64,000 nt of DNA, taken from contig CAVSPA010000016.1 in assembly GCA_963729715.1 (NCBI GenBank), positions 1 to 64,000 on the forward strand, read 5' to 3'. Below, piece by piece: positions 1 to 64,000 of this stretch; the first letter of the stretch is position 1; every line of letters begins with the position of its first letter. This DNA comes from an uncultured delta proteobacterium (lineage in GTDB: Bacteria > Desulfobacterota > Syntrophia > Syntrophales > UBA2185). A program made the position numbers and the translations under genes. Below the pieces are notes generated by a model that had not been told where the DNA came from, did not search any database, and was given only the letters and a program-made list of their open reading frames with translations.

Positions 1-259
1 CCGTTTTACTCTGAAGACAGCCATACTCAGTCCCGATCATGCCCGATAATTTTGAAGCCCGCTGACATTGGGGATTCGGCGGTCACGATCCAATTTTGCG
101 GAGTATAATTAACTGACCTTGAGATGTCGATTAATCTCACAGGAACGTCCATGTTATCCTGCGAAAATCGATCTTGTCATGGATTTTAATTTCTGATAGC
201 CGCCTCCATCCCGTATATCATTTGTTCAATTTCTCTTTTTGCGAGGGCATCGGCATCCA

Positions 260-1248
260 ATGAAAGAAAGTCAATCAATGAAGTGGGCCAAAGAGGTTCT
301 GAAGAGAGAAGCAGCGAGCATTTTGGATCTTGTCGACAAAGTGGGCGCCAGCTTTGATAAAGCAGTAAAAATTATTTACAGATCAAAAGGCCGGGTTATC
401 GTTACCGGTATAGGCAAATCCGGATTGATCGGCAAGAAGATTGTTGCCACCCTTACGAGCACAGGCACACCTGCCCTCTTCCTCCATCCCGTAGAAGGCA
501 TGCATGGAGATCTCGGCATTGTCACTAAGGATGATGTCATGCTGGCAATTTCAAACAGTGGTGAAACCGATGAACTCAATATGATCATCGGCAGCATCAG
601 AAAGATCGGCGCGCACCTCATTTCCTTTACCGGCAACCTCTCCTCAACGCTTGCAAGGGCAAGTCATGTCGTCATCGATGTCGGTGTGGAAAGAGAGGCC
701 TGCCCATTCGGCTTGGCCCCGACTTCAAGCACCACGGCGTGTTTAGCTATGGGAGACGCTCTGGCGGCTGTCCTGATTGAGAAAAGAAAATTTAACGAGA
801 AGGATTTTCACAGATTTCATCCTGCCGGAAATCTCGGACAGCGCCTGAGGGCCAAGGTAAGAGATGTCATGATAACAGGCGCACAGATCTCCAAAGTTCG
901 TTCCGGTGCATCAGCCGTTAAGGCAATTGAAGAAATGGACAGAGGCAACCTGGGATTCGTTCTCATCACGGGCAGGGAGAATTCTTTGCAGGGAATTTTG
1001 ACGGACGGTGATTTGCGACGTCTGGTACGGCGGGGACGGATTTTAGAGACAAAACTATCGATGATGTAATGACTTCATCACCAAAAACGATCGAGGAAAA
1101 CGCATCTCTTGCCCGCACCATAGAATATATGCAAAAGGAGGAGATAACTACCCTTGCTGTTGTGAACGGGAAGAACCGACTCAAAGGATATATACATCTT
1201 CACGACATCCTCGGCAGGGGGGGAACTCTGAAAATTTCCGTCGCTTGA
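260..1248 (+). pseudogene. kdsD: KpsF/GutQ/KdsD-family arabinose-5-phosphate isomerase (SIS + 2 CBS), frameshifted at ~1031-1035
   Basis: SIS motifs TGIGKSG, HGDLG, ISNSGET, APTSSTT. The ORF ends at 1069, but the second CBS domain (DDVMTSSPKTI...GYIHLHDIL) continues in another frame to TGA at 1246-1248. One missing G in CGGGG restores the frame, so this could be a sequencing error. Confidence 0.85.
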
Positions 1249-1364
1249 CGAAGGTACCTTCAAGCAAGGCATACAGTCATGTGAAGAACTGCCGCGTCTG
1301 GATGTTTAGGATGACTCTTGAATTCTAAATGATCAAGGGCGATGAAGGATAACTTATAGCAGGC

Positions 1365-1775
1365 TCACATCAGATCATAATCGCGGGCTTTCCATCTTCC
1401 GAGTTTCTCGAATGCGTCCTTGGCCGCCTTTAGGAGCAATTTGACGGGTACGGGCTTGACAAAAAAATCGTCAAACCCGGCAGCGCGGCATTCGAGGAGG
1501 CCATAAAAAGTGCTGTATCCCGTAAAGGCATAGACGATGGAGATCTTATCCTTCTCCCGGATCTTCCAGCAGAGGTCTATACCGTTCATTCCCGGCAGTC
1601 TGAGGTCTAAGAACATAACCATGATCGTCTCTGTTTTAAGAATCTTAAGCGCCTCTTCCGCATTTTTGGCTGCTCGCACCTTGTAGCCTGCCATACTGAG
1701 AGTATCCTTCAGCATGGCGAGAATTGACGCTTCATCATCTACAATGAGAATCTTCTTATCGCCTGCAACGGCCAT
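1365..1775 (-). CDS. Single-domain response regulator (CheY-like receiver)
   Basis: ILIVDDE, FLDLRLPGMNG, FTGY, FVKP receiver motifs. Confidence 0.9.
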   Translation of the reverse strand: MAVAGDKKILIVDDEASILAMLKDTLSMAGYKVRAAKNAEEALKILKTETIMVMFLDLRLPGMNGIDLCWKIREKDKISIVYAFTGYSTFYGLLECRAAGFDDFFVKPVPVKLLLKAAKDAFEKLGRWKARDYDLM

Positions 1776-2038
1776 GACGACACCTCTTAAACTTTCAGCA
1801 TGGAGCTTTGAAAATATCTGTCGGAATTACAAAGCGAAACAAGAAAGGCGCCCCGGGCGGCAAAGCCCGGCATACGACATGACTTTACAGGCAGCCCGGA
1901 TACAGTATTTACATAAATTGCAAGAAGCATGAATCCAAACTGCCTCTTCCGGAGCCGGAAAACGCAATTCTTATGGAACTGGTCAGATTTTATTTATGAA
2001 TAAAGATTAACCGAGCATGGTTAACCGTTTGATATCAT

Positions 2039-2113
2039 TGGTAGGCGGTACTGGATTTGAACCAGTGACTTCTACCGTGTGAAGGTAGCACTCTCCCCCT
2101 GAGTTAACCGCCC
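2039..2113 (-). tRNA. tRNA-Val (anticodon CAC)
   Basis: Reverse complement GGGCGGT...CTACC-TTCACAC-GGTAG...GGTTCAAATCC...ACCGCCT-A-CCA forms a canonical cloverleaf with encoded CCA. Confidence 0.95.
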
Positions 2114-2124
2114 TTTAGGTGCTT

Positions 2125-2153
2125 TCTATATCCTAAAGAAAGATCATTATCAA
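2125..2153 (-). promoter_or_regulatory. Putative sigma70 promoter of tRNA-Val
   Basis: TTGATA-17 nt-TATAGA on the minus strand, just upstream of the tRNA. Confidence 0.5.
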
Positions 2154-2288
2154 GAGAAAAAGCCACAAGAAAATGCGTGATTTCACCTCATCCGGACGTT
2201 TCAGATTTTATTTCTCTCGCCATTCGTTTTTGGTTATAATAGCGTGAGCAGTGGCGTATAACATTTAGCGAATAAGCGGTGCTGATTT

Positions 2289-3296
2289 ATGGCAATGAAG
2301 AAAAAATTGATTCGCTATACCGTATGGTTCGTGATTTTTCTCGCGGTATACCTTACCTACTCCTTGTTGAAAGTAAGGTCTGGCTCCTCTGTCTCAGTCA
2401 AGAGGCCTGACACGACTCTTATCGGCGATACCCGTAAGCTGCACAGGCATGTAAAATATTTGACCGTCGATATCGGTTCAAGAAGCGCACGGGAATATGA
2501 CAAAATAGAAGAGACAAAAGAGTATATCGTCGACTGCCTCAAGGCCTTCGGCTATGTACCCAGCCTTCATACGTTCACCTACAATGGGAAAAAATACAGC
2601 AACATCATCGCTTCAAGGAAGGGAGTAAAACTTCCCGGTGAAACCGTAATTATCGGCGCTCATTATGACACCGTGCGCGGAACACCCGGCGCTGATGACA
2701 ACGCCAGCGCCGTTGCCATTCTTCTCGAGATCGCCAGGGCATTGAAGGACCTTTCACCTGACAGGACGTTGAAGTTGATTTTTTTCGTAATTGAAGAACC
2801 TCCTATATTTAAATCCGAACAAATGGGAAGTTATATCTACGCAAGGGAGGCTAAAGCGAGGAATGAAAACATAACGTCTATGATTTGCCTTGAGATGCTC
2901 GGATATTATACCAATGAAAAGGACGGCCAGACGTACCCGTTTCCCATGACGAGCCTGTTTTATCCATCCACCCCGAATTTCATAGCCATAGTCGGCAATC
3001 TAAAGTCGGCAAGCCTCGTTGGGAAGGTCAAGGATTCCCTGAGGGCAAGCTCGCCCATCCCCGTCGAAACCTTGTCTGCGCTCAGTTCTGTTCCCGGCGT
3101 AGATTTTTCCGACCACCAATCCTTCTGGAAAATGGGGTATCCTGCCATCATGGTAACAGATACCGCCTTTTTCAGAAATCCGAATTACCACACGGAAACA
3201 GACACCATTGACACGCTGGACTTTGATAAGATGTCTGATCTGTTAAAAGGCCTGATACAGGCGGCCAAAGACCTTACGGCTTCTTCACTGCCGTAA
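2289..3296 (+). CDS. M28-family metallopeptidase with N-terminal membrane anchor
   Basis: GAHYDT, GADDNASA, EEPP, LEMLG, SDH, YHTETDT motifs. Confidence 0.9.
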   Translation: MAMKKKLIRYTVWFVIFLAVYLTYSLLKVRSGSSVSVKRPDTTLIGDTRKLHRHVKYLTVDIGSRSAREYDKIEETKEYIVDCLKAFGYVPSLHTFTYNGKKYSNIIASRKGVKLPGETVIIGAHYDTVRGTPGADDNASAVAILLEIARALKDLSPDRTLKLIFFVIEEPPIFKSEQMGSYIYAREAKARNENITSMICLEMLGYYTNEKDGQTYPFPMTSLFYPSTPNFIAIVGNLKSASLVGKVKDSLRASSPIPVETLSALSSVPGVDFSDHQSFWKMGYPAIMVTDTAFFRNPNYHTETDTIDTLDFDKMSDLLKGLIQAAKDLTASSLP

Positions 3297-3301
3297 TACA
3301 A

Positions 3302-3348
3302 AAAATCCCCCCGTCACTCCTTTTTGGAAAAGGCTCAGGGGGGATTTT
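3302..3348. terminator. Probable bidirectional intrinsic terminator between the M28 peptidase and groEL
   Basis: Inverted repeat AAAATCCCCCC...GGGGGGATTTT between convergent genes. Confidence 0.65.
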
Positions 3349-3352
3349 GTTT

Positions 3353-4990
3353 TTAGTAGTCATAATCTCCCATGTCGGGTGGCATTCCTCCCGGCATAGG
3401 CGGCGCCGTCTTCTTCTTGGGTTTCTCAGCAATCATGGCTTCTGTCGTCAAAAGCAGCGAAGCCACGGAAGCGGCGTTCTGAAGGGCAAAACGGGATACC
3501 TTCGTGGGATCGATAATCCCTGCCTTTGTCATATTCGCATACTTGCCCGTATCCGCATCGAATCCAAAATCATCCTTGCCCGCCTTAATCTTCTCCGCGA
3601 CAACGGAACCTTCATACCCCGCATTTATGGCAATCTGCCTCGTTGGTTCTTCGATGGCCCGTTTAACGATATCCATCCCATACTTTTCATCGTCAGCGAC
3701 CTTGGCCTTTGCCAGGGCAGGCAAACTCCGCAGATATGCAACTCCACCGCCCGGTACGATGCCTTCCTCAACAGCGGCGCGTGTTGCATTCAATGCATCC
3801 TCTACGCGCGCCTTTTTTTCCTTCATCTCAAATTCCGTTGCTGCGCCGACCTTGATAACCGCAACACCGCCGACCAATTTCGCCAGGCGTTCCTGCAATT
3901 TTTCCTTGTCGTAGGTCGACGTGGTTTCCTCAATCTGAGTACGGATCTGCTTCACCCTTCCTTCGATGTCGGATTTCTTCCCACCTCCGTCGATGATGGT
4001 CGTGTTATCCTTGTCTATGTGCAGGCGTTTGCATGTTCCCATGTCTTTTAAGGTAATACTTTCCAACTTGATGCCGAGGTCCTCTGAAATGACCTTCCCC
4101 CCTGTCAAAATAGCTACGTCCTCGAGCATGGCTTTTCTCCTGTCGCCAAAACCGGGGGCTTTCACCGCCACACATTTCAGGGTGCCGCGGATCTTGTTGA
4201 CGACGAGCGTTGCCAGGGCCTCGCCTTCCACATCCTCCGCGATTATTACGAGAGGCTTACCCGTTTTGGCAATCTGCTCCAATATGGGCAGCATATCCTT
4301 CATGTTGCTTATCTTTTTCTCGTTAAGAAGAATATATGGACTCTCCATGTTTACTTCCATCTTTTCCGGGTCCGTTACAAAATAGGGCGAGATGTAACCG
4401 CGGTCAAATTGCATCCCTTCAACGACTTCCAAGGCCGTCTCAATTGATTTCGCTTCCTCAACTGTAATGACGCCTTCCTTGCCCACCTTTTCCATTGACT
4501 CGGAAATGATCTCACCAATGGTCGCATCGTTATTGGCGGAGATTGTGCCGACCTGGGTAATCTCTTTCTTGTCCTTTATCGGCTTGGACATCTTCTTCAA
4601 TTCGTTGACAACAATCTGCACCGCTTTATCGATACCCCTTTTGAGTGCCATGGGATTCATTCCGGCGGCTACGAGTTTCGATCCTTCACGGTATATAGCT
4701 TCTGCCAGAATAGTGGCAGTCGTGGTGCCGTCTCCGGCCACATCAGAGGTCTTGGAGGCCACTTCCTTCACCATCTGCGCCCCCATGTTTTCAAATTTAT
4801 CCTCCAGCTCTATTTCCTTTGCCACAGTTACTCCGTCCTTGGTAATCGTCGGGGCGCCCCAGGATTTTGCGATAACAACATTCCGTCCCTTCGGCCCAAG
4901 CGTCACTTTTACAGCGCCGGCCAGAGTTTCTACGCCTTTCATAATCCTTTCACGGGCGACCGCGTCATATTTGATTTCTTTCGCTGCCAT
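3353..4990 (-). CDS. groEL: Chaperonin GroEL
   Basis: [32 protein letters not shown]; 545 aa. Confidence 0.99.
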
Positions 4991-5008
4991 ACTTATATCC
5001 TCCTTTCA

Positions 5009-5296
5009 TCAGCCAATAATGCAAAATACATCATCTTCTTTCATAATGACCTGCTCAACGCCGTCTATCTTGATCTCTGTTCCGGCAAACTTGCCAAATA
5101 AAATCCGGTCTCCCGCCTTCAATTCCGTAGCAATGCGATTGCCGTCACGGTCCCGCCTGCCGGGGCCCACAGCGATTACCTTTCCTTCCTGCGGCTTTTC
5201 TTTTGCCGCATCGGGAATGATAATGCCGCCTGACGTCTTTTCCTCGGCTTTCACATGGGAAACCAGCACGTAATCATTTAATGGTTTGAATTTCAT
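5009..5296 (-). CDS. groES: Co-chaperonin GroES
   Basis: [28 protein letters not shown]; directly upstream of groEL. Confidence 0.98.
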
Positions 5297-5336
5297 GATT
5301 TCTTGACCTCCTCGCTGATAATGATAAGTTTCCTAA

Positions 5337-5364
5337 TTAATAGTCACTAAATTGAAATTGTCAA
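5337..5364 (-). promoter_or_regulatory. Putative sigma70 promoter of groESL
   Basis: TTGACA-16 nt-TATTAA on the minus strand; no CIRCE element visible. Confidence 0.45.
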
Positions 5365-5397
5365 GGCATCGACAGGACATTATGATTATTTTTCTTG

Positions 5398-6564
5398 TTA
5401 TTTCACCTCCGGATAAATTAGCAGCCGATCACCTGGTTTCACCTGCTTCTTAGGGCCCAGATGGTTCCAGATGAGCAAGGCCGGGAGCGGCACGCCGAAA
5501 TCGGCGCTTATCGAAGAAAGATTTTCCCCCTTCTTGACAACATAGACATGATCTTTGCGCTCTCCCTGCCATTTCTTCACGACGTCTTCATACCTCGCCT
5601 GAAATCCGGAAGCGGCACCCTTCGGAACCAGCATGTCATATTTCCCTTTGGATAAATAATGCCCCTTGATTTCAGGGTTCATATCCTTAATCACCTTGAA
5701 GTATGTCTTCGCAGCCTGAGCAACCAGATAAATAGGCGTTTCCTGATCACATACAAGTTCAACGCGGTCAAACTGCAGGGGCGGATAAATATCTTCCTTT
5801 GACAGCTTGAATCCATATCTGTCGGGATTGGACAGTATCTCCTTTGCAGAAATCGCCCGCAGGATATATTGCTGCGTCTCCATGGGGAGATACAGATAAT
5901 AATAATTGTTCGTATTCTGAAGGAGCATCTCCGTTTTCAGACCCTCTTCACCCATATTATAGGCGGCAGCCGCAAGCGTCCACGAACCGAATTTCTCGTG
6001 AAGTTTTTTCAGATAATTGATGGCGGCCTTAGTCGAAGAAAAAAAATTTCTCCGCTCATCGACGTCTGAGTCAATCTTGAGGCCATACTTTTTACCCGTC
6101 CCCTCCATAAACTGCCAGCTGCCCTTCGCTCCCTTTGAGGAACTCATATGGAACGTGAGTGAACTTTCTATGACAGCCACATATTTAAGGTCCATGGGCA
6201 TATTATTCTGTTTCAGCATTTCTTCGATATAGGGCATGTAGCGTCCCGAGCGTTTCATCCAGAGAATAACCTGGGGACGATTCCAGAGACTAACCAGAAA
6301 TTCCTTTTCCAGTCGCTCCCGGACTTCCGGATTATCAAGCGGCACAGGCTCTCCGCAGAAATCCAAGGGGCCCGTCATCTTAAATAGCGCAATCATCGAC
6401 GATGAAGAAGGCGGATCGATCATATGGGGCAGATCGCACCAGGCAGGTGTCACTGTGAGAAACGTCATGCACAAAGCCAAAAGAAAAATCCTTGAGCTTC
6501 TTCTAAAAAAGTTTGCATCTTCAAAATCTTCCGACATGTTCATCTCCTTGTCGTTTCTTCGCAT
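5398..6564 (-). CDS. MltD-like lytic transglycosylase (SLT + C-terminal LysM); true start probably slightly downstream
   Basis: AVIESS catalytic Glu, GSWQFM, AAYNMGE, and LysM YVVKKGENLSSI...PGDRLLI. Confidence 0.9.
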   Translation of the reverse strand: MRRNDKEMNMSEDFEDANFFRRSSRIFLLALCMTFLTVTPAWCDLPHMIDPPSSSSMIALFKMTGPLDFCGEPVPLDNPEVRERLEKEFLVSLWNRPQVILWMKRSGRYMPYIEEMLKQNNMPMDLKYVAVIESSLTFHMSSSKGAKGSWQFMEGTGKKYGLKIDSDVDERRNFFSSTKAAINYLKKLHEKFGSWTLAAAAYNMGEEGLKTEMLLQNTNNYYYLYLPMETQQYILRAISAKEILSNPDRYGFKLSKEDIYPPLQFDRVELVCDQETPIYLVAQAAKTYFKVIKDMNPEIKGHYLSKGKYDMLVPKGAASGFQARYEDVVKKWQGERKDHVYVVKKGENLSSISADFGVPLPALLIWNHLGPKKQVKPGDRLLIYPEVK

Positions 6565-6796
6565 TAATAATCAGCGTATATTACATATGCACCCCCAGTC
6601 AAGAAAAGTTCGTTTGCATATCCGATGAACGTGGTCAGCATCTCCTGCCATAAAGGGGTTTACAAACAGATTTGATTCCTTTAATATAATAAAAGACAAA
6701 TCGTAGACATCTTTTGCACCCCTAAGTGTGTGATGCCTTAGTGTCACATCGTCTCAGACGATTTGCGGAATACTAATATCCCAGCAGTTAAGAAAT

Positions 6797-7618
6797 ATGG
6801 CCGTTAAACCGAAAGACGCCGCAACGGTAATCATCCTCCGTCAATCACTGAGGGACCCGGGAGCATTTGATGTCCTCATGGTCTTAAGACACATGGACAG
6901 CAAATTCGTCCCGGGCTCGTATGTGTTCCCCGGAGGCTGTCTCGATCAGGAAGATTATTCACCAGACATGGAAAGCCTCTGCGCAGGCATGGACGCGAAG
7001 AAGGCGCAGGCCATCTTTCACGACATGTCGTCGTCAGAGAAGGCCTTGGGTGCATGGGTGGCAGGCATCAGGGAGACGTTTGAAGAAGTCGGCCTGCTCA
7101 TGGCCTATCATAGGGATAAAAAATTGATGTCCTTCGATTCGGACGATGTCCGGAGCCGCTTCCGCTCTTATCGCGAGAAATTGCAGACGGGAGAAATCAC
7201 TCTAAGAACCATACTCCTCACGGAAGGACTGACGCTCGCCACAGATCGTCTTCACTATTTTTCCCACTGGATCACACCAGAATTCCTGCCGCACCGGTAT
7301 GATGTCAGGTTCTTTGTTGCCGAGGCGCCGGCAAACCAGGAGGCCCTTCACGACGGCATTGAATTAACGAGACACGTCTGGCTTACCCCGAACAAGATTC
7401 TCGAAGGCTTCCGCAGGAGAGAATTTGATATGGTGGTTCCTACGCTGGTGACAATCGAGGAGCTCTCCCGCTACAAGACGATACAGGAAGTTATCGCCTC
7501 CGCGAGGAAAAAGAAAGTCAATTCCATTCTCACCGTCATGATCGAGGAAAACGGCGAGATTGTCGAGTACTCGCCGGACGGGCGCGTATTCAAAAATATG
7601 CCACCTTCCGTAGTGTAG
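6797..7618 (+). CDS. NUDIX hydrolase (NUDT19-like, possibly acting on acyl-CoA/CoA)
   Basis: AATVI, YVFPGG, IRETFEEVG, HWITP, RYDVRFF. Confidence 0.85.
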   Translation: MAVKPKDAATVIILRQSLRDPGAFDVLMVLRHMDSKFVPGSYVFPGGCLDQEDYSPDMESLCAGMDAKKAQAIFHDMSSSEKALGAWVAGIRETFEEVGLLMAYHRDKKLMSFDSDDVRSRFRSYREKLQTGEITLRTILLTEGLTLATDRLHYFSHWITPEFLPHRYDVRFFVAEAPANQEALHDGIELTRHVWLTPNKILEGFRRREFDMVVPTLVTIEELSRYKTIQEVIASARKKKVNSILTVMIEENGEIVEYSPDGRVFKNMPPSVV

Positions 7619-7682
7619 AAGCTCAGGGAGTTGTTAAGAAGGAGCGCGGGGTGACATCATGGATGTCACCTCTTCCTGATTT

Positions 7683-7988
7683 ATGGGGAATAATTTGGAG
7701 AAAGAAATTAAAACGATTTGCATAATGGTGGAGATGTTCTGCAAGCATCACCATCATAGATGCGAACTTTGCGAAGGGTGCAAGAAGTTATCCGCTTATG
7801 CCCAGGACAGGATAAGAAAATGCACGTTCGGAGTCAATAAACCTGTTTGCGCTGAATGCACAGTTCACTGCTTCAAGCCGGGCATGCGATCTCAAATAAG
7901 AGATGTGATGCGATTTGCGAGGCCGAGGATGACTTTCAAACATCCAGTGCTTGCGGCACATCATCTATTCCGCAAATACCGCACGTAG
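7683..7988 (+). CDS. YgbA-family (nitrous oxide-stimulated promoter) Cys-rich protein
   Basis: EIKTI..M...C..HH, CxxC, C..G..KP.C..C.VHC, MR.A.PRM..KHP pattern. Confidence 0.85.
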   Translation: MGNNLEKEIKTICIMVEMFCKHHHHRCELCEGCKKLSAYAQDRIRKCTFGVNKPVCAECTVHCFKPGMRSQIRDVMRFARPRMTFKHPVLAAHHLFRKYRT

Positions 7989-8215
7989 GGTGTGACACAC
8001 CGGTCTAAGGCACAAATTTTCTCTTGCCGCCTCGCAGAGGACTAAGATTGACAGTTGACTGAGAATACAGGACGTATCCACCAGGAAGAACCAAGTACTT
8101 TTGGGAGGTGTAGTTAGAGTGTTACGCAATACACAAGTGATTGAGTCATCAATCTGGCAAAATGAGCTTCATATGTTGCGGAAATTAAAACCTTAATCGA
8201 TACGCTCTATCAAAC

Positions 8216-9181
8216 ATGCAACTTCCATTTCGTGTAAATGATCTCTTGCTTCTCATCGTAGTCCTTTCCTCCATGGCGGCAGGGATCATTTTCCCCCACT
8301 TAAGTTCTCTTTTCCAATCCCTGCCTATTTATTGTCTGATGGTCCTTTTTGCTCTCAGTTACCTTTCCATGGAACTGGATGCTGTGTGGAGGATGCTGAA
8401 AGACCATAGCAAGACGATCTTGACTTTTACCGTTCTGAAAAGCCTGATTCTGCCTGTGGTCGTATTTTATATATTTAAGGTTTTTGCCCCGACCTATGCC
8501 CTGTCCTCATTGCTTTTGATAGGTGTTTCCACGGGGGTTGTGGCCCCTTTCATATCTAACCTGATAAAAGGCAATAGCCCTCTTGTCTTGGTGGTCGTCG
8601 TGATCACATCGGTCTTTGTGCCCATCACTTTACCGGCTCTCATCCATATTGTTGCAGCGAAGCATGCGGAGCTGTCGCTAATCGCCATGGTCCGCATGCT
8701 TATGCTGGTAATCTTCGTCCCCATTTTAGTCGTTGAAGGCCTGAGACGCCTTACCCCGGGACTGTTGAAGCATTTGATGAGACGGCAGTTTCCCATTTCT
8801 CTTGTGCTTTTTGCCATAATAAATCTGGGGATTTTTTGCCGGTATTCACCTCTTTTTAAAAAAGAGCCCATCATCATTATCATGGCATTTGCAGTAGCCG
8901 TGGTGCTGTCGGCGATCTGCTGCACCGTCGGGATTCTCTTCTTTTGGAAAAGTTCTGTGGAGAATCAACTGGCCGGTGCAGTCATGTTAGGCAACATGAA
9001 TAATGTTTTGGTGATTGTTTTTTCCTCTGAGTTTTTCGGCCCTATCGAACCCATAGTGGCTGCCATGTATATCATCCCCTTCTTTGGTCTTGTTATGCCC
9101 CTCAGATATTATTCCCATTGGCGCACCAGAGCAGCTGATGGAATCATGAGAAATCAAGACAAGGAGCCATTTAGTAGATGA
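8216..9181 (+). CDS. Bile acid:sodium symporter (SBF/Acr3-like) membrane protein
   Basis: About 9-10 hydrophobic segments, with GVSTGVVAP...KGN and NMNN motifs. Confidence 0.7.
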   Translation: MQLPFRVNDLLLLIVVLSSMAAGIIFPHLSSLFQSLPIYCLMVLFALSYLSMELDAVWRMLKDHSKTILTFTVLKSLILPVVVFYIFKVFAPTYALSSLLLIGVSTGVVAPFISNLIKGNSPLVLVVVVITSVFVPITLPALIHIVAAKHAELSLIAMVRMLMLVIFVPILVVEGLRRLTPGLLKHLMRRQFPISLVLFAIINLGIFCRYSPLFKKEPIIIIMAFAVAVVLSAICCTVGILFFWKSSVENQLAGAVMLGNMNNVLVIVFSSEFFGPIEPIVAAMYIIPFFGLVMPLRYYSHWRTRAADGIMRNQDKEPFSR

Positions 9182-9220
9182 CCAGGTGAAACAAAATAGA
9201 AGCAGAGGGTCGCATAATCA

Positions 9221-9481
9221 GGGTCGGACCAAGTTAAGTATTCTAAATATCGTAAATTATGTTTCATAAGAACGTATTTTCAAACCTTAGAGCATTGTTT
9301 TGTGTATCAAAATGGGTTGCAGTAAGGAAATGATGTCACGCGAAGTTCATAGGCGCTGTTGGACATAGGTTCAACTTTTAGAAGTACATTTTCAGGGTCA
9401 AATCTGACTGTTTAAAGCCAATAGCAGATTACTTATTGATGCGACTCTTCATGATACCAAATGCTTAACTTGATCAGACCC
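9221..9481. mobile_element. Putative MITE / non-autonomous element (261 bp)
   Basis: Terminal inverted repeats GGGTCGGACCAAGTTAAGTATT and (reverse complement) GGGTCTGATCAAGTTAAGCATT match at 19/22; AT-rich non-coding interior. Confidence 0.5.
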
Positions 9482-9495
9482 CATTGGAAACCCTC

Positions 9496-9599
9496 GACCT
9501 GTCTATAGTTTCTGGAGCAACTATATCTACGCCTGTCGAGGCACCGAGTTCTTTGAATTTCCGCGCCGTAACCCACACGCGCTGTTCGAGAGAGCCGAC
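9496..9599 (-). repeat. Diverged duplicate of the rmuC 3' coding region (copy of 13209..13312)
   Basis: Ungapped 104-bp alignment with 14 mismatches by manual count; encodes [35 protein letters not shown]. Confidence 0.92.
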
Positions 9600-9601
9600 T
9601 T

Positions 9602-12600
9602 TTACTTCAAATGATATATAGGATGGTCCTTCCCAAAATCTATGATGTGGGGTGTCTGGCTGTGGCCGATTTCCCTGGAGATTGCCGAAGTCTTCTGTTT
9701 TGAGTATGCACCCAGTTCCACTATACTCACCTCCCCATCATGATTCGTATCGGCGACACGTTTGTCGTTCAGTCCGTCCAGCAGCACATGTGTGAACAGC
9801 CCATTGCCTCTGTATCCATCCATGGCGGCCTGTTTGTCACTCGCCGATGCATAAATATGAAGCCCCATCTTCTTTGCAAGTACTGACATCCGGGCGTCAT
9901 ATAGACCGGATATGATATAGTCCACACCGCCTGCATGGCACGTGTCGAAGATAAACAACTGACTAAGGGATTTTATCTTCTTGGATATTTCCACGATTTC
10001 ATTGGAGCTGATCATATTGTTCCCATTTATTTGGCCGTCGTAGTCATGGGTAAGCATATAATATTGGTTCTGTAAAAGAAGCCCGTGTCCCGCTACAAAG
10101 AGGATGAAACTGTCCGGGGGCTTCATTGTTTTGGAAAATTCATCGATCTTATTCGCAATGTTTTTCTTGATCGCCATGCCGTCGGTCAGCAGCGCGTAGT
10201 GGATATTCCGGGGCTTATATATTGTCGCGGATTGTGCCTTGAGTTTCCCCTCCAGTTCTGCCGCATCCTTTACAGCGTATTTCAGATTGACAGTACCGTC
10301 TTTATACCGGTCGATACCAACGGCAAGGATATAGAGATGAGGGTCTTCACGTTTTACTTTTGAATTGAAGCTGATCGTCTTCATAAAACTCTGAACGGTA
10401 TTGCTTCTATTGAACGCAGAAACGCTCACCTCGTTCTCCCCGGGAACTGGTTCTATCTCTCCACAGTCCTCCAAGACATCTCCTTTGGCTTTGCTTGATG
10501 TCGGAGCGGAATCAATTTTGCCTTTAACAGTTATGCTTCGCATATCCTCGTAAATAGTCTTACTGTCCAATGCTGCCAATTGAGTTTTATCAGCAGTGGA
10601 TCTTACAATCTCTTTATAATATCCGTCAGACTGGACAAGCTTTCCGTTATGGAATAGCCTGACCTCTCCGATACCGCAACCGGTACTGTTGACCTTGTAG
10701 CAGACCTTTATCTTCGGCTGGTCCGTGCCAGTAAGCCGGGAAGTGAATTCCGTGACAGGCGGTGGGCACGCGATAGCGTTGTCGAGCGTGACCGTCTCCA
10801 GTCCGCTGATGTCTTCCCCTTTCAGTCTTGCTGCCACTATATCGGGACGGTAAAAGACATCATAGAATTGATCAATGCCATAGACCTGTCTTTCTTTTCT
10901 CACATTGATATGCTTATGCGCGTTTTGAGAGGCGTTGTAGTAACCATCGGGAAGCATTACAACCCACTCACCGTCAGCAAACATAAAGAATTTGGCAATG
11001 GACGCACCACTGGCAGCATCATACAGGTAGACCTGACTTCCTTCGCCGACACCCGTCCTCGATGATAATGATGCAGCAACTATATATCGCCCGTCCTTAG
11101 TCAATCTGAAATTTCCAGCTCCTGATTCAAGGGGGATGACCTTAATTAGTTTCCTTGATGGAATGTCCAGCAGCACCAATTTGTTTCCCCACTCCACAAG
11201 AATGCGGCGACTGTCCGCTGAAAAAGTGCAATGAGGCGTAAGATCAAAAAATACGGATGTTGTGTAAATTATGGTATCATTACGCGATTCGTCCGTGACC
11301 CTCTTCTCATGAGGGGCAATAAGAACGTCCTGAAAAGAACGAAAAAGAAAACCTACTTGCTTGCCTGTTGCAACTTCTCTCAAGTCAAGGTTGCGCAAAT
11401 TGTCCAAACCAAAGAACAGATATCTTCCATCGGGAGAAAAAGCGGGCAGGTGGGGAGATGATCCCCCACGATGCATATCGTACTTAGCGACTTCCTTGCC
11501 TGTCGCTATATCAAATAGCGTACAGGTCTTATCATGGTTAACAGTAAGGAAGTGCTTATTGTCAGGAGAAAAAATGGTACTCGAAAACAATCCGCCAGGC
11601 GCGTTAGAGGTATAAGACTGGACGACACGCCCTCTGTCAAGATTCCACAGGTCAATCCTGTTGCCGCCGATTCTTTGAAAACTCCTCATGTCAATTCTGT
11701 TCTCGCCGCCGGCGAGGGCGTAACGGCCATCTTGTGAAAACGAAACGGAGCTTCCCAACACATTCGAAACTTTTTTCAGTACCTTGCCTGTAGAAATCTG
11801 CCAAATATAGACGGAACCACCCACTCTGGAAAGCACCTTGTCGCCGTCGTCCATGATCACCATGTCCTTCATCGGCGCTCCCATTAGATCTCTCGGCAGG
11901 TCCGTAAATGTCGTTTGCAGTGTTCCTGAGGTCAGGTCCCAAAGCCGAGGCGGGCTTAACCGGCTTGTGGATAACAGACGATTGCCATCCGGCGTAAAGG
12001 CAATATCAGCAATATAATCCAGGTTTCTCTGGATCACTCTTACAACCTGCCCTGTTGAAATCTTCCACATTACAATACCAAAATCGTCTCTACATCCGGC
12101 AACAATATACCGGCCGTCGTTTGAAAGGGCGACGGCTGTCACCCCGCCTGATGGGGTACGGAATGTCTTTATTTCATTTCCCGATTTCACATCCCACAGC
12201 TTTACGACACCATTCCAACTTCCTGATACGATATGCTTCCCGTCCTGTGAAAAGGCCAATGAAAATATGCAGTCGTCCCGAACTCTCAATCTCCGCAACT
12301 CCTTGCCCGTTGAGACATCCCATATAATTATATCGGGGTCTTTTGTATCGCACATTACGTAAGCTCTTGTTGTCCTCGTCTGCGTCCCTGTCGATACGAG
12401 GTAACGGAGATCAGGAGAAAAAACAACCGCATTAATGCCGGCTGAGTGACCAACAAACGTTCTTATTACTCTGCCGGTGGATAGGTCCCACATCTTGATA
12501 GTCTTGTCGGAACCGTCGCCTCCCGTCACAGCGTACCTTGAATCCGGCGAAAAGGCGGCAGTAACAACAGCTCCCTGATGGCCGCCAAGACGCCATATCT

Positions 12601-13079
12601 CTTTCCCTGTTGCATAATCATACAACGTTGCATGATCAATAGCCGGATTCAAATAGTAACGTAAGTCTTTGGAGATGAATCTGGCAGCTTCGACCCCTCC
12701 GAGCCCCATCTTTTTTATCACTTCTCCGCTGCTGATGCTCAGAAGCTTGCCATCCACAATTACATCAGAGCTATCAGAAGCAAATTGGGCGTTGAAACCA
12801 TAGAAAGTCCTGAACTCTCTGCCGGATTCCACATCCCAGATCTTCGCATTACCATTGCCCGTGGCTAACAAGAAACGTCCGTCGGACGAAAACTCTACGG
12901 CGTTTATCTCTGGTTGAGGGCCGGCTTGCATGAATATCGCTATCGATGATTGAGATGCATCTCTTACGGTGGGAAAATCCGGCGTAGATTGATAAAGAAA
13001 AGCCTCTTCTTTTGCTGAGCACACTGAGATGGCAATTAATTAAGATCACCGGAATTAGACTGAATGTCGATTTTTTCAT
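9602..13079 (-). CDS. WD40-repeat protein with C-terminal caspase-like (peptidase C14) domain; signal peptide out of frame, main ORF 9602..13024
   Basis: Many FSPDG...WD repeats; His-Cys dyad motifs VAGHG and FDTCHAG; ATG at 13079 with a GGAGG RBS is displaced by a 4-bp duplication at ~13034-13043. Confidence 0.88.
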
Positions 13080-13141
13080 CTTCACCTCCAGCAATTGCCA
13101 TTCACGTTTCAAGAGTTAGCGGGATAAGAACCTCCTTCGAA

Positions 13142-14668
13142 TTAATCTTTGCTATCATCCAACTCAACCGGGTCAACGGACATTTCGGGTGATTGCAGCG
13201 ATCGGGTGGACCTGTCTATATTTTCCGGAGCAACGATATCTGCGCCTGTCGAGGCTCCGAGTTCTTTGAACTTCCGCGCCGTAACAAGCACTCTCCCTTC
13301 AAGAGAGCCGACGGCTTTGTTGTAAAGCTCCACCGTCTGATCGAGACTCTTTCCCATCTTGAAAAAATGTTCGGCCAATACACCGATGCGATCATACAGC
13401 GTCTTGGCTAAACTGCTTATCTCCTCTGCATTCTCAGCAATCTTCTCCTGACGCCAGCCGTAGGCAACTGCCTTCAGAAGCGCGATCAAGGTGGTAGGCG
13501 TTGCCAGGATAACACGCTGATCGACGCCGAACTCGATCAAGGCCGGGTCATGTTCGAGGGCCGCGCTGAAGAATGTTTCGCCGGGCAGAAACAAAACGGC
13601 AAACTCGGGAGTAGGCTTGAATTGGTCCCAGTATGTCTTCGCCCCCAGGTTCGTGAGGTGCGTGCGTATCTGCCGCGCGTGTTCCTTTAATTTTACGACA
13701 CGGCCAGCCTCATCCTGACATTCCAGCGATTCGAGGTAAGCCTGCAGCGGGGCCTTTGCATCCACCACGATGTTCTTCATATTGGGAAGCTTGATGATCA
13801 TATCCGGCCTGAGGCGACCGTCTTCAGTTGTAACAGATTCCTGCTGCAGGAAATCGCAGTATTCGAGCATGCCGGCAATTTCCACAACCCTCTTCAATTG
13901 GATTTCACCCCAGCGCCCGCGCACGGTAGGGGCACGGAGGGCCCTGGCCAAGTTCGTCGTCTCCAACTGAAGCAGGTTCTGGGTAGAGGCGAGCGATTTT
14001 ATCTGCTCCGTGAGAGAAACATAGGAGGTAGTGCGTGCATGCTCGATTTCCATGATCTTGTTATCGACTTTTTCCAGAGACTCCTTCAAGGGTTTAACGA
14101 GATCATCAATGGCCTTCTGCCTTGTCATGAGATCGGTTCTGGCGGAATCCTGAAATCTTTCCAGGGTCTCCCTTGCCAGTTCGAGAAAGGATTGATTGTT
14201 GCTCTTGAGTGCATCTGAAGAGAGCGCCTTGAATGCATCGGACAATTTCTCCCGCGCCTCATCAAGAAGCTTGAGCTTTTCCTCTCCCGCCTTTCGTTCT
14301 TCTACAAGTCGCGTCTCCAGTTCTGAGAGCTTTATCTTTAGATCCGCATTCTCTGCCTCTATCTCCGTGAGCCTCTTTTCCTTGAGCAGCATTGCAGACT
14401 CCATCTCAGGTATGCGTGTGCACTTCTCCTCCACAGCTGAGCGTCTGTCCGACTGAAGTTTAACCTCCTCGCGGAGACCGGCAACCTCTTCCTTTGTCTT
14501 ATCGAGAGAAGACTGCAATTCCTGCACTTGCGTCTCCCTGTTTCTGAGTCGCTCCGCGAGAGTGGCTCCTTTCGATCTCAGCAGTAGATAAACGCCAACT
14601 GCACCCAGACAGGCCCCCGGCAGGAAAAAAATAACTTCGGTAAGGTAATTCATAAGGCAGATCCCCAA
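13142..14668 (-). CDS. rmuC: DNA recombination protein RmuC
   Basis: N-terminal TM helix and coiled coil, then [31 protein letters not shown]. Confidence 0.95.
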
Positions 14669-14810
14669 TTCATATCGTTTTGGTTCAAGGAAGAGAATTT
14701 AACAAACAAAGGGCATAACATTATTTCTTACTGTTCTATTTACCATCTCTTGCGATTTATCTCAATGTAAAGGAAGACAGGGTAGTGGGTCAGTTTCATT
14801 TTATTAGCTA

Positions 14811-14839
14811 TTGACATTGCTTGACCGCTTTAGTATGCT
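14811..14839 (+). promoter_or_regulatory. sigma70 promoter with operator-like spacer; probably yields a leaderless mRNA
   Basis: TTGACA-ttgcttgaccgctttag(17)-TATGCT, with the ATG 6 nt downstream and no SD. Confidence 0.7.
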
Positions 14840-14845
14840 CAGGCC

Positions 14846-15076
14846 ATGAAGAAAACTAAAAGACCACGAGACATAAGCCAACTTGCCGCTTCCATCGTTA
14901 AAGAAGCTACAGGCGAAGATCAACCAAAACAACCCACCAAAGAAAAGAATCCTGCCGCCGTCGCCCTTGGTCGTTTAGGTGGATTAAAGGGCGGGCCTGC
15001 CAGATCAAAAAATCTCACAAAGAAAAAACGTATTGAAATCGCCCGCAAAGCCGCACAGGCAAGGTGGGGAAAATAA
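14846..15076 (+). CDS. Small basic IS-associated protein (often annotated histone H1-like or RNA-binding); probable regulator
   Basis: KRPRD..QLA, KNPAAVALGRLGGLKGG.AR, R.EIARKAA.ARW; this motif is also seen N-terminal to P63C-domain proteins. Confidence 0.75.
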   Translation: MKKTKRPRDISQLAASIVKEATGEDQPKQPTKEKNPAAVALGRLGGLKGGPARSKNLTKKKRIEIARKAAQARWGK

Positions 15077-15079
15077 TGC

Positions 15080-15108
15080 TTGACACTTGGTTTAGTTATA
15101 ACTAAACT
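15080..15108 (+). promoter_or_regulatory. Promoter-like sequence with a perfect 18-bp palindrome upstream of the toxin-like gene
   Basis: TTGACA at 15080; palindrome GTTTAGTTATAACTAAAC at 15090-15107. Confidence 0.65.
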
Positions 15109-15597
15109 ATGCAGAACAAAGTTTCTTATGAAATTACTGAGCTTGAAACTTCACAACACCCCAGACGCGGCGTTGCCTTTCTTATTTCTGGTAATAAAAG
15201 AGTTACGGCAAAGGATGCCTTTGATGGATTGAATCAAAATACCAGAAGTTTTTTCAGCACAAGATTTGATCAATGGGTACAAGGTAAACAAAATGATAAA
15301 TGGTATCATGGATGGTCGAGGTCAGAATTTGGAGGCATATATACGAATTGTTATGTTTTCAAATCTAAAGAGAAAAAATTAGAACAAAGGCTGTATGGTT
15401 TTTTATGTCATCCAATAGCATCAAACCAAAGATACCTTGCTTGCATATTGATAAATCATGCCGTGAAAAAACAACATGAAACGGATACAGTGAACTTAAA
15501 AGACGTAGAAGAAATTAGAACGAACATTGATGCACGAAAAGCTGTTAATGCTTTTTTTGAGGAGATCAAAGATGCATTGGACGGAACGAAATACTAA
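15109..15597 (+). CDS. Putative RelE/HigB/Gp49-like type II toxin
   Basis: C-terminal RLYGF...CILINHAVKKQHETD resembles the Gp49/RelE pattern; overlaps the downstream HTH gene. Confidence 0.55.
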   Translation: MQNKVSYEITELETSQHPRRGVAFLISGNKRVTAKDAFDGLNQNTRSFFSTRFDQWVQGKQNDKWYHGWSRSEFGGIYTNCYVFKSKEKKLEQRLYGFLCHPIASNQRYLACILINHAVKKQHETDTVNLKDVEEIRTNIDARKAVNAFFEEIKDALDGTKY

Positions 15598-16057
15598 AGA
15601 TTATATATTTAGGATTGCGGTAGATTTTATCGATCAATTGGAAAAGAACATGGGCGATATTACTCAAGATAAACTTGCCACTATTCTTGGAAAAACCAAA
15701 GGATATATTTCTCAAGTAATAAATCATCCCGGAAATATTACACTGAACACTATGGTAAAGTTTGCCAGGGCGCTTGGGATGAAAATATCGATAGTAGCTT
15801 ATTCGGATGGTGACCCGGAAAATAGAAGGGGTCCCATTGATTCAGAGATATTTAAAATTTGTTGGGAAAGACAAGGCAAGCCCAGTGATTTTTGGTCTAT
15901 TAAAGAGGCTGATCAAACAGCGAAGACCGCAAATAGCAACGCAGGTAATATATATATCTATCCAAAGGCATTTAAAGACATCATCATATCAAATACAGCC
16001 ACTCCGGAAAGTTTAGCATTTCAAACCAAAGAGACATTGAGTGTTGCAGTAAAATAG
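15572..16057 (+). CDS. XRE-family HTH protein (HigA-like antitoxin) with long C-terminal extension
   Basis: ITQDKLATILGKTKGYISQVINHPGNITLNTMVKFARALG; GAGGAG RBS before ATG 15572. Confidence 0.8.
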   Translation: MHWTERNTKDYIFRIAVDFIDQLEKNMGDITQDKLATILGKTKGYISQVINHPGNITLNTMVKFARALGMKISIVAYSDGDPENRRGPIDSEIFKICWERQGKPSDFWSIKEADQTAKTANSNAGNIYIYPKAFKDIIISNTATPESLAFQTKETLSVAVK

Positions 16058-16069
16058 GAGGATAATGCT

Positions 16070-16315
16070 ATGTCAGAAACATCAGGTTATAATTTCAACC
16101 ACAAAGAGATTGCCGAAGCATTAATTAAATATCAAGGTCTGCATGAAGGTCAATGGCAGATAAGCGTTGAATTTGGAATATCCGCCGCCAACATCCAAAC
16201 CGGAGAAAATCAATATTCTCCCGCCGCGATCGTGCCTATTATTAATATCGGCATTGTGAAAGTCCCCCAAGAAATGCCCTTGTCTGTTGATGCATCAAAG
16301 GTAAATCCAGCATAA
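16070..16315 (+). CDS. Small hypothetical protein, third gene of the TA-like module
   Basis: AGGAGG RBS; 12 nt after the HTH gene; 81 aa with an alpha/beta pattern. Confidence 0.75.
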   Translation: MSETSGYNFNHKEIAEALIKYQGLHEGQWQISVEFGISAANIQTGENQYSPAAIVPIINIGIVKVPQEMPLSVDASKVNPA

Positions 16316-16356
16316 TTTGGCGCAAACTATTTTTTTGATTCCATGTGATATTTTAC

Positions 16357-16385
16357 TTGACAATGCTTGAGCGCTCAAGTATAAA
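16357..16385 (+). promoter_or_regulatory. Transposase sigma70 promoter with a palindromic operator in the spacer
   Basis: TTGACA-atgcttgagcgctcaag(17)-TATAAA; palindrome CTTGAGCGCTCAAG at 16366-16379. Confidence 0.8.
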
Positions 16386-16418
16386 GGTCAGTAAGGAACA
16401 TACTTGAGGGGGCACACC

Positions 16419-17237
16419 ATGAACAAACTAAGCGTAGAAAAAAGGGTACAAGTTATAAGCTGCCTTGTTGAGGGAAACAGCATCCGCGCCACAGTACGCA
16501 TGACAGGAGTTGCAAAGAATACGATTGTCAAGCTACTGGCAGAAGTAGGCGAAGCCTGTTCAAACTATCAAGACAAGGTTCTTAAGAATCTACCTTGCAA
16601 GAATATTCAGTGTGATGAAATCTGGTCTTTCTGCTATGCGAAAGAAAAGAATGTGCCGAAAGATAAACGCGGCAAGTTTGGATATGGTGATGTTTGGACA
16701 TGGACAGCCATTTGTGCTGATACAAAACTTATTCCCTCATGGTTTATTGGAAATCGTGATACTGCTACCGCAAAGGCTTTCATCAATGACTTAGCCTCTC
16801 GCCTTGCTCACAGAATCCAATTAACAACGGACGGCCATAGACCTTATTTAACTGCGGTTGAAGATGCTTTTGCCGGAGACATAGACTATGCAATGCTTCA
16901 CAAGCTGTACGAATCGACCCAAGAACAAACTCGCTACAGTCCGGCAAAATGCAATGGCGCGGAGAAAAAATTAATAACAGGATTTCCCGACCCCAAGAAG
17001 GTTTCGACAAGTTATGCGGAAAGGCAGAATCTAACAATGAGAATGGGAATGAGAAGATTTACAAGACTTACAAATGCCTTTTCAAAAAAGGTAGAGAACC
17101 TTGCCCATGCTGTGTCTCTGCATTTCATGTACTATAACTTTTGCAGAATTCATCAGACGTTAAGGGTAACCCCTGCAATGGAAGCGGGCATTACCGATCA
17201 TGTATGGAACATTAAAGATATTATAGAGTTAGTCTAA
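16419..17237 (+). CDS. IS1-family DDE transposase (HTH + DDE, no zinc ribbon)
   Basis: HTH VEGNSIRATVRMTGVAKNT; QCDEIW, TTDGH and TSYAERQN DDE motifs; RLTNAFSKK; TPAMEAG. Confidence 0.93.
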   Translation: MNKLSVEKRVQVISCLVEGNSIRATVRMTGVAKNTIVKLLAEVGEACSNYQDKVLKNLPCKNIQCDEIWSFCYAKEKNVPKDKRGKFGYGDVWTWTAICADTKLIPSWFIGNRDTATAKAFINDLASRLAHRIQLTTDGHRPYLTAVEDAFAGDIDYAMLHKLYESTQEQTRYSPAKCNGAEKKLITGFPDPKKVSTSYAERQNLTMRMGMRRFTRLTNAFSKKVENLAHAVSLHFMYYNFCRIHQTLRVTPAMEAGITDHVWNIKDIIELV

Positions 17238-17251
17238 TAGTAAGATTTTTA

Positions 17252-17279
17252 TTGACACGATATAGCAAAGGAGTATCAT
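17252..17279 (+). promoter_or_regulatory. Putative promoter for the hairpin plus tRNA-like RNA
   Basis: TTGACA-16 nt-TATCAT with no downstream + strand ORF. Confidence 0.6.
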
Positions 17280-17366
17280 CAAATCAGCGAGAAGGTGAAA
17301 TAGAATCAAGAACCGGAACGGGGCGCGTGGCACTAGGGCAAGTCACAAACCCCGTTCTCATTTTGT

Positions 17367-17438
17367 GCCCCCGTAGCTTAATGGATAAAGCACCTTCTCG
17401 CTAAGTTGGTTATCTTGGTTCGAATCCTAGCGGGGGCA
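17367..17438 (+). tRNA. Atypical tRNA-like gene: Arg-type body, anticodon GCT, three U-U mismatches, no encoded CCA
   Basis: GCCCCCG TA GCTT AATGGATA AAGC A CCTTC TCGCTAA GTTGG TTAT CTTGG TTCGAAT CCTAG CGGGGGC A. Confidence 0.75.
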
Positions 17439-17447
17439 CACCTATGT

Positions 17448-17972
17448 TTAACGAAGCTCAGCCCAACCGGTTAACGTTGGGTTGCCATTATTGGGTAAAA
17501 CAAGATAAGCCGAACCAGGAGGAACGTCAAAGGCAATTTGACTTTGCCCTGAGGCAGAAGACGATGCTGCACTGCATAGATTTCCATTAACCAGTGCGGC
17601 TACACCCGTAGCTCTTATAGACACAATCATTGTCCTACTTGTCGTGTTGTAATATGTCACGCGTAGCGCTCTGCTTGCTGTGACGTTTTGCCAGGTCTGT
17701 AGATGCTCAATTTGTGCTTTTTGTTCAGGAGGTTTGGCGGAATCGCCCTGTGCTGATGGTTGATCTTTCTTTGGGTGTTCTTCATTATATTTATCAATTG
17801 CCCTAACCCATAAAGCGGTCGCTATAATTAATACGACAACAAAAGTAATACAAACGAACACTGCCCATCCTCTATATGGATGGTTTAGAAAAAATCTTCC
17901 ATAAAACCACGCAAGCCAATCAACTGGATTCAAAAATTTTCTCCATTGCACAGGGTTAAAATTTCTTCTCAT
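17448..17972 (-). CDS. Single-pass membrane protein with a C-terminal beta domain resembling phage tail-fibre C-termini
   Basis: TM segment WAVFVCITFVVVLIIATALW, a polar linker, then QTWQNVTASRA...Y.NTT...VPPGSAY.V...W.ELR. Confidence 0.6.
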   Translation of the reverse strand: MRRNFNPVQWRKFLNPVDWLAWFYGRFFLNHPYRGWAVFVCITFVVVLIIATALWVRAIDKYNEEHPKKDQPSAQGDSAKPPEQKAQIEHLQTWQNVTASRALRVTYYNTTSRTMIVSIRATGVAALVNGNLCSAASSSASGQSQIAFDVPPGSAYLVLPNNGNPTLTGWAELR

Positions 17973-18027
17973 AATTTCACCCCCGTGTCAACCTTCCAAA
18001 CTGACCCACTACCGAAGACAGGTCTCA

Positions 18028-18111
18028 TTCAATCCGGCAGCGAGCGCTTGGGGAATATTATTATTCCTTAAGGATCGAAGATCCTCCGCAGTTTACTGCG
18101 GAGAGCCTCAA
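18028..18111. repeat. REP-like palindromic repeat, copy 1
   Basis: 18064-18111 matches 46809-46856 at 42/48; hairpin CTCCGCAGT-TT-ACTGCGGAG. Confidence 0.75.
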
Positions 18112-18199
18112 TTTAGCATTGCGGAATTGGGATATATTGAATAATATAATTGTCGGCTGATGCAGCGCTGGTTCAATTACATAGCGAGATATTTGTGAT

Positions 18200-19918
18200 A
18201 TGAAGAATTCAGAAATCGCCAGAGTGTTTCACGATATGGCCGACCTTCTCGAACTGAAGGGGGAAAACGTATTTAAGATACGTGCCTACAGGCGTGCCGC
18301 CCAGGTTATCGAGCACCTTCCCAAAGAGATGGCAGTCATGCTGGAACAGGGAGAGGACTTTCAGAAAATACCCGGCGTGGGTGACGCAATAGCAAAAAAG
18401 AGCACTGAACTGATAGAGACGGGAAAGCTCGGGGCCTACGAAAGCCTCAAACACGAATTTCCCGAAGGCATAACGCGGCTTCTGGAGATTCCCGGCATCG
18501 GCCCCAAGACGGCGCACCGTCTTTCGTCGGAGCTGAAGATAACATCCGCAGACCAACTCGAAGAAGCGATCAAGGAGGGAAAGGTTGCCGATCTCTTCCG
18601 GATGGGGGACAAGACCGCTCAAAACATACTCCACAAGATTGAGGCCATGCGCCGCAAGGATCAGCGCATCCCTATCGGTCAAGCCCTGCCTATAGTCGAA
18701 GACATCTTAAATAGTCTCAGCAAACTCCCGGGGGTGAAGAACATGATCCCCGCCGGGAGCCTCCGGCGCTTCCGGGAAACAGTCGGGGATATAGATATCA
18801 TGGGGACAGCCGACAATCCGGAGAATGTGATCAATAAATTTGTCGCCCTCCCCGTTGTAAACGAAGTCCTCGCGAAAGGGCCGACCAAGGCGAGCGTCAT
18901 CCTCTCACCCGGCCTCCAGGCGGATTTAAGGATGGTGGAGCATGACTCGTTCGGATCTCTTCTGCAATATTTTACGGGGAGCAAACAGCACAACATCACC
19001 CTGCGGACGAAGTGCCAGAAGAAGGGGCTCAAGCTCAGCGAATACGGAATCACGGATGTCGCGCATGACAAGCTGGAAAAATTCACCACGGAAGAGGCCT
19101 TCTACAAGCGCCTCGGGATGCAATACATCCCTCCGGAGATCAGGGAGGATCAGGGGGAAATCGAACTGTCGGAAAAACACGAAATCCCCCGCCTCGTCGA
19201 TCTCCGGGATATTAAGGGAGACTTTCATGCACACTCGAAGTGGAGCGACGGCAACAATACGATCGAAGAAATGGCCATGGCTGCTAAGAATGAAGGTTAC
19301 AAGTATATGGCGATTACCGACCATTCCAAAGGACTGGGCATTGCGCGCGGCCTGACGGAAGAACGTCTGAAGGAACAGATTCAGGAAATTCGCAGGCTCA
19401 ATCAGAAATTAAAAGGCTTTCGCATCCTCTCCGGCATGGAGGTTGATATAAGAGCGGACGGTTCCATCGATATGCCTGACAGCATGTTGGCGGAGCTTGA
19501 TTGCGTCATCGGCGCAATTCACTCATCTTTCAATCAGAGCGAGGAGCGCGTCACCCGGCGCATTATAAGGGCGATTGAAAATCCCCAAATTGATATCATT
19601 GCACACCCGACGAGCCGCCTCATAGGCGAGCGGGAGTCGACAGCCGTCGATATGGAAGCCGTTTTCAAGGCAGCAGTGAAACACAAAAAGGCGCTGGAGA
19701 TCAACGCCATGCCGAGCCGCCTCGACCTCAAGGACATCCACATCCACCGCGCCCGGGAGCTGGGCATTATGCTTGCCATCGGAACGGATTCCCACATCGC
19801 AGGCCAGTTGAAACTGATGCGCTTCGGTACCGGCCTCGCCCGCCGCGGCGGCTGCGAGCCCAGGCATATCCTGAACTGCCTCTCTCTCGATAAGGTTCTG
19901 GCTTACTTCAGAAGATGA
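18200..19918 (+). CDS. polX: DNA polymerase X / PHP exonuclease fusion
   Basis: HhH motifs IPGVG and IPGIGPK; AGSLRR; GDID and DLR catalytic Asp; YFTGSK; PHP motifs HAH, DHS, GTDSH. Confidence 0.96.
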   Translation: MKNSEIARVFHDMADLLELKGENVFKIRAYRRAAQVIEHLPKEMAVMLEQGEDFQKIPGVGDAIAKKSTELIETGKLGAYESLKHEFPEGITRLLEIPGIGPKTAHRLSSELKITSADQLEEAIKEGKVADLFRMGDKTAQNILHKIEAMRRKDQRIPIGQALPIVEDILNSLSKLPGVKNMIPAGSLRRFRETVGDIDIMGTADNPENVINKFVALPVVNEVLAKGPTKASVILSPGLQADLRMVEHDSFGSLLQYFTGSKQHNITLRTKCQKKGLKLSEYGITDVAHDKLEKFTTEEAFYKRLGMQYIPPEIREDQGEIELSEKHEIPRLVDLRDIKGDFHAHSKWSDGNNTIEEMAMAAKNEGYKYMAITDHSKGLGIARGLTEERLKEQIQEIRRLNQKLKGFRILSGMEVDIRADGSIDMPDSMLAELDCVIGAIHSSFNQSEERVTRRIIRAIENPQIDIIAHPTSRLIGERESTAVDMEAVFKAAVKHKKALEINAMPSRLDLKDIHIHRARELGIMLAIGTDSHIAGQLKLMRFGTGLARRGGCEPRHILNCLSLDKVLAYFRR

Positions 19919-19919
19919 G

Positions 19920-20723
19920 TCAGATGAGACCCTTTGCACCCAGCCGGGAGATAATCATGGACATGAATCTCGGGCAGTGACGCTGAAGGAAGACTGCGAT
20001 CTTGCCGTGACCGGTAATAATCCTCTCACGCTCACGCCTGTACATCGCCCGTGCGATCTGGCGCGCAGCCTCTTCGCGCGATATCTGTAGCCATGCGGGA
20101 ACGCGGTCCTTCATTTCAGGATGATGCACACCCAATTTATCAACCTGACGGATCTCTGTTTGCACATAACCGGGAACAATCAGGACCACGCCTACGCCCT
20201 GTCGCCGGAACTCGTGCCGGAGCGATGCGGCAAGCCCATGGAGCGCAAATTTACTCATTGAATACGCTGACAGGCGCGGAGTTGCGATATAGCCGTTAAT
20301 GCTGCCGATGATTACGAGACATCCGTGAGAGGCAGTGAGGTGTTCCCGCGTCGCGTAAACGGTTTTCAGCACGCCGAAGACATTCGTCTCAAACTGACGC
20401 CGGAAATCTTCAACCGTCAGCTTTTCAAAGCGTCCCCCAACACCGAACCCGGCATTGGCAACAACATAGTTGATGCGGCCAAATTGATCTACAGCTTCTT
20501 CTACTGCAGCCTGAAGATCATCATCATTGCTGACGTCGCAGGGAACCACGAGCGCCTGCCGTCCCATTGCCGCAATCTCCCGGGCAAGCTTATGCAATCG
20601 TTCCTCGCGACGTGCAACCAGCGCCACATCACCGCCCTGACGCGCAACCTCGAGGGCCAACGCTGCCCCTATACCTGACGAGGCTCCAGTAATAAATGTT
20701 ACCGTATCGGAAAATTTTGCCAT
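19920..20723 (-). CDS. Short-chain dehydrogenase/reductase
   Basis: TGASSGIG, ANAG, YSMSK. Confidence 0.93.
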   Translation of the reverse strand: MAKFSDTVTFITGASSGIGAALALEVARQGGDVALVARREERLHKLAREIAAMGRQALVVPCDVSNDDDLQAAVEEAVDQFGRINYVVANAGFGVGGRFEKLTVEDFRRQFETNVFGVLKTVYATREHLTASHGCLVIIGSINGYIATPRLSAYSMSKFALHGLAASLRHEFRRQGVGVVLIVPGYVQTEIRQVDKLGVHHPEMKDRVPAWLQISREEAARQIARAMYRRERERIITGHGKIAVFLQRHCPRFMSMIISRLGAKGLI

Positions 20724-20808
20724 GTTGAATGAGAGCTCCCTCTAATTGTTTACACTATACATTCTCCCGGCCCTTTTCGTCAATATGATTGGCTGTCGTT
20801 TCCCCCCA

Positions 20809-20838
20809 TTGACTTACCGCACTCATTTCTCTTATACT
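20809..20838 (+). promoter_or_regulatory. Putative promoter of the AmmeMemoRadiSam operon
   Basis: TTGACT-18 nt-TATACT. Confidence 0.5.
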
Positions 20839-20893
20839 CATATTAGGTCGGTATGGTGCTTTGTACTACACGGAGAAATCTCTTAGAGACATC

Positions 20894-22075
20894 ATGATAT
20901 CAAGGCGTGATTTTTTGACAAACTGCGTGAGGCTTGCCCCCATCATTGGCGGCGCAGGCATAGTTCTCTCAGATCCTTTCTGGCAGGGGCTTTTGTCAGG
21001 CGGTGAACTGGGCGTCGCTCTCGCAGGCAATTCCACAGATGCGATAGATGCGCTGGTGCAGTCGGCACCCAGGGCGCGTTACTGGACTTCGCTGCACAAA
21101 GACAACACCGTGAGATGTTTCCTGTGCCCCCACAACTGTGTTATCGCTGACGGCGAACGGGGCAAATGCCACACGCGCGTGAACGTTAAGGGGGGGCTGA
21201 GGAGTCTTGTCTATGGCCGCCCTGTCAGCATCCATGTCGATCCGATAGAGAAGAAACCCTTTTATCACTTCCTCCCCGGCGCCCAAGCGTATTCCCTTGC
21301 TACAGCCGGATGCCCGCTGAAGTGCAAGTGCTGCCAGAACTGGGAAATCTCTCAGGCGAGGCCGGAGGATTATCAGAGTGCTTATGTCCCACCGGAGAAG
21401 ATCGCCAGATCAGCGTCTGCCAGCAAGGCGCGTGTCATAGCCTTTACATATAACGAGCCAACGGTCTTTGCCGAATACATGCTGGACATCGCCAAGGATG
21501 CGAAGAAACAAGGCCTCCGCTGTGCATTGATAAGCTGCGGATTCGTGAATGAGGCGCCTCTTGCGGAAATGTGCAAGGTTCTCGACGCGATCAAGATAGA
21601 CCTGAAGGGTTACAGCGAAGATTTTTATCGCAACGTTTGCGGCGCGGAGCTGAAGCCTGTGCTTGCGGGCATCAAACAGATAGCCAAGAGCCGCGCCCAC
21701 CTCGAAATCGTTAACCTCGTGGTTCCCACATTAAACGATTCCGACAAGATGCTCCTGGAGTTGATGGAATGGGTATTGGGAGAGTGCGGCCCCGATGTGC
21801 CTTTGCACTTCTCCCGCTTCCATCCCGCATACCAGATGCTCAATCTCCCACCCACGCCTGTAGCCACTCTCGAGCGTGCTCGTGACATGGCTCTCAGCAA
21901 GGGCATTCACTATCCGTACGTGGGAAATGTTCCGAGTCATCCGGGGGATAACACTTATTGTCCGAGCTGTAAAAAAGTCTTGATACAGAGGCAGGGCTTT
22001 TTTGTCACGGAGATGAGTATAAGAAATGGGCGCTGCAAATTCTGCAGCCGGAAAATCGCGGGCGTTTGGGTATAG
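20894..22075 (+). CDS. amrS: AmmeMemoRadiSam radical SAM enzyme with a twin-arginine signal peptide
   Basis: SRRDFL plus hydrophobic stretch; CFLCPHNC, DPIEKKP, CPLKCKCCQNWEISQ, YNEPT, RFHP, YVGNV, CPSC...CKFC. Confidence 0.9.
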   Translation: MISRRDFLTNCVRLAPIIGGAGIVLSDPFWQGLLSGGELGVALAGNSTDAIDALVQSAPRARYWTSLHKDNTVRCFLCPHNCVIADGERGKCHTRVNVKGGLRSLVYGRPVSIHVDPIEKKPFYHFLPGAQAYSLATAGCPLKCKCCQNWEISQARPEDYQSAYVPPEKIARSASASKARVIAFTYNEPTVFAEYMLDIAKDAKKQGLRCALISCGFVNEAPLAEMCKVLDAIKIDLKGYSEDFYRNVCGAELKPVLAGIKQIAKSRAHLEIVNLVVPTLNDSDKMLLELMEWVLGECGPDVPLHFSRFHPAYQMLNLPPTPVATLERARDMALSKGIHYPYVGNVPSHPGDNTYCPSCKKVLIQRQGFFVTEMSIRNGRCKFCSRKIAGVWV

Positions 22076-22092
22076 AAAGAGGTCATCGAGAT

Positions 22093-23631
22093 ATGAAAAT
22101 ACTAAGATGGTGTATTCTATTATTCGTCATTAGTCTTGGTTTTGCTCTTGCGTGTCAGGCCACGAAAGCGCCGGACGCCGATGTTCGCGAACCTGCAGTG
22201 GCGGGAAAGTTCTACCCGGAATCCGCATCCAAACTGAAGCTCGCTATTGAAAAATTCCTGGAGGACGCCCGACCGGCCAAGACCAAAGATGTCGTAGCCA
22301 TTATTGTCCCGCATGCGGGCTACATCTATTCCGGCCAGATATGCGCCGACGCATTTGCGCAGGTTAAGGACAAACAGTATGACGTGATCGTCATCCTGGG
22401 AACAAATCACACAACGCCGGGGTTTGAAAAAATTTCTCTCCATCCGGGGACAGGATTCCGCACGCCGCTTGGCATCGCTACGATAGAGAGAGAAGTCGTA
22501 GCCCAACTCATGACGGCTGATCCCGGCGATTGCGTGTTGGATAAATCCATCCACGCGCGTGAACACTCCGTGGAAGTGATAGTGCCGTTTGTCCAGGTCG
22601 TCTTTCCTGAGGCAAAGATCGTCCCTGTTGTTCTTGGCTCTCCGGATGTAGGCATGTGCACGCGCTTCGGCCAGGCCCTGGCACAAGTTGTGAAGAACAG
22701 GCGCGCATTGATAGTCGCCAGTTCCGACCTTTCCCACTATCCGGCGGTGGATGATGCCGTCGCAGTAGACAGGGAGACTCTCAAGGCGATTACAACGCTT
22801 GACCCTGCCTTATTCCAATCAGTGATTCAATCGCAGATGGATAGACGCATTCCCAAGCTTTATACGTGCGCCTGTGGTGAGGCGCCCGTCATGGCAGCGA
22901 TGGCAGCGGCGAAATCTTTGGGCGCGACACGCGGCGTAATTGTCAGCTATGCCAACTCGGGGGATGTTTCCATCGGTGATCGGTCGGAGGTCGTCGGCTA
23001 TGGCGCCGTTGTCCTGACAAAGAACGCTAACGGAAAGGACATAAGTAAAATAGATGCTCCCTCGCCTGCCCCTTTTTCCGAATTGCTTAGCCCCTCCGAC
23101 AAGAAGGCCCTGCTTGCCTTTGCGAGGGAAACCATATCCAGAACATTTTCGACTGATACAGTTCCACTCGCCAGGGGCTTCAGTACGAGTCTGCAACAGC
23201 CACGGGGCGTTTTTGTAACCCTCAAGAAGAGAAATGAACTACGCGGTTGCATAGGCCGGATAATAGGAGATGAACCGCTCGGGAACCTCACAGGTGCCAT
23301 GGCTTGGCACGCAGCATTCGATGACAGTCGCTTCAACCCGGTGACTGCCGATGAACTCCGTGAAATCGAAATTGAAATATCGGTACTTACTCCGTTGAAA
23401 GAGGTGTCCGGTGCTGCGGAAATAGTCGTCGGGCGGGACGGTGTTCTCCTCGTTAAACAGGGACATTCGGCGGTCTTCCTTCCCCAGGTGGCTACGGAAC
23501 AGAAATGGAACCGTGAAGAAACGCTCGATAACCTCTGTGCAAAAGCGGGTCTCCCCCGGGGATGCTGGAAACAGGGTGCGCAATTGTTAACCTTCCAAGC
23601 AGTGGTCTTCAGCGAGGCAGACTTCAAGTAA
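22093..23631 (+). CDS. Fused AmmeMemoRadiSam protein B (Memo) and A (AMMECR1) with an N-terminal signal peptide
   Basis: REPAVAGKFYP, PHAGYIYSG, EHSVE, ASSDLSHY, CG, VVGY; then GVFVT, LRGCIG, D.RF, FLPQVA, L..KAG. Confidence 0.92.
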   Translation: MKILRWCILLFVISLGFALACQATKAPDADVREPAVAGKFYPESASKLKLAIEKFLEDARPAKTKDVVAIIVPHAGYIYSGQICADAFAQVKDKQYDVIVILGTNHTTPGFEKISLHPGTGFRTPLGIATIEREVVAQLMTADPGDCVLDKSIHAREHSVEVIVPFVQVVFPEAKIVPVVLGSPDVGMCTRFGQALAQVVKNRRALIVASSDLSHYPAVDDAVAVDRETLKAITTLDPALFQSVIQSQMDRRIPKLYTCACGEAPVMAAMAAAKSLGATRGVIVSYANSGDVSIGDRSEVVGYGAVVLTKNANGKDISKIDAPSPAPFSELLSPSDKKALLAFARETISRTFSTDTVPLARGFSTSLQQPRGVFVTLKKRNELRGCIGRIIGDEPLGNLTGAMAWHAAFDDSRFNPVTADELREIEIEISVLTPLKEVSGAAEIVVGRDGVLLVKQGHSAVFLPQVATEQKWNREETLDNLCAKAGLPRGCWKQGAQLLTFQAVVFSEADFK

Positions 23632-23636
23632 TCTCC

Positions 23637-25799
23637 ATGATCATCTCACTTTTTTCCATTGGGCTCGTTTCTATCCTGGGTCAGATCGTACTGCTCAGGG
23701 AATTAAACGTCTCCTTCTACGGAGTCGAGTTGATTTACCTCTTGGCACTCGGCGTCTGGCTCTTTTGGACAGCCATCGGAGCGCTTGCCGGCCGCCGCAC
23801 TGCTTTTCCATCAGGTAAAGCCTTGGCGCTCCTTTTTATCATCTTCGGAATTATTCTTCCCCTGGATATCGTATTCATCCGCGCTAGCCGTCTCCTCGTG
23901 GGGGGCGTGCCCGGCGCATACCTCAGCTTTCTCCAGCAATTTACGATTGCGGTCATTTCACTCATGCCTGCGGGGATGCTGTCCGGCATTCTATTCCAGT
24001 TCACCGCAAAGTTGTACGTCGCGAAAGGGAAAACGCTGGCCATTGCCTACGCCATCGAAAGTCTCGGCGGGTTGATGGGCGGCCTCGCCGCAACCCTTTT
24101 CCTCAAATGGGGAATGCAGAACTTTGCCATTGCCTTTGCATGCGGTTTCGCTTCAGTCATCACCCCCCTTGTGTTTCTAAAACTAAAGAGAAGATCCCCA
24201 TTGCAATGGACGGCAGCAGTCTTGGCATGTATCCTTCTCTTGCTCCTGTGGAAGGGATCTCCCCTCGATCATCTTATGGTTGCCTGGAACCATCCGAATC
24301 TGCTCGCAAGCAAGGATTCTCCTTATGGCAGGATCACAGTAGCCCAATCGTATGGGCAAATCTCCGTTTTCGAAAATGACGCCCTTGCCTTTGATACAGA
24401 GGGAACGGAAGCTGAATACTTCACACATCTGGCGGCCCTCCAGCATGCAAATCCCGAGCAGGTCTTGATCTTAGGAGGAGGGATCGAAGGGATCGTCGGA
24501 GAGATGCAGAAATACAAACCAAAGAGAATCGATTACGTCGAACTGAATCCTGTCATGCTCGATATGGTCATGCGGCATCTTCCAGATGACATTCAGAAGT
24601 CTCTCAAGGAACCAAATGTCCGCATTACCCTTGCCGATCCCCGACGATTTCTCAAGGACAGCGGTAGATACGATCTCATACTCGTCGGCATGCCGGAACC
24701 AACGTCAGGCCAAGCAGACCGTTTTTATACAAAGGAGTTCTTCGAACTTTGCGCAGCGAAACTGAATCCCGGAGGCATTCTTGCCTTCCGGCTCCGCTCG
24801 GCCGAAAACATCTGGACATTGCCCTTGACGCGGCGCACGGTGAGCATCTGCCGCGCCCTCGAAACTGTTTTTCCTGAGATATTATTTCTTCCGGGGCAGA
24901 CGAATGTTGTCACTGCATCCCATGCGCAGTTGCCGCGGACGCCGGAAATCATGTCCCGGCGTCTCTTGGATCAAAAAATTGCCACGCGGCTGGTTTCACC
25001 GAATTACATCAGATACCTCTTTACCAATGACAGGTTTGGTGAAATTAGAAATCTCCTCCGGACAGATTCAGCACCTGCGAACACCGATGTCAGGCCTGTC
25101 TGCTACCAGTATGCCTTAACGATCTGGCTCTCAAAGTTCTTCCCCGGCATTGCCCTTATCGATTTTTCTTCCCTTCCGGACAAGCTCGCTGCAAAGCCTG
25201 CCCTGCCGCTGCTGTTGTGGATCAGCCTACCTCTTCTATTTCTGCTCTCCCGCTTCGTGCCTGCCTGCCGCCGTATCCTGCTGGTCGCTGCCGCAGGCTT
25301 TCTCGGCATGGTTCTCGAAACAATCCTCATTCTTTATTACCAGGTGAAATACGGAGTCCTCTATCAGGATATCGGGCTCCTGCTTATGAGCTTCATGGCG
25401 GGGCTTGCTCTCGGTGCAATGAGCATCGAGAGATTGATGGCCCGGTTTGCCAATCGGCCGAGATTGGTCAGATGGTATGGCGTCGCACTGCTCGCCGGAT
25501 TCTGCTTCCTGTGCGTCGTTACGGCAACCAGACTGACGATGAGCGCCGCAACGGGCCTGCTCTCGACTTCATGGCTCCTTATGGGGACGGGGTTTCTTGT
25601 TGCCGGCATCTTTGCATATGCAACCCTTTACGAAATAAAAGACCAGCGAATGGTAATCTCTCCCCTCTACGCGGCGGACCTGCTGGGCGGATGCGTCGGT
25701 TCTCTTCTCGGCAGCCTTCTTTTGATTCCGGTGCTGGGTATGGATATCACAACACAAGGGATGCTTCTCCTTGCCGCTTTTTCTATTCTCCTTGTTTGA
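23637..25799 (+). CDS. Multi-pass membrane protein with a central spermidine-synthase-like SAM-binding domain
   Basis: About 7 N-terminal and 7 C-terminal TM segments; SPYGRI, VLILGGG, VELNP, RFYTKEFF, LNPGG, NTD..P. Confidence 0.85.
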   Translation: MIISLFSIGLVSILGQIVLLRELNVSFYGVELIYLLALGVWLFWTAIGALAGRRTAFPSGKALALLFIIFGIILPLDIVFIRASRLLVGGVPGAYLSFLQQFTIAVISLMPAGMLSGILFQFTAKLYVAKGKTLAIAYAIESLGGLMGGLAATLFLKWGMQNFAIAFACGFASVITPLVFLKLKRRSPLQWTAAVLACILLLLLWKGSPLDHLMVAWNHPNLLASKDSPYGRITVAQSYGQISVFENDALAFDTEGTEAEYFTHLAALQHANPEQVLILGGGIEGIVGEMQKYKPKRIDYVELNPVMLDMVMRHLPDDIQKSLKEPNVRITLADPRRFLKDSGRYDLILVGMPEPTSGQADRFYTKEFFELCAAKLNPGGILAFRLRSAENIWTLPLTRRTVSICRALETVFPEILFLPGQTNVVTASHAQLPRTPEIMSRRLLDQKIATRLVSPNYIRYLFTNDRFGEIRNLLRTDSAPANTDVRPVCYQYALTIWLSKFFPGIALIDFSSLPDKLAAKPALPLLLWISLPLLFLLSRFVPACRRILLVAAAGFLGMVLETILILYYQVKYGVLYQDIGLLLMSFMAGLALGAMSIERLMARFANRPRLVRWYGVALLAGFCFLCVVTATRLTMSAATGLLSTSWLLMGTGFLVAGIFAYATLYEIKDQRMVISPLYAADLLGGCVGSLLGSLLLIPVLGMDITTQGMLLLAAFSILLV

Positions 25800-25809
25800 A
25801 GTTAATCGT

Positions 25810-25838
25810 TTGACACATGGAGTCCATTTTCCTATAAT
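25810..25838 (+). promoter_or_regulatory. Consensus sigma70 promoter
   Basis: TTGACA-17 nt-TATAAT, perfect consensus. Confidence 0.85.
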
Positions 25839-25877
25839 CCCATTGAAAATATACATTACGTCAGGAGGAAAAGCTCG

Positions 25878-27524
25878 ATGGCAAAGATTACGGGCGGGCA
25901 ACTGGCAGCGAAAACACTGAAGCAGATAGGTGTTACAACCGTATTCACCCTTTCCGGCGGCCACATTATCGATATCTATAATGGCTTTGTGGATGAGGGG
26001 ATCAGGATAATCGACGTGCGGCATGAGCAAACAGCAGCCCATGCCGCTGAGGCGTGGACGAGGCTTACGGGCGTTCCCGGCGTGGCTGTGGTGACGGCCG
26101 GTCCCGGCGTGACCGATGCTATAACCGGCATAGCCAATGCCTTCCGGAACCAGGTGCCCATGCTCGTAATCGGCGGTCAGGCCCCGCGGAAGCAGCTTCT
26201 GAAGGGCGGGCTGCAGGAGCTCGACCATGTTGCGCTCACGAAGCCCATAACCAAGCTTTCCATATCTATTTCCGATACCGAACGCATTCCCGAATTAATT
26301 GCCACTGCCTTAAGAGAGGCGTATAACGGCCGGCCGGGACCGTCTTTTGTCGAAATTCCCATAGACGTGCTGGATAACGCTATAGATCTGGATACGGTCA
26401 CCTTCCCTTCATACATCCGTTCGCAGGGACGTAAGTACGGCGACCCCGCTCTCATCAAACAGGCGGCGGAGCTGTTGGAAAAGGCCACGCGGCCGGCCAT
26501 CATCGCGGGCACGCAGGTATGGTACTGCCGCGCCGATGACGAGCTTTCGACATTTGTAGACAAGGCCTGCATCCCCACCTATCTCAACGGCGCTGCGAGG
26601 GGATGCCTTTCCGGAGATTGTCCCTCTTTTATGGTTCGCTCGCGAAGGCACGCTCTTTCCAAGGCCGATGTGGTCATGGTCATCGGCACACCCTTTGATT
26701 TCAGGCTGGCATACGGCAACCGCATCGCGAAAAATGCAAAGGTAATTCAAATCGATTTGGACTACGGTGAACTTGGACACAACAGGGAAATCGCAATCGG
26801 CATCGAGGGCAATATAAAGGCGGTACTCTCGCAGCTCACGGAAGCGTTCACGACTTCTCGGCGCGGCGGAGGATGGCTCGATGAACTTTGTCAGCTCGAA
26901 AAAAAATTACTCGATAAAGACAAGCCGTACCTTGAATCCGATGCCGTGCCCATCCATCCCCTGCGTCTCGCGAGCGAGATTAAGGCATTCATGCCGGAAG
27001 ACACAATCTTCATCGCCGACGGCGGGGACGTAGTAACAATGTCCGCGAGCATCGTCACACCGTGTATACCGGGGCGCTGGCTCGATCCGGGCCCCTTAGG
27101 CACCCTCGGTGTGGGGACGCCGTTTGCCATCGCCGCCAAAGCGGCCATGCCTGATACCGAAGTTATTGTCCTCTTCGGTGATGGGGCCTTCGGCCTGACC
27201 GGCTTTGACTATGATACACTCATACGCTTCAATATGCCGGTAATCGGTATCGTGGCAAACAATGCCGCCTGGAATCAGGTTCGCTACGGACAGATGGAAA
27301 GATACGGCCGGGCGCGTGGCGAAGTGGCGAATGTTCTCAGTTCGCTTCGTTATGACCGCGTGGTCGAGGCCATGGGTGGCTACGGCGAGCATGTCACCGA
27401 CCCCGCACAGATCCGCCCTGCCCTGGAGCGGGCACGCAGGTCCGGAAAGCCATCTTTGATAAATGTCATGGTGGACCCCAATGTATTCAGTTCCGGAACG
27501 ATGACACAATCCATGTTCAAATAG
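25878..27524 (+). CDS. ThDP-dependent enzyme (acetolactate synthase-like; 2-hydroxyacyl-CoA lyase / oxalyl-CoA decarboxylase clade)
   Basis: RHEQTA, TAGPG, DPGPLGTLGVG, GDGAFG...NN ThDP motif. Confidence 0.88.
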   Translation: MAKITGGQLAAKTLKQIGVTTVFTLSGGHIIDIYNGFVDEGIRIIDVRHEQTAAHAAEAWTRLTGVPGVAVVTAGPGVTDAITGIANAFRNQVPMLVIGGQAPRKQLLKGGLQELDHVALTKPITKLSISISDTERIPELIATALREAYNGRPGPSFVEIPIDVLDNAIDLDTVTFPSYIRSQGRKYGDPALIKQAAELLEKATRPAIIAGTQVWYCRADDELSTFVDKACIPTYLNGAARGCLSGDCPSFMVRSRRHALSKADVVMVIGTPFDFRLAYGNRIAKNAKVIQIDLDYGELGHNREIAIGIEGNIKAVLSQLTEAFTTSRRGGGWLDELCQLEKKLLDKDKPYLESDAVPIHPLRLASEIKAFMPEDTIFIADGGDVVTMSASIVTPCIPGRWLDPGPLGTLGVGTPFAIAAKAAMPDTEVIVLFGDGAFGLTGFDYDTLIRFNMPVIGIVANNAAWNQVRYGQMERYGRARGEVANVLSSLRYDRVVEAMGGYGEHVTDPAQIRPALERARRSGKPSLINVMVDPNVFSSGTMTQSMFK

Positions 27525-27590
27525 CCGGTACAAATGCCGCATTGATCAAAGACCCTTGTTTCCTTTCAACGAAAGTTTTGAGGCGGGTGT

Positions 27591-28742
27591 ATGAACGATT
27601 TGCTTGCTTTCAAGAAAGCACGACTCATTTTTTGTATGCCTGTTGTTATCCTGTGCCTATTCTTTATTGGATCTAACTCCGTCTACGCCTTATCTGATCA
27701 CAACATGCAGAACGCGGCAAATCTCGCAGATCAAGGTTGGAAGTGCATAGAGGCCGGTACGTGCAGTTATGAAAAAGCGGAAGACTTTTTTCAAAAAGCA
27801 ATCAGTCTTGACAGTCGCAACGCTGAAGCCTATGTAGGGATCGGCTACGTCACTCGAATGAGGGGCTATATTTCACGTTTTAAATTCGAGGAGGCTGCTT
27901 GCAGAACAGCCTTGTCTTTCATCGGAAAAGCAATTCTATTGGATGCCAGTAATTCCAGAGCCCATTATAACAAAGGCGAGGTGCTTCTATGTCTCGAAAA
28001 TTATGACGGAGCTTTGCGAGAGGCGGAAATATTCGAAGGCACAGGCTACAAAGGATGCTTGACACATCTGATAAAAGCCAGGGCATATAAGGGGAAGATA
28101 GAGACGAAGAAGAATCCTTCTGACCAGCAAATGGCAATACTTGAGGCGACTGACAATTTGGAATGCACCCAAAAAACTGCATACGCCTATCAGAAAGATG
28201 AGGCGCTGAAGTTACTTGAGGAAATATTAGTGACCACGAAGGACTACGATTCGACAGTCGAGTATTTCAAAAGTAATGTTGAATCAAGGCCAGATACCGG
28301 GTCGTCTTACACCAACTACGTTTGGATCCTGCTTTTGAGAAACGATGGAGATGATTTGGACGAGGCCGAAAGAACCGTAAAGAAAGCAAAAGACGTAATT
28401 AATAACGAAATAGTCCTGTCGGTAATTCACAATATGCGTGGAGACAAATATGTCGCACAGGGACAATATGAGAAAGCACGGGACCAATATATCCAATGCC
28501 TTGTCGAAAACCCGTATGAGCAAGATGCAAAACGCAAGATGGCAAATATATGCTCTCAACTTGGTGATATGAATTGCATTAAGACATGGCGGAAACTCAT
28601 CCAAGCATATTTGGATCATGGAGATTGCGATATTGCAGCAAATGAGTTCGAGGTCTTTTCCATCGGTTACCCCCAAGCCCTCGAGCCATTGAAAGAAACC
28701 GTTTCACATTGCAATAAGAAAGGGAAAATAAGAACCAGATAA
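27591..28742 (+). CDS. Exported TPR-repeat protein
   Basis: Signal-like N-terminus ending VYA; TPR-like helices (AEDFFQKAISLD, AHYNKGEVL). Confidence 0.7.
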   Translation: MNDLLAFKKARLIFCMPVVILCLFFIGSNSVYALSDHNMQNAANLADQGWKCIEAGTCSYEKAEDFFQKAISLDSRNAEAYVGIGYVTRMRGYISRFKFEEAACRTALSFIGKAILLDASNSRAHYNKGEVLLCLENYDGALREAEIFEGTGYKGCLTHLIKARAYKGKIETKKNPSDQQMAILEATDNLECTQKTAYAYQKDEALKLLEEILVTTKDYDSTVEYFKSNVESRPDTGSSYTNYVWILLLRNDGDDLDEAERTVKKAKDVINNEIVLSVIHNMRGDKYVAQGQYEKARDQYIQCLVENPYEQDAKRKMANICSQLGDMNCIKTWRKLIQAYLDHGDCDIAANEFEVFSIGYPQALEPLKETVSHCNKKGKIRTR

Positions 28743-28778
28743 TCGCTTCACTGAAACTTAGAAAGGCAGGAGGACAAA

Positions 28779-29801
28779 ATGAAAGAAAATATATCTGCTG
28801 CGATATTCAAGTCTATTTGGAGCTACTTTTTATTAATATCATTCTTGCTCGCAATCAACACCACCGTGTCTTCAGCCGAAATAAAAGATGGGCCGGTCGC
28901 AAGGGACAAAGTAACTGCAGACGTGCAAACGCTCCTCCATCAGGAAAAATATGATGCCCTGGAGAAGATGGCGAATCGGTTTCGCAAAGACAAGGCGCGA
29001 TTCACAGATGGGAGCTGGAAACTTTCTGCCTTCTACGATGCGTTTAGACCGGCGAAATATGGATGGAATGAGCTGTTTGGAAATATTGACGGGTGGCTGA
29101 AGAAGTGCCCCGATTCTATAACTGCACGAGTTGCCGCCGGTGAATCATGGCACAATTTTGCTTGGGAGGCACGTGGCGGTGGCTACGGAAAGACCGTCAC
29201 CGATGAGGGATGGAAATTGATGCGCGAACGGACGGTGAAGGCATATGACTTTGTAAAAAAACGGCCGGATGATCCATCCAAAGATTGCATGCATCGTTAT
29301 AACCTTCTTCTCCGTATTGCCGTCTCACAAGGTTGGGAGAGGGAGAGATACGAAGCACTCTTCCGACAAGCCGTATCATTTGAACCGTCATACTACGACT
29401 ATTATTTTAGGAAAGCCATTTATTTACTGCCCCGCTGGCATGGCGAAGAAGGTGAATGGCAGCGGTTTGCGGATGAAGCAGTGAAACTTACTCCCGCATC
29501 GGAGGGGATGGGAATTTACACACGCATTCTATGGACGCTCTGGGGGCATGGCGTATTCAAGACATTCAGGGAACCGGACATCTCTTGGCAAAAGACGAAA
29601 CAGGGTTTTATAGACATTGAAAGGAGTTATCCTAATTCTCCATACACGCTTAATTTTTTCTGCAGGTTTGCTTGTGTTGCGGGAGACAAGAAGACCGCAA
29701 GAGCGCTTTTTCAGAGAATCGGCAATATACCATATACCGAGGTCTGGGAAGGACGGGCAAATTTTGAGAAGTGGCGGAGATGGGCAAACGCCGGTGAATA
29801 G
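28779..29801 (+). CDS. Exported DUF4034-like protein
   Basis: Signal peptide; W....PDS, AWEARGGG, LLPRWHG motifs. Confidence 0.7.
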   Translation: MKENISAAIFKSIWSYFLLISFLLAINTTVSSAEIKDGPVARDKVTADVQTLLHQEKYDALEKMANRFRKDKARFTDGSWKLSAFYDAFRPAKYGWNELFGNIDGWLKKCPDSITARVAAGESWHNFAWEARGGGYGKTVTDEGWKLMRERTVKAYDFVKKRPDDPSKDCMHRYNLLLRIAVSQGWERERYEALFRQAVSFEPSYYDYYFRKAIYLLPRWHGEEGEWQRFADEAVKLTPASEGMGIYTRILWTLWGHGVFKTFREPDISWQKTKQGFIDIERSYPNSPYTLNFFCRFACVAGDKKTARALFQRIGNIPYTEVWEGRANFEKWRRWANAGE

Positions 29802-29826
29802 CTCGTCGCCGGTTATTTTCATTTTC

Positions 29827-31086
29827 TTAGTTCTGAATTTCAACCATCCATTTGTTGTATCGGAGAAGGAGCAGCAAGCCGGGAACGGCGAGGGCCGTGC
29901 AGATGACAAAGAACATCACCCAGCCCACGGCGTCGGCAAGGTAACCTGTCGGCGCCCCCGTCACGTTGCGGCCCACGGCCATGAGGCTGCTGAGTAAGGC
30001 GTATTGGGTTGCAGTAAACTTTCTGTTGCAAAGCCCCATGAGGAATGCCGTATATGCCGACGTTCCCATCCCGCCGCAGAAATTCTCAATACCGATGACC
30101 GTGGCCAGTGCCCATATCTCGCGGCCCGTAAATTCGAGCAGAATAAATGCGAGGATTGATACCCCCTGCAGCACACCAAAGACAAAGAGAGATCTTTTCA
30201 GCGGCCACCTGGACATGATGCCGCCTCCCAGGAGGGCACCCACGATCGTCGCCGCCATGCCGAAGCCCTTGTAAATAGTCCCCAGCTCTGTTCGAGAAAA
30301 ACCAACATACTTCAGGATATACGGCGTTGTCATCTGGGCTGCGGCAATATCTCCCAGCTTGTATAGGATGATAAAAAGGAGAATCTCGAGGGAGCCGGGT
30401 CTCCTGAAGAATTCCAGAAACGGCGCAACTGCCGCTTCATAGAGACTCCCTGGGGCCTCGACCGTCTCGCCCCCAGGATTTATCTTGAGAGGTTCGGGAG
30501 CGAGGAGCGTGGCGATGCAGCCGATGACCATCAAAAGGCCCATGATCAAATAAACCATCTTCCAGGACACATAATCGGAGAGTATGAGAGCCGCGGCGCC
30601 ACCCACCAGAAGGGCAATCCTGTAGCCCATGATCCATACACCGACCCCGGCGCCCCGTTCTTCAGGTTTCAGATACTCCGTCCGATACGCGTCGAGGACA
30701 ATGTCCTGGCTGGCGCTGAAAAAAGCAAGACTGAGCGCTGCGGCGGCGACAAGCAGTGGCATGGAAGCAGGGTTGAAAAACCCCAGTGCGGAAATTGCGA
30801 AGATGAGCGCCAGTTGGGTGATGATCATCCAGCCCCGCCTCCTCCCGAGGAAGGGCGGCACGATGCGATCCATCAACGGCGACCACAGGAACTTGAAGGC
30901 GTAAGGCAACCCTACGAGAGAATACAGTCCGATGGTTTTTATATCCACTCCCTCCGCCACCAGCCACGCGGAAAGAGTCGACCCCGTGAGTGCGAGAGGC
31001 ATCCCGGAGGAAAACCCGAGGACCAGCATGAGGAGCATCTTCCCGCTCAGGTAAACCTTGAACCAGTTGAAAGGGTTTCGCTTCAT
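29827..31086 (-). CDS. ampG: AmpG muropeptide MFS permease
   Basis: LGFSSGMP, KFLWSP, GRRRGW, SASQDIVLDAYR, ATQYALLSS. Confidence 0.93.
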   Translation of the reverse strand: MKRNPFNWFKVYLSGKMLLMLVLGFSSGMPLALTGSTLSAWLVAEGVDIKTIGLYSLVGLPYAFKFLWSPLMDRIVPPFLGRRRGWMIITQLALIFAISALGFFNPASMPLLVAAAALSLAFFSASQDIVLDAYRTEYLKPEERGAGVGVWIMGYRIALLVGGAAALILSDYVSWKMVYLIMGLLMVIGCIATLLAPEPLKINPGGETVEAPGSLYEAAVAPFLEFFRRPGSLEILLFIILYKLGDIAAAQMTTPYILKYVGFSRTELGTIYKGFGMAATIVGALLGGGIMSRWPLKRSLFVFGVLQGVSILAFILLEFTGREIWALATVIGIENFCGGMGTSAYTAFLMGLCNRKFTATQYALLSSLMAVGRNVTGAPTGYLADAVGWVMFFVICTALAVPGLLLLLRYNKWMVEIQN

Positions 31087-31115
31087 TGTTCAATCACTGA
31101 TAAGTGTCAAAGGAA

Positions 31116-31901
31116 TTATTTTTTCCGCGCCGCCTCAATGAGGGCGCGAAAGATATTCTGATGCGGTTCTTCATCCTGCATCTGTTCCGGATGCCATTGG
31201 ACGCCCAGGATGAACCTGCGCGAGAGGGCCCAGGGCGAGCCTTCCACGGGCTCGATCGCTTCGATCACACCATCCTGTGACCAGGCGGAGGCGCGCAGAT
31301 ATTGGCCGACCCTCTGAGGCTGGACCGCCTGATGGTGGCTCGAATTTGTCATGAGCACGCCGCCCGCGGGCATGTTTACTGCCCGGGCAGCGAGGCTGTC
31401 CTTCTCAAGACGCACGGAGTGGCGGAAGTTCGGCTCTTCAACGCCCCTCTCTTTCTTTGAATGCGGAATACGGGGGCTTCCCGAAGAGACATCCCACTCT
31501 GTTCTGATATCCTGTATCAGCGCGCCCCCCAGCGCTATGCTGACAAGCTGATGGCCGCCGCAGATACCGAGAATGGGGAGGGCGGTCTTATGCAGCGCCC
31601 ATTTCGCCAGCTCCATGTCAAAGCGGTCACGGCGTTTCGGCATCAGTTCATCTTCCGGCTGCTTATGCCCCCCGAAGTGACCCGGCCAGTAGTCGTCGCC
31701 TCCGATGAGGACTATACCGTCAATAATCGACATGAGGGCGTGCATAGCAGAAAAATCTTCGCAGGGCGGCAGGCAAAGCGGCACGCCGCCTGCGCCTGCC
31801 ACGGCATCCACATAACTGATGGGGACCAGAAGTCCGAATTTTTCATATTTGTCTATGAGATCCATAGACATGTTGAGCCCGATTACAGGACGCCTCAGCA
31901 T
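31116..31901 (-). CDS. Peptidase C26 / gamma-glutamyl-gamma-aminobutyrate hydrolase family
   Basis: GGDD, RD..D, LGICGGHQ, NSSHHQAV, GVQWHPE. Confidence 0.9.
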   Translation of the reverse strand: MLRRPVIGLNMSMDLIDKYEKFGLLVPISYVDAVAGAGGVPLCLPPCEDFSAMHALMSIIDGIVLIGGDDYWPGHFGGHKQPEDELMPKRRDRFDMELAKWALHKTALPILGICGGHQLVSIALGGALIQDIRTEWDVSSGSPRIPHSKKERGVEEPNFRHSVRLEKDSLAARAVNMPAGGVLMTNSSHHQAVQPQRVGQYLRASAWSQDGVIEAIEPVEGSPWALSRRFILGVQWHPEQMQDEEPHQNIFRALIEAARKK

Positions 31902-32013
31902 GAGATTTCTGTTTTCTCCTGTACTAAGAAATGTTCCGTCAATGTCGCGCCACTATAGGAGAAACGGGCTTATGTGTCAACTGCCCGATGTTTGTATCAA
32001 TGACGCTTTCCCT

Positions 32014-32042
32014 TTGACATATAATCAGCTTTCCCGTATAGT
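32014..32042 (+). promoter_or_regulatory. sigma70 promoter of ferredoxin-fba
   Basis: TTGACA-17 nt-TATAGT. Confidence 0.7.
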
Positions 32043-32096
32043 TGCCCGGAAATGCATATTTCGTAACCAAAAATCAAGAAAGGTGGGGAACTTCTC

Positions 32097-32285
32097 ATGA
32101 AAGTAAGCATTGACAAGGATCTTTGTTCAGGATGCGGATTGTGTGTTGATACTGTCCCGGATGTTTTCGAGCTGGTGGACGATCTCGCCTCTGTAAAGGT
32201 GGCAACAGTGAAGAAGACTCTCTATGATGCCGTGAGAGAAGCGGCTGACGATTGTCCTTCAGAAGCAATTATTGTAGAAGAGTAA
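32097..32285 (+). CDS. Monocluster 4Fe-4S ferredoxin
   Basis: CSGCGLC...CP. Confidence 0.92.
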   Translation: MKVSIDKDLCSGCGLCVDTVPDVFELVDDLASVKVATVKKTLYDAVREAADDCPSEAIIVEE

Positions 32286-32291
32286 GAAGCC

Positions 32292-33263
32292 ATGGTGCAT
32301 TACGAAGAATTAGGCTTGGTAAATACCAGAGGTTTGTTCGATAAAGCCATGCGCGGAGGCTACGCCATACCCGCATTCAACTTCAACAACATGGAGCAAT
32401 TGCAGGCCATAGTAACTGCCAGCGTCGAAACGAAATCTCCGGTTATACTGCAGGTCTCAAAAGGCGCCCGTCAATATGCAAACCAGACCCTGCTGCAATA
32501 CATGGCCAAAGGCGCCGTGGAACTGGCGCAACAAATGGGTCACGCAATCCCCATAGCCCTCCATCTGGACCACGGCGATTCCTTTGACCTCGCGAAATCC
32601 TGCATTGAGACCGGCTTCTCCTCGGTGATGATCGACGGGTCCCATCTTCCCTACGAAGAGAACATAAAACTTACCAAACGCGTTGTTGAACTGTCCCACG
32701 GTTACAGAGTAACGGTTGAAGGGGAGCTGGGTGTGCTCGCAGGTGTCGAAGACGAAGTCTCTTCCCAGCACAGCCATTACACCAAACCGGAAGAAGTGGA
32801 AGACTTTGTGAAACGCACGGGTGTAGATTCGCTGGCAATATCCATCGGAACGTCCCACGGTGCATTCAAATTCAAGGTGAAACGCGGCGAGACCCCGCCG
32901 CCGCTCCGGTTTGACATACTTGATGAAGTGGAAAGGCGTATACCGGGTTTCCCGATAGTCCTGCACGGCGCCTCTTCCATACCGCAAAATATAGTCGATG
33001 AGATCAATAAATACGGCGGCAAGCTCGATGATACCGCGGGGATTTCCGAGGACCAGTTGCGGAGGGCCGCGAAGTCCGCAGTCTGCAAGATAAACATTGA
33101 CTCCGATGGAAGATTAGCCATGACAGCGGCGATCAGAAAAGTCTTCTATGAAAAGCCGGACGAATTCGACCCGAGAAAATATCTCGGTCCCGCCCGTGAT
33201 GCGTTGAAGGAACTCTACAAACATAAGATCATCAATGTCTTGGGAAGTGACGGCAAGGCCTGA
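32292..33263 (+). CDS. fba: Class II fructose-1,6-bisphosphate aldolase
   Basis: HLDHG, MIDGSH, VEGELG, GTSHG, LHGAS, KINIDSD, FDPRKYL. Confidence 0.97.
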   Translation: MVHYEELGLVNTRGLFDKAMRGGYAIPAFNFNNMEQLQAIVTASVETKSPVILQVSKGARQYANQTLLQYMAKGAVELAQQMGHAIPIALHLDHGDSFDLAKSCIETGFSSVMIDGSHLPYEENIKLTKRVVELSHGYRVTVEGELGVLAGVEDEVSSQHSHYTKPEEVEDFVKRTGVDSLAISIGTSHGAFKFKVKRGETPPPLRFDILDEVERRIPGFPIVLHGASSIPQNIVDEINKYGGKLDDTAGISEDQLRRAAKSAVCKINIDSDGRLAMTAAIRKVFYEKPDEFDPRKYLGPARDALKELYKHKIINVLGSDGKA

Positions 33264-33324
33264 CACTTTCAACTGTCGCTGAAATAAGACAGAAAATTTA
33301 TGCGCGACAAGACGGGAACCAGCA

Positions 33325-33624
33325 ATGATAAAAGTTACGCCTGATAAGCTCCAGCCGGGAATGCGGCTTGCCAAGCCGATCATGAACAAAGCCGGTATGG
33401 CCCTCCTCGGTGAAGGTACAGAACTTACGGAGACGTGGATAGCGAGAATTCAGGATATGGAGCTGGAGGGAGCGATCTACGTGGAAGGAAAACTGGAACT
33501 GGAGGTTCCTATGGATGAAATGCTCGCCGCTCTGGAAAAACGCTTCCAGTCTACTCATGGAAATCCGAGAATGGAATTGATAAAGGGGGCCGCTGAAAAG
33601 CACATCAGGAAACTTTATGAGTGA
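33325..33624 (+). CDS. Small protein preceding an HDOD gene (LxPGM motif)
   Basis: LQPGMRLAKPI...LL.EG..LT resembles N-termini of HD-GYP/HDOD partners; overlaps the next gene. Confidence 0.7.
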   Translation: MIKVTPDKLQPGMRLAKPIMNKAGMALLGEGTELTETWIARIQDMELEGAIYVEGKLELEVPMDEMLAALEKRFQSTHGNPRMELIKGAAEKHIRKLYE

Positions 33625-34459
33625 AGTCATAGAATCTAAGATCCTGCGCCACCGCATTGAAAACATAGGCAGTCTCCCCACGGTGCCCGATACCCTGAGG
33701 AAGCTCTCCCGCATCATGGAAAAGCCGAACGTCTCTCTGACTGAAGTTGCCTCTTTTGTTCAATCAGATCCTGCCCTCACATTCCGCATTCTCAAGATGG
33801 TAAACTCCGCAGTCTACGGCTTTCCCGGACGCATCGCCTCCGTATCCCACGCGATCATGCTCCTCGGACTCAATGTCGTCAAGGGACTGCTTCTCGGCGT
33901 CTCGGTTTTCGAACTTATGCAAAAGGCGATGACCGGTCTCTACGAGCATTCAATGGGATGTGCAGCCGCAGCAAGGATAATCGCCCAGAAAAAAGGGCTG
34001 AGAGAGCCGGAGGAAGCGTATGTTGCCGGCCTCATCCACGACATAGGTAAAGTCGTTATGGCCCTTGAATTCACCAAGGCATACGAGGGCGCACTGGCCT
34101 TCGCAGAAACGGAGCATATCGCAATCATGCAGGCGGAGAAAAGATTCTTTGCCGACAACCACGCGGCTCTCGGCGGTGCCCTGTCGGAGAAGTGGCGTTT
34201 CCCGAAGAAACTTACCGAAGCGATTCTTTACCACCACCAGCCGCGATCTGCCGTGCTTTTCCCTCTCGAAACTGCCATAGTGCACCTCGCGGACATCCTG
34301 ACGAAGGCCAGGGGGCTCGGTTTTTCGGGTGACCAGATAGTCCCCATCGTGGATGATACAGCCTTTGACAGGCTTGAGCTTTCAGAAGAAGATATTATCG
34401 ACGTATTCCGGGAGCTGGAAGAGTCTATTGAGGCGATGCAGGAGGTCTTGCAGCAATAA
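33617..34459 (+). CDS. HDOD domain protein
   Basis: LPTVP, DPALT, NSAVYG, LIHDIGK, W.FP, HHQP. Confidence 0.92.
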   Translation: MSEVIESKILRHRIENIGSLPTVPDTLRKLSRIMEKPNVSLTEVASFVQSDPALTFRILKMVNSAVYGFPGRIASVSHAIMLLGLNVVKGLLLGVSVFELMQKAMTGLYEHSMGCAAAARIIAQKKGLREPEEAYVAGLIHDIGKVVMALEFTKAYEGALAFAETEHIAIMQAEKRFFADNHAALGGALSEKWRFPKKLTEAILYHHQPRSAVLFPLETAIVHLADILTKARGLGFSGDQIVPIVDDTAFDRLELSEEDIIDVFRELEESIEAMQEVLQQ

Positions 34460-35391
34460 TGGAAGCGGTCGCTATTATCAGCAAAGACCAGTCTTTTCAG
34501 GCGATGTCGAACCGGATACTGCAAGACCATTTCCGGATGGTATCTTTCGGCGACTTTAAGCCCGCCTTGGACTACATCTACAATGACACGCCCGCGCTTG
34601 TGGTAGTCGATATTCCCAAGGGCGATGATGCCACTATCTCTTTCATCAACCTCATCAAAGAAGACCCTCTTTTCAGCCGGTTACCGATCCTCGTCGTCTT
34701 TGACGGCGACATCGATCCGCGAGGCTGGGAAAATATTCTCTGCGAAGACTATCTCCGGAAGGTGGATGTGGAAAGAGACATTCTCCCAAGGGTCAAATTA
34801 GGCATCATGCGTTTTGAAAGAGTGGTGGAGATTAATCCGCTGACGCGCCTGCCGGGCAATCTCGCCATTACCAGGCAGATACAGAGAAGGCTGGACAACA
34901 ATGAGATTTTCGCCCTCGCCTATGCGGATCTCGATAACTTCAAGCCCTTCAATGACCGTTACGGGTTCGGCCGGGGCGACGAACTGATCAAAATGACGGG
35001 GCGAATCATCCTTAACGTCGTCAAGGAGACCCAGTCACAGGGATGCTTCATAGGACACATAGGGGGCGACGATTTTGTCGTAATCATGACGCCCGACCTC
35101 ATTGAAAAGGCAGCGGAGAACATCATTGAACGCTTCGACACGATGGTTGCAAGGTTTTACGACGCCGCAGACTGGGATGTCGGTTATATCTTCGCCGCTG
35201 ACAGAAAAGGCGTCTGGTCGAAACTACCGGTTACGAGTATCTCCATAGGCATAACGGATACGGAGAGACGCACTTTTAGCCATCCCGTTGAACTGATGCA
35301 GAGGGCTTCGGAAATGAAAGGATACGCAAAGAAATTCGCGGGAAGCTGCTATAAGATGGATCAGCGGGAAAAAAAGACAAATCCGGCTTGA
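34459..35391 (+). CDS. Diguanylate cyclase (degenerate REC + GGDEF domain, GGDDF variant)
   Basis: NPLTRLPGN, DLDNFKPFND, GHIGGDDF. Confidence 0.88.
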   Translation: MEAVAIISKDQSFQAMSNRILQDHFRMVSFGDFKPALDYIYNDTPALVVVDIPKGDDATISFINLIKEDPLFSRLPILVVFDGDIDPRGWENILCEDYLRKVDVERDILPRVKLGIMRFERVVEINPLTRLPGNLAITRQIQRRLDNNEIFALAYADLDNFKPFNDRYGFGRGDELIKMTGRIILNVVKETQSQGCFIGHIGGDDFVVIMTPDLIEKAAENIIERFDTMVARFYDAADWDVGYIFAADRKGVWSKLPVTSISIGITDTERRTFSHPVELMQRASEMKGYAKKFAGSCYKMDQREKKTNPA

Positions 35392-35484
35392 TCATGCTGA
35401 TAGATTTTCAGGCAATTGCCCTCTATGTCGGTATCGGGACCATCGTTGGAGCCGCTTAATAATTACAAAGAGGAGCGAGCATTT

Positions 35485-35865
35485 ATGCCGGGAGTCTTTG
35501 AAATCTCCGTAGCAACCGAATTTTCCGCGGCCCACTCCCTGCATGGTTATCCGGGCAACTGCTCTCAGATGCATGGACATAACTGGACCGTGGAGGTTTT
35601 TGTGAGATGCCGGGCTTTGAATGACATAGGCATCGGCATCGATTTCCGGGAAGTGAAGCGGGCCATAAAAGAATCCATAGAAAATCTTGACCACTCCTGC
35701 CTGAATGAACATCCAGAATTCGAACGTATGAATCCCTCTTCCGAGAATATCGCCAAATTTTTATACAAGGATCTCGGCGAGAGAATCAATTCGGAGAATG
35801 CAAAGATTTCCAAGGTGAGGGTCTCCGAAACTCCGAAGACGGGGGCATGTTACTGGGAGGAATAG
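35485..35865 (+). CDS. queD: 6-carboxytetrahydropterin synthase
   Basis: FSAAH, C...HGHNW, DF, LDH, SENIA, SETP. Confidence 0.95.
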   Translation: MPGVFEISVATEFSAAHSLHGYPGNCSQMHGHNWTVEVFVRCRALNDIGIGIDFREVKRAIKESIENLDHSCLNEHPEFERMNPSSENIAKFLYKDLGERINSENAKISKVRVSETPKTGACYWEE

Positions 35866-36510
35866 TTGCTGAAGGTAAATGAGGTTTTCTACAGCATCCA
35901 GGGCGAGTCTTCCTATGCCGGACAGCCCTGCGTTTTCGTCAGGCTTACCGGATGCAACCTCAGGTGTTCATACTGCGACACCCGGTATGCATATGAAGAA
36001 GGTGAAGATCTCGAGATCGGGGAGATCATCAACAGGATAACATCCCACCGGTGCGCGCTGGTTGAAATCACGGGCGGCGAACCCCTGATGCAGAAAGACA
36101 CGCCCCTTCTCATACGGAAGCTGCTCGATATGGGCTTTGAGGTGCTCCTCGAGACCAACGGCAGCAGAGATATAAGCACAATCGACGACCGCTGCGTGAA
36201 GATCTTAGACATCAAATGCCCCTCAAGCGGAGAGGCAGCGAAAAACGATCTCGAAAATCTCAAGAGGCTCCAGACAAAGGGCGAAATCAAGTTTGCCATA
36301 GGAAGCAGGGAGGACTATGATTACGCGAAAAACATCCTGTCTCTCATAAACAGAGCAAAGGGAAATATCAAGCCGCCTCTCTTTTCTCCTGTCTACGAAA
36401 AAATGACCCCGGAACTTTTGGCACGATGGATCCTCGCGGATCATCTCGATGTGAGAATGCAGGTCCAACTCCACAAAGTCATCTGGGGCTCTGAAACGAG
36501 AGGGGTTTAG
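35866..36510 (+). CDS. queE: 7-carboxy-7-deazaguanine synthase (radical SAM)
   Basis: [30 protein letters not shown]. Confidence 0.95.
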
Positions 36511-36520
36511 AAGAAGATTT

Positions 36521-37216
36521 ATGAACCAACACAAGAAGGCCATCGTTCTTTCCAGCGGCGGCATCGACTCCACGACGGCAATGGCTATGGCCAAAGCGGA
36601 AGGTTACGAGATTTACAGTCTGAGTTTTCTCTACGGGCAGCGCCATTCTCTCGAGATGGAAGCGGCAAAGAGGGTTGCCCGTTTCCTCAGCGCCAGGAAA
36701 CACCTCGTCGTCAATATCGATCTGAGAGCGTTCGGGGGATCGGCCCTGACCGACGATATCGAAGTTCCCAAAGGCCGGGATGAAAAAGACATGCGGGTGA
36801 GCATCCCTGTCACCTACGTCCCCGCGAGAAACACTATCTTCCTATCGTACGCACTGGCGTGGGCTGAGGTTCTCCACGTCTCGGACATATTCATCGGTGT
36901 TACCGCCATTGATTACAGCGGTTATCCTGACTGCCGGCCCGAATACATTGCTGCATTCGAGAACATGGCTAATCTCGCAACCAAGGCCGGTGTGGAGGGA
37001 AAGACCAGAGTAAAAATAAGAACGCCCCTTATCGCAATGTCAAAGGCCGATATTATCAGGCGCGGCAGTGAGCTGGGAGTGCACTATGGAATCACCCACA
37101 GCTGCTACGATCCTTCGCCGGACGGAAAAGCGTGCGGCCGGTGCGACAGCTGCATTCTGCGGAAGAAGGGGTTTGCCGAGGCCGGCATTGCCGACCCCAC
37201 GATCTATATCGACTGA
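36521..37216 (+). CDS. queC: 7-cyano-7-deazaguanine synthase
   Basis: SGGIDS, YGQRH, TYVPARN, YPDCR, SCY...CGRCDSC. Confidence 0.97.
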
Positions 37217-37232
37217 GAATAATTTCGATGCA

Positions 37233-37267
37233 AAAAAAGCCGTGGTATCGAAAACCACGGCTTTTTT
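37233..37267. terminator. Bidirectional intrinsic terminator
   Basis: AAAAAAGCCGTGGT-loop-ACCACGGCTTTTTT between convergent queC and thiolase. Confidence 0.88.
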
Positions 37268-37291
37268 CATTACAGCCCGACGGGCGGAAGA

Positions 37292-38479
37292 CTACAGCAT
37301 CTCGAAGATGCCCGCTGCTCCCATTCCTCCCGCAATGCACATGGAAACTATGCCTCTTTTTCCCATGCGTCGCTTCAATTCATAGAGGAGCTGTGCCGTC
37401 AGCTTGCCGCCCGTGGCCCCGAGTGGATGCCCGAGGGCAATGGCGCCGCCGTTAGGATTGATATCACCTGCGGCCAGCCTGTCCTCAATCCCTACAACCT
37501 TTATAGAGTAAAGGGCCTGGCATGCGAAGGCCTCATTAATTTCGAAAACGTCAATGTCCTTCGTTGTCAATCCTGCCATCTTCAGAACCTTGGGTATCGC
37601 GAGGGCCGGCCCGATACCCATCTCTTCCGGCTTGCAGCCGGCAACAGCGAAGTGGGTCAGCCTCGCGATCGGCTTCAATCCGTATGCCCTTGCCTTTTCG
37701 TCGCTCATTAACAGGGTAAACCCGGCGCCGTCGGTCATCTGCGATGAATTACCCGCAGTAACGGAACCTCCCTGTTTGAAAGGCGACTTCAATCGTCCGA
37801 GATTCTCCATCGTAGTCGGCCATCTCACGCCGTCATCCATGTCAAATACGAACTGTTCCCTGACCCTCTTGCCGCTCTTTGATTTCGCATAGCGATAGGC
37901 GGTAATCGGAATGATCTCTTCTTTGAACTTGCCCGCCTTTATCGCCTCGTTCGCCTTGCGGTTGCTCTCCAGACCGAACCTGTCCTGTTCCTCGCGCGGC
38001 ACCTTGTAATTGGCGGCAACGTTCTCAGCAGTAATGCCCATGGACACATAGACGTTCGGCAGGTCTCCCCAGTCGGGATGAGGACGGTAAACGTTCCCTC
38101 CCATAGGGACGTGGGACATGCTCTCACAGCCCCCGGCGATGATCACGGACGACCAGCCCGCCCGGATCTTCGCTGTTGCATCGGCAATCGCCTGCAGCCC
38201 CGAAGAACAGAAACGGTTGATTGTCATAGCGGAGACGGTAACCGGAATGCCCGCTCCCATCGCTATGACCATTGCCAAGTTCATGCCCTGCTCTGCTTCC
38301 GGAAAGGCACACCCGCAAATTACGTCGTCCACGTCTTCCAGCTTCAGTTGCGGAACTCGCGCTATCAGTCCCTTCATCACCTGGATACCTATTTCATCAC
38401 TCCGGGTATACGCAAGCCCGCCTCTCTTGTAGCGACCGCCCGGGCTTCTCACAGATTCGACGATAACAGCATCACTCAT
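37292..38479 (-). CDS. fadA: Acetyl-CoA C-acyltransferase (thiolase)
   Basis: NRFCSSG, NEAFA, GHPLGATG, MCIAGGMG. Confidence 0.93.
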   Translation of the reverse strand: MSDAVIVESVRSPGGRYKRGGLAYTRSDEIGIQVMKGLIARVPQLKLEDVDDVICGCAFPEAEQGMNLAMVIAMGAGIPVTVSAMTINRFCSSGLQAIADATAKIRAGWSSVIIAGGCESMSHVPMGGNVYRPHPDWGDLPNVYVSMGITAENVAANYKVPREEQDRFGLESNRKANEAIKAGKFKEEIIPITAYRYAKSKSGKRVREQFVFDMDDGVRWPTTMENLGRLKSPFKQGGSVTAGNSSQMTDGAGFTLLMSDEKARAYGLKPIARLTHFAVAGCKPEEMGIGPALAIPKVLKMAGLTTKDIDVFEINEAFACQALYSIKVVGIEDRLAAGDINPNGGAIALGHPLGATGGKLTAQLLYELKRRMGKRGIVSMCIAGGMGAAGIFEML

Positions 38480-38552
38480 AATATTCCTCCTTCGTTAACG
38501 AAGCCGCTCAGCTAAACCCCGTTTCAGATTATTTAAGATGTCTTCCCTCTAA

Positions 38553-40970
38553 TCAGTTGCGCAAAGGCTTGCCCGTATTCAGCAAATGCATGATCCTGTC
38601 CTGCGTCTTTTGTTCGCCGCAGAGGCTCAAGAACGCCTCTCTTTCCAGGTTCAGGATTTCCTGTTCCGTAACGAGCGTGCCTTCCGCACAGTCGCCGCCG
38701 GAGAGGATATAGGCGAGTTTTCCGGCAATATGGACGTCATAGTCTGATATGAAATTCCCCTGTCTCATATTATATACAACGGAGCTGCACATGCCCCGCA
38801 GGTTCTCGCCCATGACTGGAATAAGCGCAGGCGCGGATTTCTTGTAGAATTTTGAGAGACCTAAGACCACCTGTTTCGCATCCCAGATCTGCTGATCCCT
38901 GTTCATGCTGATGTTATCCGTCTTCCTGACGTACCCCAGCTCCATGGCTTCGGCGGCGCTCGTCGCGACCTTTGCCATGGCTATATTTTCGAATGCCTTG
39001 GAATAGAAGTGCTGAAGGTTCAATCCCGCTTCAATGGTGCCGTCGGGAATCCCCTCGGTGACCCTCACCATTATTTCTTTGCAACCGCCTCCCGCCGGAA
39101 TCACACCGACGCCGACTTCTACAAGGCCTATATATGTTTCTCCACAAGGCTGACATTTTGCGGCGTGCATGGCGATCTCGCATCCCCCACCCAGGGCCAT
39201 GCCTGCAGGGGCCGTGACAACGGGCTTCCCGAGATACTTCATTCTCATGTTGGCATTCTGGAAATCCTCCACCATCTTCTCCAGAACGTCCCAGTCGCCT
39301 TTCTGGGCGCCCACAAGCACCATGAATACATTTGCCCCGACGGAGAAGTTCACGGCATGGTTGCCAACAACCATACCTGCAAAATCCTTTTCCACGATAT
39401 CGCAGCCCTCCATCATCATCTGCACGATGTACTGATCCACGGAATTCATCTTGGTATGGAATTCGAGACAAAGAACTCCGTCACCTATGTCAATGAGGCT
39501 TGCACCCGGATTCTGCTTCACAATTTTCTTTCTGTCCTTAAGGGCGGGGAGAACTATGATCTTCGCATTTTCCTTCAGCTTCACGTAACTCTTCGTTCCG
39601 AAATCATAGTAATAAAGCTCATCATTCTTTTTTGCGTAGAATGACTCAAAGCCGGCCTCAAGCATTTCCTCGATCTTCTTGGGCACCTGTTTACCCAGTT
39701 TCTTCATCACGTCAACCGCCACCCGGACGCCCACGGCATCCCAGGTCTCGAACGGGCCAAGCTCATGATTGTAACCCCATTTCATTGCATTGTCTATGGC
39801 CACGATGCTGTCGCAAATCTCCGGCACGCGGTTGGCGGCGTAGATAAAATTGTTGCAGAGGTATTCGCGGGCGAGATCCGCCGCCTTGTCCGTCCCGTTA
39901 AATACGGTCCTGATCATCTTGGGAACATCATCTTCCATCTTCTTCGCCTGCGAAATAGAATCAAACTTCGGTCTGGTCGCAGGCATGTACTCCATGGTGG
40001 TATAGTCGAGAACCAGTTTTTCCTTCTTGCCTTTGCCGCCCGGCGCCCGTTTATAAAACCCCTGCCTTGTCTTGTTCCCGAGCCATTTGCGTTCCATCAT
40101 CGCGTTCATGACATCCGAAGGAATAAACATATCCCGCATCTCGTCGTCGGGTACCGCGTCATAGAGGTTCTTCATGACGTGGTGGCCTGTGTCCAGACCC
40201 ACCAAGTCGAGGGTTCCAAAGATCGCCGAACCAGGTCTCCCCAGAGCCTTGCCTATGACTGCGTCGATTTCATCAATCCGCATCTTCTTTTCCGCCATCA
40301 ACCGCACGGCATTCGATATGTCGAAGACACCGATACGGTTTCCGACAAAATTAGGAACGTCCTTGCAGATCACAACACCCTTGCCCAGCACACGTTCGCA
40401 GAACTCCACCATGTAATCCACGATCTCTTTCTTCGTCTCCGCACCGGGAATGACCTCCAGGAGTCTCATATACCGGGGCGGATTGAAAAAATGCGTTCCC
40501 AGGAAATTCTTCTTCAGGCTTGGACCAAAATTAGCAGAAATGTCCTTGATGGGTATGCCCGACGTATTTGTTGTTACAATGCAGTTCGGCTTTACCACTT
40601 TCTCGACCTTTGCAAACAACTCCTGCTTTATCTTGAGGTTCTCGATGACAACCTCAATAACCCAATCCACATCAGAGAGCCATGTCAGATTGTCTTCGAA
40701 ATTTCCGACTTTAATCATTGAGGCGTTCTTCTTCGTATAGAAGGAAGCAGGTTTGGATTTCACGGCGGCACTTAGCCCGTTTGCAGCAAACCTGTTGCGC
40801 CACTCGGGACTCCTTTCGGTCAAACCCTTCAGCTTGTCAGCTTCCGTAAGCTCGAAGGGAATTATATCGAGCAACACACACCCGATCCCCGCATTGGTCA
40901 GATGCGCCGCTATGGAAGCACCCATGACCCCTGCGCCCAAAACTGCAGCTTTTTTAATATTGTAAGACAT
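38553..40970 (-). CDS. 3-hydroxyacyl-CoA dehydrogenase / enoyl-CoA hydratase fusion (FadN type)
   Basis: GAGVMG, TNTSG, HFFNPPRYM; C-terminal crotonase FSVGAN, LGGGCE, GLVEVGVG. Confidence 0.93.
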   Translation of the reverse strand: MSYNIKKAAVLGAGVMGASIAAHLTNAGIGCVLLDIIPFELTEADKLKGLTERSPEWRNRFAANGLSAAVKSKPASFYTKKNASMIKVGNFEDNLTWLSDVDWVIEVVIENLKIKQELFAKVEKVVKPNCIVTTNTSGIPIKDISANFGPSLKKNFLGTHFFNPPRYMRLLEVIPGAETKKEIVDYMVEFCERVLGKGVVICKDVPNFVGNRIGVFDISNAVRLMAEKKMRIDEIDAVIGKALGRPGSAIFGTLDLVGLDTGHHVMKNLYDAVPDDEMRDMFIPSDVMNAMMERKWLGNKTRQGFYKRAPGGKGKKEKLVLDYTTMEYMPATRPKFDSISQAKKMEDDVPKMIRTVFNGTDKAADLAREYLCNNFIYAANRVPEICDSIVAIDNAMKWGYNHELGPFETWDAVGVRVAVDVMKKLGKQVPKKIEEMLEAGFESFYAKKNDELYYYDFGTKSYVKLKENAKIIVLPALKDRKKIVKQNPGASLIDIGDGVLCLEFHTKMNSVDQYIVQMMMEGCDIVEKDFAGMVVGNHAVNFSVGANVFMVLVGAQKGDWDVLEKMVEDFQNANMRMKYLGKPVVTAPAGMALGGGCEIAMHAAKCQPCGETYIGLVEVGVGVIPAGGGCKEIMVRVTEGIPDGTIEAGLNLQHFYSKAFENIAMAKVATSAAEAMELGYVRKTDNISMNRDQQIWDAKQVVLGLSKFYKKSAPALIPVMGENLRGMCSSVVYNMRQGNFISDYDVHIAGKLAYILSGGDCAEGTLVTEQEILNLEREAFLSLCGEQKTQDRIMHLLNTGKPLRN

Positions 40971-40985
40971 GTTTCTCCTCCTTGC

Positions 40986-42851
40986 TTAATAGGTAAAAGA
41001 CTCTTCCGCCATTTCAATGGGAACTCTCTCGCCGAATTTGATGGCTTCGCACCTGGACTTTACGGTGGAAAGAACGTCGACTGCAAAAAACCGAGCAGCC
41101 GCATTCTTGCCGTAATAAAACGCAACATCAGGATCTTCGTGGACCAATGCACGCTTCTTCGCTTTTGATTCTTCCACACCTCTTTCCCTGTAAATTGCAT
41201 TCAGCTTCTCATCGGCAATGCCGGCAGCCTGCATCAGGAAATGCCCGATTACGACATCACCAAGAATCTCAAGGTATGGGGTCGCATTCAAAACCGGCAT
41301 GAGAAAACCCGCACTCTTCCCGAGCTGGGCAAAATGCATGGTGAGGTCGATCAGAGCATTGTAGGCCTCTTCCAGATAGGCGACATGTTTTCTGAGCTCT
41401 TCTATCCGTTTCAATTGCGATATAGATGCATTAATCTCACGGAACATATTCATGACGTCCGCACCTTTGCGCTGGCCAAGCTTCCTGCCAACCAGGTCGA
41501 GAGACTGAATACCGTTTGTCCCCTCATAGATGCTGGCTATTTTACAGTCCCTGAAGTACTGCTCGACCGGATACTCGGAACAGTAGCCGTAACCGCCATA
41601 GACATCGATGGCATAGGAGCAGATCAACTGCGCTTTTTCCGAAGAATATGCCTTGCAAACAGGTGTAAGAAGATCAACCAGTCCATGCCATTTCTCCCTC
41701 TCCTCTGCCGTTGTTGATACCCTTACCAGATCCATGCAGAACCAAGTGAAGTAGAGGAGTGCCCTCATGCCCTCTAAGTGGGCCTTCATCCAGAGAAGCT
41801 TTCTCCTAATGTCAGGATGCTGTATAATAGGGACGGCCTTAGCATCGGGATTTTTCATATCCCACACGGGCACCCCCTGGATCCTGTCCTTGGCGTATTG
41901 AACGGCATGTTCATATGCAGCCGTTGCATGACCAAGGCTTTGCATGCCCACGTCCATCCTCGATGCATTCATCATGAGGAACATTATTCTCATGCCCTGA
42001 CACGCTTTTCCGAGAAGTTCACCGACGCACTTCCCCTCGTCGCCAAAATTAAGAGTACAGGTTGCAGACCCCTTGATTCCCATCTTATGCTCCACATTGC
42101 CTGTCCGCACGTCGTTGAATTCGCCGAGAGTGCCGTCTTCCTTGACCCTGTATTTTGGAACGAGAAAAATGGAAATGCCCCTCGTTCCCGGAGGATCTCC
42201 TTCGATCCTGGCCAGGACAGGGTGGACTATATTTTCTACAAGGTCATGGTCACCGCAAGAGATAAATATCTTTGTGCCCGTAATGCTGAATGTTCCATCG
42301 GGCAGTCTCTTTGCAGATGTCCTCAAGGCGCCGACGTCGCTCCCCGCACCCGGTTCAGTTAAACACATCGTGCCTGTCCACTTGCCTGCATACATATTGT
42401 ACATGTATTTCTTCTTTTGTTCCTCTGTGCCGTACTGTTCAATCAAATGGGCAGCCCCGTGGGTGAGTCCTGTATAAGTAAGAAAGGCGTAATTGGCTGC
42501 AAACATAGACTCCAAGCAGGCTGATCTCACAACAAGCGGAAGCCCCTGACCTCCCACATCGGGGGATTCAGTCGAGCAGAGCCATCCGGCTTCAACATAT
42601 TTCTTATAAACATCATGAAAGCTTGCAGGTGCATAAACCTTCCCGTCTTTAAGGGTGCATCCTTCTTTGTCCCCAAGAGCGTATGCGGGAAGGAGGACAT
42701 TCACTGCCATCTTCTCCGCCTCACTATGCATCATTAGCACCATTTCCTTTGAAAAATCCGCATAATCGTCATATTCGAACAATTTTTCTATGCCCAGCTG
42801 CTCAAAGAGAACAAATTGCTGATCTCTCGCGTTACTTAGTAAATTGCTCAT
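40986..42851 (-). CDS. Acyl-CoA dehydrogenase
   Basis: MCLTEPGAGSD, GTKIFIS, KMGIKGS, GGYGY, IYEGTNGIQ. Confidence 0.95.
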   Translation of the reverse strand: MSNLLSNARDQQFVLFEQLGIEKLFEYDDYADFSKEMVLMMHSEAEKMAVNVLLPAYALGDKEGCTLKDGKVYAPASFHDVYKKYVEAGWLCSTESPDVGGQGLPLVVRSACLESMFAANYAFLTYTGLTHGAAHLIEQYGTEEQKKKYMYNMYAGKWTGTMCLTEPGAGSDVGALRTSAKRLPDGTFSITGTKIFISCGDHDLVENIVHPVLARIEGDPPGTRGISIFLVPKYRVKEDGTLGEFNDVRTGNVEHKMGIKGSATCTLNFGDEGKCVGELLGKACQGMRIMFLMMNASRMDVGMQSLGHATAAYEHAVQYAKDRIQGVPVWDMKNPDAKAVPIIQHPDIRRKLLWMKAHLEGMRALLYFTWFCMDLVRVSTTAEEREKWHGLVDLLTPVCKAYSSEKAQLICSYAIDVYGGYGYCSEYPVEQYFRDCKIASIYEGTNGIQSLDLVGRKLGQRKGADVMNMFREINASISQLKRIEELRKHVAYLEEAYNALIDLTMHFAQLGKSAGFLMPVLNATPYLEILGDVVIGHFLMQAAGIADEKLNAIYRERGVEESKAKKRALVHEDPDVAFYYGKNAAARFFAVDVLSTVKSRCEAIKFGERVPIEMAEESFTY

Positions 42852-42951
42852 AAGAAACCTCCCTTCAATTACATCCGTTTATATTTCTCGCAAAAAGTAC
42901 AGTAGCTCACTTCTGATACCGGCAAGAATAATCAAGCCCATAGGCTCCCGG

Positions 42952-43602
42952 TCAACTATTCTTTAGGCCTCTGATGAAGATGTCCATGCTCGCATTGACG
43001 GTCGACCTGATCAGGTCATCTCTCTTCGATTCTGACCCGACAAATATATATAATGAGATGATGCCGTTGAGCAGCCCCCAGAGGGCATTTCTGCATTGTC
43101 GCACGTTTATGGAAGGCGGAAATTCCCCCGTGTCAATTCCATACTGAAATATTTTCTCCATGAAGATAGTTTTATTGGTGGATTTAATGATATGGTTCTG
43201 CAGATCCTCTGGCAAATTGCTGTGGTTCGCATGGAGCATAAAGGTTATGAGGATCCTGAAGAGTTCCCTGTCCCGGAGGAAAAAGTCTACGTAAGTGGAT
43301 GAGAGGCGGCTGAGCATATCCGAGGCCTTGCCCCCGTCCTCAAATAGATCGGCTACCCTTTTGTGAAACTTGTCGATGTCGTTAAGAAGAATCTGACTGT
43401 ATATTTCTTCCTTACTCTTGAAATAAATGTAGACTGCGCCTTTGCTCAGTTCAGCCTTCCTGGCAATGCTTTCGACGGTCACGGACTTGAAGCCCTTCTC
43501 AAAAAACAGTTTCCTCGCCGCTTTGAGGATGGCGCTCTTCCTGTTTTCCTTCTCCCGACTTCTTCTTTTCTCAAATGCCAAGATGGTGGGACCTTCCTTC
43601 AT
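42952..43602 (-). CDS. TetR/AcrR-family regulator (start ATG 43602 or TTG 43581)
   Basis: ILKAARKLF.EKGF..VTVESIA..AELSKGAVY.YF.SKEEI. Confidence 0.9.
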   Translation of the reverse strand: MKEGPTILAFEKRRSREKENRKSAILKAARKLFFEKGFKSVTVESIARKAELSKGAVYIYFKSKEEIYSQILLNDIDKFHKRVADLFEDGGKASDMLSRLSSTYVDFFLRDRELFRILITFMLHANHSNLPEDLQNHIIKSTNKTIFMEKIFQYGIDTGEFPPSINVRQCRNALWGLLNGIISLYIFVGSESKRDDLIRSTVNASMDIFIRGLKNS

Positions 43603-43857
43603 GAAACTAAAAGAAAACTGCTTATGACGGTTGCCTGAGGCCTTGATTTGTATCCTTGATTTGTATAATGAACTGCAGTCATTATATGACTGCTGGTCAG
43701 CAATAACACCATAATCCAAGTGATGTCAAGAAAAATAAGCTAAAATAATTACCCATGGCCTCTCGAGAGGGCGTGCAAGGATGCCGCCATTTGATTTCAC
43801 ATTTGAATAACGGGACGGGCGACAGCAAGCACGGGAAGCGATGGTCTTCGGGTGAAT

Positions 43858-44610
43858 TCACCGACTCCGGGGAAATAATTTTGATGTCGTTATCCCGGCC
43901 TTTGCGAGACGAAATGTAAAAGCCGTCAAAAGACATTCAAGACCATACTTCATGCTCCGCCTGAAGTTGATCGAAGAAGCTTCCGCAAAGTATTTTGTGG
44001 GGCAGCTGACTTCGGCTATGGTATGTCCGAACCAGATGATCTGAGCCAGCATCTGATTGTCAAACACAAAATCGTCGGAATTTGCGTCTATCGGCAGCTC
44101 CTCCAACAGCTGCCGCGAAAAGGCCCGATAGCCTGTATGGTATTCAGAGAGCTTCGCACCCATGAGAATGTTTTCCGCAAGCGTCAAAAATCGATTGGCA
44201 ACATATTTCCAGGGCGGCATCCCGCCCTTCAGGGCATAACCTCCAAGTATCCTCGAACCCAAGACACAGGAATAGAGACCATTCCCGATCAAAGCTGCGA
44301 GAGCCGGAATCAGCATAGGCGTATACTGATAATCAGGATGCACCATGATGATAATATCGCCTCCCCTTTCAAGCGCCAGTCGATAACATGTCTTCTGATT
44401 TGCACCGTAACCCCGGTTGCAATCATGAACACACACCTCCACATTTGGGAGGCTCTTCGCAATTTCGGCAGTATCATCCTGGCTGGCATCATCGACAAGT
44501 ATAATCATATCCACGATTCCCTCGGCCATTACTTCGTTATAGGTTTTTTGGAGGGTCTGCGCAGCATTATATGCGGGCATGACAACTATGACTTTTTTCC
44601 CTTTAAACAT
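43858..44610 (-). CDS. GT2 glycosyltransferase, polyprenol-phosphate sugar synthase (DPM1-like)
   Basis: VMPAYN, VDDASQD, NRGYG, HPDYQY, GSR, GYRAF. Confidence 0.88.
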   Translation of the reverse strand: MFKGKKVIVVMPAYNAAQTLQKTYNEVMAEGIVDMIILVDDASQDDTAEIAKSLPNVEVCVHDCNRGYGANQKTCYRLALERGGDIIIMVHPDYQYTPMLIPALAALIGNGLYSCVLGSRILGGYALKGGMPPWKYVANRFLTLAENILMGAKLSEYHTGYRAFSRQLLEELPIDANSDDFVFDNQMLAQIIWFGHTIAEVSCPTKYFAEASSINFRRSMKYGLECLLTAFTFRLAKAGITTSKLFPRSR

Positions 44611-44726
44611 TGCGTTCTGGCCACCTTTAATATTTTGTGCAGGTTATGCTGACTACCAATCTTTCATCTGCCAGGATCTGCCGCTACCCGGCGCATAGTC
44701 GACACGGGAAATACTGCGATTTCATA

Positions 44727-46550
44727 TCAGCGATAAATGGCCTTCCCCTGGACAGACTTCAGATTATTAGCGGCAGCAGCATAAGAGGGATTGATTTTCA
44801 GTGCCTCTTGAAAATGTCCCATTGCCTCCTCAGTCCGCCCCACGCTTGCCAATGCCAGGCCCAGATTGTTATGGGTCACGGCGTTGTCGCTGTCAATTTT
44901 CAGGGCTTTTTCGTAATAGCCTATGGCTTCTTCCATCTTCCCCAGCCCGGCCAAAGCGCCGCCCATATTGCGGTTGGCGTATACATAGTCAGGTCTAATT
45001 CGCAAAGCCTCCTGAAAATGTAAAATCGCCTCATCAAACTTCCCTTTGCCGGCCAAAGCTACGCCCAGATTGTTGTGCGTTGTCTCATCATCTTCTTTTA
45101 TTTTCAATGCTTCATGATAATAAATTATCGCTTCATCTGTCTTCCCCTGCCCTGCCAGGGCAACACCCATATAAGAATAGGGCCCCGCGTATTCAGGCTC
45201 TAAGCTTATAGCATATTTAAATTGATAAATGGCCTCTTCATATTTCCCCAAGCCTGTCAAAGAGATTCCGAGATTGTAATGGGCACGGGAGTTCATTCCG
45301 GTCACCCGCAAGGCATGTTCGAAGAGCGTTACACTGTTCTGCCAGTAGTGAACCTGTACGACACTACAAATCATTAAACCCACGATCACTGCGCCTGATG
45401 ATATGGCGAAGATAATCTTCCGCCGCGGCAATCCCCGGAGGAGATCAGGAATGCCCCAGGCAATAATAATAAAAAGACCGATCATGGGAATATAGGCATA
45501 ACGGTCGGCCATAGCCTGCTTGCCCACCTGTATCAGCCCGATGACAGGCACAAGGGTTCCCAGATACCAGAGCCATCCCGTGAGTGCATACCGGTATTTG
45601 CGGATCCCAAGGACCGCAAGGCTGGATAGAACGAAGAGCAGCAAGACAGCTCCAATTATCGGCAACGCACCAAATTTCTTCGAATACGGATAAAAGACGG
45701 CGAGGTTCTCGGGCCAGAACATCATCCAGAGATATTTTGCATAGGATACTACTGCATTGGCCATGCGGTCTGGGAGAGGCAATTTATCAATGGAAATAGT
45801 TACGTCCCCGCGAAAGCTCGAGAGGAATGTCGCTATACCGACGACGGCTGCGAGAATGAAGAGCGGTATCTTTTCAAAGACGAGACGTGGAAACATCTTC
45901 CACCCAGTGAGACGTCCCAACGGCCAGTAATCCAAGAGCAGCAAAGTAAAGGGAAATGTGACAATCATCGGTTTGGACATTAATCCTAAGGAAAATGCCA
46001 TGAGGATGAGAAAGTACCTGTATCGCGTCGGACGCTCCAGGTAATAAGTATACGACCACATACCGGCAAACCAGAAGAACGTGCATAATACATTCTTCCG
46101 TTCCGAAATCCAGGCAACAGATTCCACATTCAGGGGATGAACAGCAAAGAGCGCTGCCACAAGCGCACTCTTCCATACAGCACCGCTCATGCGCTTCATT
46201 ACTATATAGAGCAGTATGGAATTCGCGATATGGAAGATCACGCTCGTCCAATGATGCCCGCCCACCCTCGAACCGAAGAACTGATAATCCAACATGTGCG
46301 AAACCCATGTCAGGGGATGCCAGTAGCCCGTATGGACATCTTGCAGCGCCCACGAAAGACTGCCCCACGTCAATCCGGCTTTGACATAAGGGTTTCCCGA
46401 TATATAGTCTATGTCATCGAGGGAAATGAGGCCGTAATGCTGCACCGGCCAGTATGCAACAAGAACAGCAACCGCAACCAAGATACATATGAATAGATCC
46501 TGATATTCGCTGAAATAATTATCTGCGTGTCCAGCCCTGGTTGACGGCAT
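44727..46550 (-). CDS. TMTC-like GT-C membrane protein with C-terminal TPR repeats (ORF extends upstream to 46673)
   Basis: LDD in the first loop, WHPLT, HPLNVESVAWISERK, SKP, ADRYAYIP, WQNSVTLF, then TPRs. Confidence 0.85.
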   Translation of the reverse strand: MPSTRAGHADNYFSEYQDLFICILVAVAVLVAYWPVQHYGLISLDDIDYISGNPYVKAGLTWGSLSWALQDVHTGYWHPLTWVSHMLDYQFFGSRVGGHHWTSVIFHIANSILLYIVMKRMSGAVWKSALVAALFAVHPLNVESVAWISERKNVLCTFFWFAGMWSYTYYLERPTRYRYFLILMAFSLGLMSKPMIVTFPFTLLLLDYWPLGRLTGWKMFPRLVFEKIPLFILAAVVGIATFLSSFRGDVTISIDKLPLPDRMANAVVSYAKYLWMMFWPENLAVFYPYSKKFGALPIIGAVLLLFVLSSLAVLGIRKYRYALTGWLWYLGTLVPVIGLIQVGKQAMADRYAYIPMIGLFIIIAWGIPDLLRGLPRRKIIFAISSGAVIVGLMICSVVQVHYWQNSVTLFEHALRVTGMNSRAHYNLGISLTGLGKYEEAIYQFKYAISLEPEYAGPYSYMGVALAGQGKTDEAIIYYHEALKIKEDDETTHNNLGVALAGKGKFDEAILHFQEALRIRPDYVYANRNMGGALAGLGKMEEAIGYYEKALKIDSDNAVTHNNLGLALASVGRTEEAMGHFQEALKINPSYAAAANNLKSVQGKAIYR

Positions 46551-46738
46551 CTCTATTCCACTACGGTTATTAATCCTGCCACCATATACTAAATTACGGG
46601 CACGATGGCGAGGGTTTTTGCTCTCTGCCTCCGTCCACGGCACAGTAGACGGAGCCGCAGGAACGATGTTCAAGGATCATAATCTTATGAATTTCGATTG
46701 TAAATCATGGATTGGATATGCTACATATCCAGTGCAAA

Positions 46739-46856
46739 TTGAATTCGGTAGCGAGCGCATCCTCCGCAGCTTGCTGCGGGGTAAGCGAGCGAATGACGAA
46801 CGATAGTGTTCCTTAAGAATCGAAGATTCTCCGCAGCTTGCTGCGGAGGGCTTCAA
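46739..46856. repeat. REP-like palindromic repeat, copy 2 (two hairpins)
   Basis: Two CCGCAGC-TT-GCTGCGG hairpins; bounded by TTGAA...TTCAA; homologous to 18028-18111. Confidence 0.75.
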
Positions 46857-46917
46857 ATTACCATTCTTTAATAACAGAGCCATTCCTAAGAGAAATCCCT
46901 GCGAGGATGGTTGCACT

Positions 46918-48015
46918 ATGCTGAACAATAAGACCGTTGCCGTTGTTATCCCTGCCTACAATGAAGAAAAACAGATCATTCACGTGATATCGACGATGCC
47001 GGATTTCGTAGATCGCATCATAGTGGTCAATGACTGTTCCACGGACAAGACCGCCGCAGCTGTTTCTGATTATATGACAAAACATGATACTTCCGCAGAA
47101 ACCGTGTTTAAGAGACATAGGCCCGCGCATACCAAGTATAACCAGGCGGAGGTCGTCCTTCATGAGATGGCGGAAAAAGAGATTGAATATTATATTCCTT
47201 CCGAAGTGGCAAACAGCAAACCCGAATCCGACAGGATCATACTCATTAACAATTTGATAAATGGCGGCGTAGGCGCCGCCATCGCAAGAGGATACAAATG
47301 GTGTCTTGACCATCAGATTTTTTGTACTGCCGTAATGGCCGGCGACGGACAAATGGATCCCGCGGAACTGGACTCCATCTGCCGTCCCGTGATTGATGAC
47401 GGCATCGACTACGTAAAAGGGAATCGCCTCATCCACCGGAGTGCATGGCTGGTCGTACCGAAGACAAGATATATCGGAAATGCCGTTCTTTCGATACTGA
47501 CAAAGATAGCCTCAGGATACTGGCACGTCTCAGATACCCAATGCGGATATACCGCCATTTCATTAAACGCCCTACAGGCCATCAGGATTCACGATATCTA
47601 TCGCACTTACGGCGTGCCGAATGATATCCTGGTCAAACTGAATATCGCTCACTGCACGGCCAAAGAGGTAGGCATCAAGCCCATCTATAACGTAGGCGAG
47701 CAATCAAAGATGAAGGTCTCCAAGGTTATTCCGAAAATCTCCTGGCTCTTGCTTAAATCATTCTTCAAGCGGCTGTGGATCAAGTACCTACTGAAAGATT
47801 TTCACCCACTTTTTCTATTGTATCATTTTGCCTTTTTGCTCGGCATCATCGCAATTCCCTACGCAATCAAAATCGCCGGCATCGTTCTTTTCACCACAGA
47901 TAGTGTGTCTCCGCTGACGATGCTGGCTTTTGCTTTTCTCTTTATCAGCTCTTTTCAGTCCCTCCTCTTTGCCATGTGGATGGACATTCAAGATAATGAA
48001 AGGTTGTATAAGTGA
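46918..48015 (+). CDS. GT2 glycosyltransferase with C-terminal TM helices
   Basis: [32 protein letters not shown]. Confidence 0.88.
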
Positions 48016-48019
48016 TGCT

Positions 48020-49636
48020 ATGAAGAACCGTAAAGATACTGCTTTTCCAAATGTGGCGGTCATAGGCACAGGCTACTGGGGCAAGAATCTTGTCAGAAAC
48101 TATGCAGAACTCGGCGCACTCAGGCTGATCTGCGACAAGAGCGAAACACTGCTCGCCGAGTTTAGGAAACGGCATCCTCAAATCGAGACATGCCTGGCTC
48201 TCAATGACGTCCTCGGCAGAGCAGATATTGCAGGAATCGCCATTGCCACACCGGCGGAGACCCATTTCACTCTGGCAAGGGAAGCTCTCCTCGCGGGAAA
48301 GCACGTCTATGTTGAAAAGCCCCTTGTCCTCCTCGAGAGCCAAGCCGTCGAGCTGATCAATCTCGCAGCAGAACAGAGACTCACACTGATGGTCGGACAC
48401 CTTCTCCAGTATCATCCTGCTTTCGTCAGGCTAAAAGAACTTGCTGCTGCAGGGGATCTCGGCAGGATCAACTATATCTATTCCCACCGTTTAAATCTCG
48501 GGAAGATCAGGCGGGAGGAAAACATCCTTTGGTCTTTTGCACCTCATGACATATCCATGATTCTCGCCTTGGCCGGAGAAGAGCCCGAAGGCGTCTTGGC
48601 AACCGGCGGAAACTACCTTCACAGAAAAATTGCCGATGTAACCACGACCCACCTTGAATTCCCGTCCGGCTTAAAGGCCCATATCTTTGTATCATGGCTT
48701 CACCCTTTCAAGGAACAGAAGCTTGTTGTAGTGGGCGAGCGGAAAATGGCGGTTTTCGATGACACGAGACCCTGGAATGAAAAGCTTCTCATCTATCCGC
48801 ATGAGATTAAGTGGCGAAACTACATCCCTGTGCCGTCTACTGCCACCCCGGAATATGTCGATGTGACGGAGATGGAGCCCCTGAAGCTGGAATGTGAACA
48901 TTTTCTCAATTGTATTACGACGGGCCAGACGCCTCTCACGGACGGACGGGAAGGACTGCGAGTGCTCATGGTTCTCAATGCCGGCCAGCGGTCTTTGAAC
49001 GACTGCGGCAGAAAGGTTGAGATCAAACCTTCATCGGCAGGGAATGATGTTGCGCCATCCGGCCATATCGGGGACAACAGGAAGTACCAAGTCCATCCTA
49101 CTGCGATTATCGACGATAATGTCTATATCGGAGAAGGCACCAGGGTATGGCATTTCTCCCACGTTCTTCCGGGGGCTGCCATCGGCAGCAATTGCAACAT
49201 CGGCCAGAACGTTGTCATCGGCCAGGATGTGGTCATAGGAAACTCCTGTAAAGTCCAGAACAATGTTTCCATATACAAAGGCGTCACTCTTGAGGACAAC
49301 GTCTTCTGCGGACCGAGCATGGTGTTTACGAATGTCTTTAACCCCCGCGCCCATATCAGCCGCATGAGAGAATTGAAACCCACGCTGATCAAGAGAGGCG
49401 TTACACTGGGGGCCAACTGCACTATTGTGTGCGGTCATACTGTCGGTCGATCCGCATTTGTGGGCGCCGGCGCCGTCGTAACTAAGGATGTGCCCGATTA
49501 TGCCCTCATGATGGGCAACCCGGCCAGACAAACCGGGTGGATGTGCGAATGCGGAGAAAAGCTTCCTAAAAATCTGAAATGCCCCGCCTGTAAGAAAAGA
49601 TATTCGGTATCGAAGAAGGGACTGCGGGTCGCGTGA
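48020..49636 (+). CDS. Gfo/Idh/MocA dehydrogenase fused to a hexapeptide N-acetyltransferase (WbpB-WbpD-like)
   Basis: GTGYWG, VEKP, HD; C-terminal [29 protein letters not shown]. Confidence 0.9.
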
Positions 49637-50754
49637 AAAGGTTTTCATCGATGAAGGTGCCGTTTGTAGATTTGCAGGCACAATACACAGCCATCAAGAA
49701 TGAGATAGACCAGGCCATAGCCGATGTCATCGGCAAGGTGGCATTCATTGGCGGTCCTTGCGTAAGTCGATTTGAAGAGGATTTTGCATCCTACTGCAGC
49801 GCCCGGTACTGCATAGGGGTGGGTAACGGCACAGATGCCCTGTATATCGCTCTCCGCGCTTTGGGTATAGAGCGGGGCGACGAGGTTATCACTGTTGCGA
49901 ATTCCTTCATAGCCACCTCAGAGGCGATCACCATGACCGGTGCCAAGGTCGTCTTTGCGGACTGCGATCCGGAGACGTACAACATCGATACGGAACACGC
50001 ATCCCGTCTCGTGTCACCGCGTACTAAGGCTATCGTCCCGGTCCATCTTTACGGGAGACCTGCAGATATGTCGTCCATTACCAATCTTGCCGGCAAGCAC
50101 GGATTATTTATTGTCGAGGACGCCGCCCAAGCCCACGGGGCGGAGATCAATGGCCGGCGCGTCGGCGCCATAGGACATGCGGGATGCTTCAGTTTTTATC
50201 CTGCCAAGAATCTGGGGGCGTACGGTGATGGGGGCGCGATCGTCACCAACGACGAAGCATTAGCAACCAAATGCCGGATGATTGCCAACCACGGGCGGCT
50301 CAGCAAGTATGACCATGAGCTCGAAGGCGTGAACAGCCGGCTCGATACTCTGCAGGCAGCCATCCTGAAAGCAAAACTGAAACATCTCGAAATATGGACG
50401 GAGGGCCGCAGGGCCGCAGCAGACTGCTACTGTGATCTACTGAAAGACAGCCCGGTCGTAACGCCCGTCGTGAGCCAAGGCGCAAGACACGTCTATCACC
50501 TTTTCGTTGTCCGTGTTAAGAACCGGGAAGCTGTCATGCGGGAACTAAAGAGCCGTGGAATCGAAACGGGCATCCATTATCCTATAGCATTGCCCAACCT
50601 TATGGCCTACCGGCATCTGGGGCACAGGTCGGAGGATTTTCCCGTTGCCACCGCATATTCACAGGAGATCCTCAGCCTCCCCATGTTTCCGGAAATCAGC
50701 AAAGATCAGCTTGAGTACGTCTGCAGTCAACTGAGGCATGCTACAGGCGGCTGA
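49633..50754 (+). CDS. DegT/DnrJ/EryC1/StrS aminotransferase (WbpE-like)
   Basis: [35 protein letters not shown]. Confidence 0.93.
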
Positions 50755-50768
50755 GGAGAAGGACTTGT

Positions 50769-51752
50769 ATGTTGAAGATCGCCCAAATAGGTGTGGGTTA
50801 CTGGGGACCGAACATTCTCAGAAATCTCGCGGAAAATAAGAGATGCCGTGTAACAGCCGCGGTCGACCTTGACCCCGAGAGGCGTGACTACGTCCACAGG
50901 CTGTATCCTGCAATAAAGGTCACCAACAGTATAGAAGATGTCCTAAGAGATCCGGAAACAGACGCTGTCGTCATTGCCACACCGGTAGCTTCCCATTTTG
51001 ATCTTGCCGTGAAGGCACTGGAAGCTGGAAAGCACATCCTGGTGGAGAAGCCGATGGCAAGAAGTGTGGCCGAAGTCGAAGAGATCGGGAAAATAGCAGA
51101 CAGGAAAAAGCGGGTGGCTATGGCAGGGCATACCTTTCTTTTCAATGCAGCCGTCCGTTACGTGAAAGGCTTGATCGATTCCGGCGGTCTCGGAAATATC
51201 CGTTACATATACAGCCACAGGCTGAACCTGGGACGCATCCGGACAGACGTCGACGCCTTGTGGAACTTCGCACCCCACGACATCAGCATCATCCAGTATT
51301 GGCTGGACAATGCAACACCTGTATCCGTTGTAAAGCGCGGCGTCGATTTCATACAGAAAGGGATCGACGACGTGGTCTTTATGAACATACTTTATCCGGA
51401 CAGGGTCATGGCAAACATCCATGTGAGCTGGCTTGACCCCAATAAGATCCGTTCCATAACCGTTGTGGGTTCAAAAAAAATGGTGGTCTATGATGACGTT
51501 GCCGACAACAAAGTCGCTATTTATGACAAAGGAATAGACCGTATGGCAGTCCTCGGCAAGGACATGGACTATGATAACCAGCGTTTTCCCGCTTTCAATT
51601 ACCGGTCCGGAGACGTTCTTTTGCCGAAGATAGATTTTCAGGAACCTTTAAAGGTAGAGATAGATCACTTCATCGATTGTATAGAAAAGGGAATCCCCTG
51701 TATCACCGGCATCGAACATACAAAGAAGGTCGTCGCCATCCTCGCGTCATAA
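50769..51752 (+). CDS. Gfo/Idh/MocA oxidoreductase
   Basis: GVGYWG, VEKP, RLNLG, APHD, SWLDP. Confidence 0.92.
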   Translation: MLKIAQIGVGYWGPNILRNLAENKRCRVTAAVDLDPERRDYVHRLYPAIKVTNSIEDVLRDPETDAVVIATPVASHFDLAVKALEAGKHILVEKPMARSVAEVEEIGKIADRKKRVAMAGHTFLFNAAVRYVKGLIDSGGLGNIRYIYSHRLNLGRIRTDVDALWNFAPHDISIIQYWLDNATPVSVVKRGVDFIQKGIDDVVFMNILYPDRVMANIHVSWLDPNKIRSITVVGSKKMVVYDDVADNKVAIYDKGIDRMAVLGKDMDYDNQRFPAFNYRSGDVLLPKIDFQEPLKVEIDHFIDCIEKGIPCITGIEHTKKVVAILAS

Positions 51753-51780
51753 GAGCGGGCGCAGGCCTGCATAGAGATCA

Positions 51781-53718
51781 TTATCTCGACGGTTTCTGCA
51801 GATAGTGTTCCAATTCAAAAACAGGCGCTGACAGGTCGCCTTCAATAAACATCCGGAACCATATTTCCATGCCGAGCGCCAGCCAGAGAAAGAAATAGTG
51901 CCACCGCAGCCGCGGATGGGGCGGATGATCCATGATGCTCTTCAGGTAGTCGTAATTCAGTATCCCTCTCTCTTCCACGCGTTTCCTCGTCAGGACCCGC
52001 TCGGCAACTGTCTTCAAATCCTTCTGGAACTGATAGTAGGGATTGAAGCTGAAGCCCCATTTCTTTTTTCTTAATGTATGTTCCGGCAAGACCCCTTCCA
52101 TCGCATTTCGGAAAAGGTCCTTGAGCCGGTTCCCTTTCATTTTCAACTCTGCTGGTATGGACATGGCAAATTGCACCAGATCTCTGTCAAGGAATGGTAC
52201 GCGAACTTCCAGACCGTTTGCCATGGAAGTGCGATCTTCATTCATCAGAAAATCTTCCTGCATTTTGGTATTAAACTCCGCCCATAGCACCTTATCTAGG
52301 ACGCTTCCACAATTTGGAGAAAAGAAATGGTCGAATTGTGTGTGGGTCTTCTTGAGGTTCTGTCTCAAAAGCACGGGTCCATAAATATTTTCATAAGCTC
52401 TCTCATCGTAATCCCAGACATTTCTCAGAATCAGATAGTACCGGGCTGGGTCGCCGAGGGAAAGAAGCATCTGCAAGCCCCGGCGGTACTCATCAAGGGA
52501 CAATGATCCCCATGCATTCTCGGCAGAGAAGATGAACCTGCTGAGCGGCTGGAATAGCCATGAGTCCAGAGCTCTCGGCACCGCGGGATAGATAAGGCTT
52601 GCAGGATAGATGTATCTGTGAAGCTCGTAGCCCGCAAAGAGCTCGTCCCCGCCCAGCCCGCTGAGACAGACCTTCACGTGACTCTTGGCAAATCTGGACA
52701 GGAGAAACCCCTGCAGGATGTTTTCCTTTGGCTCTTCCGCATGCCAGATAACCTCCGGAAACTGACGCAGGGGGTCAGGTGATATGCTTATTTCATGATG
52801 ATCCGTCTTGAAATGATCTGATATGATACGGGCATCCTCCAATTCATCCGTAGGCTCATTGAATCCCATAGAAAATGTCTTGACGGGTTCACTGGAAAGT
52901 TCGCTCATGTACTTAACCAAGGCGCTCGAATCAAGCCCACCTGAAAGATACACCCCGAGGGGCACATCGCTTATTTTTTGTTTCCGGACTGCTTCGCGAA
53001 GATAATGCCTTATTCCCTCCACACAGTGGTTCTCATCTGCGGGAACATTCTTCGCCCTTTCGAGATTGAAATAACGATGTGTCGAAATGGCGCCATTCTC
53101 ATATAGCATGTAATGGGCAGGCAAAAGTCTCTTGACGCCTTTAAAAAGTGTCCCCTCGCCCGGAATGAAACGCAGATTAAAAAAATAATGGATGGACTGG
53201 TAATCAGGCTCCCGCAACACTGCGGGGTCCTGAAGGATCGCCTTGATTTCGGAAGCGAAGCGCAGCGTCCGGCCGTCAAAATGATAATGCAGGGGCTTTA
53301 TGCCGAAATAATCCCTGACCAAGAGAAGTCTCTTATTCCTTACATCCCAGAGGGCAAAGGCGAAGATGCCATCCAGCCTTATCAAGAATTCAGGCCCGTA
53401 CTCCTCGTATCCGTGAATCAGCACCTCGGTATCACTCTTGGTCGCAAAGATGTGTCCGCGCTCCTGAAGCTCCCGGCGCAGATCCTCAAAGTTATATATC
53501 TCTCCATTGAAGACTACCCAGATCGTCCGATCCTCGTTCGTCATGGGCTGATCGCCCGTCGCAAGATCGATGATAGACAGGCGGCGATGCCCCAGTATAA
53601 CTCCCTCTCCCCGATAGACGCCTTCACCATCCGGCCCGCGGTGCGCGAGGGAACGGTTCATTCTTTCAATCGTGGCGGGGTCGGCGCCCGGGCCGATTAT
53701 GCCGCAAATACCGCACAT
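51781..53718 (-). CDS. asnB: AsnB-like glutamine-dependent amidotransferase (probably glycan amidation)
   Basis: MCGI, HRRLSIID, NGEIYN, SGGLDSS, GGDELFAGY, EVRVPFLD. Confidence 0.9.
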   Translation of the reverse strand: MCGICGIIGPGADPATIERMNRSLAHRGPDGEGVYRGEGVILGHRRLSIIDLATGDQPMTNEDRTIWVVFNGEIYNFEDLRRELQERGHIFATKSDTEVLIHGYEEYGPEFLIRLDGIFAFALWDVRNKRLLLVRDYFGIKPLHYHFDGRTLRFASEIKAILQDPAVLREPDYQSIHYFFNLRFIPGEGTLFKGVKRLLPAHYMLYENGAISTHRYFNLERAKNVPADENHCVEGIRHYLREAVRKQKISDVPLGVYLSGGLDSSALVKYMSELSSEPVKTFSMGFNEPTDELEDARIISDHFKTDHHEISISPDPLRQFPEVIWHAEEPKENILQGFLLSRFAKSHVKVCLSGLGGDELFAGYELHRYIYPASLIYPAVPRALDSWLFQPLSRFIFSAENAWGSLSLDEYRRGLQMLLSLGDPARYYLILRNVWDYDERAYENIYGPVLLRQNLKKTHTQFDHFFSPNCGSVLDKVLWAEFNTKMQEDFLMNEDRTSMANGLEVRVPFLDRDLVQFAMSIPAELKMKGNRLKDLFRNAMEGVLPEHTLRKKKWGFSFNPYYQFQKDLKTVAERVLTRKRVEERGILNYDYLKSIMDHPPHPRLRWHYFFLWLALGMEIWFRMFIEGDLSAPVFELEHYLQKPSR

Positions 53719-54446
53719 CAAAGACTCCTTTCGTTTCCCGAGGGCTTGATCCAGATGTGGACGTGGGTCGGTGATAGACGGTAAGAAACAGCACTTAACA
53801 CCGCAAAAGGGAGGACTCCGGAAAATGGAAATTTCCCGCGGATGACAAAGGGGGTGAGATGAACATAGCGCCAGCCGGCAAGGGCGGGAATATTAAAGCC
53901 TCTCTCAAACCAGGCTGAGACGAGAGGTAAGCTGGCCCTGGCATAGGCCCACCAGCTTTCGCGAATATCCCTCCCGGCAAATTCTGCAAGGGCATAGACC
54001 TTTTTCAAAAGCGGCCCATTTGTTATGGTGATGCACAAAAGGCCCCCCGGCGCTACACACCTCGTCATATCGGTTATGGCAGCCTCGTAATCAGGCAGCT
54101 CTTCAATGACGCTGAGACACGTGACCAGGTCGAAACTGCCTGCGGAAAAAGGGAGGTGCGAGGCTTCGGCCTGTATGAATCTGACAAGCCCCGTACGATC
54201 GCGCGCCCGGAGATAGAGTTCTGATCGGATATCACAGCCGATCCGCAGGCTGTTATCATCTCCGAGATAAGCTAATTTCAAGCCTGAGCCGCATCCTACG
54301 TCAAGAATCCGCGGGTGTGCCGGCCATACACCTGCATTCTTCATGGCTTGATGCAGCCGCCCCGCCAGTTTCCTGCGCTGATCAACATCCATCAATTCCT
54401 GATCATATTCGGCGCGCAAGTCCTCCTCGAAATATCTATCAGGCAT
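53718..54446 (-). CDS. Class I SAM-dependent methyltransferase
   Basis: LDVGCGSG, LPFSAGSFD, PGG. Confidence 0.85.
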   Translation of the reverse strand: MPDRYFEEDLRAEYDQELMDVDQRRKLAGRLHQAMKNAGVWPAHPRILDVGCGSGLKLAYLGDDNSLRIGCDIRSELYLRARDRTGLVRFIQAEASHLPFSAGSFDLVTCLSVIEELPDYEAAITDMTRCVAPGGLLCITITNGPLLKKVYALAEFAGRDIRESWWAYARASLPLVSAWFERGFNIPALAGWRYVHLTPFVIRGKFPFSGVLPFAVLSAVSYRLSPTHVHIWIKPSGNERSL

Positions 54447-55662
54447 ACATCTCTCCTACCACCTCTCTTACGGAACCAACAACTGCCCGGACCTGCTTTT
54501 CCGTCATCGCGGGATGATTGGGAAGATTAATGACGCTCGCCGCCCAGTGTCCGGCATGAGGAAAGAGGTTGGGAGAATAGCCCTTCTCGCGGTAACACTC
54601 AAGTCCAGGGATCACATAATCCAAGATTGTGCTTCCCTGAATACCCCGTTTCCGTAATGACGCCAGAATGCGGACGCGATCCTCCGGTCGTTTCAATCGT
54701 ATGCTGTAAATGGTATACGTCGATCCTTCCGTCCACGGCAGCAGCTGGATTTCCGGCAATCCCGCAAATTCCCGTTCATAAATCTCGGCAATCTCCTTCC
54801 GTCTGCTCATGAACGCGGAAACCCGGCGGAGCTGCTCCTTGCCGATCGCTGCTTCGAGAGGGAGCATCATTGTCTCACTATCTGCAGGAAGGCGTACGGC
54901 TTCACGGGACCTGAGCGTCATCAGGTAGCTCTTTAGGGGGGTATCGGTATTCACCAGAGCGTCGGTGAGACGAACAAAAGGAACGGATAAGGCAGCCCAG
55001 GAGGCGACAAAATATAGCCAGCGCATTACTCCCGCCATACCGGATCGTCTCGTGAATGTCGCGTTGCGGTATCTGCGGACGGATTGGGCCAGGCTTTCCC
55101 GGTTTGTCAGAAATGCCCCCCCGTAAAGAGACGTCATAGGCTTTCCGATCCCGAAAGCAAGAAAGGCGCCATCACCGCATCCGGCAAGCATCTCGCGATT
55201 CCACCTCGCATCAAAACACTGGCAGCAGTCGATAAAGATGATGGCATTTTTGTTGCGGCGGCGTATTGCCTCGGATAAACTGGCAGCGTCAAAACTCATT
55301 CCGAAAATACTCGTCGGAATAACCGCAGCCGTCCGGGACGTAGCTCTGTCAATCATCTGCCCGGCGTCCTGGTTAGGTGAATCAGGCAATGTATCGACAA
55401 AGACGGGATTGTACTCTGCCACAAACGAAGCATGGGCAACCACGACGCAATTGTACGCAGGCTGGATCACTTCACCCCCAGGCCTGTCGATGGCCTTAAG
55501 GGCCGCGTACAAGGCGCTGCGGCCGTAAGGAAACACAATCGCGTGTCGGAGGCCGAAATATGCCGCCAGTTCTTTTTCAAACTCTTCCATGGCGCCGCTG
55601 TCATGGAAAACGGACGCCCTCAGCTCACGGTAACCGTAATTTGGTCTGCTTGCAGGAATCAT
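54439..55662 (-). CDS. Divergent DegT-family PLP-dependent aminotransferase
   Basis: GRSAL, PAYNC.VV, DCCQ, FGIGKP...GG, INLP.H. Confidence 0.8.
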   Translation of the reverse strand: MIPASRPNYGYRELRASVFHDSGAMEEFEKELAAYFGLRHAIVFPYGRSALYAALKAIDRPGGEVIQPAYNCVVVAHASFVAEYNPVFVDTLPDSPNQDAGQMIDRATSRTAAVIPTSIFGMSFDAASLSEAIRRRNKNAIIFIDCCQCFDARWNREMLAGCGDGAFLAFGIGKPMTSLYGGAFLTNRESLAQSVRRYRNATFTRRSGMAGVMRWLYFVASWAALSVPFVRLTDALVNTDTPLKSYLMTLRSREAVRLPADSETMMLPLEAAIGKEQLRRVSAFMSRRKEIAEIYEREFAGLPEIQLLPWTEGSTYTIYSIRLKRPEDRVRILASLRKRGIQGSTILDYVIPGLECYREKGYSPNLFPHAGHWAASVINLPNHPAMTEKQVRAVVGSVREVVGEMYA

Positions 55663-55700
55663 CTCAGTTTGTCTATAGCTTCTTATATGAATCGCAACTT

Positions 55701-56768
55701 CTAAAGAGGCACTCCGCATTTCTGCAATCGTTTGACTGCAATGACTACTCCCCATATAGCCGCGGTCAATAATGACCAGATAATGATATAAACGCGTTGG
55801 TAAAACAGTCCAGCCAGGACCTGCTCACGATTCAAACCCAATGCTTCAAAAAGAACCAGTCCGCCTCCCTCATAGATGCCCAGGCCACTTAGGCTCACGG
55901 GAATATGTGTAAGAATGGAAAGGGAGTTGGTTATACATATCGTGGTGAAGAAAGGTGGGCTCACGTTGGCTGCCATGAGGGCGAAGATTAGGGTAAGACC
56001 TGAAATGATACTCCTGAAGCCGCCTATTAGAATATTCGCATAAAGGTCTTTTCGATCTCCCCTGAAATATAGGGTGAAAGACGCCCAGAACCTTTTCGTT
56101 GCCGAGAACTTGTCAAACAGCGACGGGCCAAATCGCACAGCAACCCAGATCAAACATCCAAGAAGCAACGCCATTATCCCCATGAGAGCCGCTACGAATA
56201 AAGGCTTTACAGGCAGGACGCAGATCAGCGTAAAGGGCGTAAATATAAACAGAGCGATCACCATTGTAATAAATCTATCCATAAGGATTGCGGAGACGCT
56301 CGTATGAACCGGTATCAGACTCTGCCTCGCAAGACCGACCATCGTAAAATCGCCGAAAATTGCCGGGGCGAGAGACCCGACTGATCCTGCCAAAAAGAAA
56401 TAGCCCGTAAAAAGCCGGAGGCTTATCGGGCTGAACCCTCGAAAAAGGACCCACAATTTAAGACCGCCCAAAAAGACATAAAACAGGCTGAAGCCGATCA
56501 TGGCTATGATAGGAAGAATTTTGGGCGATACAACAACTTCCTCAAAAATGCCCAAATCAACAGATTTGAAAATCCACAAGAGAAGAAGAACGCTGACCGC
56601 AAAACGAAAGATAAAGGAGAAGATTTTTTGCCATCTGGGCTTCGCTCGCTGAACTTCCTTGCTGTCAATGCCCCCGTTTTCGGCTCCTTCGTCACGCCTC
56701 ATAGGCTGCCCGGCATCTTCCTTATTGTCGTGGCTGCGACCCTCACCAGATTCCGTATAATCGCTCAT
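55701..56768 (-). CDS. Lysylphosphatidylglycerol-synthase TM-region / flippase-like membrane protein
   Basis: P...GD, DR, PVSLSGLG.YE motifs; about 8 TM segments. Confidence 0.75.
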   Translation of the reverse strand: MSDYTESGEGRSHDNKEDAGQPMRRDEGAENGGIDSKEVQRAKPRWQKIFSFIFRFAVSVLLLLWIFKSVDLGIFEEVVVSPKILPIIAMIGFSLFYVFLGGLKLWVLFRGFSPISLRLFTGYFFLAGSVGSLAPAIFGDFTMVGLARQSLIPVHTSVSAILMDRFITMVIALFIFTPFTLICVLPVKPLFVAALMGIMALLLGCLIWVAVRFGPSLFDKFSATKRFWASFTLYFRGDRKDLYANILIGGFRSIISGLTLIFALMAANVSPPFFTTICITNSLSILTHIPVSLSGLGIYEGGGLVLFEALGLNREQVLAGLFYQRVYIIIWSLLTAAIWGVVIAVKRLQKCGVPL

Positions 56769-56785
56769 GTCGCATTATAATGTTT

Positions 56786-57487
56786 TTACTGTTTCTTGGC
56801 CAACAATATAAACCAGGGCATCCAGTATCTATTTATTTTCGTCGTCGGCATTGTGTCCGCAATGATATTCTGAATCGTCTGAAGTATTGACGGCTTTTTG
56901 AAGTAGATGTTTACAAATCTAAAGTACTTGATTTCGAAGTTCAGCTCTTTTAGCATGGCTGTCAATTTCCTCGGATGGACGGGGACGTCGTTGGTGCTTC
57001 GATACCGTCGATACAGGAAGGCATATCTCATGAAGAAATATCTCTGGGGGTGATAGTAATTCGGCTCCATGCAGTAGAAATAGCCGCCCGGAACAATAAT
57101 TCTACTCAATTCACTGAGCGAGTTCGCAAACGGAAATAAATGATGCAGTGTGGCAGGAAGGCAAATCATGTCAAAGCTTGCGGTCTTCAATGGCACCGCG
57201 AAGGCACTGCCGCATATCTTTTCATAGGGATAAAGAGAGAGTACCTGCGATGCAATGTCCAGACCGAAGAGAGAAATATGATTATGCACGTACCTTGCCG
57301 CCAACGCCTGCGAGAATTGGCCAGAGGCGCAGCCGACCTCACAGATATGGGCTTTCCCGAATTGACCGATCACGGAATCAATCGGTTGGAGCATGGCGTC
57401 GAGGTCCTTTTCCAGATAGGGGGAATAACCGGAAGTGAACCTGTTGAAATATGCGAGATCTTTTTCCGAATATGATTTTTCCTGCAC
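56786..57487 (-). CDS. Class I SAM-dependent methyltransferase
   Basis: EVGCASG, GLDI, FD, LHH, PGG...EPN. Confidence 0.82.
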   Translation of the reverse strand: MQEKSYSEKDLAYFNRFTSGYSPYLEKDLDAMLQPIDSVIGQFGKAHICEVGCASGQFSQALAARYVHNHISLFGLDIASQVLSLYPYEKICGSAFAVPLKTASFDMICLPATLHHLFPFANSLSELSRIIVPGGYFYCMEPNYYHPQRYFFMRYAFLYRRYRSTNDVPVHPRKLTAMLKELNFEIKYFRFVNIYFKKPSILQTIQNIIADTMPTTKINRYWMPWFILLAKKQ

Positions 57488-57490
57488 CGA

Positions 57491-58942
57491 TTACTCCTCC
57501 CTGGACATTCTCCACAACTCATCCAATGCCGGCAGAAGCCTTTGCCCGCTGGTCAGCCTTATCCCGCGCTCCCTGATCCCTTTCAACAAAGTCCAGTAGA
57601 TACCGTCGAAGCCGGGATCTAACAAGCCGCTTAGCTGTTCCTGATGCCAGATAAGCGAAACACAGCCTCCCGATTTTTCCACAGGCCGAATTTGCTCCAT
57701 ACAATGATCCAATGCTTCACCGGATGAAAAGCGGTAGGTTGTAGCGAGCGTTGTGTCCATCAGGATAAAAGGTATTTCCCACAGAGAAAAGGGCTTAGCC
57801 TTCTCGATGTCATAAGGTCTAAACGGAAATAATGTGCCCGCGCGAGGACCACTCATGTCATTGTAACCTACCGACATGTCATATTCCAACCCTGCCCTTT
57901 CCAATTCGGGGAAGAATGTGGCAGGATGAAAATTGAGGTAATGCTGTCGATGTCCGGAAATATTCGTCCCAAGAATTTTTTCCAGTTCGCATCTTTCCTC
58001 GGCTATTCCTCCCTGCATTCTTCCCGCCTTATAGCTTCCATGGAGACAGATTTCAAATCCTCTGTGAAGGAGATTTCTCAAATCGTCCGCTGTGCTGTAA
58101 TATCTCGAGAGATCATAGACAGGATCGCTCCTGTGCCTTCGCTTGACGGTAAATTGAAAAGAAGAAATTGCCCCCAGCGTGGTTTCCGCATCGGCAATGG
58201 TTTCTATTGCATTATAAGGCACGGGCTGGAAGAAGGCTTTCCTGTATTTACCCATGACCTGCCATGCCTGAGTCGCGCTTCTCCTCGTCCACAGTTGTCT
58301 TAACACTGCCCGAAGAAACCGCCGCATACCACGATTAGCACGTGTCGGCATATAGTCGACATCATGAGTGAGAACGACCGTCCCCGGGGCAAGAATCGGT
58401 GCATCTTTCCCCTGCCCTTCGACGCGAGGCCATCCAATTTTTTCCGCCTCAAGAGCAATACTGTTTAGCCAGAGATCCGCTAGGGGTTCCGGTTTGGGAA
58501 AACCCGCCCCCGTCCACCAGTCTTCCGCAAAACATATCCACCCGTCTTCTTTTTCAGGACGGTTCTTTCTTTCAAAAAGAAGGTTAAGGAGGGCATGCGC
58601 CCCCGCAATGACATCCGCCTTAATCCATCCCCGTTTATTGAAATCATCTCCCCTTGGGTGATAAAACGGCAATCGTCCGGCATGCTCTCCTCTAAGGAGA
58701 ATCCCCGCCCGGCTGTCGGTCATATGCCTCTTGACACCAGGTGAAGATAAGATGACGAGATCGCCTTCCTTGACCGATATCTCTGTCGGATTTTCCGTTG
58801 TAGAGTATATGATCCGGCGCTCCGCCCGCGGACGGAGAGTCCACCCCACGCGCATGGCCAGATGGCGCAATGTATGAATTACGGCCTCTCTATCAAATGG
58901 CTCTCCAAAGAAAACCACTTCCACCGGCAGTCTTTCAGACAT
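57491..58942 (-). CDS. Polysaccharide deacetylase-family protein
   Basis: LTHDVD, EICLHG, RQHYL, YD.S, G.RAGT..P, MDTT, WH. Confidence 0.8.
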   Translation of the reverse strand: MSERLPVEVVFFGEPFDREAVIHTLRHLAMRVGWTLRPRAERRIIYSTTENPTEISVKEGDLVILSSPGVKRHMTDSRAGILLRGEHAGRLPFYHPRGDDFNKRGWIKADVIAGAHALLNLLFERKNRPEKEDGWICFAEDWWTGAGFPKPEPLADLWLNSIALEAEKIGWPRVEGQGKDAPILAPGTVVLTHDVDYMPTRANRGMRRFLRAVLRQLWTRRSATQAWQVMGKYRKAFFQPVPYNAIETIADAETTLGAISSFQFTVKRRHRSDPVYDLSRYYSTADDLRNLLHRGFEICLHGSYKAGRMQGGIAEERCELEKILGTNISGHRQHYLNFHPATFFPELERAGLEYDMSVGYNDMSGPRAGTLFPFRPYDIEKAKPFSLWEIPFILMDTTLATTYRFSSGEALDHCMEQIRPVEKSGGCVSLIWHQEQLSGLLDPGFDGIYWTLLKGIRERGIRLTSGQRLLPALDELWRMSREE

Positions 58943-59975
58943 CCTTTCTCCCCACCAGGTCCCGTATATGACCCTCAATCATCTCCGGAATATAAGATAA
59001 ACTTTCGACGAGCCTGTCCTTCTGCCCTCGCATATGTTCCTTGGACGGCGGCGTATCGGCCATGGCAAGCGCTGCCGCAACAGCATCAGCGCCATAACCA
59101 TAAACCTGCATTAGTCTGAACTCATCCGACAGAACCTTCATATTTCCGCATTCACCGGCCCATGTCGACGCCAGCACCGATGGCACACCCATTAGCGCCG
59201 CCTCAGCACACATACTGGGGCTTTCTCCCACGACCAGCCGCGCAAAGGCCATAACATGATGCATCCTGTCTATCCTGATGGCGATTGCGAATCTTCTGAG
59301 CGCCTCCGGAGGTGTAGTTTCCGTCGTCAAGACCACCTTCATTCTCAAAGAGAGCTGCTCTATCAATCGAGTAGCGTCCTCCACACTGAATCCTTTTTCT
59401 CCCTGATCGTGGACGGCATCCCAGCGGACGAAGCGCACCACGGCATAAGGCTCCCCAGGATCAATCCCTTCGCCTCTTACGAGTTCGGGATCCGGGGTAA
59501 ATTCATCAGGATGCAAATAGCTCCATTCGTGAAAGCTGCGATAGCGGTAGTGACGCCTGCCAAAGTCTCTGGCAAACCACTCCGGCGTGAGAACCCTGTC
59601 GGCAAAGGGAAAGGCTATCCTGTTACTGAGTTCCGCCGTTTCTGTATCGGTCAGGGCAATGTTGGGAATGCCGAGCATACGAGATGGAAGTGACGTCGTT
59701 ATACCGCCGATGGATAGGACAATATCCGGACGATAGTCCCGGAGAATCATTGTGAATTTAAACCAGCGTTTTAATAACTCCTGCGCAAGGCCGATGCCCC
59801 TCTTCTGTTTAGATAAGCAGATATAGGGAATGCTGAAGAGATCAAGGAGCTGATGCGTAATATCTTTATCACGCGTGACAATCATAAGCTCGTGGCCGTG
59901 TTCCTGCCACCTCTTAATCAACGGCCGGAAGAAATGCACATGCTTGGGATGCAGTATATCTATCAAAAATTTCAC
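58935..59975 (-). CDS. DUF354 GT-B-fold protein
   Basis: IDILHPKHVHFF, RDKD, DTE, YLHP..F.P, M..EAA..GVP. Confidence 0.82.
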   Translation of the reverse strand: MKFLIDILHPKHVHFFRPLIKRWQEHGHELMIVTRDKDITHQLLDLFSIPYICLSKQKRGIGLAQELLKRWFKFTMILRDYRPDIVLSIGGITTSLPSRMLGIPNIALTDTETAELSNRIAFPFADRVLTPEWFARDFGRRHYRYRSFHEWSYLHPDEFTPDPELVRGEGIDPGEPYAVVRFVRWDAVHDQGEKGFSVEDATRLIEQLSLRMKVVLTTETTPPEALRRFAIAIRIDRMHHVMAFARLVVGESPSMCAEAALMGVPSVLASTWAGECGNMKVLSDEFRLMQVYGYGADAVAAALAMADTPPSKEHMRGQKDRLVESLSYIPEMIEGHIRDLVGRKDV

Positions 59976-59980
59976 GGGAG

Positions 59981-60760
59981 CTACGTCTCCTTCACAGCCA
60001 ATGCTACGAGACCCGAGCCGCTTTTCCGCGCTCGGTAAAATGAACCCAAGAAGCTGAGAAATAGCAGCAAAGGAAAAACCAATGCATAAAGACCCTTATT
60101 TCTTTCCTTCGCACCTGTTATCAGCTTGCTTATATCATTAGCCAACGTCTCCATAGTATTATAATTATAGATACATGTTTTAACATGAAGCCCCCCTCCG
60201 ATAAGAAGACGCGTCAATTCATCCTTTGTGTAACCCGCTCTCACATGCCCGTCAATATCCATCCAGTTTTCTCTTTTCCAGCCGAAGATGTTCCGTGTCA
60301 GATGCGGCACGTGCACAAGCAGATGGCCACCCGGTTCAAGGGCTTCATAAAACATTTTCACGGCGCCGAGATCGTCATCCAGATGTTCAAGCATATCCAT
60401 TGAGATGACCAAATCAAATCTGCCTAATTCAGGAATTCTCATAGCGTCCATGGTAATAAATTGCATCTTCTTGAATCCCACTTTCTCGGCAATTTCGCTA
60501 TTGACCCTGTTTTGATTTTCATCGAGATCGACACCAAAAACTTCAGCGGCGGGAAAGCGTCTTGCACAGGCAAGGGTAATCATACCCCGGCCGCATCCCG
60601 CATCGGCGATTCTGCGGGGCTCGGGAATTTGTTCCAGAAAAGGAAGGGTGGTGCGAGCGCGTACACGAAGCCCTAAGATAGGCGCGCCAAAAAGTTTCAC
60701 GTATATTCGTTCCAGCGGAGACAATCCCGGAGTCAGCGCTATTTCTGAACCAAATGGCAT
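59981..60760 (-). CDS. Class I SAM-dependent methyltransferase
   Basis: DAGCGRG, FD....D.LEH, PGG....VP, GHVR.GY. Confidence 0.85.
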   Translation of the reverse strand: MPFGSEIALTPGLSPLERIYVKLFGAPILGLRVRARTTLPFLEQIPEPRRIADAGCGRGMITLACARRFPAAEVFGVDLDENQNRVNSEIAEKVGFKKMQFITMDAMRIPELGRFDLVISMDMLEHLDDDLGAVKMFYEALEPGGHLLVHVPHLTRNIFGWKRENWMDIDGHVRAGYTKDELTRLLIGGGLHVKTCIYNYNTMETLANDISKLITGAKERNKGLYALVFPLLLFLSFLGSFYRARKSGSGLVALAVKET

Positions 60761-61956
60761 TAATGCCCTCCCATAACTTCCGTTCTTCTTAACAGTGAGA
60801 GTAACACTCCGAGCCCACGGACCATCCAGCCGTTACACCAATGGAGCAGGGTGAACCGCTTGCTCAGGAATCGGCCTTTCTGATAGGTAAATTCTCCATC
60901 TCCTTTATAGAAATTCTGAAGACCCCAGAATGCTATGCGAAGAGCCATATCCCGGTCATCAGCCTTGGCAAAGGTCAGAATACCCTGGGCGGAACCGTGA
61001 ACGTCATGTGGCATGACCTTATCGCTCGCCCACTTCGGAGCGCCGTTTGCGAGAAACAGGTTTTTCCTATAGAATTTCAGGCCGTGTTCATAGTAGTTCC
61101 GGAAGCGCCCGTCCCCTGTCGCATTTTCATAATCCAGATATGCATCCAGAATCATGCCCGTATGATAGTTGTCATGGGCCACCAGGCTCTGCCTGGGATT
61201 CGTGGTATAATACCATGCTCCGTAGGAAGTTTGCAGGCGAGACACGAAGGAGAGAAGCTTTTGCGCCTGATCCAGAAGGAAAGTCTCACCCGTCAACGCG
61301 CCCACCTGAGCCATAAATGCCGCAGCCTGAGCATTAATATTTATCACGGCAAACCCTGTTTTCATCTTTGGAACGTATGAGATGCATTTTTCCTCTTCAG
61401 TTTCGTGCAGCACTTCTAAATCAGATAGAATAAAATCAACAGCGCTCCGGGCAGTCATGAGGTAAGCCTCATTGCCAAGCAGGCGAAAGCCGTGTAAGAG
61501 AGCACCCCCGGCGATGACGGTAATGTAGCAATTGGGATAACCCGGCGGCTGGAAGAAGCCCGGGCTCTGCCAGGGATGATGGTAGCCCCAACAGCTGCCG
61601 TGATAATTTCCTTTCTCTGCCGAAGTATTTTCCATCAACCATCGCAGACAACTTTCCGCCCTTTGCCGGAAAGGCTGGACGGCATTCATGGAAAGCATAT
61701 CCAAATTGGCCCTGGCAAATAGCGCCGGACTTTCCGAATTAATGCCCTTCCTTACAAGGAGAACGGGCCGCAGATTCATAGGCGCCCGCATGACCGCCTG
61801 TGTCCAGATGAGGCGGAGCAGCCAGCTATTGAAAGATAAAGCGCGAACCAGCGGACTGTGAAGACCGTCAAATTTGGAATAACCTACGTAACCCAAAAAT
61901 TGAGCCCGGTCTAAGGCGACGGACAGAATTTTTTCAATTTCCCTGATATCGATCAT
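60760..61956 (-). CDS. (alpha/alpha)-barrel protein typical of polysaccharide loci (hydrolase/epimerase-like)
   Basis: FDGL.S, WGY..PWQ, SY.P, G.W.Y, D.YHTG, W...W pattern. Confidence 0.65.
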   Translation of the reverse strand: MIDIREIEKILSVALDRAQFLGYVGYSKFDGLHSPLVRALSFNSWLLRLIWTQAVMRAPMNLRPVLLVRKGINSESPALFARANLDMLSMNAVQPFRQRAESCLRWLMENTSAEKGNYHGSCWGYHHPWQSPGFFQPPGYPNCYITVIAGGALLHGFRLLGNEAYLMTARSAVDFILSDLEVLHETEEEKCISYVPKMKTGFAVININAQAAAFMAQVGALTGETFLLDQAQKLLSFVSRLQTSYGAWYYTTNPRQSLVAHDNYHTGMILDAYLDYENATGDGRFRNYYEHGLKFYRKNLFLANGAPKWASDKVMPHDVHGSAQGILTFAKADDRDMALRIAFWGLQNFYKGDGEFTYQKGRFLSKRFTLLHWCNGWMVRGLGVLLSLLRRTEVMGGH

Positions 61957-62054
61957 TGATGATCACCCATAGATGGGAACATAATATTTTCTCGAACATG
62001 ATGCAAGGAAAGTAAGAACAGCGGGAACTCAAATATTTCGACCGCCCGCCTCGA

Positions 62055-63929
62055 CTACGGACATCGTCTCTTGGTGAGTCCGGAACGGGATGCCACTCTG
62101 CTAAAATGATCGGATGTCCTGTAATCATTCTTCGCCCTGAAGGCTTCTGACAGCAACGAATAAGCGTTTAAAGTGTCTCCGCCTAAACGTATTGCACTTC
62201 GGGCCTGTTTGATGGCTGCAGCAGGATCTCCTTCGCGAAGGCAGATATGGCCAAGATTGACATAGAAAAAGGCGGTGTCACGCTTGAGGGATATTGCTTT
62301 TTTCATTGCCAGCTCAGCCTCAGACGGCTTCTTTTTGAGCATCAGCAAGGCAGCTTTATTGTTGTAAAGATCGGTGTTATCAGGGAGGCCTGCCAAGGCT
62401 TTTTCAACGTAGATAATGGCATTCTCGTAATCGCCGCTTAAGAGATAATATTCCCCCAGCAGTTGATAGATTTTGAATTTCATCCTGACGTCCCATGACG
62501 GGGGTGAATTAAGCGCCTTCGTCAATTCGACATACGCCTCCGGAAAACGGCCGGCTTTCGACAGGGCCGCTCCGAGATTACCATGAGCCATCTCAAGACC
62601 AGGTGCTTTGCGGGCATTGTCCGTCCACAGGGATATTTCATTCTTAAGGACATCATTGTAGAAATAAACATTCATGCCCATGATAATAATGATTGCCGTA
62701 ACCGCAGACGATAGAACGAGAATAATCCTTCTTCTCTTTTCAAAGTAGGTCAGGGCGTAAACGATGAGGATAGACAAAGGGACGAAAAAAAGCATCGCAG
62801 GAAGGTAATTCCGATGCTCGTAAATAATGCCAAGGGAAATAAACGATCCTTCAATTAAATGGTTCACGAAAAAGAAAATGATGCAATAGGAGATGAGGGG
62901 TCTCTTCCGGGAGATCAATACAGCCGCGGCCAGGATCAGCAATAGCACAATAACGGCAGCAATGGTCGTCCAGGGGTCAAAGAGCGATTTTGAAATCTCC
63001 ATATCATGAATCAACATCATCCTCGACGTGATGGGGTAAAGCAAAAGAGAAATATAAAAAATTATCACCCGCGGCTGGGTCAACACCCTTTCCCACATCG
63101 TGAAGGGCCTGAATTCATCATAGCTTCCCGTGATCGTAGAAAAATCATAATACATAAGTCCAATCGCCGGAACTAGAACCAGGGCGAAAAGGCATACCGC
63201 CCAATTCTTCTTTATGTGCTCAATTGTCACACCCTGAATGAGAAAAAGATCAAAAAGAAAGAGGCTTACGGGCAGCATGGCCGCGTTCTCTTTAGAGCCA
63301 AGAGACAATATGGCACAAAAAGCAGTTAAGACAAAAAAACCGACGCACTTCCATGTCCTGTCCGCCCTCCTCCCTTTCAGGTAGAAGTACATGGCCATGA
63401 TGTAAAACATCGCCACCATGCTAGCCATCCTCTGCACAATGTAGGTGACGGCCATGACCTCTACAGGATTAATCGCCCAGAACAGCGTGGCCAGAAGTGC
63501 TATAGAATAAGCATTCCGCTCATAGCGTCCTTCAAGAATGGGAAGCTTAATGGTATTGTAAATGAAAAGGAATAGAAAAACGGAAGTTACATAATGAATG
63601 AAGAAGTTGACGACATGATACCAGAAAACATTCAACCCGTCGAAATAGTAGTTCACCGCAAACGTAAAATATGAAACAGGCCTCTGCCACCTGCCGCCAC
63701 CGGCTATACCGTAAAGGCTCTTCCCTATATCCTGCCAGGACAGGGTCTTTATCTGCACGCCGGCATTCTCAACTATATTTACATAATCGTCAAAATGCCA
63801 TGAACAATCAAAACTGTTCGCATAGATCACTGCCAATATGAAAAACAGAAGCCCGGCGGCAAACAGGGAGGGCCGCCATTTCGAGAGCGACAGTTTCATG
63901 TTCAGTTCAAAATCGTTTTCGTTATTCAC
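62055..63929 (-). CDS. Second TMTC-like GT-C membrane protein with C-terminal TPRs
   Basis: WHFDD, RPVS, NP....VTYIVQR, SKEN, EHRNYLP, LW.D..K.P, then TPRs. Confidence 0.85.
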   Translation of the reverse strand: MNNENDFELNMKLSLSKWRPSLFAAGLLFFILAVIYANSFDCSWHFDDYVNIVENAGVQIKTLSWQDIGKSLYGIAGGGRWQRPVSYFTFAVNYYFDGLNVFWYHVVNFFIHYVTSVFLFLFIYNTIKLPILEGRYERNAYSIALLATLFWAINPVEVMAVTYIVQRMASMVAMFYIMAMYFYLKGRRADRTWKCVGFFVLTAFCAILSLGSKENAAMLPVSLFLFDLFLIQGVTIEHIKKNWAVCLFALVLVPAIGLMYYDFSTITGSYDEFRPFTMWERVLTQPRVIIFYISLLLYPITSRMMLIHDMEISKSLFDPWTTIAAVIVLLLILAAAVLISRKRPLISYCIIFFFVNHLIEGSFISLGIIYEHRNYLPAMLFFVPLSILIVYALTYFEKRRRIILVLSSAVTAIIIIMGMNVYFYNDVLKNEISLWTDNARKAPGLEMAHGNLGAALSKAGRFPEAYVELTKALNSPPSWDVRMKFKIYQLLGEYYLLSGDYENAIIYVEKALAGLPDNTDLYNNKAALLMLKKKPSEAELAMKKAISLKRDTAFFYVNLGHICLREGDPAAAIKQARSAIRLGGDTLNAYSLLSEAFRAKNDYRTSDHFSRVASRSGLTKRRCP

Positions 63930-64000
63930 GACATCTTCTCACACACACAGAAAATAGGAGAATTGAAAGACCAAAAATCCGGTTATACACCGGTATGCAA

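Follow-up and report, generated by a model that had tools for sequence, protein, structure and literature searches.

The IS1 family of insertion sequences, whose type member is IS1 of E. coli, contains subgroups that include the single-ORF and ISMhu11 groups; IS1 itself generates target duplications of 8-9 bp. Insertion sequences that carry cargo are a known kind of element: in the available text of the TnCentral preprint (10.1101/2021.05.26.445724), transporter ISs (tIS) of the IS1595 and IS66 families are built like an IS but enclose passenger genes within their inverted repeats. In the available portions of two further sources, Tn7-like transposons have variable cargo rich in defence genes (Benler et al. 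2021, PMC8649781) and Tn3-family transposons carry toxin-antitoxin pairs (PMC7157771). The element described here lies in a 64,000-nucleotide window, the whole stretch of DNA analysed, from an uncultured delta proteobacterium. It matches the tIS definition, with passengers between inverted repeats, but differs from those tIS in that two cargo slots flank a fixed two-gene chassis and hold, across its lineage, mostly toxin-antitoxin and defence genes. Its lineage resembles the Tn7-like and Tn3-family transposons in cargo; those are large multi-gene machines (TnsABCD, and TnpA/TnpR with res sites, respectively), whereas the present type measures 2-4 kb and has just one DDE transposase. Like IS1, it has a DDE transposase (named IS1 by the sources) and an 8-bp target duplication. 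In contrast to IS1 (0.77 kb), it measures about 3.2 kb, its transposase is one ORF in place of the insA/insB' frameshift, it adds a separate conserved 76-aa basic protein lacking an InsA-type family match, and it holds 2.4 kb of passenger DNA. A search of the literature turned up no published account of this IS1 lineage.

The element proper, determined by direct reading and a repeat search, spans 3233 bp (14781-18013) and is bounded by perfect 16-bp inverted ends (16/16 complementary) and a perfect 8-bp duplication, GAAGACAG, on both sides (Table 1). An earlier note, made from the letters of this DNA, had described just such ends in an insertion between divergent rmuC and polX, and the flank coordinates and strands agree with it; its span of 14773-18021 does contain the element but also takes in both target copies, because GAAGACAG occupies 14773-14780 and 18014-18021. 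The ends begin with GGTAGTG, in agreement with the IS1-family consensus GGnnnTG. With up to 2 mismatches allowed, the 16-mer end sequence occurs at only two sites in the whole 3.76-Mb genome, which are the two ends of the element. The element is single-copy, so that the one insertion is the only sign of its activity in this host.

The element is DNA inserted into the intergenic space between rmuC and polX, both of them DNA-repair genes. In 9 of 10 same-genus genomes the two flanks lie no more than about 250 nt apart and the element is absent there. The empty site of one same-genus genome reads ...AAGGAAGGCAAGTCTCATTG..., with a single octamer, the related GAAGGCAA, and no element. These empty sites, the perfect ends and duplication and the intact DDE transposase bear out the earlier reading of a recent, intact transposon. 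It is highly improbable that the 3.2-kb unit is instead a minimal IS with adjoining DNA, or a pair of elements that are nested or fused. Such arrangements do occur among relatives, two of which have two transposase copies in one locus (L013, L069) while two others contain nested ISs of other families (L051, L067), but here the surrounding 13 kb hold only two end sequences (19-nt consensus, with as many as 5 mismatches allowed) and there is a single transposase gene. Moreover, the target duplication flanks the full length, the empty site in relatives has no part of the element, and no internal end sequence or second duplication was seen inside 14781-18013.

Table 1 Features of the element and its flanks (positions in the window)
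Feature	Position	Strand	Basis or description
rmuC, flank	13142-14668	-	
Target-site duplication, left copy	14773-14780	.	GAAGACAG, read directly
Terminal inverted repeat, left	14781-14796	+	GGTAGTGGGTCAGTTT, repeat search
Promoter-like site with half-palindromic GCTTGA box	14811-14839	+	TTGACA, 17 nt, TATGCT; 10/12 matches
ORF A, 76-aa basic protein, chassis gene	14846-15076	+	cluster c2
Promoter-like site directly 5' of ORF B	15080-15108	+	TTGACA, 17 nt, TAAACT; 10/12 matches
ORF B, 162 aa, HigB/RelE-fold toxin candidate	15109-15597	+	AlphaFold2 model, VIA-align
ORF C, 161 aa, HTH_3 (Xre-type) antitoxin-like	15572-16057	+	Pfam HTH_3, 30.2 bits
ORF D, 81 aa, small conserved protein, third module gene	16070-16315	+	85 homologue clusters
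Putative transposase promoter/operator	16357-16385	+	TTGACA, palindrome GCTTGAGCGCTCAAG, TATAAA
Transposase, 272 aa, single ORF, IS1 family	16419-17237	+	NCBIfam IS1 model
Best promoter-like site of the element	17252-17279	+	TTGACA, 16 nt, TATCAT; 11/12 matches
tRNA-like gene, 73 nt, anticodon GCU	17367-17439	+	ARAGORN; Rfam tRNA
ORF E, 174 aa, one predicted membrane helix, C-terminal beta-rich domain	17448-17972	-	phrog_18834
Terminal inverted repeat, right	17998-18013	-	exact reverse complement of GGTAGTGGGTCAGTTT
Target-site duplication, right copy	18014-18021	.	GAAGACAG, read directly
polX, flank	18200-19918	+	

The transposase reported in the earlier note as intact and mid-element proved to be an open ORF that retains D66, D138 and E201, residues conserved in at least 152 of 153 relatives. 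Also conserved are TDG..Y and ERxN..R stretches, as found in IS1 InsB. There are more than 8000 relatives, with the source name 'IS1 family transposase'. The scores of the protein lie below the curated cut-offs, at 57.7 bits for the NCBIfam IS1 model (cut-off 100) and 21.3 for Pfam DDE_Tnp_IS1 (cut-off 24.1), and the family placement therefore rests on the source names, the end sequence and the duplication length. We conclude that the element is very probably a cargo-carrying IS, or 'transporter IS', of a single-ORF branch of the IS1 family, recently inserted between rmuC and polX. Its DDE transposase would bind the ends and move everything between them.

Relatives were confirmed in a genome scan (593, of which the best 79 loci were kept) and a metagenome scan (595, best 80 kept), and 112 complete elements of 1336-7090 bp, this one included, were delimited in genomes and metagenomes of many phyla; the boundaries of two of these (L042, L114) are based on poor left ends. 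A perfect 8-bp duplication flanks 96 of the 112, and 70 more loci of the lineage lie on viral contigs. The two-gene chassis is common to this element and at least 111 other complete elements of differing content: all 112 have the same ends, each of the 68 elements from the genome set has the transposase, and a basic protein of about 80 aa adjoins the left end, its cluster (that of ORF A) being found in 63 of the 68, almost always by the left end and on the + strand. The fixed chassis proposed earlier is thereby upheld. ORF A has the C-terminal motif GRLGGLKGGxARxxxLTxxxRxEIAxKAAxARW; Pfam and NCBIfam searches of it gave no family, and its relatives carry the database label 'histone H1'. The basic protein may act as a regulator.

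Four TTGACA promoter-like sites, a number also given in the earlier note, were located on the + strand, each ahead of one of four genes, while a generic promoter scan overall found 9 sites against 8.0 +/- 2.8 expected, which is not above chance. The first ends 6 nt ahead of the ORF A start codon and the last lies 87 nt before the tRNA-like gene. The third belongs to a recurrent arrangement, since 59 of the 112 elements have a TTGACA-palindrome-TATAAA motif no more than 60 nt ahead of the transposase start. In 30 of these 59, a gap of 6-7 nt separates the end of the -10 hexamer from the transposase ATG, whereas in the present copy the motif is followed by a leader of 33 nt that contains the ribosome-binding site GAGGGGG. 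About half of the motif-bearing elements would make a leaderless transposase mRNA, which would therefore be shielded from read-through out of the cargo. The transposase and basic-protein genes appear to be driven by similar promoters with a GCTTGA...TCAAGC box, through which the transposase HTH or the basic protein probably exerts autoregulation.

Cargo upstream of the transposase, and often also downstream, varies between elements. The two variable slots envisaged in the earlier note measure 436-2919 bp upstream and 18-4046 bp downstream among the 112 elements, and a same-genus element (L093:1084-4167) has the same chassis and a transposase 84% identical in DNA but entirely different cargo in both. 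Cargo types include toxin-antitoxin pairs, Rosmer, restriction-modification, GmrSD, dGTPase, TIR and SieB, among others. Pfam families were assigned to 50 of 150 and 40 of 107 cargo ORFs, mostly toxin-antitoxin, restriction and defence-linked domains. PADLOC matched 16 of 38 hand-picked cargo ORFs, with models for Rosmer RmrT/RmrA, HEC-04, HEC-06, dGTPase, SoFic, type II/IIG restriction-modification, ThsB and PD-Lambda-2. The lineage is very widespread and shuttles defence genes between bacteria. The earlier suggestion of defence-like cargo thus holds for the lineage; in this copy it extends only to a HigB-like toxin-antitoxin module, and PADLOC matched no defence model in its cargo except a generic HTH. 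The count of five passenger ORFs beside a tRNA-like gene has to be lowered to four, because the basic ORF is chassis and not cargo; the tRNA-like gene stands.

The upstream slot holds ORFs B, C and D. The AlphaFold2 model of ORF B (pLDDT 93.8) was aligned by VIA-align with S. pneumoniae HigB (6af4; Z 11.2, rmsd 2.5, 106 residues aligned) and M. tuberculosis HigB1 (7awk; Z 11.2, rmsd 3.4, 118 aligned), unrelated entries scoring Z 3.7 or less. Across HigB toxins (M. tuberculosis HigB1 Rv1955, 7awk/7nbu; S. pneumoniae 6af3/6af4) the fold gave Z 10.7-11.2 over 105-119 residues, but identity is only 9-11% and ORF B has some 40 extra residues. ORF B has 270 representative relatives and yielded no Pfam family, PDB sequence match or sequence-level match to the HigB/Gp49 families. 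Its end is overlapped by 26 nt by the start of ORF C, which has a C-terminal extension of about 85 aa and weak matches to NCBIfam HipB and HigA, both below cut-off. As in HigB systems, the toxin gene precedes the gene of an HTH (HigA-type) antitoxin. The predicted fold of ORF B and the weak matches of ORF C support a HigB-like toxin-antitoxin module. Its toxin would be ORF B, with a HigB/RelE fold and most likely the activity of a ribosome-dependent mRNA endonuclease, and ORF C would serve as HTH antitoxin and autorepressor. A small third gene follows toxin and antitoxin in the HigB1-HigA1-SecB toxin-antitoxin-chaperone system of M. tuberculosis, a place taken here by ORF D. No SecB-like fold was detected in ORF D (model pLDDT 84), none of its 85 homologue clusters has a Pfam family, and in one element (L020) its homologue comes after a HicB antitoxin gene; ORF D may be a conserved accessory protein.

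Acting together, the three ORFs would stabilise the element as a module for addiction or growth arrest, and they may also abort phage infection. Toxin-antitoxin systems are able to abort phage infection, and validated or candidate defence systems occupy the same slot in sister elements, so that a dedicated abortive-infection defence serving the host, rather than a module mainly benefiting the element, is conceivable but doubtful. PADLOC gave no match for the module, and in the available text on the Tn3 family such pairs are interpreted as belonging to the transposition module (PMC7157771).

In the downstream slot, residues 90-174 of ORF E matched phrog_18834 (E 9.9e-12) and are remotely like phage tail-fibre C-termini; a word-based search found no homologue. 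With its membrane helix, predicted from reading of the sequence, ORF E is probably a membrane-anchored protein, for which superinfection exclusion is a guess.

The tRNA-like gene matched Rfam tRNA with 54.1 bits (gathering score 29). Its body is a class-I cloverleaf in which acceptor and T stems have the usual 7/5 arrangement, the serine-type long variable arm is missing, the D-loop is arginine-type (GGAUA, A20), and the host tRNA-Arg(CCU) has exactly the same acceptor stem. The anticodon stem contains two U-U mismatches, C33 replaces the universal U, and CCA is not encoded, unlike in canonical host tRNAs. Off-code tRNA-like genes were found in 20 of the 112 elements, and 13 of these 20 lie on the + strand at a distance of 65-339 nt upstream of the transposase start. 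The anticodon fits the body in only 1 of the 20, as against 13 of 17 flanking host tRNAs, and seven related tRNA-likes on other elements have the anticodon GCU or ACU. The RNA belongs to a recurrent off-code class in this lineage and is probably not an ordinary decoder. The available text of Mukai et al. (2017, Nucleic Acids Res, PMC5389517) describes allo- and irregular tRNAs with the same mismatch of anticodon and body, including UAU, stop-reading and GCU anticodons; these occur in bacteria of soil and sediment, often with toxin-antitoxin genes as neighbours. Allo-tRNAs there are of 8/4 or 9/3 type, in contrast to the 73-nt RNA here. The term 'IS1' occurs 0 times and 'transpos' twice in the main text of that paper.

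A working off-code tRNA, charged with a non-serine amino acid and misreading AGC/AGU as a poison, recoding device or translation regulator, is an unlikely reading. The Rfam score, the strong promoter-like site of its own, the shared acceptor stem, the recurrent GCU/ACU anticodons and the mismatch of body and anticodon would suit it, as would the compensatory changes at 16 of the 19 stem pairs in homologues on other elements and the ability of some allo-tRNAs, when in E. coli, to insert Ser or Ala at other codons (Mukai et al., PMC5389517). Against this stand the defects of anticodon stem, position 33 and CCA in this copy, a low nearest-isotype score to Arg (0.39) and the inactivity in translation of several such tRNAs in the same source; in addition, no conserved transposase position needs recoding and AGY codons in the transposase are not in excess (52nd percentile). 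The same defects would be expected of a decaying, functionless relic derived from a host tRNA that had been captured along with adjacent DNA. Several elements (L006, L055, L076, L114) sit 56-68 nt upstream of host tRNA genes, so that capture would be favoured, and an 'allo-tRNA UAU pseudogene' overlaps a transposon-related ORF in the available text of Mukai et al. (PMC5389517). Such a relic is nevertheless improbable, as the likeness to own-host tRNAs is only distant (best score again 0.39), such genes recur in the lineage, most of them on the + strand ahead of the transposase, and the compensatory changes keep the acceptor, D and T stems in homologues from different phyla. The leader also has an 11-nt perfect complement to the anticodon arm, which was reached by 0 of 200 shuffles.

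The left end of the element (GGTAGTGGGTCAGTTT) and its exact reverse complement at the right end, located by sequence reading and a repeat search, delimit a unit of 3233 bp, and the octamer GAAGACAG directly abuts both ends. The perfect 16-bp terminal inverted repeats and perfect 8-bp target duplication described in the earlier note were both read in the sequence (16/16 and 8/8 positions). When up to two mismatches were allowed, the 16-mer end had no further site in the 3.76-Mb genome, in which the unit is single-copy. The flanking genes were identified as rmuC (346 bits) and polX, encoding a PHP polymerase, and are divergent. The complete rmuC-to-polX stretch was searched for empty sites against 30 relatives. 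The element is absent from nine of ten same-genus genomes, in which both flanks lie on one contig approximately 6-240 nt apart; in the tenth, the match is confined to polX and lies at the end of a contig. At the empty site in one same-genus genome, TCTCAATGTAAAGGAAGGCAAGTCTCATTGAATTTAGC, there is a single octamer and no element. The element is a real, recent insertion. The proposals that it is an intact cargo transposon and that it lies between rmuC and polX are both upheld, by the boundaries of a single unit, a transposase that is intact and retains D66, D138 and E201, the identified flanking genes and the empty sites in relatives.

All of the ORFs listed in the earlier note were found. A tRNA-like gene was called by ARAGORN and matched Rfam RF00005 at 54.1 bits (gathering score 29); five passenger ORFs had been counted beside it, of which four are passengers and one, ORF A, is the basic-protein gene of the chassis. 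Each of the four TTGACA hexamers reported on the plus strand is present and is directly followed by a gene, and three of the four rank as the best promoter-like sites in this region; overall, the promoter scan is at chance level (9 found versus 8.0 +/- 2.8 expected).

Coordinates of features in the window and in loci of related elements (L-numbers)
Feature	Sequence	Position	Strand
ORF with WD40-like repeats, 1140 aa	window	9602-13024	-
Target duplication, left	window	14773-14780	
Left end	window	14781-14796	
TTGACA hexamer	window	14811	+
ORF A, basic protein	window	14846-15076	+
TTGACA hexamer	window	15080	+
ORF B	window	15109-15597	+
ORF C	window	15572-16057	+
ORF D	window	16070-16315	+
Weak version of the TTCAAACTGA site	window	near 16325	
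TTGACA hexamer	window	16357	+
Transposase	window	16419-17237	+
TTGACA hexamer	window	17252	+
Complement to anticodon arm	window	17285-17297	
Precursor fold with extended acceptor	window	17364-17442	
tRNA-like gene	window	17367-17439	+
ORF E	window	17448-17972	-
Right end	window	17998-18013	
Target duplication, right	window	18014-18021	
Putative interspersed repeat	window	18039-18113	
Irregular tRNA-like with downstream complement	L135	785-857	-
Irregular tRNA-like with downstream complement	L119	919-992	
Irregular tRNA-like with downstream complement	L147	2911-2985	-
Irregular tRNA-like with downstream complement	L061	3413-3486	-
Irregular tRNA-like with downstream complement	L129	3449-3522	-
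Tandem irregular tRNA-likes	L121	209-365	
Host tRNA beyond element end	L006	6121-6196	
Host tRNA beyond element end	L055	5905-5980	
Host tRNA beyond element end	L076	6818-6893	
Host tRNA beyond element end	L114	2877-2958	
240-262-aa cargo family	L033	3591-4310	-
240-262-aa cargo family	L055	3634-4386	-
240-262-aa cargo family	L061	3943-4707	-
240-262-aa cargo family	L066	1683-2468	-

The transposase scored 57.7 bits against the NCBIfam IS1 model NF033558 (cut-off 100) and 21.3 bits against Pfam DDE_Tnp_IS1 (cut-off 24.1), and therefore falls under the curated IS1 thresholds. It has at least 8000 relatives, the closest among the matches listed being 70-93% identical, and many of these closest relatives bear the JGI/NCBI name 'IS1 family transposase'. 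Residues D66, D138 and E201 are retained in at least 152 of 153 aligned relatives. As in the IS1 family, whose end consensus is GGnnnTG (ISfinder) and whose target duplications measure 8-9 bp, both ends of the element start with GGTAGTG and the duplication is 8 bp long. In classical IS1, insA and insB' are joined by a programmed -1 frameshift. The element differs from this organisation in having a single transposase ORF of 272 aa and no insA/insB' frameshift, and ORF A has no InsA-type match in Pfam or NCBIfam, so that the element fits only the single-ORF branch of IS1. Sizes in the ISfinder IS1 subgroup ISMhu11 reach 4.6 kb, which implies passengers; no paper naming ISMhu11 was found in the literature. 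Small insertion sequences are usually treated as carrying only a transposase. Here four ORFs and the tRNA-like gene lie inside the inverted repeats, as passenger genes do in a transporter IS, and the target duplication encloses the whole unit, passengers included. The element is best classed as a cargo-carrying IS, placed here in the IS1 family. It combines a chassis of two genes with two cargo slots, a cargo biased towards defence and toxin-antitoxin functions and a recurrent off-code tRNA-like gene; this identity of the element is held with high confidence.

Scans with the transposase returned at least 593 relatives in one-genome-per-species contigs and at least 595 in metagenome contigs, from which the best 79 and the best 80 loci, respectively, were analysed; a further 70 loci of the lineage lie on viral contigs. 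Elements were delimited by a 19-nt end consensus, with up to five mismatches, on both sides of the transposase. This gave 112 complete elements (67 from genomes, 43 from metagenomes, one from the same genus and that of the window); 12 genome and 37 metagenome loci had no end within the DNA searched and were left out. Two of the left ends, in L042 and L114, are doubtful, and L036 and L037 are identical copies in the same genome. The 112 elements are 1336-7090 bp long, just two being shorter than 1.5 kb, and have a perfect target duplication of 8 bp in 96 cases, 7 bp in two and 9 bp in one, with none in 13. In-frame stops (one to three each) occur in 5 of 153 transposase genes (L058, L066, L124, L148 and L166), which are read as probable decaying copies.

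When every ORF from the 68 elements in the genome set was clustered, two families termed universal emerged, the transposase and a small basic protein, the latter in 63/68. The gene for the basic protein is nearly always on the plus strand and starts approximately 65 nt from the left end. The protein has no family in Pfam or NCBIfam and carries the database label 'histone H1'; its C-terminal motif, GRLGGLKGGKARAxKLSxxxRxEIAKKAAxARW, is strongly conserved, and proteins with a P63C domain, the commonest cargo, begin with the same motif. In 59 of the 112 elements the arrangement TTGACA-N-GCTTGA..TCAAGC-ATAAT stands directly upstream of the transposase start. The -10 hexamer ends 6-7 nt before the transposase ATG in 30 of these 59, and this short distance suggests that the transposase mRNA is leaderless in those 30 elements. 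A related GCTTGA box precedes the basic-protein gene in many elements, including that of the window, and the GCTTGA boxes may be operators. The fixed chassis claimed in the earlier note (inverted repeats, basic regulator and transposase) is thus matched by shared ends, transposase and basic protein, with a regulatory role of the latter presumptive. In a subset of elements (L007, L011, L013, L016, L031, L038, L055, L066, L067 and others) the sequence TTCAAACTGA(C), which corresponds to the inner portion of the right end, is found 8-15 nt upstream of the -35 hexamer in the promoter of the transposase. It could be a remnant of an older end or a site inside the element to which the transposase binds; the version in the window is weak (gcgCAAACTAt). 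The plasmid collection holds 18 records with relatives, in one of which the basic ORF is named 'histone H1' and the unit carries no mobile-element annotation.

The cargo proteins of the window were searched against sequence and structure databases. ORF B (162 aa), with 270 representatives as relatives, could not be assigned to a family in Pfam, NCBIfam, PHROGs or PADLOC. Pfam gave nothing for it at E values up to 10 and nothing for 51 family members, and a profile search against PDB sequences was likewise negative. A model predicted from a 51-sequence alignment (pLDDT 93.8) gave HigB toxins as all of the top ten Foldseek matches, at weak E values of 0.011-0.058, with the first RelE at ranks 18-21. 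When the predicted model was aligned with VIA-align, Z was 11.2 both for HigB of S. pneumoniae (6af4; rmsd 2.5, 106 aligned) and for HigB1 of M. tuberculosis (7awk; rmsd 3.4, 118 aligned), 4.8-6.9 for other RelE, HigB, YoeB and ParE toxins, and at most 3.7 for unrelated chains; 23 rows of RelE, HigB, YoeB, ParE and related proteins outrank the first unrelated row (Z 3.7). ORF B is accordingly predicted, from its model, to adopt the RelE-type alpha/beta fold. A resemblance of ORF B to the Gp49 protein of L067 was considered, and BLAST gave none.

The start of ORF C overlaps the end of ORF B. ORF C encodes an Xre-type helix-turn-helix (HTH_3, 30.2 bits) followed by approximately 85 further residues, with weak HipB and HigA similarity, and is an antitoxin-like candidate partner of ORF B; complex prediction for the two proteins gave a score of 0.29, the mark being 0.32. 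The 81-aa product of ORF D is one of a family comprising 85 clusters, without annotation. Its model (pLDDT 84) had no match above Z 2.2 and no Foldseek match at E 0.001 or better, and a homologue in L020 also comes after an antitoxin gene (HicB). The order of ORFs B, C and D recalls M. tuberculosis HigB1-HigA1-SecB, in which a toxin and an HTH antitoxin are accompanied by a small third gene. A SecB-like or DUF3467-like chaperone was considered as an identity for ORF D and gained no support: neither a fold match nor a PDB-sequence profile match was obtained, and BLAST did not match it to the DUF3467 protein of L023. A chaperone role for ORF D is unsupported by these searches. ORF E (174 aa) has one hydrophobic helix, and its C-terminal 85 residues are remotely like phage tail-fibre ends (phrog_18834, E 9.9e-12). 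It was itself the sole match in a word-based search, and the protein atlas placed it at 0.80 to viral hypothetical proteins, a weak lead. Against PADLOC-DB 2.0, the window's cargo matched generic HTH and control-protein models only, on ORF C.

Across the 112 elements, the transposase gene starts 436-2919 bp from the left end and stops 18-4046 bp short of the right end. The same-genus element has the same ends and a basic protein of 81 aa, its transposase gene is frameshifted (84% DNA identity to that of the window), and both of its slots hold different genes. The genome-set cargo scan covered 150 of 152 listed ORFs of at least 100 aa, after one duplicate and one overlapping ORF were dropped. 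A Pfam family was assigned to 50 of the 150, leaving 100 without a family. The families were P63C (9), HTH plus Peptidase_M78 (8), ClpP-like SDH protease (6) and AAA_21 ATPase (4), together with GmrSD, NYN, HicB, Phd/YefM, PemK/MazF, SocA/Panacea, Gp49 with HTH_3, SecB, Bro-N, a ParA-like ATPase, DUF4760, DUF6941 and one OMP decarboxylase; three ORFs are transposases of other IS families, i.e. nested elements. In the metagenome set, 40 of 107 cargo ORFs have a Pfam family and 67 have none. This set includes an MmeI-type enzyme, an EcoRI methylase with a GmrSD_N/HNH nuclease, ThsB-TIR with SLATT and a STAND NTPase, SieB, Fic with Clp protease, an HD dGTPase, PemK and Gp49. PADLOC models matched 16 of 38 hand-picked cargo ORFs of sister elements: Rosmer RmrA (E 1.7e-133) with RmrT, HEC-04 (5), HEC-06, HEC-09, dGTPase (E 1.6e-119), SoFic, type II and IIG restriction-modification, ThsB and PD-Lambda-2_B.

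Judged by these family assignments, the cargo of the lineage is variable and largely made up of defence and toxin-antitoxin functions. The claim of two variable slots is borne out by the differing slot lengths and cargo of elements sharing these ends and by the same-genus element, and that of defence-like cargo, for the lineage, by the PADLOC matches on sister elements. The overall interpretation of the earlier note stands apart from two roles that are putative, defence for the window's own cargo and regulation for the basic protein. Cargo proteins of one family (240-262 aa), unmatched in Pfam and PADLOC, adjoin a class-I off-code tRNA-like gene in three of the family's four occurrences, and protein and tRNA-like gene may form a protein-RNA module.

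Transposons with defence cargo have been described among Tn7-like elements (PMC8649781), and toxin-antitoxin pairs in Tn3-family transposons (PMC7157771). Literature searches on IS1 elements bearing passenger genes, toxin-antitoxin or defence cargo turned up no account of the present lineage. This compact chassis moves toxin-antitoxin, restriction, Rosmer, dGTPase, TIR and other defence genes, is spread over Acidobacteriota, Nitrospirota, Planctomycetota, Actinomycetota, Chloroflexota, Pseudomonadota and viral contigs, and represents an overlooked route of defence-gene spread. The 19-bp ends provide a practical marker, any non-chassis content between them being a candidate defence or addiction gene, and the cargo ORFs without a family are a ready list of candidates.

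The tRNA-like gene of the window is 73 nt long, with anticodon GCU and a 4-nt variable region without a long arm; it has C33 and two U-U mismatches in the anticodon stem, and CCA is not encoded. It thereby differs from bacterial tRNA-Ser(GCU), a class II body with a long variable arm. The host tRNA set is canonical and full, its own tRNA-Ser(GCU) measuring 95 nt, and the acceptor stems of the host tRNA-Arg(CCU) and of the RNA of the element are identical. Within the presumed leader, 11 nt are perfectly complementary to the anticodon arm, a length that 0 of 200 shuffles reached. The precursor's minimum-energy fold retains a cloverleaf-like form with acceptor, D and T stems and makes no use of the pairing of leader and anticodon. 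In this fold three leader and three trailer bases pair and lengthen the acceptor to 10 bp across the discriminator, and this could interfere with normal processing of the ends. A 19-nt direct repeat between the 3' end of the tRNA and the transposase leader was considered as the mark of an old junction and dropped, because exact repeats of 11 nt are, by our own estimate, about what a 3.2-kb sequence would show by chance.

ARAGORN found tRNA-like genes inside 20 of the 112 elements (11/68 and 9/44), and a covariance model built from seven of them found another in L156, as well as several within incomplete loci. Thirteen of the 20 are on the plus strand, 65-339 nt upstream of the transposase start, three (including that of the window) are downstream of the transposase, and four are on the other strand. 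Class-I bodies with a GGAUA D-loop carry the anticodons GCU (3), ACU (4, two in incomplete loci), UGC, CGU and ACC; class-II bodies ending in G73 carry UAG (3), CAA (2) and UAU (1), and two ending in A73 carry the ochre-reading UUA. In a crude but objective test, each gene was compared, its anticodon loop being masked, with the most similar tRNA encoded by the genome of the window; body agreed with anticodon in 1 of 20 element-borne genes versus 13 of 17 flanking host tRNAs. By this measure the anticodons of the element tRNA-likes do not fit their bodies. Among 15 aligned class-I members the acceptor, D and T stems are preserved, and 16 of 19 predicted pairs show compensatory changes; the anticodon stem is conserved only in part. 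Five other irregular tRNA-likes are followed, within 130 nt, by complements of 10-17 nt to the anticodon arm of the same gene, compared with at most 7 nt for canonical flanking tRNAs.

Two ways in which such a tRNA could serve its own transposase were rejected. Decoding of a recoded transposase would call for correctable substitutions, and none was present in 121 conserved columns of the tRNA-bearing elements; none of the five transposase genes with in-frame stops belongs to an element with a suppressor-type tRNA. A match between anticodon and codons enriched in the transposase was not supported against GC3-matched sets either, the window lying at the 52nd percentile and 12 others at 0.08-0.92, in a test set with only one UAU element.

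Mukai et al. 2017 (PMC5389517) reported allo-tRNAs and irregular tRNAs from bacteria of soil and sediment, in the vicinity of toxin-antitoxin genes and of one transposon-related ORF; the main text of that paper does not name IS1. The element tRNA-like RNAs fit the allo-tRNAs and irregular tRNAs of that report. An allo-tRNA as defined there has an 8/4 or 9/3 acceptor/T-stem and a long variable arm (PMC5389517); the RNA of the window differs in its 7-bp acceptor stem, 5-bp T stem and lack of a long arm. The lineage provides a genomic home for the off-code tRNAs reported in 2017, and the question of their function is testable on a 3-kb clone. It is conceivable, though we consider it unlikely, that the IS1 lineage is a natural vehicle of off-code tRNAs and that the tRNA-like genes, rather than being debris, are functional parts serving translation control or defence. 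Each gene, placed just outside that of the transposase, would then be transcribed from a promoter of its own, and the anticodon arm would pair with flanking RNA or misread chosen codons. If so, the element would tune or poison translation of the host or of invading phages, and would be a novel type of mobile device for defence or control, travelling with toxin-antitoxin and defence cargo.

In L121, two tandem irregular tRNA-likes (UGC and ACU), both with CCA encoded, lie directly upstream of the transposase gene, an arrangement that recalls the polycistronic irregular tRNAs of Mukai et al. (PMC5389517). Beyond four element ends, canonical tRNA genes of the host follow 56-68 nt downstream and point the same way. 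Elements upstream of host tRNA genes appear commoner than expected by chance, a hint at a target preference or at a route of tRNA capture. To the right of the window's element, a stretch of approximately 75 nt has dozens of matches at 79-92% identity in its own and same-genus genomes and looks like a small interspersed repeat; it too is missing from the relative with the single-octamer empty site. Just beyond rmuC, a 1140-aa ORF contains many WD40-like repeats, and its C-terminal region is read as caspase-like from its sequence.
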